From Gammaproteobacteria bacterium (lineage in GTDB: Bacteria; Pseudomonadota; Gammaproteobacteria; UBA1113): a stretch of 39,624 nucleotides of DNA. The notes under the pieces are model-generated. The model saw nothing but the letters and a program-made list of their open reading frames with translations, did no database searches and was not told where the DNA came from. The translations under genes and the position numbers were made by a program. Positions 1 through 39,624 of the stretch are shown here, in pieces. Location of the stretch: contig VFJV01000020.1 in the NCBI GenBank assembly GCA_009885895.1, positions 1 through 39,624 on the forward strand, read 5' to 3'. Positions within the stretch are counted from its first letter, which is position 1, and each line of letters opens with the position of its first letter.

Positions 1-1
1 A

Positions 2-895
2 GTAGAATTATCTCTGCATGCCTTTTTTCCCATAGGACAACAACACGGCGCTTTTTCATCCTTAACCGCCATTATTGCCGGGTTCTTGGGTATTGAACTC
101 GCGGGCGTGCACATCAATCATTTAAGAAAACCCGGCGAAGATTATGCCAAAGCGCTCGCCATGGCCGTGCCTTTTGTGCTCATCACCATGGCTTTTGGCG
201 CATTAACGATTGCCATGATTTTACCGCAGTCCAATATCAATATAGTCAATGGGGTTATTGAAGCTTTCGATAATTTCTTAGCCGTGTATCATGCGCAATT
301 CTTGTTACCTGTAGTAGGGGTCATGATCTTGGTAGGCAGCATGGGGGGTATGATCAGTTGGGTCATATCGCCCGCTAAAGGGCTGTTACAAGCTGGGCAC
401 GATGGCTTTTTGCCACAATTTTTTCGTCATACGAATAAAAATCAGGTGCCGCATCGCTTGCTGATAACACAGGCCGTTTTAGCCAGCGTTATTTCAGGTG
501 CTTTTTTATTGTTTCCTAGCGTGAATGGTGGTTATTGGCTATTAACGGCACTGAGTACTGAATTATACCTACTAATGTATGTATTGCTGCTAATAGCGGC
601 TATTTACCTTAAGTGGAAACGGCCACAGCAAATACGGTCATTTCAATTGGGTAAAGGGCTGGGAGGTACTGTGTCAGTGGCTATTTTGGGGCTTATAGGC
701 TGTGGCATTGCCTTAGTGATAGGCGTCATTCCGCCTAGCGATATCCCAGTGGGAGACCCCCTACGCTATGCCATTATTTTCTTGATTGGCCTTTTTGTTT
801 TTGTGGCACCCGTGATGTTGTTTTATCGCTTTCAAAAAAAAGGCGCCTCGAAAAAGGAGCAAAATGCTGTATTTTCTGCTATCATTGAACCCTAA
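2..895 (+). CDS. APC-superfamily amino acid permease, C-terminal part (gene starts left of the window)
   Basis: The frame of ORF 86..895 stays open back to position 2 (VELSLHAFFPIGQQHGAFSSLTAIIAGFLGIELAGVH...). It has several hydrophobic helices and a GFLGIELAG segment typical of APC/GadC-like transporters. It ends in a short charged tail. Confidence 0.75.
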   Translation, partial: VELSLHAFFPIGQQHGAFSSLTAIIAGFLGIELAGVHINHLRKPGEDYAKALAMAVPFVLITMAFGALTIAMILPQSNINIVNGVIEAFDNFLAVYHAQFLLPVVGVMILVGSMGGMISWVISPAKGLLQAGHDGFLPQFFRHTNKNQVPHRLLITQAVLASVISGAFLLFPSVNGGYWLLTALSTELYLLMYVLLLIAAIYLKWKRPQQIRSFQLGKGLGGTVSVAILGLIGCGIALVIGVIPPSDIPVGDPLRYAIIFLIGLFVFVAPVMLFYRFQKKGASKKEQNAVFSAIIEP

Positions 896-907
896 TATTC
901 AGAATGA

Positions 908-1876
<969 letters not shown>

Positions 1877-1933
1877 GTGTTTTTAGGTGAAAATACCACC
1901 AACTTAGTGAATTGAATTAACTTGTGAGAAATT

Positions 1934-2167
1934 ATGTCCAAAGAAGATTGTATAGAAATGGAAGGCGTTATAGCAGAAACCCTTCCCAATACCACGTTTA
2001 GAGTAAAACTGGAAAATGGTTACCTTATAACGGCCCATATTTCAGGAAAGATCCGCAAAAATTACATCCGCATTTTAACAGGCGATAAGGTTACGGTTGA
2101 GTTAACCCCTTATGATTTGACTAAAGGACGTATTATATTTAGGCATAAAGAATCGCCTACGGGATAG
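1934..2167 (+). CDS. infA: Translation initiation factor IF-1
   Basis: Near-identical to the enterobacterial IF-1 pattern as I recall it ([29 protein letters not shown]...[33 protein letters not shown]). Confidence 0.95.
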
Positions 2168-2248
2168 CCTTAAACGGTATACAGTCTAGGGTGTGAGCCT
2201 TAGGGATGATTCAGAAAAAATCACCCCTGAAATAAGCCCTGCCTTACA

Positions 2249-2277
2249 TTGACTTTGCTGAAAATTTTTATGATAAT
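2249..2277 (+). promoter_or_regulatory. Sigma70-like promoter TTGACT-N17-GATAAT upstream of the small membrane protein gene
   Basis: TTGACT at 2249-2254, a 17-nt spacer, then GATAAT at 2272-2277. It lies about 80 nt upstream of the ATG at 2356. Confidence 0.45.
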
Positions 2278-2355
2278 AAGCCGTTATCGCGTTTTATAAA
2301 GACGCGCGTGTGTTCTTTGAGTGCAAAGTTTATATTATCTTTTAAGGAGTTTATT

Positions 2356-2724
2356 ATGCGAGAAGCCATGAAAAATACTGCTATTTTTATAATTTCTTAT
2401 GTTGTCTTTATGATCCCTACCTACATATTGCCTTATTTTGGATCCAACTCTGCCGTAGTGAGCGCGGTTGCGGCCAAAGCGCATTTCATCAACCCGGCAA
2501 TGATTATCCATTTAGCCTTTTTGGCTGGATTGATTATCCTGGCGCGGCTTAGGGGTAAGGCCATAGATAAACAATGGCTAATAACGTTTCCTATTCTCGC
2601 TACTGTTTTTGATTTTGTCCCTTTTTTAAGCTGGATTCCATTAGTGCCGACGGTTATGCATTTGCTGGCCATTATTTTAGGTGTAATAACGGTAAAAGAG
2701 AAATCCCCCAGCCAAGTAGCTTAG
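2356..2724 (+). CDS. Small integral membrane protein, unknown function
   Basis: ORF 2308..2724. I prefer the internal ATG at 2356 because AAGGAG lies 7 nt upstream. It has 3-4 hydrophobic helices. A 10-bp hairpin (2730-2765) follows the stop. Confidence 0.6.
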   Translation: MREAMKNTAIFIISYVVFMIPTYILPYFGSNSAVVSAVAAKAHFINPAMIIHLAFLAGLIILARLRGKAIDKQWLITFPILATVFDFVPFLSWIPLVPTVMHLLAIILGVITVKEKSPSQVA

Positions 2725-2729
2725 TGCGT

Positions 2730-2765
2730 ATCATCCCTCGTTATTATTGAGTAATGAGGGATGAT
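2730..2765 (+). terminator. Stem-loop after the membrane protein gene (ATCATCCCTC ... GAGGGATGAT), no clear T-tract
   Basis: Perfect 10-bp inverted repeat read directly from the sequence. There is no U-run, so terminator function is uncertain. Confidence 0.3.
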
Positions 2766-2860
2766 CATCTTGCCCACCTGCTGAAGCATACCTAGTTTAT
2801 TTTCGGGTTTCTATATGCAACAACAGAAGCGGGCATGCAAGCACAGTTTTCAGCCTTAAA

Positions 2861-3022
2861 AAATTTCGATATAGCGCATGGGCACATGAAATTAACACTC
2901 CAACCTTAGTGATAGGCAGCGATCAAGACTTAATTTTTAATAAAGCGTCGATCAAAGCTTTAGCTCATGCTATCCCTAACGCACAATACCATTCTTTCTC
3001 TGGATATCGCCAGATAAAATAA
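2861..3022 (+). pseudogene. C-terminal relic of an alpha/beta-fold hydrolase gene
   Basis: A short open frame translates to KFRYSAWAHEINTPTLVIGSDQDLIFNKASIKALAHAIPNAQYHSFSGYRQIK*. This matches the usual hydrolase C-terminal block (P-x-L-V-I-x-G-x-x-D ... IP-x-A ... G-H), but the catalytic His position reads Tyr and no N-terminal part is present. Confidence 0.4.
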
Positions 3023-3107
3023 AACTGTTTTCAACCTTATAGCCATTAAAATCAATGCTCTATCTCTTTGAAAAATATGCCAGGTAAAATGCCCCTCTTC
3101 ATTTTTT

Positions 3108-3140
3108 GTTAATAATGATTTAGCTGAATTGCGATAGAAT
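3108..3140 (+). promoter_or_regulatory. Possible degenerate PmrA-type box plus -10 (GTTAATAAT-GA-TTTAGCTGA-N7-TAGAAT)
   Basis: It has the same 9-2-9-7-6 geometry as the strong box at 38088. The first repeat is good and the second is poor. Confidence 0.3.
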
Positions 3141-3250
3141 ATATCCGTTATAACTAAACATAATAGATCATTAGCGGGGTAAGTGTGGGATTATTCGACG
3201 ATTTATCAAACGTCAATTACAGGTAGTGTGTTTTTCTAATGATGCAAACG

Positions 3251-3272
3251 ACCGGCAAAGATAATTGTCGCT
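3251..3272. promoter_or_regulatory. 22-bp imperfect palindrome ACCGGCAA-AGATAA-TTGTCGCT (operator-like), overlapping the TTG start at 3265
   Basis: It lies inside a 28-nt string (3250-3277) whose exact reverse complement occurs at 39517-39544. The half-sites are AsCGrCAA. Confidence 0.5.
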
Positions 3273-4020
3273 CAATAACGATTTGCCAAAATATGGAGGA
3301 ACTTTTACGAGAAAGTTTAATCAAAACGTCTTTATTAATAAAGTTATAGATTTTTTTAAAAGAAGTGAATATCTTGCTGAAGGGGCCTGCGCGGCTTTAA
3401 CAGTTGATTGGCTTGAATTTAAAATACAAAATTTAGGTAATGACTTTCCGTATAAGGATGATCGTTTGAAAGACCCGAAGGTAATAGACTCTATTATTCA
3501 GATCCAAGCCTATTTGAGATTACGCGATGCCCCGCTTTCAGAATTCATCTCTAATTTTGGAGTTGAAAGACAAGAAGCTCCGGAATCTTATACGGATTTC
3601 ATAAACACACTGAATGCAGGTATTTATCTAATCCACTTTGAATATAAAAGTCTAGATGGGATTAATGGTAATCATGTTGCCGTTTGTATGAGCTATGATA
3701 AAAATGGAAAACATCATATTGAACTTTTTGATGCTGCACGCGGAGATGCGAAATTTTCTTTAAATGATCAGAATACTTCGCAAGCAAGAGAGTGGTTGAC
3801 TGCTTATTTTAAATCATACGCAACATTTTCTACGATTGGCATCTCATCTTTTTCGCTCAGATGGGATAATAGTTGTTCAGATGTTGCAAAAATGTGTAAA
3901 CAGACGAATGATATCATGTTATCTCTTGTTGCACAGAATCCACATGGGTTTTGGAGTAATAGTGAGGCGGCGCACAACCAGAGCACAGCTCCAGCAGAGG
4001 ATTATACTCCCCAGTCTTAA
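3265..4020 (+). CDS. Orphan protein with papain-fold Cys-His-Asp arrangement resembling YopT/AvrPphB (peptidase C58); candidate secreted effector
   Basis: 251-aa ORF with a TTG start. Cys42 sits in EGACAALTVDWL, His137 in GNHVAVCM and Asp156 in ELFDAARGD. This is the C-H-D order, with an F-D-x-x-x-G block after the His as in C58 enzymes. The region is AT-rich. The protein has no signal peptide. Confidence 0.5.
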   Translation: MSLNNDLPKYGGTFTRKFNQNVFINKVIDFFKRSEYLAEGACAALTVDWLEFKIQNLGNDFPYKDDRLKDPKVIDSIIQIQAYLRLRDAPLSEFISNFGVERQEAPESYTDFINTLNAGIYLIHFEYKSLDGINGNHVAVCMSYDKNGKHHIELFDAARGDAKFSLNDQNTSQAREWLTAYFKSYATFSTIGISSFSLRWDNSCSDVAKMCKQTNDIMLSLVAQNPHGFWSNSEAAHNQSTAPAEDYTPQS

Positions 4021-4023
4021 AAC

Positions 4024-4860
4024 TTATAGCCCATGGCTAAAACAGGATCTTCGCACCCCAGAAATATTAGCCAGATGAATTGCATATTTTTTGATTTCGT
4101 CTTCAATAAATTGACATTCTTCCTCAGAAAAAGGGTGGGTTTCCTGATATGCTTGAAACAGTCTAGGATTATAGGCTCGCTGTATATTTTTAACAGGAGA
4201 CATATCAGCATTCTCATGAACACTGGAATTTGAAAAACTTAATATCCTATTACTAATAACATGGTACAGGCGCATTTTCTTTACGAGGGCCTCATACTTT
4301 TCGCCACTTAGATCAGCTATCTCGGAAAATTTAAGGGCTGTTTTTTCATAAGCAGCTATACCGTTTCTCCAGGTACAAGTTGCAAACCACTCTATAAGTT
4401 CTATTTTCTCATCTAAAGTGGCTGTTTCAAACGCGGAGTTCATGAAAGAGTCTGCGGCATAGTAAGAATTATATTTTTTTGCAATTATTTTTAACGCGGC
4501 TTCTTTTTCTTCCGTCTGTGCGGACTCGAAAGTTTGAATAAAGAGTACCAGACCCATTATTTTATCATAAGAGGTTACTTGAAAATTTATAGGCAAAGTA
4601 ATAGTTGCATTTGGTCTTTTTTCATTAAAACCATTCACTGCTTTTTTAATTTCAGGGCTAGTGAACAATATTCTTTCCCAAAAATCTAAAAACAGGGGTG
4701 ACCTAAAAAAAAATTCAAAATCAGTGTTGTTGTGCGCTTCCACTAATACAGAAATAACGTCCTTTTTTATTAGTTCTTTTATTGCCTCTATGCATCCCTC
4801 TTCATTCGTTTTACTTGAACTGTCTATAATGAGCTCTATAAGTCTATCTTTATTTTTCAT
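4024..4860 (-). CDS. Hypothetical 278-aa soluble, probably helical protein; candidate effector
   Basis: Long ORF in an AT-rich islet. GAAGGGG lies 5 nt upstream of the ATG. It starts 34 nt downstream of the alaS stop on the same strand. I recognise no motif. Confidence 0.65.
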   Translation of the reverse strand: MKNKDRLIELIIDSSSKTNEEGCIEAIKELIKKDVISVLVEAHNNTDFEFFFRSPLFLDFWERILFTSPEIKKAVNGFNEKRPNATITLPINFQVTSYDKIMGLVLFIQTFESAQTEEKEAALKIIAKKYNSYYAADSFMNSAFETATLDEKIELIEWFATCTWRNGIAAYEKTALKFSEIADLSGEKYEALVKKMRLYHVISNRILSFSNSSVHENADMSPVKNIQRAYNPRLFQAYQETHPFSEEECQFIEDEIKKYAIHLANISGVRRSCFSHGL

Positions 4861-4894
4861 ATTCCCCTTCTCTAATAAAATTTCACTTGCTATG

Positions 4895-7492
4895 TTACTT
4901 CAATCTAGAATTCACCCACTCTTTCACCAACCCCAACACCGCTTTCAATTGCCCTGCATCATTGCCCGCAGCTTGGGCCATATCGGCACGACCACCACCT
5001 TTGCCACCTAATTTTCCGGCAAGAAAGCCCACTAATTGGCCTGCATGGACTTTACCATTTAAGGCTGCGCTCACACCCGCAACTAAATGCACTTTATCCT
5101 CATACACACTGGCTAAGACCACCACGCTGGGATCCAAACCCGCTTTAATTTGGTTTAGCGTTTCGCGTAAGGTTTTGGGATCGAGCAGACCTACATCGCT
5201 ACATAGATAGTGCACGGCACCTATTTTTTCCACCTGCGATAACAAATCGCGGCTTTTTAATAAGGCCAATTGGCTTTCGGTTTTTTCTAAATTTTTTTCA
5301 ATTTTTTTCCAACGCTCGACTTGTTGTTGCGCGCGCAATATCGCATCGTCTTTTTGAATTTTAATGACATCACATAGCGCGTTAAAATCTTGATTTAAAC
5401 GGTCCGCCCACTGCCATGCGCCTATGCCGGTAATGGCTTCTATACGGCGAATGCCCGCAGCAACCCCGGCTTCAGAGAGTATTTTAAACAAGCCTATATC
5501 GCCACTACGGTTAACGTGTGTACCGCCACACAGCTCTTTGGAAAAATCACCAATCTGTAATACACGCACCACATCATCGTATTTTTCACCAAACAAAGCC
5601 ATAGCCCCGCTTTTTATGGCGTCTTCTGCATTCATTTGATGCGTTTCTACCAGGGTATTTTGCAAAACAGCTTCATTTACTTTTTCTTCAATTTTCTGCA
5701 GTATTGCAGGCGTTACAGCTTTGCTATAAGAAAAGTCAAAACGCAGGCGATCGGCTGCGACTAAAGATCCTTTTTGCACCACTTCTTTTCCTAATACCTG
5801 TTGCAACACCGCGTGCAATAAATGTGTAGCGGTATGATTGCGCGCGGTGGCTCGACGCAAGGCACTATCGACCGTGGCCGTTACTGTTAGCCCTAAGTGC
5901 CATTCGCCAGCTTTTAGATATCCAAAATGCAGGATGCTGCTACCTTGCTTTTGAGTGTCTGTAACGATGAATTCTTCATTGTTATGCAGCAGAATACCTT
6001 GGTCCCCTACCTGACCACCGCTTTCGGCATAAAAAGGGGTTTTCGATAAAATAACCGCGCCTTTTTGTGTCGCTTTTAAAGACGCTACTTTTTTGCCTTC
6101 AAACACAAAGGCTATAATTTTTGCGCTATCGTTTAATGACTCATAGCCTATAAAATCGGTTTTGTCCTCAAAGGGCAATTTCTCATGATAATCAAAATCG
6201 AATTGACTCGCTTTGGCAGACAACTCCCGTTGTTTCGTCATTTCTTTCTCAAAGCCTTCCATGTCCAAATGCAAGCCGCGTTCGCGTGCAATGTCGGCGG
6301 TCAAATCCGGGGGAAAGCCATAGGTATCGTATAATTTGAAAATAACATTTCCTGGAATGTGCTTGCTGCTTAATTTTGCAATCTCTTGCTCCAATAAACG
6401 TAGGCCCTGCTCTAAGGTACGGCTAAACTGCTCTTCTTCTTGTTTTAGAGCACGGGCAATGTGTTCTTGCTGCAATACAAGTTTAGGATAAGCCTCACCC
6501 AAGATGTTTGCCAAATTAGAAACCAAATCGTAGAAAAAAGGTTCTTTTAAACCCAAGGCATGGCCATGTCGAACGGCTCTGCGTATAATGCGCCGCAACA
6601 CATAACCGCGGCCTTCGTTACTCGGAGTAACACCGTCGGCCACTAAAAAAGAACAAGAACGTATGTGGTCGGCAATAACGCGTAAAGACGTATTCGTTAA
6701 ATCTTTAGACTCTGCTTTTTGGGCAATGGCTTTAATTAACGGCACAAATAAATCGGTATCATAGTTATTGTGCACACCCTGCATCACTGCGGATACGCGT
6801 TCTAAACCCATACCGGTATCCACCGAAGGTTTAGGCAAGGATTGTAATTCACCCGAGGCTTTTCGGTCGTATTGCATGAAAACCATATTCCAAATTTCCA
6901 CATACCGATCGCCGTCAGCATCCGCGCTGCCTGGAGGACCGCCAAAAATAGAGTCCCCATGATCGTAAAAAATTTCAGAACAAGGTCCACAAGGACCTGT
7001 ATCGCCCATAGACCAAAAATTATCGTCTTTGCCACAACGTGAAAAACGGCTAGGATCTATTTTTAATTCATCTAACCAAATGGAGGCGGCCTCGCTATCT
7101 TCCTCAAAGACAGTCACCCATAACTTTTCTGCCGGCAAATTTAACACCTGGGTTAAAAAATCCCACGCATAATGAATCGCCTCGCGTTTAAAATAATCGC
7201 CAAAACTAAAATTACCCAACATTTCAAAAAAAGTGTGGTGTCTGGCCGTATATCCTACGTTGTCTAAATCGTTGTGCTTGCCTCCAGCGCGCACACAGGT
7301 TTGCGAGGAACACGCTCGCGTATAAGGCCGTTTGTCTAAGCCTAAAAAAACATCTTTAAACTGTACCATACCTGCATTTACAAATAACAAGGTAGGATCG
7401 TTATGCGGTACCAAAGAGCTCGTGGTCACTAAAGTATGACCGTGCCCTTGAAAATAGTCTAAAAATTTTTCTCTTAACTCATTGCTCTTCAT
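4895..7492 (-). CDS. alaS: Alanine--tRNA ligase
   Basis: The ORF track gives 890 aa. The conserved N-terminus MKSNELREKFLDYFQGHGH begins at the ATG at 7492. Class II motifs and the editing-domain HxxxH (HTATHLLH) are visible. Confidence 0.95.
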   Translation of the reverse strand: MKSNELREKFLDYFQGHGHTLVTTSSLVPHNDPTLLFVNAGMVQFKDVFLGLDKRPYTRACSSQTCVRAGGKHNDLDNVGYTARHHTFFEMLGNFSFGDYFKREAIHYAWDFLTQVLNLPAEKLWVTVFEEDSEAASIWLDELKIDPSRFSRCGKDDNFWSMGDTGPCGPCSEIFYDHGDSIFGGPPGSADADGDRYVEIWNMVFMQYDRKASGELQSLPKPSVDTGMGLERVSAVMQGVHNNYDTDLFVPLIKAIAQKAESKDLTNTSLRVIADHIRSCSFLVADGVTPSNEGRGYVLRRIIRRAVRHGHALGLKEPFFYDLVSNLANILGEAYPKLVLQQEHIARALKQEEEQFSRTLEQGLRLLEQEIAKLSSKHIPGNVIFKLYDTYGFPPDLTADIARERGLHLDMEGFEKEMTKQRELSAKASQFDFDYHEKLPFEDKTDFIGYESLNDSAKIIAFVFEGKKVASLKATQKGAVILSKTPFYAESGGQVGDQGILLHNNEEFIVTDTQKQGSSILHFGYLKAGEWHLGLTVTATVDSALRRATARNHTATHLLHAVLQQVLGKEVVQKGSLVAADRLRFDFSYSKAVTPAILQKIEEKVNEAVLQNTLVETHQMNAEDAIKSGAMALFGEKYDDVVRVLQIGDFSKELCGGTHVNRSGDIGLFKILSEAGVAAGIRRIEAITGIGAWQWADRLNQDFNALCDVIKIQKDDAILRAQQQVERWKKIEKNLEKTESQLALLKSRDLLSQVEKIGAVHYLCSDVGLLDPKTLRETLNQIKAGLDPSVVVLASVYEDKVHLVAGVSAALNGKVHAGQLVGFLAGKLGGKGGGRADMAQAAGNDAGQLKAVLGLVKEWVNSRLK

Positions 7493-7898
7493 GTTTTTCT
7501 CGTAAAAATCGATTAATTTGGTCAAAGGAAAAACCGCGATACTGCAAGTAACGCGCTTGTTGCGCATAACTTTTGTTATCGCTTGGTTTTTCAGTAAATC
7601 GTTTGCTCCAGGTCATTGCTAAGCCTAGACGCCATTCGTTCTCGTTAAAGGTGCTGTGCACATCTTCATGAGAAAGCACTTTATTTTGCAGTAAACGCTT
7701 TATACGCTCCGGTCCTAAACCTTGTCTATATTTGGCTTGAATCAGTAAATCAGCCAAGCGAGCATCGTCTAAAAAGCGATCGGTTATTAACGCATGGATA
7801 ACGCTACAGATTAATTCAATGTCATCGCTTTTTTGCAACAACTTTTTTTTTAACTCATCCACACTGTGATCCCGGCGCGCTAATGCATTAAATGCCAC
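7479..7898 (-). CDS. recX: Recombination regulator RecX
   Basis: It lies directly downstream of recA and shows the helical repeat pattern (ALARRDHSVDELKKKL...). GTG start at 7898. The frame is open a few codons further upstream, so the true start may be earlier. It overlaps the alaS start by 14 nt. Confidence 0.8.
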   Translation of the reverse strand: MAFNALARRDHSVDELKKKLLQKSDDIELICSVIHALITDRFLDDARLADLLIQAKYRQGLGPERIKRLLQNKVLSHEDVHSTFNENEWRLGLAMTWSKRFTEKPSDNKSYAQQARYLQYRGFSFDQINRFLREKHEEQ

Positions 7899-7936
7899 AC
7901 GCCGTAACCGCTTATACTCTTCCTCGTCTACGTTAC

Positions 7937-9007
7937 TCAGAGCTCAGTATCCTCTAAGACATCGGCATCTTCGTTGGCGAGTAAGGCTTCTGGGTGCGCT
8001 AAGAGCTCAGAACGCAGCTTAGCATCGATTTCTTTAGAGATAGCGGGATTGTCTTTCAAAAATTGACGCACATTATCCTTACCTTGGCCCATGCGTTCAC
8101 CATTGTAACTATACCAAGCCCCAGATTTTTCAATCACCTTTTGCTTTGCACCTAAATCAACTAACTCGCCATGGTAAGAAATGCCTTCACCATAAAGAAT
8201 ATCAAACTCGGCCACTTTAAATGGAGGCGCCACTTTGTTTTTAACCACTTTGACTTTGGTTTCGTTACCATAAATCTCATCGCCTCGCTTTAATGCCCCA
8301 ATTCTGCGGATGTCTAAGCGTACCGAAGCGTAAAACTTTAGCGCATTACCACCGGTGGTGGTTTCTGGGCTGCCAAACATAACGCCAATTTTCATACGGA
8401 TTTGGTTGATAAAAATAACCAATGTATTCGACCGTTTAATGTTGGCGGTTAATTTGCGCAAAGCTTGCGACATCAAACGCGCATGTAATCCCATGTGTTG
8501 ATCGCCCATCTCACCTTCAATTTCAGCCCTAGGGGTTAATGCGGCGACCGAGTCAATAACAATAATGTCTACGGCATTGGATCGCACTAACATATCCACG
8601 ATTTCTAAAGCTTGTTCACCCGTATCCGGTTGAGAAACCAATAAATCTTTGATATTCACGCCTAATTTAAGCGCATATCCTGGATCCATGGCGTGTTCTG
8701 CATCAATAAAGGCAGCACGTCCACCTGCTTTTTGACATTCAGCAATGGCGTGCAAGGTCAGCGTGGTTTTACCCGAAGATTCTGGGCCATAAATTTCAAC
8801 GACGCGCCCACGGGGTAAACCGCCGCCTAAGGCAATATCTAATCCCAAGGAGCCTGTGGAAACCGTTTCGATTTCATGTCCATCGGGATGTTCGCCCAGT
8901 AACATGACCGCACCTTTGCCAAATTGGCGTTCGATTTGATCGCGCACCGCATTTAACGCCTTTAATTTTTGTTCGCCATTTAAGGCTTTTGACTTTTGAT
9001 CGTCCAT
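7937..9007 (-). CDS. recA: Recombinase RecA
   Basis: Walker [10 protein letters not shown] and canonical RecA blocks (FIDAEHALD-like, [34 protein letters not shown]). Confidence 0.97.
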
Positions 9008-9038
9008 TTAGAACCCCTTTTTATCTCTTGATTAATAA

Positions 9039-10649
9039 CTATTGCCCATCTTCATCAGTAGCTTCATTTTTTGGCAAATGAATTTTGATTTTTGCTTTAT
9101 CGCGCAGTCCACGGGTATAAAACGCATAATCGTTTTCTCCTAAAGATGCCGCCCATTGCCGCGCTAATTGTTTTTTGTCTTTGTCTGTTGAAGCACTCTC
9201 TAGGCCTGCATGAATCGCTTTGACTTGTAGCACTAAATAATCGCCATTACTGAGAGCCTTAGAAGAAACCAGCGGTTGATTGGATTTATGCCCAATAGGG
9301 ATATTAAACAAAGCAGCCAAGAGCTCTGGGTTTAATCCCAGAGAGGTGCGCGAAACATCAAAAGCTTCTTGCCAGACCAGAGCCTTTTTTTGCGAAACAG
9401 TTTTAGGATCGAGCCCTTGCTGCAAGTCTTTTAATAGTGCATTTCCTTTTTCTTCGGCCATTTTTTTAATTTCTTCTGCGGTTAACACGGCTTTAATTTG
9501 ATTTTCCACCTCTTGCAATGGTTTTGCCGCGCTCGCCTCGTGCGCTTTCAAGCGTAATACCATCACACTGCCGTCGTTTAAAGTAATCAAGGGGCTATTA
9601 TAACCTTGCTGCACTACATCGGCTCTAAAAGCCGAATCTATTACGGCAGAAGGAAAAGGCGCATTAGCCCCGGTATCTTGCCGAGTTAACCAAGTACTTA
9701 CTTGCGTTGGAATGTGTAGTTTCTGTGATACCGATTGCAAATTGGTGGGGTCTTCATAAGAAAGGCTATCAAGTTGATCGCTTAAGCTGGCCATCAGTTT
9801 ATCAGCATTTTGATTTTCTAGACGCTCTTGAATGCTGTTTTTGACGAGCGCTAAGGGCTTAGTTTGCAGGTCCGAATGCTCTTGATAATAGGTTTTAATA
9901 TCGGCATCGCTCACTGCCACGCGTTGTTTTAGATCTTCAAATTTAATGAGCAAGTACTCTACTTTAACTTTCTCAGGGTTCATAAAATCTTGTTGGTGAC
10001 TATCATAATATTTTTTAATCGCTGCAGGCTGAATGACGACCGTATTCATAAATGATTTTGAGGATATTATGGCATACCCTATGTCGCGCGTTTGGTATAA
10101 GGTGCTTATGAGATGATTGAGTTCATTAGGCAATGAAAAATCGCTGTTAGAAAGGCCATAACGCAGCTGATCCATTAATAATGCCCCATGCAAATTTTTT
10201 TGAAATTCTTCAGGCGTATAGCCCATAGCGCTTATTCTTTGCTGGAACAAGGCGGGTGAAAATTGACCGTTTTGCTGGAACATCTCTAAATTAACCAAGG
10301 TTTGCTGTAACATTTGCGGTGAAACCATAAAGCCCACATTCTTAGCCGCGGTGGTTAATAGCGTTGTTTCTATCCATTGGTCTATGGCTATTTGTTGCAT
10401 TTTTTCTTGTATAGACTCTGACATAGGGGTATCGGGGCGCGTTAATTGGGCTAAACGTTGATTGCGGCGCAAGATATGGTCAAAATCATTCTGCATTAAT
10501 TTTGCGCTATTTAGTTGAATGACAACGGTAGACTGTTTACTATCCTCAAGATAATAATGGATCCCCCAAATAGCGAAAGTCAATGCCACAATACCAACAA
10601 TAATCGTTGCTATAATGCCCTGGGTTTTATCGCGAATGCTTTGTAACAT
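9039..10649 (-). CDS. ppiD: Periplasmic chaperone / peptidyl-prolyl isomerase PpiD-like
   Basis: The N-terminal anchor MLQSIRDKTQGIIATIIVGIVALTFAIWGI is typical of PpiD. The rest is a long SurA-like periplasmic region. It sits in the usual neighbourhood. Confidence 0.75.
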   Translation of the reverse strand: MLQSIRDKTQGIIATIIVGIVALTFAIWGIHYYLEDSKQSTVVIQLNSAKLMQNDFDHILRRNQRLAQLTRPDTPMSESIQEKMQQIAIDQWIETTLLTTAAKNVGFMVSPQMLQQTLVNLEMFQQNGQFSPALFQQRISAMGYTPEEFQKNLHGALLMDQLRYGLSNSDFSLPNELNHLISTLYQTRDIGYAIISSKSFMNTVVIQPAAIKKYYDSHQQDFMNPEKVKVEYLLIKFEDLKQRVAVSDADIKTYYQEHSDLQTKPLALVKNSIQERLENQNADKLMASLSDQLDSLSYEDPTNLQSVSQKLHIPTQVSTWLTRQDTGANAPFPSAVIDSAFRADVVQQGYNSPLITLNDGSVMVLRLKAHEASAAKPLQEVENQIKAVLTAEEIKKMAEEKGNALLKDLQQGLDPKTVSQKKALVWQEAFDVSRTSLGLNPELLAALFNIPIGHKSNQPLVSSKALSNGDYLVLQVKAIHAGLESASTDKDKKQLARQWAASLGENDYAFYTRGLRDKAKIKIHLPKNEATDEDGQ

Positions 10650-10809
10650 ATCCTTTCTGCCCGCTTAGTTCTCAAATACCAAAGTGTTTCATCATACCTG
10701 ATTATCATCCCAAAATAAAGGCTTGCATAAGCTGGCCAAGAATGCTATCTATATACACTTCGTGCAGATGCATTGCCAATTGATTATTCTTTACACTATG
10801 GAGCCCTTT

Positions 10810-12162
10810 ATGAAATTGTCTCAATTATTGTGTTTAAGCTGCTTAGCCCTGAGCGTAGTACCCATAGGCTTACAAGCGGGTTTACCTCCTAGTATCAATA
10901 ATCAAGCTTTGCCCTCCTTGTCAAAAATTGTACAGCCTATTATGGCCACCGTGGTTAATATTGAGGCAAAAAATACGGCTGCACCTACCCCTAAACCTGA
11001 CGCGCAAAATGAGAATGGCGATGCTCCTAAACGCCAAGAAAAAGGCTATAGCATAGGCTCTGGCGTTATTATTGATGCCCAAAAAGGATATGTGATTACC
11101 AACGCTCACTTAGCAAATAAGAATAATTCTTTTACAGTTACCCTAAGCGATGGTCGGCGATTTAAAGCGCATTTGGTAGGCAAAGATGCGCCTTCAGATA
11201 TAGCAGTACTGCAGATTAAGGCCTCCAATTTAACCCCCATCGTGCTCGCTAACTCCGATAAATTAGAAGTGGGTGACTTTGTGATTGCGATTGGTAATCC
11301 TTACGGCTTAGACCAAACGGTAACATCCGGTATCATCAGTGCTTTGCGCCGCAGCGATCTAGGCATAGAAAATTATGAAGACTTTATTCAAACCGATGCG
11401 TCTATTAACCCCGGTAATTCGGGTGGCGCTTTGGTCAACCTTAAAGGCGAGTTAGTCGGTATTAACACCGCTATTTTAGCACCTAGCGGTGGCAATGTGG
11501 GCATAGGTTTTGCCATTCCATCGAATATGGCAAAAAGCGTAGCGGATCAAATTATTCAATACGGTAAAGTCGATCGTGGTGTTGTAGGTGTTATGATGCA
11601 AACCCTAACCCCGGAATTGGCTACCGCTTTCCATGATAATGCGTCTAAAGGTGCAATTATCACCATGGTGAACCCTTTATCGCCTGCTGATACCGCGGGT
11701 CTAAAACTAGGCGATGTGATTACCGCTGTCAATGGTCAGAAGGTAGAATCAGCGTCGCAGGTTAAAAACAGCATCGGTTTAATGCGTTCTGGTAGTAACG
11801 TTAATTTAAGCATTCTTAGAAATGGCAAATCCATGACAATTAAATTGGTGTCGGCTAATAGCACGGTGTATCAAAATAAAATTGCAACTCAGAATCCTTT
11901 TTTCTTTGGAACGATGTTGCAAAATTACGATACCATTGTCCCTAATTATGGGCATGTTAAAGGCGTACAAATCCTCGATTTAGAGGAAAGCACGCCCGCT
12001 TGGCAGGCAGGTTTGCGCCCTGGGGACGTCATTTTATCGCTAGCAAACAACACGGTTCAAACAACCGATCAGCTAACAAAGTATAGCCAAGGCAATGCTA
12101 AAACCTTATTAGTGAGTGTATTAAGAGAGTCGGGTGCTGGCTTTTTCTTATTAAAAAGATAG
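10810..12162 (+). CDS. htrA: Periplasmic serine endoprotease, DegP/DegQ/HtrA family
   Basis: I prefer the start at ATG 10810 (GGAG 6 nt upstream), which gives the signal peptide MKLSQLLCLSCLALSVVPIGLQA. It has a His/Asp/Ser triad with GNSGGAL and two PDZ-like C-terminal repeats. Confidence 0.9.
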   Translation: MKLSQLLCLSCLALSVVPIGLQAGLPPSINNQALPSLSKIVQPIMATVVNIEAKNTAAPTPKPDAQNENGDAPKRQEKGYSIGSGVIIDAQKGYVITNAHLANKNNSFTVTLSDGRRFKAHLVGKDAPSDIAVLQIKASNLTPIVLANSDKLEVGDFVIAIGNPYGLDQTVTSGIISALRRSDLGIENYEDFIQTDASINPGNSGGALVNLKGELVGINTAILAPSGGNVGIGFAIPSNMAKSVADQIIQYGKVDRGVVGVMMQTLTPELATAFHDNASKGAIITMVNPLSPADTAGLKLGDVITAVNGQKVESASQVKNSIGLMRSGSNVNLSILRNGKSMTIKLVSANSTVYQNKIATQNPFFFGTMLQNYDTIVPNYGHVKGVQILDLEESTPAWQAGLRPGDVILSLANNTVQTTDQLTKYSQGNAKTLLVSVLRESGAGFFLLKR

Positions 12163-12174
12163 GAAATTGCCGCT

Positions 12175-12954
12175 ATGGGATGGGAACTGTACGCTAGCCA
12201 GTATGCAGCGGCCATTATCGCTTTTTACTGCGTTTATTTTTTTGGCTTAAAAGCGCGTGCTTACCGTAGTGGCGCGCGCTTACAGGCGCTCTCGCGCGTG
12301 GAATATCTTTCGCGCGGTATTTTTCTAGGCATAGCACTACTGCACTTTTTCCCCGAAGCCTATACAAATTTAGCCCCCTCTTTAGGGGCTAAGACGCTGT
12401 ACATTTTAATCAGCTTAAGTCTGGCTTCTTTTTTGTTTATGTTGATCTGTGAAAAAGGCATTACGCATCTTATTTACGTTAGAGAAAAAAAATCGCACCA
12501 TTGGTTTGCCTATTGGATCTTAATCGTCTTGTCCTTGCATGCTTTAATTGAGGGCCTGGCTCTAGGTTTAAGTCCCAACTACGAGCATTTTTTAACCTTA
12601 GCGTTCGCCATTTTGCTGCATAAAGGATCTGAAGGTTTTGCCTTAGCCACTGTTTTAGGCCGCTACGATTTTAAAGCCTCATCGCAAAAACATTTATTAA
12701 TACTATTGGCATTGGCCAGCCCTATGGGCATTATTTTAGCCAGTAATCTAGGATTTATCCTACAGCAACATCATTTTGAAGTATTTGAAGGGTATTTTAA
12801 CGGCCTTGCAGCGGGTACCTTTTTATATATTGCTATTTGCCATGCGTCCACTGGCTGCGATCATGCAGGTCATGCTTCGGCCTATAAACGCTGGATGTAT
12901 TATGGTTTGGGTGTGGGGTTAATATTGCTGGTGAGTTTGGTCGAGCAATTTTAA
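12175..12954 (+). CDS. ZIP-family divalent metal transporter
   Basis: About 8 TM helices with paired HxxxEG motifs (LHALIEGLALG, LHKGSEGFALA) and a His-rich segment HAGHAS. Confidence 0.7.
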   Translation: MGWELYASQYAAAIIAFYCVYFFGLKARAYRSGARLQALSRVEYLSRGIFLGIALLHFFPEAYTNLAPSLGAKTLYILISLSLASFLFMLICEKGITHLIYVREKKSHHWFAYWILIVLSLHALIEGLALGLSPNYEHFLTLAFAILLHKGSEGFALATVLGRYDFKASSQKHLLILLALASPMGIILASNLGFILQQHHFEVFEGYFNGLAAGTFLYIAICHASTGCDHAGHASAYKRWMYYGLGVGLILLVSLVEQF

Positions 12955-13637
12955 GAGCGGGCTAGTATCTTCGCTGTAAACGAGGGTCGTAAATAAAATC
13001 CGCGCGGCGAGGTGCGCACGCACTCACCGTTGTTGCCTAGCCCTTCGGTGCGCACCTTAGCATTCATTGCCTTAGGGCGAATTTGTAAATATTCCCCCAG
13101 CCGGGCATTGATCTGATCTAATTGTCCCATTTGCACCAAGCCCATTAATTCTTCCCAATCTGCGCGTAAAACAGCTTCATCTTCTGCACTAGGTGACCAT
13201 AAAATAGGAGAACCTATACGCCAATGCTCAGGATCTAATGCTTTGTCAAAGCAATAGGGGATCCATAAAATGTGACGTAATTTTTGATACAGATCGCAAT
13301 TGCGCCAAGATAAACGATCTCTACTCATCAAAGGCACAATGCTCACATAGGTAGACTCTTTAGGTTGGCCATTGGGATTTAAAGGCAGCGTTTTTAATTC
13401 TATACCCAGCTGCGTGAAATCGGGTTTAGAGAGATTCCCCGCCGTTGCACCCAAAACACGTTCTAATAATTGCCCTATAAACCCTTTTTCGCGCCGAAAA
13501 TCCTTAGGCACAGTCATAGACACCGTGGCAGCTAAATCGCCCAAAGTACATTGGGCAATAAGCAAGGCACGCGCCCATAGCTCGGCTTCCGTTTCTGGGG
13601 GAAATGTTTTCACTGAATTTTTATTTCCCTGGCACAT
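12951..13637 (-). CDS. mutH: DNA mismatch repair endonuclease MutH
   Basis: PPETEAEL...TLGDLAA N-terminus and the GIELKTLPLNPNGQPKESTYV block match my recollection of MutH. Length is 228 aa. Confidence 0.85.
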   Translation of the reverse strand: MCQGNKNSVKTFPPETEAELWARALLIAQCTLGDLAATVSMTVPKDFRREKGFIGQLLERVLGATAGNLSKPDFTQLGIELKTLPLNPNGQPKESTYVSIVPLMSRDRLSWRNCDLYQKLRHILWIPYCFDKALDPEHWRIGSPILWSPSAEDEAVLRADWEELMGLVQMGQLDQINARLGEYLQIRPKAMNAKVRTEGLGNNGECVRTSPRGFYLRPSFTAKILARS

Positions 13638-14280
13638 TGCCCCATAAATACTTATGCAGTTGAAATTGAAAGCGTACGGGCAATCCGTATTCTAAGATCC
13701 AATCCGCCAATACGGTGGGTGACAACACATCGGCTATAGGCGAGAACAACAACTGGCATTTTTCAGCCAACTGATATTGTTTGATAGTCTCTACGCTCCA
13801 TTCAAAATCTGCTTTATCACCAATCACAAATTTAATCTGATCTTGCGCCCCTAAATAATCTATATTTTTATACTGATTTTTATCGCATTCTTTAGAACTG
13901 GGGGTTTTTAGATCCATTACTTTAATCACGCGTTTATCAACCTTCGCTATCGATATGGCACCACTGGTTTCCAAGGATACGGAATAATTTTTATCGCACA
14001 ACTGCTTTAATAGACTATGACACTGATCTTGGGCTAAGGGTTCACCACCCGTTACAGTGACATGGCGTGTGGGGTACAAAGCTACTTTATCCAGTATGGC
14101 ACCTATCGCTACTTTTTCACCGCCACTAAAAGCGTAGGCCGTGTCGCAGTAGTAACAACGCAAGGGGCATCCCGTTAAGCGTATAAAGGTGGTGGGAATG
14201 CCTACGCTAGCGCTTTCCCCTTGCAAAGAATAAAAAATTTCAGTAATACGCAAAAGCCGTTCGGTTTCTTCAAAAGGCAA
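13621..14280 (-). CDS. queE: 7-carboxy-7-deazaguanine synthase (radical SAM)
   Basis: EIFYSLQGES plus the CPLRCYYCDT radical-SAM cluster motif. TTG start with AAGGAG 9 nt upstream. It occupies the position downstream of the tol-pal-cpoB genes, where I recall it in other Gammaproteobacteria. Confidence 0.9.
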   Translation of the reverse strand: MPFEETERLLRITEIFYSLQGESASVGIPTTFIRLTGCPLRCYYCDTAYAFSGGEKVAIGAILDKVALYPTRHVTVTGGEPLAQDQCHSLLKQLCDKNYSVSLETSGAISIAKVDKRVIKVMDLKTPSSKECDKNQYKNIDYLGAQDQIKFVIGDKADFEWSVETIKQYQLAEKCQLLFSPIADVLSPTVLADWILEYGLPVRFQFQLHKYLWGNVPGK

Positions 14281-14284
14281 GCTA

Positions 14285-15154
14285 CTAAACTCCTTGTTGA
14301 GTCATGTCTTTTAGGCGTTGTGTCGCTAATGTGGCTGCCGATGTATTGGGGTATTGTTGAATTAAAGACTGCAACGTTTCCCGCGCTAAGGCCCATTTCC
14401 CTTGTTGGTAGTAGATATAACCTAATTTTAGTTGGGCATCAGAAACCTTAGGTGTACCCGGAAATTGTGTGACCACCGCTTGAAAATGCGTTTGTGCGCT
14501 GTTTAAATCGCCACTCACCAAACCTATTTCACCCAACCAATAATGGGCGTTAGCGGCATAATACCCTTTTGGATATTGGTTTAAGTAGTCTGTCATACCT
14601 ATACTGGCATCGCTGTATTGCTGTTTGGTAATTAATTGATAAGCGCCATCATAAATTGCTTTTTGCTGATCGTCGTTGCTACTGGTTGTAGCGGTATTCG
14701 CTACGGCAGGAACAATGGGTTTGCTAGACGTTGAAGCGGTTGGTTTAACACTAAGACCTTCGTTTTTTGCAGCAGTAGGCACTGTATTCACCGTTACCGT
14801 GGTTAGTGCCGTTGCTGCACTGTTGATGGCAGCAGTAGAGGGCGACTTATTGTCTAATTGTAAATAAATATTTCTTTGTGCTTGTGTGAGTTGATCGATC
14901 TGATGCGCTTGCACTTCCAACTGCCCTTGCAAGCCACGAACTTGCTGTTGCAATTGCGTTATGGTGTTAACAAGATCCGATGGGTCGTTATTACTGCTTT
15001 GAACCTGCATCGTGACAGCTTGCGGTTCATTACTATTTTGTACCAAAGGATAAGAAGGCATATTTTGAGGTTGACCTTGGACTACAGGTGCGGCGTAAAT
15101 AGCACTGACCAGGCTAAAGCCTAAAGCGATAGACGATAATGTATAGCGTTTCAT
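14285..15154 (-). CDS. cpoB: Cell division coordinator CpoB (YbgF), TPR protein of the Tol-Pal system
   Basis: I prefer the ATG at 15154, which gives the signal peptide MKRYTLSSIALGFSLVSAIYA. It has a coiled-coil Q-rich segment and C-terminal TPR repeats, and lies directly after pal. Confidence 0.85.
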   Translation of the reverse strand: MKRYTLSSIALGFSLVSAIYAAPVVQGQPQNMPSYPLVQNSNEPQAVTMQVQSSNNDPSDLVNTITQLQQQVRGLQGQLEVQAHQIDQLTQAQRNIYLQLDNKSPSTAAINSAATALTTVTVNTVPTAAKNEGLSVKPTASTSSKPIVPAVANTATTSSNDDQQKAIYDGAYQLITKQQYSDASIGMTDYLNQYPKGYYAANAHYWLGEIGLVSGDLNSAQTHFQAVVTQFPGTPKVSDAQLKLGYIYYQQGKWALARETLQSLIQQYPNTSAATLATQRLKDMTQQGV

Positions 15155-15220
15155 ATTTCTCACCCACTGACAGCCCAAAATAAGGGCAATTCAGGAACTG
15201 CCCTTATAAGAATCTTAACT

Positions 15221-15745
15221 TTAACCTATTGCATCGTAAGTAATGTCGTCACGTCTATCTTGTGAATACGCATAATCGTCATTACCCGAGACAGCTGGCT
15301 TTTCCGAACCATAGCTTACTGTACGCATTTGGTTGGCATTAACGCCCATCATGACCAAACGTTGACGCACAACAACCGCACGGCGTTGCCCTAAACCGAT
15401 ATTGTATTCACGGCTGCCTCTAGGATCGGCATTGCCCGCAATTAAAATACGTGCATTAGGATGTTTTTTTAGATAGTTGGCGTTAGCTTGCAGTATAGAC
15501 ACATACTCTGCTTTAATGGCATCGCTATCGAAATCAAAATAGACGCTGTTCTTCTCTATCCCTAGGAGTTTAGCCATACGTGCATCTTGGCTATCGTCAA
15601 AATCTGGATTAGTGCCTACACCATCCGCCACGGGTTGATCGCCACCAATAACGCGCGATGTATCATTCGTATCTGGCTTGGATGAACATGCGGCCAATGC
15701 CAGAGCAATCGTTGCCAATACTACCCATTTTAAACTTGTTCTCAT
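15221..15745 (-). CDS. pal: Peptidoglycan-associated lipoprotein Pal
   Basis: Lipobox LALAACSS and a C-terminal OmpA-like domain (VYFDFDSDAI...GNADPRGSREYNIGLGQRRA). Confidence 0.92.
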   Translation of the reverse strand: MRTSLKWVVLATIALALAACSSKPDTNDTSRVIGGDQPVADGVGTNPDFDDSQDARMAKLLGIEKNSVYFDFDSDAIKAEYVSILQANANYLKKHPNARILIAGNADPRGSREYNIGLGQRRAVVVRQRLVMMGVNANQMRTVSYGSEKPAVSGNDDYAYSQDRRDDITYDAIG

Positions 15746-15766
15746 TGTGAAATACTCCCCATTTAT

Positions 15767-17080
15767 TTAACCTTTGTAGGGCGACCAAGCCGGTGCTTGA
15801 GCATCCCCAGAAACTTCAGGCAAACGGATATTCATTTGCCCATTACTTGAAACCATACCCAACATACGCCGCCCGCCGAAGGTCGTAGAATACACTATTA
15901 TCCGACCATTAGGTGCAGGGCTGGGCGACTCTATAAAGCTTCCTTGCGTTAAGATCTGCATCGTGCCTGATTGTAAATCATAAATGGCTACATTAAAACC
16001 CTTATTATCTCTATGCAGCAAAGAAATTTTTGAAGCATTGCCCGGTAAATAGTTTGCGCTGGCATTATAGCTACCTAAATAAGTGATGCGCTGGATTTGA
16101 CCCGATAAATCAACGCTGTAAATTTGAGGAGCCCCACCGCGATCGGAAGTAAAGAGTATGGATTGACCATCGGGTGCCCAACTGGGTTCTGTATTGATGG
16201 CAGCATCATTGGTTAGCCGTTTTAATTGGCCATTGGCTAAATCAATAGTGTAGATATTAGGGTTAACATTGCCCATTGATAAGGCTGCAGCTAAAAAGCG
16301 GCCATCGGGAGAAAATGAGGGGGCGCCATTGATGCCAGAAAAACTGGAAATTAAACGGCGTTTTCCTGTCGCCACATTCGAGGTAAATATTTGTGGTAGT
16401 TTAGTTTCAAAAGAGACATAGGCAATAAAACGACCGTCGGCAGACCAATCGGGCGACATGATGGGCTGTGTAGAGCTTAACAGCGGTTTAGCATTATGAC
16501 CATCTACATCGGATACCATTAGGGAATAGCGCTTATGGCGGCTATTATTCGGCATGGATTCAACTTTAACATAGGCTAAACGTGTGGAAAAAACACCTTT
16601 TTCACCTGTTAATTTTTGATAAATAACATCGCTAATATGATGTGCCAAAGCGCGCATTTCAGTATTGGCGACTGTATAAGATTGTTGGGTTAAAATGGTC
16701 GGCGTACTTTCTGTGCCATGGAAAAGATCCAGTAAGGTCATATCGACCTTAGTTTGCCCATTGGCTACGGAGGTAGCATTGCCTATTACCAGGTTGTCTA
16801 ATCCTAAGGTTTTCCATAACTCGCTACTGACCGCATCGGCAGCGTGCGGCTTTTGTGGCAAATGGTTTGGCGGCATCACTTGAAATTGTCCGGAGTGACT
16901 CAAATCGTTTCCAATTATGCGTGCAATATCATTGGGATTATTTTCATCGAAGGGAACGATGGCAATAGGGATACTGCGCACCACGCCACGCGTAATGTCT
17001 ATGTCTAAAGCAGCCACTGCGCGGTTTGCAAAGGATAAGATGAACCCAGCAATTAAAATCCATAGACTGTATTTTTTCAT
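15767..17080 (-). CDS. tolB: Tol-Pal system beta-propeller protein TolB
   Basis: I prefer the ATG at 17080, which gives the signal peptide MKKYSLWILIAGFILSFANRAVA. Repeated SPDG/APDG propeller blades are visible. Confidence 0.95.
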   Translation of the reverse strand: MKKYSLWILIAGFILSFANRAVAALDIDITRGVVRSIPIAIVPFDENNPNDIARIIGNDLSHSGQFQVMPPNHLPQKPHAADAVSSELWKTLGLDNLVIGNATSVANGQTKVDMTLLDLFHGTESTPTILTQQSYTVANTEMRALAHHISDVIYQKLTGEKGVFSTRLAYVKVESMPNNSRHKRYSLMVSDVDGHNAKPLLSSTQPIMSPDWSADGRFIAYVSFETKLPQIFTSNVATGKRRLISSFSGINGAPSFSPDGRFLAAALSMGNVNPNIYTIDLANGQLKRLTNDAAINTEPSWAPDGQSILFTSDRGGAPQIYSVDLSGQIQRITYLGSYNASANYLPGNASKISLLHRDNKGFNVAIYDLQSGTMQILTQGSFIESPSPAPNGRIIVYSTTFGGRRMLGMVSSNGQMNIRLPEVSGDAQAPAWSPYKG

Positions 17081-17093
17081 TGTTAATCTCTTT

Positions 17094-17948
17094 TTAAGTA
17101 TCACTAAATTTTACTTTCAATTCTCTAAAATTGGCGAATAAAGTCGGATCGCTGGGTACAGGCAAGGGGGAGGCTTTATAGACTGCAGATAAAGCCAAAC
17201 GATCCAAGGCTGGATTACCGCTACTGCCCACGTTTTGTACTTGCAATACGGTACCATCTGCAGCCAAACGAATGAGCATAGTCGTGGCTAATTTTTGTTG
17301 TGACGCACCGGGTAACTGTGTCCATTGCGTTTGTATGGCTTGGGTTATCAAACCCACATACCGGTTGATTTCATTTTGCATTTGTACCGTATTAGCGGCC
17401 GCAGCCGTCGCTTTTTGTGCGGCGAGTGCTTGCTGTTGTTGTGCTTGTCGCTTGGCATCGGCGGCCTTTTGCGCCGCGAGTGCTTGCTGTTGCATATCAG
17501 CCGCTTTCTTAGCCGCCGCTGCCGCTTGTGCTTGGGTTTCAGCCAGTTGCAAGGAAGCTTGTTTTTGTTGTGCTTGCACTTGTGCTAACGCATCGGCGGC
17601 CTTTTTAGCATTGGCTTGTTGCTGTAGTGCTAAGGCCGACTGCTCTTGTTTGGCTTGTTGAATTTGCGCTAAGGCTTGTGCTTTAGCGGCGGCCAACTGC
17701 TTGGCTTCATTCGCCGCTTTGGTTTTAATCGCCGCATCGGCCGCTTCTTGTGCGCGTATTTCTTGGCTTAAATCATTTTCAGAAATGGCCACTGCATTGA
17801 CTATTTCTGTGTTGTCTTGTCTATCTTGTTCTGCTGTGGTAGGCGTAATGCTGATAAGGCTATCACTTAAAGACACCAAAAAAACAACGGCTAAGAGTAC
17901 ATGAAAGAAAAAGGAATATCCAAAGCTGTAACGAAGCCGTACTTGCAT
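17094..17948 (-). CDS. tolA: Tol-Pal system protein TolA
   Basis: N-terminal TM anchor, a long Ala/Gln/Lys-rich helical domain and a small C-terminal globular domain, located between tolR and tolB. Confidence 0.85.
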   Translation of the reverse strand: MQVRLRYSFGYSFFFHVLLAVVFLVSLSDSLISITPTTAEQDRQDNTEIVNAVAISENDLSQEIRAQEAADAAIKTKAANEAKQLAAAKAQALAQIQQAKQEQSALALQQQANAKKAADALAQVQAQQKQASLQLAETQAQAAAAAKKAADMQQQALAAQKAADAKRQAQQQQALAAQKATAAAANTVQMQNEINRYVGLITQAIQTQWTQLPGASQQKLATTMLIRLAADGTVLQVQNVGSSGNPALDRLALSAVYKASPLPVPSDPTLFANFRELKVKFSDT

Positions 17949-18412
17949 TATGCCGTTCCCCCATTCGGTGGACTTTGCGTAATCAAACCCACCTGTGCTA
18001 CGCCTGCGCGCTGCAATAAAACCATCGCCCCTACCACTTGACCATAGCTGGCATGAGTATCCCCTTTCACCATGACCACCGATTTTTCGCCTTGGCTTTT
18101 TTCGATTTGCAAGCGCGCCGCCACTTTGACCACGAGATCGTGTGCGCTTAAAGATTGTTGTGGATTAGCGTTGGTGTTTAAATAGTACAGACCTTGTTCA
18201 TCGACTGAAATGATTAAAGGTTTGTTGCTATGATCGGCTAAAGCCTCGGCTTTTGCTTGGGGTAATTGTACTTTAACCCCTGGAGTTAGCAAGGGTGTTG
18301 CAATCATAAAAATAACCAATAGCACCAACATCACATCAATGTAAGGAACCACATTCATTTCAGCAATAGCGCGTCTAGGATTACGCTTTCGAGTATATTT
18401 AGAGTGATACAT
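17948..18412 (-). CDS. tolR: Tol-Pal system protein TolR (ExbD family)
   Basis: EMNVVPYIDVMLVLLVIFM ExbD/TolR signature. TAATG overlap with the tolA start. Confidence 0.9.
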   Translation of the reverse strand: MYHSKYTRKRNPRRAIAEMNVVPYIDVMLVLLVIFMIATPLLTPGVKVQLPQAKAEALADHSNKPLIISVDEQGLYYLNTNANPQQSLSAHDLVVKVAARLQIEKSQGEKSVVMVKGDTHASYGQVVGAMVLLQRAGVAQVGLITQSPPNGGTA

Positions 18413-18420
18413 GTAGCCTC

Positions 18421-19140
18421 CTATTCCCCTTGCCCTTTTTGTACAGGCTTATACAAACGACGTTGCAAAATACCCGTTAATTCGTGACGAAAAGCCGTGT
18501 ATTGATTGCTAAGACGCTCTGCGCTACGCGAATAACGATTGTAGGCAATAACGGCGGGAATGGCGGAAAATAATCCCATTGCCGTCGCGATTAACGCTTC
18601 CGAAATACCGGGTGCAACCATGGCAATAGTGGCTTGTTCGCTTTGTCCTAAAGCTTGGAATGAGATCATGATACCCCACACGGTGCCAAATAAACCCACA
18701 TAAGGGCTGGTTGAACCAATGGTCGCTAAAATCGATAAATATTGCTCAATCTCATCAATTTCGCGATTTTCCGCAATGGCCATTGCACGTTCGGCATTTT
18801 CTAGCGTGATATCGTGCGGCAACGCTTCTTTTTTAGCGTGGGTAAAAGATTCAAAACCAGCTTGAAATATAGCTGAAAGCCCTAGATTCGATACTTTTTT
18901 TTGCGTTACACGCGCGTACAATTGTGTTAAATCTAAGCCAGACCAAAATGTTTCTTCGAACTGCTTTGCTAATTTGCTTAAACGGCGATAAACGGAACTT
19001 CTTTGAAAAATAATGGTCCAAGAAACTAAGGAAGCAAGCAATAGTACTAACATAACGCCTTTGACTATAGTGCTTGCATCTGTAAAAAAATGTAATACGG
19101 ATTGATCTACAACCATCGCTTTCGCCCCCGACATGCTCAA
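18421..19140 (-). CDS. tolQ: Tol-Pal system protein TolQ (MotA/ExbB family)
   Basis: Three TM helices with the LATIGSTSPYVGLFGTVWGIM motif. Confidence 0.92.
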   Translation of the reverse strand: MSMSGAKAMVVDQSVLHFFTDASTIVKGVMLVLLLASLVSWTIIFQRSSVYRRLSKLAKQFEETFWSGLDLTQLYARVTQKKVSNLGLSAIFQAGFESFTHAKKEALPHDITLENAERAMAIAENREIDEIEQYLSILATIGSTSPYVGLFGTVWGIMISFQALGQSEQATIAMVAPGISEALIATAMGLFSAIPAVIAYNRYSRSAERLSNQYTAFRHELTGILQRRLYKPVQKGQGE

Positions 19141-19254
19141 AAATTAGGCTTATCATACCCTACTTTAGGGGGGAGGCGCAAGCATTGAGTGAAGGAGATT
19201 GCAATGGCTATGCTTTTCTTGTACAGTAAGCACCCATACTTTGAGTGAGCGTTT

Positions 19255-19602
19255 ATGATGACCCCTTTAGCCCATAAAAAATGTATTCCTTGCAATACAA
19301 ACAGCGTTCCGCTATCCAAAGAACAGTGCATGACTTATCTACACAAAGACGCTTCGGGTTGGACCCTAGCCAGTGACGGCAATAGCATAGAGCGGCGCAT
19401 ATCCTTTAAAAATTATTATGAAACCCTAGCTTTCGTGAATGCGCTGGCCTTTATAGCGCACCAGGAAGATCACCACCCCGATTTAGAAGTTTATTACGAC
19501 CATTGCCTTATTCGCTACAGCACACACACTGTAAGAGGATTGTCTGAAAACGATTTTATCTGCGCGGCAAAAATAAATGCGCTTTTGGGCCCCCATTCTT
19601 AA
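19255..19602 (+). CDS. phhB: Pterin-4-alpha-carbinolamine dehydratase
   Basis: FKNYYETLAFVNALAFIAHQEDHHPDLEVYYDHCLIRYSTHTVRGLSENDF matches the PCD/DCoH signature (HHPD ... TH ... GL). Confidence 0.9.
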   Translation: MMTPLAHKKCIPCNTNSVPLSKEQCMTYLHKDASGWTLASDGNSIERRISFKNYYETLAFVNALAFIAHQEDHHPDLEVYYDHCLIRYSTHTVRGLSENDFICAAKINALLGPHS

Positions 19603-20609
19603 GCCTCTGTTTCCAGGTAATCCCCAAAGCTGGCTATATTCTCGGAGCCAGGCAATTCGGGCAGCTTTTTACTTTCAATGACAGAATAATAGTATCCTTC
19701 TTTACCTGGAATTTTTTTGCCAAAATGTGAGTGAACAATCCAATCGTCTTTTTCTGAGGCAATAAATTTTTCGAAAGTTCCAAAAAATGGCAACATAGTA
19801 CCGTTTAAAATTCGCTCTACCAATTCGGCTGGAGCCTTTTGATCTTCTGCTAGATTGGCATACATGGCTAACTCTTCTTGTGTTCTAACAACCAAAACCG
19901 TGAGCTGGCCTTGTTTGTCTGCTAAAATAAAACTGCCTGTGTTTTCGCAAAGATAATGCTCCACAATATTTAATTTTTCCTTTACTTTTTCAAACACCGT
20001 TGCAAAAGCGGCATCATTCAAGATGGGCGCTGTTTTTTCAAACACAGCACTAAAAAGCGATTCGCAAATATCTAAAAAATAGGCTTTTTGCATTTCATTG
20101 ATAGCCACATTCACCTTTAACATTAAGTCTACTTCGCTTTTTAGAAAAAATTGGTCAATTTTTTTCTTATTGAATAATTTCACCGCTAAATCGTGATTGG
20201 CCTCTCCCGTAAGCATGATTATTTTGGCAAATTTATTGTTAACCTGGTTTCTTAATTGATCTATAAATTCTGTCCCCGTTAATTGAGGCATAGAAAAATC
20301 CACTACAATAACGGAAATGATATCAAAACGCTTAGCCTTTGCAAGTGCTTTTTTCAGATCTGCGGTACGCAAGGTAAAATTCTGTTCATAAGGGTCGGGC
20401 GATTCGGTGTCTGCCATCAAGTAATTGTCGGCTATAGGCATTTTTTTTGAATTTTCTATGCAATACGCCAAGGCCTTTTGGGGATCGTTAAATTTACGAC
20501 ATATTGCGTCGTCCTCTAATTGTAAATGTAGCTGCTTTAGAAAAGTTTCACTATCATCTATTAAGACACTAGTGGTAGGGTGAAATAGGGGGCTAACGAG
20601 TAAAGTCAT
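19599..20609 (-). CDS. Atypical response regulator, LqsR-like (extended receiver domain plus uncharacterised C-terminal domain)
   Basis: Acidic pair in VLIDDS (D18-D19). The putative phospho-acceptor D104 lies in VIVVDFSMPQLTG, followed by MLTGEA and FFLKS. The long insert between the acidic pocket and the acceptor Asp, and the size of about 336 aa, fit my recollection of Legionella LqsR (acceptor Asp108). It lies directly downstream of the CqsS/LqsS-like kinase. Confidence 0.55.
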   Translation of the reverse strand: MTLLVSPLFHPTTSVLIDDSETFLKQLHLQLEDDAICRKFNDPQKALAYCIENSKKMPIADNYLMADTESPDPYEQNFTLRTADLKKALAKAKRFDIISVIVVDFSMPQLTGTEFIDQLRNQVNNKFAKIIMLTGEANHDLAVKLFNKKKIDQFFLKSEVDLMLKVNVAINEMQKAYFLDICESLFSAVFEKTAPILNDAAFATVFEKVKEKLNIVEHYLCENTGSFILADKQGQLTVLVVRTQEELAMYANLAEDQKAPAELVERILNGTMLPFFGTFEKFIASEKDDWIVHSHFGKKIPGKEGYYYSVIESKKLPELPGSENIASFGDYLETEA

Positions 20610-20699
20610 AGCAATTTTCTCCGTAATGTTTCGTTAAGGGTCTCAACAATCCCAGCATTCTGGCAAGTATATGCGCGCACACAAGATAAATGCAATACC

Positions 20700-22025
20700 C
20701 TATTGTCCTTTAATGCGAGGAAAATAGAGCAAAAACTCACTGAACTCTCCTTCAACTGAATGACACTCAATACGGCCGCCCAATTCGCGCATAACCTGCG
20801 CACAAAAAGCCAAGCCTAAACCCACTTTATTCGAGTTATATCCCATAAGTTCTTGAAACAACATATCCTGCATTGCTTTAGAGATCCCTCTCCCGGTATC
20901 TTTAAAATGCAGAATATTAAAAGAGTGCTTCTCTGTTGACCCTATATCTATTTGTCCTTTGCTAGCGGCCAGTATGTAGTAGAGAGAATTCTTTAAAAGG
21001 TTCATCAAAAGATGCACAACCAAATATTCAGAGCCTATAAAAGAAAAGTCCTTCTTGTCATCCCAATGAACAAGGCTTTGTTGATCTCCAGAAAAAGGAT
21101 AGTCTTGCAAGGCTTTATGGATGCAATCGCTTATTTTAAGCACATTTTTCTCGTTTTGTTTAACAATCTGCTGCTTTACATTACAAAGCAGCATATCTAT
21201 GAATACATTGGCAAATTGTCCTTCTCTTTCTATGTCATCGGATAAAGTAGCCAGCAGTTCAAAACGTCTGGGTGGAATGATTTTTAGCCCCGGCAGATTA
21301 TTTTCCTTGGCCAATTGGTACGCAGTGAGTAGCCCCGGGAAATATTTTTTTAGACTTCCTGCTGCACCGATAATGCACGACAAAGGGGTGCGTATTTCAT
21401 GCGCAATTGCATGGCTTACGGCCTCGGCCGTTCTTAACTTTTTCTCCCTCTCCAATCGTTTCTTATTCCTAACCAGAAACCCAATTAAAATGAGAAAAAC
21501 ACTGTAAACAGCCAATATATTATAAATATTGGATGTTATTATCGGGAAAAAACCCTTTTCCAATAAAAAAATCCCTACGCTTGCCCCGATCCCTAGAAAG
21601 AGCAAAATAAACGCGATCCTTAAATCCACCAATAAGACCAACCAAAAAATAATACTGGTAAAGGCCATAAGGCGTAGCTCAGAATCGGTATTCAATAAAA
21701 ATAGGTAGCTAAAAAAGAAGGGTAAACAATACGTGAGTGTTATATACCAATACACCGGGAACCATTCCTGAGATTTTTTTGGCCATTTTTTCCTTAGCAG
21801 CAGCCCTAAACATAACAAAATGGCTATTAAACGTAGAATAAGGCTTTCTGGCCCAGCCCCTCTTTGTGTTCCAGACGGCATAAGCCAAGGAAAATAAAAT
21901 AAAGAATAATAAACCAAGCACATTATAGAAAAAGTATTAAATGGAGGATTAAAATCAGAAATACTACGCGCAAATTTTCTATTTAGCTTAGCGGCTATAT
22001 CCTTATAAGAGCTTATTTTAAACAT
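20700..22025 (-). CDS. Six-TM sensor histidine kinase, CqsS/LqsS-like (no receiver domain)
   Basis: The first ~190 aa is almost entirely membrane-embedded, with about 6 helices and a LRKKWPKK...YCLPFFFSY segment. It has the H-box SHAIAHEIRTPLS, N-box LLMNLLKNS, G1 KDTGRGIS and G2 GLGLAF. Confidence 0.6.
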   Translation of the reverse strand: MFKISSYKDIAAKLNRKFARSISDFNPPFNTFSIMCLVYYSLFYFPWLMPSGTQRGAGPESLILRLIAILLCLGLLLRKKWPKKSQEWFPVYWYITLTYCLPFFFSYLFLLNTDSELRLMAFTSIIFWLVLLVDLRIAFILLFLGIGASVGIFLLEKGFFPIITSNIYNILAVYSVFLILIGFLVRNKKRLEREKKLRTAEAVSHAIAHEIRTPLSCIIGAAGSLKKYFPGLLTAYQLAKENNLPGLKIIPPRRFELLATLSDDIEREGQFANVFIDMLLCNVKQQIVKQNEKNVLKISDCIHKALQDYPFSGDQQSLVHWDDKKDFSFIGSEYLVVHLLMNLLKNSLYYILAASKGQIDIGSTEKHSFNILHFKDTGRGISKAMQDMLFQELMGYNSNKVGLGLAFCAQVMRELGGRIECHSVEGEFSEFLLYFPRIKGQ

Positions 22026-22290
22026 GTGTACCTACGATGTGGTTATTGGCGCAGCAAGGGTGCGTTTTTTTATCAGCAGGCAGCCCAAGCTGTATTCATA
22101 CAGCCCGAAGATATAGATGAATTTCAAGCAAATTGCAAGATCCAAAGACTCGCTAAAATTTTAAAATTACTGTACACTCAAACGATAAAGGTGTTGCTGT
22201 TATTCTGGCAACGATGTCAAGGGTCTTTGGGTAAAAATTATTATGAAAAGAAAATTATCTAACTCGGGCGTAGGTTAAGAGTAAAGCTCT

Positions 22291-24195
22291 ATGTTACAAA
22301 AACACGATGAACAAAAATACTTTTTTTCTGATCACATTCAAAAAGAGAATCTTGAATATCTTGAAAGCCTTGTCCCTTATATGCCAGGCCCAATCTATTG
22401 GAAAGATAGAAATAGCGTTTATTTGGGGATGAATAAACCAGCATTGAAATCGTCAGGATTAATACATTTTTCTGATTTTGTTGGGAAAACAGAGTATGAT
22501 TTGTGGCCACAATTTGCCGATAAAATAATCAAGAATGATAAAATAGTAATCCGCACAGGCCAAGCTCTCCAGGAAGAAGGCGCAATTATGTTGCCTAACA
22601 AAGAAGTCCGATATTATACCGCAATTAAAGTTCCACTACGGGACGTAAATAACAACATTATAGGTATAATAGGGAATTATATAGACATTACTGCGCAAAA
22701 AGAAATGGAACAATTGAAAGTTGAGAATAAAATTCAGAAAAATATAGAAAAAGAACAAGAAAAATTCACCCAGCTAGCCAATAAAGTGGCGCACGATATA
22801 CGCTCTCCAACCAGCACTTTAATGATGATCTTAGATACCTGCACGCAGCTTCCGGAAGACAAGCGTATTTCCCTCAGAGATGCGGCTATTACTATAGGCG
22901 ATATTGCAAATAATCTATTACACCACTATCAACAAAGACAAACGGGAATAGTAACAGAAAACGAAGAGCGTAAACCTATCTTATTGTCTACCGTGTTGAT
23001 GGAATCCTTAAGTGCCAAAAAATACCAGTACGCAAATTTACCCCTTAAATTTGAGGCCCATTTTAAAGACGACAGCCATTTTGTGTTTATTAAAACACAC
23101 TTAACTGCCTTTAAGCGGACGATCTCAAACCTCATCAACAACGCGGTCGATGCCTTTGAGCATCGTCCCGGACAGGTAGACTTAGGCCTAGAAGCCAATA
23201 CCGAATGGGTTAAGATCGTCATTCAAGATGCGGGTAAAGGCATGTCGCCCGAATTGATCGCTAAAATCATGGATAAAACGGCCATAACCGAGGGCAAACA
23301 ATCCGGGCATGGCATAGGAATGGCGCAGGTGTGGGAAACTCTGGACAATAACCACGGAAAAATGCATATCTCATCTCTTCCTGGTAAAGGCACCAGCATC
23401 ACCCTTACTTTTCCTAGAGCAATGGCACCCGATTGGATTGCAGAAGGAATTGTCCTTGGCGAAAATGATACGGTCATTATTCTAGACGATGACACCTCCA
23501 TACACGGCGCTTGGTGCTCAAGATTTGAAGGCATCATAAAAGAACATCCCTCCGTGCAGCTTAAACATTTTCATTACGGCCAAGAAGCTTTGGATTTTAT
23601 TCAATCTTTAACGGCAGACGAAAAAAGCACTATTTTCCTGCTCTCCGATTACGAGTTGTTAATGCAAGAACTCAATGGCTTGGACGTTATAGCCAAAAGT
23701 AAAATAGACCGCTCTATTTTAGTGACTAGCCACTATATAGACCCATTGGTTCAAAATAAGGCGGCTAAAACCCGTACCAAAATTTTACCGAAGCAATTGG
23801 CTTCTGAAGTGCTGATTACCGTAATCCAAGGCGCGGCAATGGGCTTAACCAAGCGCGGCACCGAAAAAGTAGATGCCGTCATCGTCGATGACAATAAAGA
23901 ATTTATAAATGTGTTTATACTGTATGCTTTTGATGACGATGAAATAACGGAGGAATACACTAATCCAGAGCATTTTTTGGAGAATCTAAACAAGTACCCG
24001 AAAGAAACTCGGATTTATCTGGATAATAACTATGGCACGTCGAAACTAACCGGTTTAGACGTAGCAAAAACATTGCATGATCTGGGTTATACACAGCTGC
24101 ATCTCTTATCCGGGGAAGTCTTTAAGGATGCTGATATCCCAAGTTACCTTAGGCTTGTAGGGAAAAATAAGTTGGAGTCGCTTAAAAAAGGCTAA
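22291..24195 (+). CDS. PAS-domain hybrid histidine kinase with two C-terminal receiver-like domains
   Basis: PAS-like N-terminus (PGPIYWKDRNSVYLGMNK...). H-box VAHDIRSPTSTL, N-box ISNLINNAVDAF, G1 QDAGKGMS and G2 GHGIGM. The first receiver reads IILDDD...LLSDYEL...LVTS...ILPK and the second reads VIVDDN...IYLDNNY...LLSG...LVGK. Confidence 0.8.
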   Translation: MLQKHDEQKYFFSDHIQKENLEYLESLVPYMPGPIYWKDRNSVYLGMNKPALKSSGLIHFSDFVGKTEYDLWPQFADKIIKNDKIVIRTGQALQEEGAIMLPNKEVRYYTAIKVPLRDVNNNIIGIIGNYIDITAQKEMEQLKVENKIQKNIEKEQEKFTQLANKVAHDIRSPTSTLMMILDTCTQLPEDKRISLRDAAITIGDIANNLLHHYQQRQTGIVTENEERKPILLSTVLMESLSAKKYQYANLPLKFEAHFKDDSHFVFIKTHLTAFKRTISNLINNAVDAFEHRPGQVDLGLEANTEWVKIVIQDAGKGMSPELIAKIMDKTAITEGKQSGHGIGMAQVWETLDNNHGKMHISSLPGKGTSITLTFPRAMAPDWIAEGIVLGENDTVIILDDDTSIHGAWCSRFEGIIKEHPSVQLKHFHYGQEALDFIQSLTADEKSTIFLLSDYELLMQELNGLDVIAKSKIDRSILVTSHYIDPLVQNKAAKTRTKILPKQLASEVLITVIQGAAMGLTKRGTEKVDAVIVDDNKEFINVFILYAFDDDEITEEYTNPEHFLENLNKYPKETRIYLDNNYGTSKLTGLDVAKTLHDLGYTQLHLLSGEVFKDADIPSYLRLVGKNKLESLKKG

Positions 24196-24344
24196 AAATC
24201 AAATGTGTGGAGTATACACTCACAAGAGTTGGTTTTTAGGGTAGGCGCCGAGTCCTCGAGCAACAGGAGTGTAGTATTCTACATGACTGTTGCGAGATGG
24301 GCGAAGGCAACAACCCCTAAAAATCAAATGTGTGGAGTATACAC
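24192..24344. repeat. Structured palindromic intergenic element bounded by an exact 28-bp direct repeat (MITE/REP-like)
   Basis: CTAAAAATCAAATGTGTGGAGTATACAC occurs at 24192-24219 and 24317-24344. The inverted pair is TTGGTTTTTAGGG (24229-24241) / CCCTAAAAATCAA (24315-24327). An inner hairpin is GCAACAG (24260-24266) / CTGTTGC (24287-24293). A related element lies at 36496-36584. Confidence 0.7.
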
Positions 24345-27300
24345 CAGCCTGACCGCCACATGCTGCCCCAATTCATCCAACAAGGCATCGCTGGGATTAA
24401 TCTGAAAGGATTTATCTAAAGCCAATTCCGCTTTAGCCGTTTGGGTAGAAAAAACAATGCGCGTTGAGGTCGAGCCTTGATTATATTTTTCTAAAATACT
24501 CTGAATGGCTTGTAATTTCTGTGGCGAGCACTCTTTCTCGTGAAGGGCTAATTCTATATACTGCACATGAATTTGCCTAAAATCTTCTAAGCCCCATAAT
24601 TTTCTAGCCCCCATACGCAGCGCACCATTCCATTCATCTATGTTAGCATCGCCTTCTACTACCAATAAACAATCTTTTTGAATGAGAGAGCGCAATTCTT
24701 GATATAGGTCTGGGAATACGGCCACATCGATCTGCCCTGTTTCATCCGCTAACTTTACAATCGCCATGCGTTCCTGTTTTTTAGTCATGAGCACACGCAC
24801 ATCCAATACCCAGCCCGCCACCTTTTGGTAGTCGCCGCTCGATAAGGTTGCTATGCGGGTTTTAAACACCGAATCTAATTCAGAACGGTAGGCGGTGATA
24901 GGAAGTTTTGAAAAATAAAACCCAAAGCTGTTTTTTTCTGCCTGTAGGCGTTGCCTTAAATTCCAGGTGGGTACCATCGTATAGCTTATTTCAGGTTGTT
25001 CTTCTAATAATGCAAATAGACTGCCCTGCTTTCGGCTTAATTCCTGAGCTTTTTTTTCTGCCAAAGAAAGGGCTGTAGGCAGGCTTGCTAATAATACGGC
25101 GCGTTCTACTCCAAAATCATCACAGGCACCACTGTTAATTAAGGTTTCAAAAACCCTTTTATTGGTTTTCTTTAAATCTACAGAGGCGACAAAATCATAG
25201 AATGAAGAAAATTGTTTTCGATTTTTACGCGCGTGGACTATGGCCTCTATAGCCGCCTCGCCCGCGCCTTTTAATGCCCCCAAGCCGTATTCTATAGCTT
25301 GATTCTCATTGACTGTGAAGGCATACGTACTGCTGTAAATAGACGGCGGTACTACATTTAAACCCATTTGCCTGCACTCGTCGATTAACCCGGCCAATTT
25401 ATCCGTATCCTGCAATTCAGAGGTCAATACCGCCGCCATGAATTCGGCTGGATAATGCGCCTTCAACCAAGCAGTTTGATAGGCGAGTAATGCATAGGCT
25501 GCCGAGTGCGATTTATTAAAGCCGTAGCCTGCAAATTTTTCCATTAAGTCAAAGATGGCATTAGCTAATTTTTCATCTATATCGCGCTGTTTAGCACCGA
25601 CAATAAAGATTTCTCGTTGTTGAGCCATTTCTTCTGGCTTCTTCTTACCCATGGCGCGACGCAATAAATCAGCACCACCCAAAGTATAGTTTGCCAACAC
25701 TTGCGCTATTTGCATAACCTGTTCTTGATATAAAATAATACCGTAGGTGGGTTTTAATACCGGCAATAAATCGGGGTGTTGGTAGGCTACTTCGGCAATA
25801 CCCTGTTTTCGGTTGATAAAGTCTTCAACCATACCCGATTGCAATGGGCCAGGCCTAAATAAAGCCACCAAGGCGATGATATCTTCAAAGCAATCTGGTT
25901 TTAAGCGTTTCACGATATCTTTCATCCCACGCGATTCCAACTGAAATACGGCCGTGGTTTGACATTTTTGTAATAAGGAAAACGTTGCCTCATCACTTAA
26001 ATCGATCAGCGCGATGTCTAATAAAGTGCCTTGGTTTTTACGTTGCTGCGTGTGTATCGCTTCTAAAGCCCATTTGATAATGGTTAAGGTTCTTAATCCT
26101 AAAAAATCGTATTTTACCAAACCCACCGCTTCTACATCGTCTTTATCGTATTGTGTTACCCAAGCATCGCTGCCCGCTTCACAATAGATTGGTGCAAAAT
26201 CACTGATCTGCGAGGGTGCAATCACCACCCCACCCGCATGTTTACCGGCATTGCGCACAGTACCTTCTAATACCAAAGCAAGTTCAATTAATGCACGTAC
26301 ATCGTCTTCTTCTTCATAGCGTAGGCGTAATATTTCTTCTTGTGCTAAGGCTTTTTCCAAGGTAATCCCCAATTCAAAGGGAATCAGTTTTGCCAGGGTA
26401 TCGACAAAACCATAGGGATAACCCAATACACGCCCCACATCGCGTATAACAGCTTTTGCTGCCATCGTGCCATAGGTGATTATTTGCGACACACTGTGAC
26501 GACCATAACGGCTAGCGACATAGTCTATAACCCTATCGCGTCCTTCCATACAAAAATCTACGTCAAAGTCGGGCATGGAGACACGTTCAGGGTTTAGGAA
26601 ACGCTCGAATAATAAATCATATTTTAAAGGATCTAGATCGGTAATGCCTATGCAATACGCTACCAAAGAACCCGGGCCCGAGCCACGTCCAGGCCCTACC
26701 GGCACATCATTGTTTTTTGCCCAGTTGATAAAATCGGCTACAATTAAAAAATAACCGGTATAACCCATACCGTTGATCACCGATAATTCGCGCTCTAAGC
26801 GTTCATCATAGTCTAGATGCTGTAAATTTCCATCATTAAACGCCGTAATGGCAGCCCAGCGATCGGCTAAACCTGTTTTAGCCATATGCTCCAGATAACG
26901 CTCCGTCGTAAAACCCTCTGGTATAGGGTAATGCGGTAAATGATATTCCCCCAAGGCAATGTGTAGATTGCAGCGCTTAGCAATTTCAACGCTGTTGCTT
27001 AAGGCCGAAGGACAGGCTTCAAATAATTTTCCCATCTCTACTTCGGTGCGCAAATATTGTTGAGGCGTATAATGGCGCACGCGTTTGGGATCGGCTAGCA
27101 ACGATCCTTCACTGATACACACTCTTGCCTCATGGGCTTCGTATTGTTGAGCCGTTAAAAAACGCACTTTGTTGGTAGCCACTAGAGGAACTTGGCATAT
27201 TGCCGCCAATTGAATGACTTCGTTTAAATAATAGTCTTCATCGGCAACGCCTATTTTATGCACTTCTAGGTAGTAGCGATCGCCAAACACGCTACGCCAA

Positions 27301-27803
27301 TAGAGAATGGATCCTTTAGCCGCAATCAAATCTTTTTTTAAGATGTGCTGTCCCACATCGCCCGTTATGCCGCCGGAGAGTACGATAAGCCCTTCATTGC
27401 GTGTTTTAAGCCAATCAAGTGCTATACCCGGTTTACCTAACACAACTTGACCTTGATTGTACGCACTAGAAACCAAATGTATTAAATTACGGTAACCGAT
27501 ATTATTTTGACACAATACCGTTAAATTGGTGGGGACTTCAGACTGCTTTGATTTTGCTTGTTTACTCTCAGTACTTAAAGTGGGATAACAGTCTATATCA
27601 CAACCTATGATCGGCTTAACGCCATTTTTCAATGCTTTATTATAGAATTTAATCGTCGCAAATAAATTATTTAAATCGGTGATGGCCAATGCGGGGATCT
27701 TCATTTCAGCACAGGTTTCAAATAGCGCATCCAAATGACATAAGCCGTCTTTTAAAGAATAATCCGTGTGTAAATTAAGATGCACATAGGAAGGTGGTTT
27801 CAT
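24324..27803 (-). CDS. dnaE: DNA polymerase III alpha subunit
   Basis: 1159 aa with a PHP domain start ([15 protein letters not shown]), a polymerase core ([21 protein letters not shown]) and an OB-fold tail. ATGA overlap with the rnhB stop. Confidence 0.97.
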
Positions 27804-28408
27804 ACCAGAAGCAACGCGGCTTTAACGGGGGCAAAACTGCGTCTATGTATAGCAGAGGGGCCATGTTGTAACAAAGCTTGTCTATGCCGTAGCGTTCCGT
27901 AACCCATATGCTGATTAAAACCATACTCTGGAAATTTTTCATGATAATCCATCATTTTTTGATCGCGATAGACTTTAGCCACGATCGATGCCGCAGAAAT
28001 AGCGGGCACTTTTTGATCGCCAGCAATTATAGCATGGCTTTTATAGGACCATTTTGGGCAGCGATTCCCATCAACCAATACCAGGGTAGGTTGTAAACTC
28101 AATGCCTCTACCGCGCGATGCATCGCCAATAAAGAGGCTTGCAAAATATTTAAGCGGTCTATCTCTTCGACTTCAGCCCAACCTATGGCAAAAGCCAACG
28201 CTTTGTCTCGAATTTCAAGATCTAAATACCGTCTTTTACTAGGGCTTAATTGTTTAGAATCTTTCAAGCCTACAATCAGTGCTGCCCGGTCTAAAATAAC
28301 CGCTGCCGCCACCACGGGACCCGCCAAAGGTCCACGCCCCACTTCGTCTACACCCGCAATGTACACGTCCGGATTGTCGATTCCAAATTGCGCCAAATCC
28401 ATGCTCAT
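27800..28408 (-). CDS. rnhB: Ribonuclease HII
   Basis: [19 protein letters not shown] and DSKQLS motifs. rnhB-dnaE synteny. Confidence 0.93.
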
Positions 28409-28411
28409 TTT

Positions 28412-29578
28412 TTAGGACTCCAATCCAAACACTTGCTTTAAATAGATGAGATAATGCGGATCAGGGCACATCGTTTTACCTGGAGTATCGGATACTTTTG
28501 CCACCGGATGGCCATTGCAATAAATCATTTTAATCACATTTTGCATTGCCTCTATACCCATATCATTGGTTAGATACGTGCCTATACCAAAAGCCACTTT
28601 GATTCTACCCTTAAAATGATGGTAAATGTTAAGAGCAATGTCAAAATTTAAATTGTCGCTAAACACCAAGGTTTTCGTTGTAGGATCGATACGATGCGCT
28701 TGATAGTGAGCAATCATTTTTTCCCCAAAAATAAAAGGATCGCCTGAATCATGGCGCACACCATCGAATAATTTACAGAAATATAAATCAAAATCATGTA
28801 AAAAAGCATCTAAACCATAGACATCCGTTAAAATAATACCTAATTCACCACGGTATTCTTGTGCCCAACGTTCAAAAGCAAATTGTTGACTGTATACCAA
28901 GCGCGGCCCCAGGGTTTGGCAAGCTTGTAGGTATTCATGCGCCATCGTTCCTATGGGTTTTAATTGTAATTTTTTTGCAAAATACACATTGCTGGTTCCG
29001 GTGAGTTGCTGCCCCAGTTTATTTTTGAGTACATCCAGCACCAAACCTTGCCAATCTTTGGAAAAACGCCGCCTAGTACCAAATTCAGAAAATACAAAGG
29101 CTTCGCCCTCGGTGTTTTCTGCAATCATTTTAACTTTGTTGCGCAATCTTATTTGTCCATCTAGAAGCAATTCTTTATAATTATTTTGATGCTGATAATA
29201 GATTTCATTGATCAGTGCTAAAATAGGAATTTCAAATAAAATAGTATGCAACCAGGGCCCTTTTATGGACAGCTCAAATTGGCCCTGCGTACAAATAGTG
29301 ACGAATTCCGGATTAAATCGAAAAATACGTAAAAATTCCACAAAGTCACTTTTAAAAAAAGGAATAGCACGCAGGTAATCTAATTCCTCTTTAGTGTACG
29401 ATAATAAGGCTAAATCGTTAATTGCTTGACGAAGCTCGTGCGCATAAGGCCTTAAGTCTACATTAGGATTACGGCATTTAAAACGATATTCCACCATAGC
29501 ACCCGGGAATTGGTGCAAGACCGTTTGCATCATGGTTAATTTATAAAAGTCGGTGTCTAATAGTGAGTCTATGATCAT
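28412..29578 (-). CDS. pncB: Nicotinate phosphoribosyltransferase
   Basis: N-terminal LLDTDFYKLTMMQ, plus FGTRRR and GTMAHE blocks typical of PncB. Confidence 0.92.
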   Translation of the reverse strand: MIIDSLLDTDFYKLTMMQTVLHQFPGAMVEYRFKCRNPNVDLRPYAHELRQAINDLALLSYTKEELDYLRAIPFFKSDFVEFLRIFRFNPEFVTICTQGQFELSIKGPWLHTILFEIPILALINEIYYQHQNNYKELLLDGQIRLRNKVKMIAENTEGEAFVFSEFGTRRRFSKDWQGLVLDVLKNKLGQQLTGTSNVYFAKKLQLKPIGTMAHEYLQACQTLGPRLVYSQQFAFERWAQEYRGELGIILTDVYGLDAFLHDFDLYFCKLFDGVRHDSGDPFIFGEKMIAHYQAHRIDPTTKTLVFSDNLNFDIALNIYHHFKGRIKVAFGIGTYLTNDMGIEAMQNVIKMIYCNGHPVAKVSDTPGKTMCPDPHYLIYLKQVFGLES

Positions 29579-29605
29579 CGTACAGTCCTAATATTAAACT
29601 TAAGA

Positions 29606-29697
29606 TGGAGGAGAGGGCGGGATTCGAACCCGCGTGGAGCGTAAAGCCCCCGACCGATTTCGAGTCGGTGCCGTTATGACCGCTTCGGTACCTCTCC
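29606..29697 (-). tRNA. tRNA-Ser (anticodon CGA), long variable arm, CCA apparently encoded
   Basis: The reverse complement reads GGAGAGGTACCGAAGCGGTCATAACGGCACCGACTCGAAATCGGTCGGGGGCTTTACGCTCCACGCGGGTTCGAATCCCGCCCTCTCC-T-CCA. It has a 7-bp acceptor stem, anticodon loop CU-CGA-AA, the T-loop GGTTCGAATCC and a class II variable arm. Confidence 0.9.
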
Positions 29698-29706
29698 ATT
29701 AATAAT

Positions 29707-30414
29707 CTAAAGTATTCCTAACCGTGTAGACGCCTTTTTATAGAACTGGATGACATCGCCTAAATCGAGTCGAAAACGATCTTTATCGTAAATTTCACCG
29801 CTTTGTATATCCCATAAACGGCAGCCATCTAAGGTAAATTCATCACCCAATAACAATTCTCCCTGATAATACCCAAATTCCAGCTTAAAGTCGACTAAAT
29901 CAAAGCCCGCTTTTGCAAAAAAAGGCTTTAAAATGTTATTGACGCGGTGGGTTAATACCTTCATGCTCGCTAAATTTTCTTTGCTTGCCAACTGCATCAT
30001 AAAAATATGATCTTCAGTGATAATCGGATCTCCCAAAGAATCGTCTTTCAAGAAAAACTCAAAGATAGGTGGAGCAAATACTCTACCCCGCTCTATTCCT
30101 AAACGCTTGCAAATACCGCCCGCAGCTCTATTGCGCACGATGCATTCTATAGGAAGCATATCTAAGCGTCGTACAACGATTTCCGTATCGCTTACTTTTT
30201 TTAACCAATGCGTCTTAATGCCATTTTCAGCCAACATCGCCATGATAAAGGCATCAAAAGCGCAATTAACACGACCCTTTTCCTCTAAAACAGCATGCTT
30301 CGCGCCATTGCCCCCGGTGGCATCATTGCGAAATTCAACCAGCAGTTCAGAAGGCTTTCCGATATCATAAACCGTCTTGGATTTTCCCTTATAGAGCGCT
30401 AGGCGTTCACTCAT
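29707..30414 (-). CDS. purC: Phosphoribosylaminoimidazole-succinocarboxamide (SAICAR) synthase
   Basis: LYKGKSKTVY..., LPIECIVRNRAAG and LVDFKLEFG motifs. Length is 235 aa. Confidence 0.95.
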   Translation of the reverse strand: MSERLALYKGKSKTVYDIGKPSELLVEFRNDATGGNGAKHAVLEEKGRVNCAFDAFIMAMLAENGIKTHWLKKVSDTEIVVRRLDMLPIECIVRNRAAGGICKRLGIERGRVFAPPIFEFFLKDDSLGDPIITEDHIFMMQLASKENLASMKVLTHRVNNILKPFFAKAGFDLVDFKLEFGYYQGELLLGDEFTLDGCRLWDIQSGEIYDKDRFRLDLGDVIQFYKKASTRLGIL

Positions 30415-30417
30415 TGC

Positions 30418-30741
30418 TTAGGATGCTCCTACCGTGGCGTTATTGGCGCTACTGCTCAGGGTGGGTGTTGCCGCTTTAGGCTTTTGTTTAGCCAATGCCA
30501 ATTCAAAGGCAAGACTGCCTGGTGGTAAAATGGAAACCGTCTTCACATCGGCCATAGGCCCTACTGGCACTACATAGTAATTATCCGCTCCTTCTGCGCT
30601 AACCCCGGGTGGCATCTTAAGAACACCCAAGCTTGCTTGCTTTTGATAATAACTGCCATAATCGTTTTTACCGGCTACGCCACAACCCAGCAATGCGCTA
30701 CCCAGTAGAAAGAGTAGCAGTGCATTTGCTTTTTTATTCAT
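30418..30741 (-). CDS. Small lipoprotein resembling only the N-terminal BamD-binding segment of BamC
   Basis: I prefer the ATG at 30741 (8-nt overlap with the dapA stop), which gives MNKKANALLLFLLGSALLGC with a lipobox. It sits between dapA and purC, as bamC/nlpB does in E. coli. LKMPPGVS...DNYYVVPVG...VSILPPGS parallels E. coli BamC LHAPAGMILPV..GDYAIPVT...LDIRPPAQ (from memory). Confidence 0.5.
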   Translation of the reverse strand: MNKKANALLLFLLGSALLGCGVAGKNDYGSYYQKQASLGVLKMPPGVSAEGADNYYVVPVGPMADVKTVSILPPGSLAFELALAKQKPKAATPTLSSSANNATVGAS

Positions 30742-31624
30742 TATTTTCTCCCAATAGGCCCGCAGCCTGCATAGCCTGCAAAACGGTATCATGATATTCC
30801 TTTGAGAGCACGGTCAAAGGTAAACGGATACCCGCACGAATTAATTTCATTTTATAGGCCGCCCATTTTACGGGAATAGGATTGGTTTGCACGCCCAGAG
30901 CGTGGTGCAATGCTTGCATCTTAGAATCCAGCTCATCGGCTTTTGCTTTATTGCCCTGCAGTGCTGCCTCAGCCATTTCGTGCATTAGCATAGGCACTAT
31001 ATTGGCGCTTACAGAAATAACCCCCTTGCCACCGGCTAGCATTAAATCTTTACAACTGCTGTCATCGCCGCTCAAAATACTCAAACGCGAGCCGCATAAT
31101 TTAATTAATTGCAGATAACGTGCTCTATCGTGCACTGCTTCTTTAATACCGATGATATTACTGCATTCTGCTAAGCGGGCCACGGTTTCAGGTAACATAT
31201 CGCAGGCCGTACGCGTGGGGACATTGTATAAAATCTGCGGTACAGGAACCGCATCGCTGATTGCCTTAAAATGCTGATACAAGCCTTCTTGTGTAGGCCT
31301 AATATAGGCCGGCGTCATCAGCAAACAACCATCCACACCCAATTCCATAGCATTAAAGGTTTTGTCTATGGTTTTATGCGTGCTATTAGCGCCCGTACCG
31401 GCAATAACGGGAATACGTGAATCGACTTTGCGCACCACAAAATGAATTAATTTATTAATTTCTTCCTCGCTAAGGGTTGCACCTTCACCGGTTGTACCGG
31501 CAATGACCAAACCATCGCTTTTTTGCTCAATATGGAAGGCGATTAATCGCCCCAAACTGGTATAATCAATATTGCTCTCTTCATCCATGGGAGTGACTAA
31601 GGCAACTAAACTGCCGTGAAACAT
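30734..31624 (-). CDS. dapA: 4-hydroxy-tetrahydrodipicolinate synthase
   Basis: MFHGSLVALVTPM..., GTTGEGATLS and the IIGIKEA active-site Lys region. Length is 296 aa. Confidence 0.95.
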   Translation of the reverse strand: MFHGSLVALVTPMDEESNIDYTSLGRLIAFHIEQKSDGLVIAGTTGEGATLSEEEINKLIHFVVRKVDSRIPVIAGTGANSTHKTIDKTFNAMELGVDGCLLMTPAYIRPTQEGLYQHFKAISDAVPVPQILYNVPTRTACDMLPETVARLAECSNIIGIKEAVHDRARYLQLIKLCGSRLSILSGDDSSCKDLMLAGGKGVISVSANIVPMLMHEMAEAALQGNKAKADELDSKMQALHHALGVQTNPIPVKWAAYKMKLIRAGIRLPLTVLSKEYHDTVLQAMQAAGLLGENNE

Positions 31625-31788
31625 GCAACTATCCTCGTATGACCACTGAAGGTTGAATCATACCCTGCCAAACAAAGAAACTCAAGTTTTAGCCGTATAA
31701 AAATAGTATATTATTTTCACATAGTGCATGGGATGAGGAAATTAAACTATACTGTGGAACTAAAGGAACTTTATTGGGTTGATTTATT

Positions 31789-32577
31789 GTGAAATTTTTT
31801 CGGTTTTTGCAAAAATGGATTGTTGGCTATTTAATGTGCGAAAAGCCCAGGGTTAACCTGCCTATTTGTGACTTTGATAAACTATCCTACGAAATTAGGC
31901 CGGCGGATGTCTTATTGGTCGAAGGACGTACTCGTATTAGTGAATTTACCAAAAGTATCACCCAGAGTCCCTGGTCACATGCTGTGCTGTACATAGGCCG
32001 CCTTCACGATATTGAACACCCAATCCTGCGACAGAAAATTAAAGATTTTTATCAGGGCGAACCCACAGAGCAACTGATAATTGAAAGTTTGCTAGGCTCA
32101 GGAACCATTGTTTCGCCATTAAGCCGCTATAAAATGGAGCATATGCGCATTTGCCGACCCAGCGGTATTTCAAAAGCAGATGCGCAAAGTGTCATAGCTT
32201 ATGCGATTGATCGCCTGGGATATCAATATGACGTACGTCAAATTCTAGATTTAGGCCGATTCTTTTTGCCCTGGAAATTTTTTCCTAGGCGCTGGCGTTC
32301 CAGCCTGTTTACCGAAGACAGTACTTCTACCCGACAAATTTGCTCTACACTCATTGCCGAGGCTTTTCGCTCCGTGCAATTTCCTATTTTACCCATTATT
32401 AAAGAAACTCAGGAGCAAAATATACAATTAACACCCGGAAACCCCAGACTGTATACGCCTAAAGATTTTGATTATTCGCCCTTCTTTCAAATTATTAAAT
32501 ACCCTATTTTCACTTTATCCGAAAACGCGTTGTACCATCATTTGCCTTGGGAAGATACTAGCGAGAAAAAGGTATAA
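31789..32577 (+). CDS. YiiX/YaeF-like permuted papain-fold (C92-type) protein
   Basis: His-first then Cys order. ADVLLVEGRTRISEFTKSITQSPWSHAVLYIG is followed much later by RQICSTLIAEAF. GTG start at 31789; an alternative ATG lies at 31837. Confidence 0.5.
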   Translation: MKFFRFLQKWIVGYLMCEKPRVNLPICDFDKLSYEIRPADVLLVEGRTRISEFTKSITQSPWSHAVLYIGRLHDIEHPILRQKIKDFYQGEPTEQLIIESLLGSGTIVSPLSRYKMEHMRICRPSGISKADAQSVIAYAIDRLGYQYDVRQILDLGRFFLPWKFFPRRWRSSLFTEDSTSTRQICSTLIAEAFRSVQFPILPIIKETQEQNIQLTPGNPRLYTPKDFDYSPFFQIIKYPIFTLSENALYHHLPWEDTSEKKV

Positions 32578-32582
32578 TGCAA

Positions 32583-32602
32583 GGGCGCCATAGAAAGCGC
32601 CC
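32583..32602. terminator. Short GC hairpin between convergent genes (GGGCGC-N8-GCGCCC), no T-tract
   Basis: The inverted repeat was read directly from the sequence. It lies between the stops at 32577 and 32627. Confidence 0.25.
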
Positions 32603-32626
32603 CTACAAAACGAGCTACCCCGCTTT

Positions 32627-32938
32627 CTAAGCAACCGTAACATGCCCTTTAATACTGGCTAATAACTTATCGCTAATGCCAGGAACATTACTTAAGTCAT
32701 CTACAGTCTTAAAAGCCCCATTTTCTTTACGGTAGTCGATAATGGCTTGTGCTTTTTTAGACCCCAGCCCTTTTATGCTTGATAATTGATCGACTGTTGC
32801 TGTATTGACATTAACCATTGCCGCGGCGGTTGCTGATGCTGGTTTTGCCGGTGCTTTTTCTGCCGCATAGATCGATTGCGCAAAACATCCCACGGCCAAA
32901 GCCAGAACGGCAAGACTTATTTTCCATTGCTTATTCAT
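32627..32938 (-). CDS. comEA: ComEA-like helix-hairpin-helix DNA-binding protein
   Basis: Signal peptide followed by VNVNTATVDQLSSIKGLGSKKAQAIIDYRKENGAFKTVDDLSNVPGIS, the classic ComEA HhH module. Confidence 0.85.
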   Translation of the reverse strand: MNKQWKISLAVLALAVGCFAQSIYAAEKAPAKPASATAAAMVNVNTATVDQLSSIKGLGSKKAQAIIDYRKENGAFKTVDDLSNVPGISDKLLASIKGHVTVA

Positions 32939-32967
32939 ACATTCACTCCCAAAAAACAGTTGTTATT

Positions 32968-33008
32968 GAAAGTGGTTTATGCCCTTTTGGGGGTATAAAC
33001 CCACTTTC
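32968..33008 (-). promoter_or_regulatory. Long stem-loop between the 175-aa membrane protein gene and comEA (terminator or comEA leader structure)
   Basis: GAAAGTGG-TTTAT ... ATAAA-CCCACTTTC with an inner CCC-TTTT-GGG. On the minus strand a T6 run follows 13 nt after the stem, and the comEA ATG lies about 30 nt downstream of the stem. Confidence 0.4.
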
Positions 33009-33079
33009 CCGTAGACTCCTAAAAGAGAGCCCGGATAGGATTATACATGCATTTTATTAAAATGTATACATGGTTTGTT

Positions 33080-33607
33080 TTATTTTTGAGGAGCTAATGC
33101 ATGAAAAGGTCGCTTGCTCAAAATAATGACCAATAAGCCCAGGGCTAGCGATAATGGCGGCATTAAAATCATGATAAGGGCAAGCCAGGCTCTAAAGGAA
33201 AACGCTTCTGTTAAACGCCAGCACAAACGTATGTATTGATAAAAGCCAAATAGTATCGAGAATAAAAAAATGCCGAAAATAAAAAACTCGGGTTTAGACA
33301 CCAGAATAGTCTGGGTTGTCACTTGCATGGGATTAGCCATGCTACTCTCTAGGGAGGGATCGCCAAAAATACGCATATACCAGGGCACCATATAAGGCAC
33401 CCCATAAATAAAAATAGAGGTCATGATACAAGAATGTATAGGCCTTTTCATACGCACTACCCGTGCCCAACAAAAAAACACCCATACAGGAATGAGAGCA
33501 TACCAACCACGCAGTCCAGCTAAACTAAAGACCCGCCATAAACCGCCATAAATGATAACAAAGAAAAGTAATAGGCCTAAGCAATCTAGAAGCAGTTTGC
33601 TATTCAT
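33080..33607 (-). CDS. Integral membrane protein, unknown function, appended to the secDF operon
   Basis: 175 aa with about 5 TM helices. AAGGAG lies 6 nt upstream of the ATG, and the gene starts 14 nt after the secF stop. Confidence 0.6.
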   Translation of the reverse strand: MNSKLLLDCLGLLLFFVIIYGGLWRVFSLAGLRGWYALIPVWVFFCWARVVRMKRPIHSCIMTSIFIYGVPYMVPWYMRIFGDPSLESSMANPMQVTTQTILVSKPEFFIFGIFLFSILFGFYQYIRLCWRLTEAFSFRAWLALIMILMPPLSLALGLLVIILSKRPFHALAPQK

Positions 33608-33621
33608 GTTATCTCCTTGTT

Positions 33622-34542
33622 TTAAGGCCTATCATCCAAAACATCGCGTGATGGTGGCAATAAGTCGCGGCGATCTAAACCTAAAGCAACCGCTAATGCA
33701 CCCGCCACGTAAATGGAGGAGTACGTTCCTACAATGATACCCACAACCATTGCCGCTGCAAAGCCATGTAAAGTCGCACCGCCAAAGAAAAATAGCGATA
33801 ATACGGCTAATAGCGTTAATCCTGACGTCATGATGGTGCGAGATAGGGTTTGATTGACGGATAAATTAACAACCTCTGAAGGACTACCCTTACGGCTTTT
33901 ACGAAAATTTTCGCGTATACGATCGAACACAACGATAGTATCGTTTAATGAAAAACCCATAACCGTCAGTAAAGCCGCCAAAGAGGTTAAGTCAAAGGGC
34001 ATTTGAAAATAGGAGAAGATCCCTAAAATAATGAGTGGATCGTGAATAAGCGCAACCAAAGCACTAATGGCAAAGCGGTATTCAAAACGAAACGCAATGT
34101 AAATCGCCGTACCTAGCATTGCCAATATCAAAGCCAACGCACCGTTGGTGGCCAATTCTTTGCCCACTTGCGGCCCAATATAGGCGGTACTTTGCAAAGT
34201 AGCCCCCTTCAAATGAGCGACGACCTCCTTGCCTATATCTTTATTTTGCACATTGTCTTGTTTTCCGGCTAGACGTATTAATATAACTTTTGCGGTACCA
34301 TAAATTTGCACTTTAACGTCTTTATAACCCGCTTGTTCCAAGGTGCTGCGCACGGTTTCTAAATTTTTTGCTTCTGAGAAGGCAGCCACTACTTCGGTAC
34401 CGCCCGTAAATTCCAAACCCCAGTTTAAACCTTTAATAGCCAAGGTTAAGATACACAATAACGCTATGAGTACCGATGCGGACATGGCCCACTTACGCAG
34501 GCCCATAAAATTAATTGAAGTATTTTGTTTAAAAAATTCCAT
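33622..34542 (-). CDS. secF: Protein translocase subunit SecF
   Basis: GLEFTGGT, SLNDTIVVFDRIRE and six TM helices, directly after secD. Confidence 0.95.
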   Translation of the reverse strand: MEFFKQNTSINFMGLRKWAMSASVLIALLCILTLAIKGLNWGLEFTGGTEVVAAFSEAKNLETVRSTLEQAGYKDVKVQIYGTAKVILIRLAGKQDNVQNKDIGKEVVAHLKGATLQSTAYIGPQVGKELATNGALALILAMLGTAIYIAFRFEYRFAISALVALIHDPLIILGIFSYFQMPFDLTSLAALLTVMGFSLNDTIVVFDRIRENFRKSRKGSPSEVVNLSVNQTLSRTIMTSGLTLLAVLSLFFFGGATLHGFAAAMVVGIIVGTYSSIYVAGALAVALGLDRRDLLPPSRDVLDDRP

Positions 34543-34551
34543 CGTGTTTCC

Positions 34552-36432
34552 TTATATGCCGATCGACAATTGAGTCAAGCGTACTTTGTGGCCGTAAATT
34601 AAGTTGACAATGGCGCGCGTGCCCGTAATTGCCGTAAACATAGAGGTTAAAATACCAATGGTTAAGGTTACTGCAAAGCCTTTCACCGGCCCGGAACCTA
34701 TCATCAATAAGGCCATCGCGGCAATGAGCGTTGTTACATTGGAGTCTACAATGGTGGCAAAAGCACGTTCATAGCCTGCTTGGATACTCGCCTGTGGCGA
34801 TACTCCATTACGTAATTCTTCGCGTATGCGCTCGAATATTAACACATTGGCATCTACGGCCATCCCTAAGGTGAGTAGAATCCCCGCTATACCGGGCAAG
34901 GAAAGCGTTGCACCCAACACGGATAATACGGCAACTAACAACAATAAATTCATACCCAAAGCAATGTTTGCCAATAAACCAAAGAAACGATAATAGAGCA
35001 TCATGAAAATGACGATAAGGATAAAGCCCACTTCAATGGAAAAAACACCTTTATCAATGTTTTCGGCCCCCAAACTAGGCCCGATGGTACTTTCTTCAAT
35101 AATGGCCACAGGCGTAGGCAAAGAACCCGCACGCAATAGCAATGTCAGATCGCGCGCTTCATTCATATCCGATAAACCGGTAATTTGGAAAGTACTAGGT
35201 AAAGCACTTTGGATAGTGGCAATATTGATGATGCGTTCACTCTTGCGCTGAGTGTATTGGGTTTCACCTTTTAGCATCATGGGGGTTAATGTTGTTTCTA
35301 CATAGACTATGGCCAATGGTTTACCGACATTCTCACCGGTAATACGATAAAAAGAAGCTTCTCCTCCACCGCCTAAGGTAATAGACGCTGCAGGTTTCCC
35401 ATCTTCACCTACCGTAGCGGTTGCATTGGTAATGGATGAGCCGGATAAAACAACCCGATCTTGTAATAACACTGGTATGGCTTGGGTCATGCCCGAGGAT
35501 AAAAAAGAATACAGCGTTGTTCCGGCGGGTATAAGGCCACTGTCTTTTGCTTGTGCGGCATCGTGCTGTGTATCTTCTAAATGAAATTCAAGGGTTGCAG
35601 TTCCCCCTATGATTTGTTTAGCGCGCGCGGTATCTTGCACTCCAGGTAAATCGACCGAAATACGATCGGCTCCTTGACGCTGCACTATGGGTTCATTGAC
35701 ACCCAATTCATCTATACGTTTACGTAAAACGGATATGGTTTTATCCACAGCGAAGTTTTGCGCATCCGCTCGGGCTTGCGCTGATAAGTTGGCAAGCACA
35801 ATCCACTGCCCACCATTGGATGTTACCGTTTGTGTAAATTCAGGATAATCTGTGGCCAAAACAGCGGCTATTTTGTCGGCGGTATCGCGATCGGCTGCGC
35901 GGATACTAATGCCATTTTGATTATCTTGTAATCCTAAATAGCGCACTCCATTTTTACGTAATGCATCAGAAATATTACGTTCGGCCGCTTGCATACGGTG
36001 CGTTATTAGCGAATTAACATCAATAGCCATTAAAAAATGCACGCCGCCGCTTAAGTCTAAGCCTAAATGTATGGGCATGGCGCCTATGGCTTGTAGCCAT
36101 TTAGGCGTAGTGGTTGCTAGGTTTAAGGCAACGGTATATCCTTCTCCTAAAGTGTCTTTAATAACATCTGCAGCACGCAATTGTAGATCGGCATTAGCAA
36201 AGTGATACAACACGCTGTCATCGCCTGTTTTTTCTATTTCACTGTAATTCAGCTGTTGCGTGGCTAAGGCTGTTTGCACCCCGTTTAGGATGGGCACGTC
36301 CAAGGAATGCTTATTCTGTGCAGAAACTTGTACTGCAAAATCTTTTTTATATAGATTTGGTAAAGAATACAAAATTCCAAACAAAATCATAACGACGACG
36401 AGTATATATTTCCACGCTGGATAGCGATTCAT
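34552..36432 (-). CDS. secD: Protein translocase subunit SecD
   Basis: LGLDLSGGVHF, a large periplasmic domain and the C-terminal TM bundle with AVDANVLIFERIREE. Confidence 0.95.
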   Translation of the reverse strand: MNRYPAWKYILVVVMILFGILYSLPNLYKKDFAVQVSAQNKHSLDVPILNGVQTALATQQLNYSEIEKTGDDSVLYHFANADLQLRAADVIKDTLGEGYTVALNLATTTPKWLQAIGAMPIHLGLDLSGGVHFLMAIDVNSLITHRMQAAERNISDALRKNGVRYLGLQDNQNGISIRAADRDTADKIAAVLATDYPEFTQTVTSNGGQWIVLANLSAQARADAQNFAVDKTISVLRKRIDELGVNEPIVQRQGADRISVDLPGVQDTARAKQIIGGTATLEFHLEDTQHDAAQAKDSGLIPAGTTLYSFLSSGMTQAIPVLLQDRVVLSGSSITNATATVGEDGKPAASITLGGGGEASFYRITGENVGKPLAIVYVETTLTPMMLKGETQYTQRKSERIINIATIQSALPSTFQITGLSDMNEARDLTLLLRAGSLPTPVAIIEESTIGPSLGAENIDKGVFSIEVGFILIVIFMMLYYRFFGLLANIALGMNLLLLVAVLSVLGATLSLPGIAGILLTLGMAVDANVLIFERIREELRNGVSPQASIQAGYERAFATIVDSNVTTLIAAMALLMIGSGPVKGFAVTLTIGILTSMFTAITGTRAIVNLIYGHKVRLTQLSIGI

Positions 36433-36495
36433 GCGGTTTCCTTAAATGGGTATTCCCCATCCTCTGATGGGCAAAGCGAAGCACACTTTTCGCAT

Positions 36496-36584
36496 TTGAT
36501 TTTTAGGGGGGGTTCCCTACACCCATCTCTTGGTGCTCAATGGCTCAGCACCTACCCTAAAAATCAACTGCTGTGAGTATAAAA
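36496..36584. repeat. Second copy of the TTGATTTTTAGGG / CCCTAAAAATCAA palindromic element family
   Basis: Perfect 13-bp inverted pair at 36496-36508 and 36555-36567 enclosing 46 nt, including the hairpin GGTGCT...AGCACC. The right arm CCCTAAAAATCAACTGCTGTGAGTATAAAAG resembles the arms at 24192/24317 and the reverse complement of 24209-24241. Confidence 0.65.
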
Positions 36585-36585
36585 G

Positions 36586-36930
36586 CTAGTTTTTTACGGT
36601 ACCTTTAGGTAAACAAGCCACAATGGCTGTTTTTTGGACTTTAATTTCCATCCCTTTGGCCACTTCTACGTTGGCTATGTTTTCATGGATGCTAACGATC
36701 ACACCCAAAATTCCACCAGCAATAACCACTTCATCGCCAGTCGTGACTGCGGCTAACATTTGTTTGGTTTCTTTTTGGCGCTTGCTTTGGGGGCGAATCA
36801 TGAAAAAATAAAAGAATAAGAAAAACACACCAATAAACAGCAAAAAGCTTAAGTTACCACCCGTTTGGGAATGTGTGCTTACTGCTGCATCGGTTGTTGC
36901 CGCTAGGGCTGTAGGGATTAGAAAACTCAT
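36586..36930 (-). CDS. yajC: Preprotein translocase accessory subunit YajC
   Basis: Single TM helix followed by the MIRPQSKRQKE motif and a GDEVVIAGGILG beta domain. Confidence 0.9.
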   Translation of the reverse strand: MSFLIPTALAATTDAAVSTHSQTGGNLSFLLFIGVFFLFFYFFMIRPQSKRQKETKQMLAAVTTGDEVVIAGGILGVIVSIHENIANVEVAKGMEIKVQKTAIVACLPKGTVKN

Positions 36931-36989
36931 ATCGGGCTCCTATTGTAATAAAGGACAAACTTTACCTGGTTTAGGAGAAATACGCAAGC

Positions 36990-38012
36990 TTACAGAATCA
37001 GCATGCAATCGCCGTAGCTGTAGAATCGATATTGCGCCCTTATAGCGTGTTGATAGGCACTCATGGTGGTGTCATAACCGGCAAAAGCTGAAACCAACAT
37101 CAGTAAGCTGGATTGTGGTAAATGAAAATTGGTCAACAATCCATCAATAACCTTAAACTCGTAGCCCGGATAGATAAATAAATTAGACTCGCCCTTAAAA
37201 GGCAGCAAACTCCCCGTTTGTGCGGCTGTTTCTAAAGAACGGACCGTTGTTGTGCCCACGGCAATAACCCGTCCTCTGCGTTTTTGGGTACGCACAATCG
37301 CTTGGCAAACGCTATCGGGTACTTCTACGCATTCATGATGCAATCGATGCTCCCGAATGTCCTGTGTACGCACTGGCTGGAAGGTGCCTGCGCCTACATG
37401 CAAGGTTAAATAGGCAAGTTCTGTACCCCCGAGTTCTAAGTATTCTAAAAAAGGTGTATCAAAATGTAGACCCGCGGTGGGTGCTGCCACTGAACCATCA
37501 CTATGCGCATAAACGGTTTGATAGCGGTTTTTGTCGGTAATTTCGGCCTCGCGCTGAAAATACGGCGGCAAGGGAATTTCTCCCGCCTCCTCCATAATAT
37601 CAGCCCAGGATCGCCCCCCTAAGGCTTCAATGATAAATAAGTCATTTTCTCGCTTTATCACTGCAATGAGGTCCCCATTGTCTAAGAGGATAGTCTGCCC
37701 GCTTTTAGGGGATTTGCTGGCGCGCAGATGCGCTAAAGCGCGATTTTGCCCTAGTAAGCGCTCAATTAAAATCTCTACTTTACCGCCGCTGCTTTTATGG
37801 CCATATAGCCGGGCAGGCATTACTTTGGAATTATTCATAACCAAAAGGTCGCCTGGGCGCAAATAATGCGCTAAGTCTAAAAATTGCCGATCGGCCCACT
37901 GCTGGGTGTTTTTATCGATTGCCAATAAACGACTTTGTGTACGTTTTTCAACAGGATAACGTGCGATTTGATGTTCGGGCAAGGTATAATCGTAGTCGGT
38001 TAAAGCGTACAT
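36990..38012 (-). CDS. queA: S-adenosylmethionine:tRNA ribosyltransferase-isomerase
   Basis: DYDYTLPEHQIARYPVEKRTQSRLL N-terminus, TAGLHF and FRFYSYGDCMLI C-terminus. Confidence 0.95.
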   Translation of the reverse strand: MYALTDYDYTLPEHQIARYPVEKRTQSRLLAIDKNTQQWADRQFLDLAHYLRPGDLLVMNNSKVMPARLYGHKSSGGKVEILIERLLGQNRALAHLRASKSPKSGQTILLDNGDLIAVIKRENDLFIIEALGGRSWADIMEEAGEIPLPPYFQREAEITDKNRYQTVYAHSDGSVAAPTAGLHFDTPFLEYLELGGTELAYLTLHVGAGTFQPVRTQDIREHRLHHECVEVPDSVCQAIVRTQKRRGRVIAVGTTTVRSLETAAQTGSLLPFKGESNLFIYPGYEFKVIDGLLTNFHLPQSSLLMLVSAFAGYDTTMSAYQHAIRAQYRFYSYGDCMLIL

Positions 38013-38087
38013 ATTGAACCAAATTCATACATTTTTGCGATTTTAGCACACAAATTTGTTCTAAAACAGATCATATCAAGGAATCCC

Positions 38088-38120
38088 CTTAATATTTTCT
38101 TAATATTTTTGTATTATAAT
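38088..38120 (+). promoter_or_regulatory. PmrA-type regulatory element (CTTAATATT-TT-CTTAATATT) placed 7 nt upstream of a consensus TATAAT -10
   Basis: Perfect tandem 9-mers at 38088-38096 and 38099-38107, with TATAAT at 38115-38120, about 58 nt upstream of the ATG at 38178. It matches the Legionella/Coxiella PmrA element as I recall it (cTTAATatT-N2-cTTAATatT replacing the -35). Confidence 0.7.
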
Positions 38121-38177
38121 TAAATATAGGCTATAGTTAAGCCAAATTAAAGGTTGGTCACGCTAGGTGCGGTGTAA

Positions 38178-38615
38178 ATGAAAAGTTTGTTTCTCGACTC
38201 AGAAGCCCGTCCTGTTGAGGAATGGCCTAATAGTTTGTATATGATTTGTGATGTGCCCAGAAACTTTCTGGACATGCCAGTGGTCGACTTGATGGTCGAA
38301 GCAGTCTCCATTGCTCAGGAGCGGAATTTTCAAAATTCACGCAACTATACGGATGATGGCAGTGGCAAGCACAGTTCAAATCAATACTTTACCGGCAAAT
38401 TAGCCGAGGTTAAACATCATATTGAAGTGTCTTTAAAACGCTTCAATAAGATATTTAACCAGGACCCTAACAGACGATATGTGTTGTTAGTGTTTAAGGT
38501 GCCCAATGACATTGAAATTAAGACCGATAAGGTCTATGGGCAAAGAATTAAATCGGTCAATCCAGAGGTTATTAAACCTTTGTATTTACAACAAGTTTAT
38601 TTTTTTGAGGAGTAG
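38178..38615 (+). CDS. Hypothetical 145-aa protein; candidate PmrA-regulated Icm/Dot substrate
   Basis: Clean ORF with AGGTG 8 nt upstream and no TM or signal peptide. The tail ends ...LYLQQVYFFEE. A PmrA-type promoter lies directly upstream. Confidence 0.65.
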   Translation: MKSLFLDSEARPVEEWPNSLYMICDVPRNFLDMPVVDLMVEAVSIAQERNFQNSRNYTDDGSGKHSSNQYFTGKLAEVKHHIEVSLKRFNKIFNQDPNRRYVLLVFKVPNDIEIKTDKVYGQRIKSVNPEVIKPLYLQQVYFFEE

Positions 38616-38622
38616 TTAAAAA

Positions 38623-38850
38623 ATGGTAGCAACAGCACGAGACTTAGTCGTACGTCTAGGGACAGATTTACGAAGACTTACGTTTTTTCCTTTAGGGCCG
38701 GAAGCTCAAGCACTATTCAATACAAAATCAGTTCAGCCTGCGAATCATCGGTACACTGTTTTTTTTAATGCGGACAATAATCAGCAGACTTCAAGTACTG
38801 TCCCAACCAAGGGTGTTCAGCCCCTGAATGTTCCCCGTGGAACCAAATAA
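38623..38850 (+). CDS. Hypothetical 75-aa protein, second gene of the same operon
   Basis: It starts 7 nt after the upstream stop. GAGGAG lies 10 nt upstream. A strong terminator lies about 35 nt downstream. Confidence 0.45.
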   Translation: MVATARDLVVRLGTDLRRLTFFPLGPEAQALFNTKSVQPANHRYTVFFNADNNQQTSSTVPTKGVQPLNVPRGTK

Positions 38851-38885
38851 TACGATAAATAGCCCGTATTGAAGCCAATAAAAAA

Positions 38886-38909
38886 AGCCCACAAAAGTGG
38901 GCTTTTTTA
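38886..38909. terminator. Rho-independent, potentially bidirectional terminator
   Basis: AGCCCAC-AAAA-GTGGGCT with an A7 run before it and a T6 run after it, downstream of the 145/75-aa operon. Confidence 0.8.
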
Positions 38910-39091
38910 TTGCCTACATTTTTTATACCAATTTTATACCAAGTAGATCGGCCTTAAGGCATTGATTTAATGACTTTAAGATCCAATGGTAATATGGGCT
39001 GCAAAAAATGGGTTATCTAAGGCGGTTATTATGTTTGCCTCACTGCCCTACTATTATTCATAGCAGGGGCAATGAAGCTAGAAAGGATACA

Positions 39092-39367
39092 TTATTTACC
39101 CATCATGATCATATCAGCAAAAGGGCTCATATCCACGTCCGCGCTTTGTTTTTGGCTCTGCATAGCCGCTAACATAGCGTTTGGAGATGCTTTTCTAGCA
39201 AAATAACCCTCATTTTCAACGGGTTCTGCCTTCCTAAAGTCATCCAAGCTAAATGCAGCCGTAACCGCTTTTGCTGCTGTACGAAAAAGGGCTGGGTGCT
39301 CTAAACCATACTTAACGGCCGAACCCGCGGCGAATAGACCTGCTGCTGCTAATGTTGATACTGCCAT
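39092..39367 (-). CDS. Hypothetical 91-aa Ala-rich protein; candidate PmrA-regulated gene
   Basis: ORF with a PmrA-like box and -10 upstream (39438-39470). The N-terminus is hydrophobic and Ala-rich, and the C-terminal half is acidic and Met-rich. Confidence 0.55.
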   Translation of the reverse strand: MAVSTLAAAGLFAAGSAVKYGLEHPALFRTAAKAVTAAFSLDDFRKAEPVENEGYFARKASPNAMLAAMQSQKQSADVDMSPFADMIMMGK

Positions 39368-39437
39368 TTTATTTTCCCAAAAAGTGTTCTTTTAACTAAC
39401 TGGCATTTAGTGTACCAGTTCCCATGTGAATATCGCT

Positions 39438-39470
39438 ATTGTACCCAAGTAAGCTTAAGGAAATATTAAA
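39438..39470 (-). promoter_or_regulatory. Second PmrA-type element (TTTAATATT-TC-CTTAAGCTT) 7 nt upstream of TACAAT
   Basis: Read on the minus strand: TTTAATATTTCCTTAAGCTT (39470-39451), a 7-nt spacer, then TACAAT (39443-39438). It has the same 9-2-9-7-6 geometry as 38088-38120 and lies about 70 nt upstream of the ATG at 39367. Confidence 0.55.
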
Positions 39471-39521
39471 GATAGTGGATTATCGAAAATAATCTCACTT
39501 ATTTTTGGTAATCCGGTATTG

Positions 39522-39566
39522 AGCGACAATTATCTTTGCCGGTCAGCGACAATTAAGATTGCCGGT
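39522..39566. promoter_or_regulatory. Two tandem copies of the 22-bp palindrome AGCGACAA-N6-TTGCCGGT (operator-like)
   Basis: AGCGACAATTATCTTTGCCGGT (39522-39543) and AGCGACAATTAAGATTGCCGGT (39545-39566). The half-sites are identical and only the central nucleotides differ. The first copy is the exact reverse complement of 3251-3272. Confidence 0.5.
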
Positions 39567-39624
39567 TAGGGGGTATTGCCGTATCCTACTCTGTACTATT
39601 AAAAAACAGAAGGAAAGAGGCAAT

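Follow-up and report, generated by a model that had tools for sequence, protein, structure and literature searches.

A 123-bp MITE probably supplies the last codons and the stop of dnaE in an uncultured gammaproteobacterium

RUP of Streptococcus pneumoniae is a TA-flanked MITE that is mobilised by IS630-Spn1 (PMC2229807). The Correia/NEMIS elements of Neisseria are also TA-flanked, measure 100-155 bp, carry inverted repeats of ~25 nt, form a single long stem-loop in the transcript and are often fused to or abut ORFs (PMC2229807). In Coxiella burnetii, a gammaproteobacterium from the same broad neighbourhood as Legionellales, QMITEs extend across the 3' ends of functional genes such as mutT, recN and ruvB, and the C-terminal residues of EnhC come from a QMITE (PMC5896051). 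RPE of Rickettsia and RU-1/ERIC are palindromic elements of ~100-150 bp that can become coding (PMC2229807, PMC2759123).

We analyzed a window of 39,624 nucleotides (the whole stretch of DNA under study), in which a sensor-kinase-like gene and dnaE converge on an exact 28-bp direct repeat. Our main reading, to which we give a probability of about 0.85, is that the 123-bp sequence E1 at this junction is a MITE that entered the TA of the dnaE Tyr codon, and that its arm now gives the last four codons and the stop of the gene. E1 belongs to a previously undescribed MITE family in an uncultured gammaproteobacterial lineage near Legionellales, which is probably host-associated. The insertion is a clear but ordinary case of a known phenomenon and opens no new biological question. 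Its value lies in a full before-and-after example of a selfish hairpin in the last codon of an essential replication gene, with no harm done.

E1 resembles RUP and other IS630/Tc1-mariner MITEs in its size class (~100-130 bp), its inverted repeats, the TA on both flanks and its non-coding nature, as well as in its many dispersed copies and the filled/empty polymorphism between relatives (PMC2229807). There is no sequence similarity to RUP, however, and a partner IS is known for RUP whereas none was found for the E1 family. RUP has stops in all six frames, whereas one frame is open through the whole element in the E1 family (PMC2229807), as in RPE and RU-1/ERIC (PMC2229807, PMC2759123). RPEs typically lie in frame within genes, whereas E1 only replaces a stop and adds 4 codons (PMC2229807, PMC2759123). 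The Correia/NEMIS elements, whose parent transposase is likewise unknown (PMC2229807), differ from the E1 family in sequence and host clade. Unlike E1, neither QMITE1 (300-400 bp, 2-3-nt variable direct repeats) nor QMITE2 (150-190 bp, 7-11-nt direct repeats, GTAG REP) is TA-specific (PMC5896051), and neither has a sequence relationship to E1.

The features of the junction, and the second family member in the window, are as follows.
22291..24195, + strand: PAS / HATPase_c sensor-kinase-like gene (ORF list; Pfam PAS_4 and HATPase_c).
24192..24214, + strand: R', an additional incomplete right arm of 23 nt, CTAAAAATCAAATGTGTGGAGTA (identity to 24317-24339).
24215..24216: TA between R' and the E1 left arm, the left copy of the target TA (TA flank conserved in the family).
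24217-24339: whole element E1, 123 bp between TA flanks, non-coding, with 25-nt imperfect terminal inverted repeats.
24217..24241, + strand: left terminal inverted repeat of E1, CACTCACAAGAGTTGGTTTTTAGGG (family alignment and arm BLAST).
24242..24314, + strand: core of E1, 73 nt, with the central hairpin GCAACAG (24260-24266) / CTGTTGC (24287-24293).
24315..24339, + strand: right terminal inverted repeat of E1, CCCTAAAAATCAAATGTGTGGAGTA (family alignment; relatives' dnaE ends in ...LVY and stop).
24340..24341: the right-hand target TA, which forms bases 1 and 2 of the ancestral last dnaE codon TAT (empty sites in the relatives' loci L113 and L114).
24324..27803, - strand: dnaE, DNA polymerase III alpha subunit, 1159 aa, with the ancestral end at Tyr 24339-24341.
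36484..36579, - strand (reverse): element B, the other member of the family in the window, whose arms enclose a shortened core of 46 nt.

Two exact copies of the 28-mer CTAAAAATCAAATGTGTGGAGTATACAC, at 24192-24219 and 24317-24344, hold the two stop codons, as an earlier note on this DNA had described. The kinase TAA (24193-24195) falls in copy 1, and the dnaE stop (TCA, 24324-24326) lies inside copy 2 after the codons for ...VYTPHI. With up to 3 mismatches allowed, the window holds no further match, and 100 shuffles gave 0. We also recovered the inverted arms and the GCAACAG/CTGTTGC inner stem that the same note had reported, the stem lying within 24260-24293. Positions 24212-24241 pair with 24315-24344 (30 nt, 73% complementary), and 24192-24213 pair with 24218-24239 (22 nt, 73% complementary). 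Rfam 15 gave no match for the element at gathering thresholds, nor any over 24100-24450 at E <= 1. The sole Rfam match within the window is a tRNA, located away from E1.

Both genes are intact. The kinase protein is full length, because its C-terminus shares the final alignment column with most homologues (...LKKL or ...LKKN before the stop); a truncation of the kinase was considered and rejected on the same ground. The dnaE protein is 85% identical to its homologue P0002 at 100% coverage and has the full Pfam domain set. On the minus strand, the right arm of E1 encodes the third base of the Tyr codon, followed by Thr-Pro-His-Ile and TGA (24324-24338). The earlier note had left open whether the VYTPHI tail is ancestral. 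It is not: all 12 of the 12 closest dnaE proteins end in ...LVY, and TAT stands directly before the stop (TGA or TAA) in eight relatives' loci (L001, L002 and L113-L118), which represent seven different sequences. TPHI and its stop thus come from the element.

L113 and L114 carry the same convergent kinase/dnaE pair without the element. The two genes overlap by 4 nt at this empty site, which reads ...AAG AAT TAA TA CAC TAA CTT..., and both stops overlap in TTAA. The right junction of the window, GGAGTA TA CAC, corresponds to TTAA TA CAC of the empty site. These loci contradict the suggestion that the 28-mer pre-existed as the target, with an original junction TAA-AAA-TCA, stops 3 nt apart and a 28-bp target duplication or a simple tandem duplication. 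Removal of one repeat plus the insert would indeed leave two intact genes, as that proposal requires. The true empty site in two relatives has no arm sequence, however, the family duplicates TA only, the dnaE genes of close relatives all end in LVY and stop, and 25 of the 28 nt are right arm plus TA, present at unrelated loci of other genomes. We consider an ancestral 28-mer very improbable. A relative with GGCTAAAAATCAAATGTGTGGAGTATACACCAG but no element would carry a remnant of an earlier copy and not native sequence.

The 28-mer consists of the right arm (23 nt), TA and CAC (3 nt), and comparison with the family and the empty sites assigns 25 of its 28 nt (arm and TA) to the element. The remaining CAC is the dnaE Val codon in copy 2, and in copy 1 it is the start of the left arm as altered by mutation. 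The alternative in the earlier note, that the element carries the 28-mer itself and supplies the dnaE C-terminus, therefore holds for most of the repeat (right arm plus TA), and the relatives' proteins end in ...LVY.

We propose the following course for the insertion. Before it, the kinase and dnaE genes would have converged with overlapping stops (+ strand ...TAA TA CAC...). E1 would have entered the TA of the last dnaE codon, TAT (Tyr), which was rebuilt because the first base of the element is T. Translation would then continue for 4 codons into the arm (ACT CCA CAC ATT) and end at the arm's own TGA. Six-frame translation of the consensus element showed that five of the six frames reading in meet an internal stop, four of them within 5-9 codons and one close to the far end. 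An insertion at the end of a gene thus costs only a short tail, as the stops are built into the element. The mobile element that the earlier note had suspected, inserted with both reading frames preserved, is supported by the intact genes and by the family copies described below.

At least 21 copies of the family were found in at least 6 related uncultured gammaproteobacterial genomes, with unrelated flanks: 5 named MAG species account for at least 18 full-length copies, the window for 2 and L114 for 1; L114 shares a metagenome with one of the MAGs and may be the same organism. The earlier note had held that a lack of other genomic copies would count against a mobile element, and this objection falls away since at least 21 exist. 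Full-length copies are 78-91% identical over ~129 nt, and homology ends sharply at TA/TACTC...GAGTA/TA (slashes mark the element ends). The consensus arms are TACTCACAGCAGTTGGTTTTTAGGG (left) and CCCTAAAAATCAAATGCGAAGAGTA (right), and imperfect arms of 25 nt are kept in the 19 aligned copies. At 123 bp, E1 is well below the 400-bp limit for MITEs and has no coding capacity. Filled and empty sites show mobility at other loci as well: L114 carries a copy beside the tRNA (tRNA/purC site) where the window has none, and L007 and L048 contain insertions in opposite orientation, 18 nt apart, in one orthologous spacer.

E1 inserts at TA and duplicates it. The evidence is that most copies keep a TA at each end (left end in 18, right end in 16 of the 19 aligned copies), whereas the empty sites have it once, as one TA for the dnaE and the tRNA insertions and as one dinucleotide (AA) in L048. 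At dnaE the duplication is obscured, since R' has taken the place of the former left flank, and at the left junction in L114 the TA is inseparable from the first bases of the arm. A TA duplication is the signature of IS630/Tc1-mariner-type transposases acting in trans, and we infer this transposase family for E1.

The related arm that had been noticed at 36555-36584 is real; it is the left arm of element B and is 97% identical to the family consensus. Element B lies in the yajC-secD spacer, 4 nt past the yajC stop, between TA (36580-36581) and a decayed CA (36482-36483). It was not found in the yajC-secD spacers of relatives, which span just 38-76 nt.

A palindromic sequence that is repeated and stands at gene ends could also be a REP/BIME mobilised by RAYT, an integron attC site or a small-RNA gene. 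REP/BIME sequences are 20-40-nt palindromes with a GTAG/CGTC head and no TA duplication, and are often clustered, whereas E1 is 123 bp long with 25-nt arms starting from TACTC and TA flanks. The copies are scattered singly and not in cassette arrays, and Rfam offers nothing for a small RNA even at E <= 1. We regard all three identities as scarcely credible beside a MITE.

We evaluated the folding of the region, a check that the earlier note had proposed. Compared with shuffled sequences, the repeat region folds far better on either strand: the + strand reaches -68.7 kcal/mol (z = -7.3) and the - strand -53.7 kcal/mol (z = -5.4). The element by itself forms one long hairpin (-63 kcal/mol, z = -9.0), and the two arm helices hold 22 of the 34 consensus base pairs. 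Across the family, 97.4% of cells are paired, and compensatory changes occur in 7 pairs, those in the GCAACAG/CTGTTGC central stem among them; shuffles gave 1.9 +/- 1.0 such pairs and slid controls 1-2. No stem followed by a U-run, as in an intrinsic terminator, was detected on either strand in 24186-24350, the T-runs of the element fall inside stems, and a promoter/terminator scan gave nothing within the element.

These data bear on a putative function of E1 as a domesticated bidirectional terminator or RNA-stability element, selectively retained between the convergent genes. The hairpin is very stable on both strands and might affect both convergent transcripts. The stems are preserved by compensatory changes, many family copies lie 0-10 nt from stop codons, and for other MITEs RNase III processing or an influence on mRNA stability is known (PMC2229807, PMC5896051). 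However, neither strand has the stem and U-run, relatives cope with overlapping stops and no spacer, and a need for paired ends in transposition would account for the stem covariation equally well. Positions at gene ends are expected anyway in compact genomes, because only such insertions survive. We consider domestication unlikely.

The MITE reading has to account for R' as well. R' is 100% identical to 24317-24339, including three private substitutions (GTGTGG versus consensus GCGAAG) that R' and the E1 right arm share and that were seen in no other family member. It stands without the inner CC and the remainder of the element, and it is absent at the empty sites of L113 and L114. Its first 4 nt, CTAA, may be the ancestral kinase-stop sequence, i.e. 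microhomology. Copy 1 of the repeat duplicates part of the right arm in tandem: a TA that both share links it to E1, and its other end is fused with the kinase stop through the CTAA/TTAG microhomology. It could have arisen by a second insertion in the flanking TA that was then mostly deleted, or by replication slippage at the hairpin. A partial tandem arm is present in 2 of 21 copies, those in the window and in L114, with the same topology at different loci; among 112 loci, no solo arm was found besides R'. The window is a metagenome-assembled contig, and the R'-E1 junction is known from the assembly alone. Metagenome contigs gave 0 exact matches to the private arm variant AAATCAAATGTGTGGAGTATA and 0 to an abutted right-end/left-end junction (AAATGCGAAGAGTA N0-8 TACTCACAGCAG), both weak negatives because the abundance of the family in that collection is unknown.

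In the first route, an older copy occupied the same TA, E1 inserted in the flanking TA (or the order was the reverse), and the older copy was mostly deleted. Deletion between direct repeats CTAA...CTAA would leave 19-23 nt at the kinase stop, and CTAA does occur both at the kinase stop and within the arm. The arm-TA-arm junction matches the expectation for insertion in a flanking TA, the flanking TA has the A-TA-T context common among family insertion sites, and L114 provides the second case. However, this route requires two insertions and one deletion, the two arms are 100% identical down to the private substitutions and the adjoining CAC, and tandem junctions were not found elsewhere (in the fetched loci or, by the weak scan, in the metagenome contigs). 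We give it somewhat less than even odds. 'Nearly precise excision' is known for inverted-repeat transposons such as Tn10. There too a partial arm is left by hairpin-stimulated deletion between short direct repeats, but R' differs in standing in tandem with an intact copy, and the mechanism is only inferred for R'.

In the second route, E1 inserted once, and slippage or template switching at the hairpin later produced a further copy of its right arm. Replication would slip back on GTGTA, which is shared by the dnaE flank with TA and the left-arm end with TA, and return on TTAG, which is shared by the arm and the old stop region. The identity of R' and the right arm over 25 nt, private substitutions included, is consistent with this, as is the very stable hairpin. 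The repeat runs 3 nt further (CAC) because the first base of the left arm changed from T to C, which gives the GTGTA microhomology, and these extra 3 nt arise only from that change. Two coordinated template switches would be required, however, and the L114 outcome, with other microhomologies, would have to be a coincidence or a general property of the hairpin. We give this route the same odds as the first.

The 'one-and-a-half' arrangement in the window and in L114, in which a full element is followed by TA and a partial copy that begins with the same end, might be more than debris of decay and mark a behaviour specific to the family. Insertion could be end-targeted, next to an arm already in place, or transposition could pass through an intermediate whose abutted ends are split by TA. 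Such behaviour, if true, would be surprising in a cut-and-paste element that targets TA. In a related scenario, the hairpin would now serve as an insulator between the convergent essential genes, whose stops once overlapped. We regard such explanations as doubtful.

For annotators and gene callers, the dnaE tail is a reason to expect MITE-derived C-terminal tails and similar 28-bp "repeats" in MAGs. We also searched for the source of mobility. The window has no inverted-repeat pairs with E1-type arms 0.7-3 kb apart that would mark a parent IS, neither the window nor any fetched locus yielded an autonomous element or a transposase bounded by matching ends, and BLAST of the family consensus against PLSDB plasmids gave no match. 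Many other matches to TTTTTAGGG...CCCTAAAAAYC (Helicobacter pylori, Bacteroidota and others) were unrelated and were placed outside the family. The end architecture TA/TAC...TTTTTAGGG is common to distinct families in Zooshikella, and these shared ends offer a handle for tracing the responsible transposase.

The 28-mer CTAAAAATCAAATGTGTGGAGTATACAC occurs exactly twice, at 24192-24219 (copy 1) and 24317-24344 (copy 2), with an offset of 125 nt. Both positions and both stops were verified, as the earlier note had described an exact duplication carrying one stop codon per copy, and the inverted arms and inner stem reported there were all recovered. No further match was detected elsewhere in the window when up to 3 mismatches were allowed, and none was found in 100 shuffles. 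The following genes end in the repeat.

22291-24195, + strand: PAS/HATPase_c kinase-like ORF; stop TAA at 24193-24195, within copy 1
24324-27803, - strand: dnaE; stop TCA at 24324-24326, within copy 2, preceded by ...VYTPHI

A local BLAST of the window revealed a related element at ~36,490-36,580. To collect family members, we searched a genome set with a single representative of each prokaryotic species for the inner-arm pattern and continued with BLAST; the copy numbers are lower bounds. At least 18 full-length relatives, with 78-91% identity over ~129 nt, were present in five uncultured gammaproteobacterial MAG species.

Family copies per MAG, among the matches listed
JBIPMB bin74: 9
JAJXVU BP5.bin43: 4
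JAJYCX BP9.bin76: 3
JAJNBM: 1
VFJT: 1

An additional copy was located in L114, a relative's contig from the same metagenome as JBIPMB; the two may represent the same organism. When the copies were aligned with their flanks, the edges of homology were abrupt and the flanks unrelated. The consensus was TA|TACTCACAGCAGTTGGTTTTTAGGG - 73-nt core - CCCTAAAAATCAAATGCGAAGAGTA|TA; of the 19 aligned copies, 18 have TA next to the left terminus and 16 next to the right one. The family element is 123 bp long, has no coding capacity and carries 25-nt imperfect terminal inverted repeats. The feature at the junction is real and well explained: it is a member, designated E1, of a new MITE family, which appears not to have been described before. 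The two members in the window are as follows.

24217-24339: E1; flanking TA at 24215-16 and 24340-41
36484-36579, reverse orientation: element B; flanks at 36482-83 and 36580-81, left arm 97% identical to the consensus, core shortened to 46 nt

Copy 2 of the 28-mer is composed of the right arm of E1 (23 of 25 nt), TA and CAC, a Val codon of dnaE. Copy 1 is composed of R', an extra partial right arm (24192-24214), followed by TA and the CAC with which the left arm begins, position 1 of that arm having changed from T in the consensus to C. The extra partial arm R' accounts for the 28-bp repeat.

Hairpin pairing is maintained across the family and may serve either transposition or a role at the RNA level. 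The consensus hairpin contains 34 pairs, with 97.4% of cells paired in the 19-copy alignment. Seven pairs were changed on both sides, compared with 1.9 +/- 1.0 in shuffles (0/500 reached seven) and 1-2 in slid controls; for example, GCACCAG/CTGGTGC is replaced by GCAACAG/CTGTTGC in the window. The folding energy of the junction region was -68.7 kcal/mol (z = -7.3) on the + strand and -53.7 kcal/mol (z = -5.4) on the - strand, and that of E1 by itself was -63 kcal/mol (z = -9.0) and -49.7 kcal/mol, respectively. The alternative hairpin between R' and the left arm was much weaker (-15.8 kcal/mol). In the element region, no stem with a U-run directly behind it was found on either strand, and there was no Rfam match even at E <= 1.

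We compared the 3' end of dnaE with those of relatives. The dnaE of the uncultured host shares 68-88% identity with a handful of MAGs and ~55% with Legionella dnaE. All 12 of the closest proteins end in ...LVY*, and TAT is directly followed by TGA or TAA in the eight relatives' dnaE loci read (L001, L002, L113-L118), which comprise seven different sequences, L116 and L117 having the same protein. The convergent kinase/dnaE pair is retained in L113, whose dnaE is 88% identical to that of the window, and L114, whose kinase is 75% identical, with a 4-nt gene overlap in both. Their empty site reads ...CTT AAA AAG AAT TAA TA CAC TAA CTT CAC CGC CAC AT..., and a palindromic TTAA (L113 2595-2598; L114 1374-1377) is common to the kinase TAA and dnaE TTA stops, one on each strand. 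The ancestral junction is therefore not the TAA-AAA-TCA proposed in the earlier note; L113 and L114 have overlapping stops in TTAA instead.

The window junction reads ...CTT AAA AAA GGC TAA|AAATCAAATGTGTGGAGTA|TA|[E1]|TA|CAC CAG CCT GAC CGC CAC AT.... Read against the empty site, E1 occupies the TA of the terminal Tyr codon of dnaE, having inserted there where the stops of the convergent genes overlapped. In the dnaE sense, the junction is GTG TA|T ACT CCA CAC ATT TGA; the T completing TAT, the four codons for TPHI and the stop all derive from the right arm of E1. The alternative raised in the earlier note, in which an essential polymerase now owes its C-terminus and stop to the element, is therefore right. 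A consensus copy in the position of E1 is predicted to give the tail YTLRI*.

At the dnaE site, the full element, a shared TA and a truncated tandem copy ending exactly at the kinase stop lie in succession, and the kinase is full length against its homologues. An adjacent partial arm was found in 2 of 21 copies in a systematic check. The other case, L114 6724-6890, has the same one-and-a-half topology: a full copy is followed by TA and a partial copy that repeats ~38-40 nt of this end with 2 mismatches. The partial copy breaks off 2 nt from the stop codon of purC, and 5 nt separate the structure from the 5' end of a downstream class-II tRNA. Three substitutions (GTGTGG vs consensus GCGAAG) are common to R' and the right arm of E1 and occur in no other copy. 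Two origins of R' are about equally compatible with these data: either the flanking TA received a second insertion and a deletion then took place between CTAA repeats, or the arm of E1 itself was re-copied through slippage on GTGTA and TTAG microhomologies. If the junction in the window lineage was GGC TAA TA CAC, CTAA would be common to the kinase stop and the arm, and only ~19 nt would be extra. Neither the private arm variant nor the abutted-end junctions matched any metagenome contig scanned, which is weakly informative.

The presence of elements differs between relatives in both directions. The dnaE site of L114 is empty, yet a family copy lies between purC and the tRNA, where the window has a spacer of only 9 nt (29698-29709). 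This 89-nt tRNA of the window (29609-29697, - strand) follows the purC stop at a distance of 9 nt, has a long variable arm and is the only Rfam match in the window. Element B lies in the yajC-secD operon spacer, 4 nt past the yajC stop and 51 nt ahead of the secD start, and is missing from the corresponding spacers (38-76 nt) of three relatives. The copies at L007 2683-2811 and L048 2623-2749, from two MAG species, have collinear flanks, TA sites 18 nt apart and opposite orientations; they are independent insertions in one intergenic region. In L007, a further, diverged copy follows after 137 nt (2948-3076). The target was TTAA|TA at both cleanly readable sites.

Many of 20 family copies lie 0-10 nt from an adjacent stop codon, and the L008 copy is wedged between convergent genes. 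These positions fit the survival of only gene-sparing insertions in compact genomes, and targeting is not required. Read from the left, the consensus with TA flanks has stops after 9 and 7 codons and a third frame open throughout (41 codons); from the right, stops occur after 5, 7 and 39 codons. Among the 20 copies, dnaE is the only clear case of a stop inside the element. MITE-derived gene ends are a known phenomenon, as Coxiella has documented MITEs that overlap functional genes at the 3' end, one of which extends EnhC (PMC5896051).

The features of the E1 family agree with the general description of bacterial MITEs, namely TA at the termini, inverted repeats, a size below 200 bp and a stem-loop transcript (PMC2229807). 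Mobilization of RUP by IS630-Spn1 has been proposed (PMC2229807). The TA specificity points to an IS630/Tc1-mariner-type transposase; we infer this step, since no partner IS was found in the window, the loci analysed or a plasmid search.

Zooshikella genomes contain a distinct family with a matching end architecture, TA|TACCCTTCACGAATCATTTTTAGGG, in which the spacing between terminus and GGG box is likewise 25 nt; this suggests a wider superfamily. Distinct MITE-like families with a common inner box, TTTTTAGGG/CCCTAAAAA, were also observed in Zooshikella loci (L006, L019, L059, L068, L073 and others) and in L018, L021, L023, L066, L082 and L016; those in Sulfuricella, Nitrosospira, Undibacterium and a Legionella MAG have different outer arms. 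The inner-box families may be a superfamily recognized by related transposases. Unrelated palindromic elements lie 3' of dnaE in relatives (L001 7915-7970 and 8383-8447; L002 13455-13625); one dnaE-flank palindrome is a near-perfect hairpin, GAACCTGAGTTCGGGGTTTTGATC...GATCAAAACCCCGAACTCGGGTC, and another element is ~170 bp with the ends TTAGGGC...GCCCTAA. Several families of hairpin repeats seem to be abundant in the genomes of these relatives. The dnaE neighbourhood of L002 (1-4275; 15689-16261) encodes a >2240-aa protein without a Pfam match and an ankyrin-repeat protein, gene content that hints at a host-associated lifestyle of the lineage.
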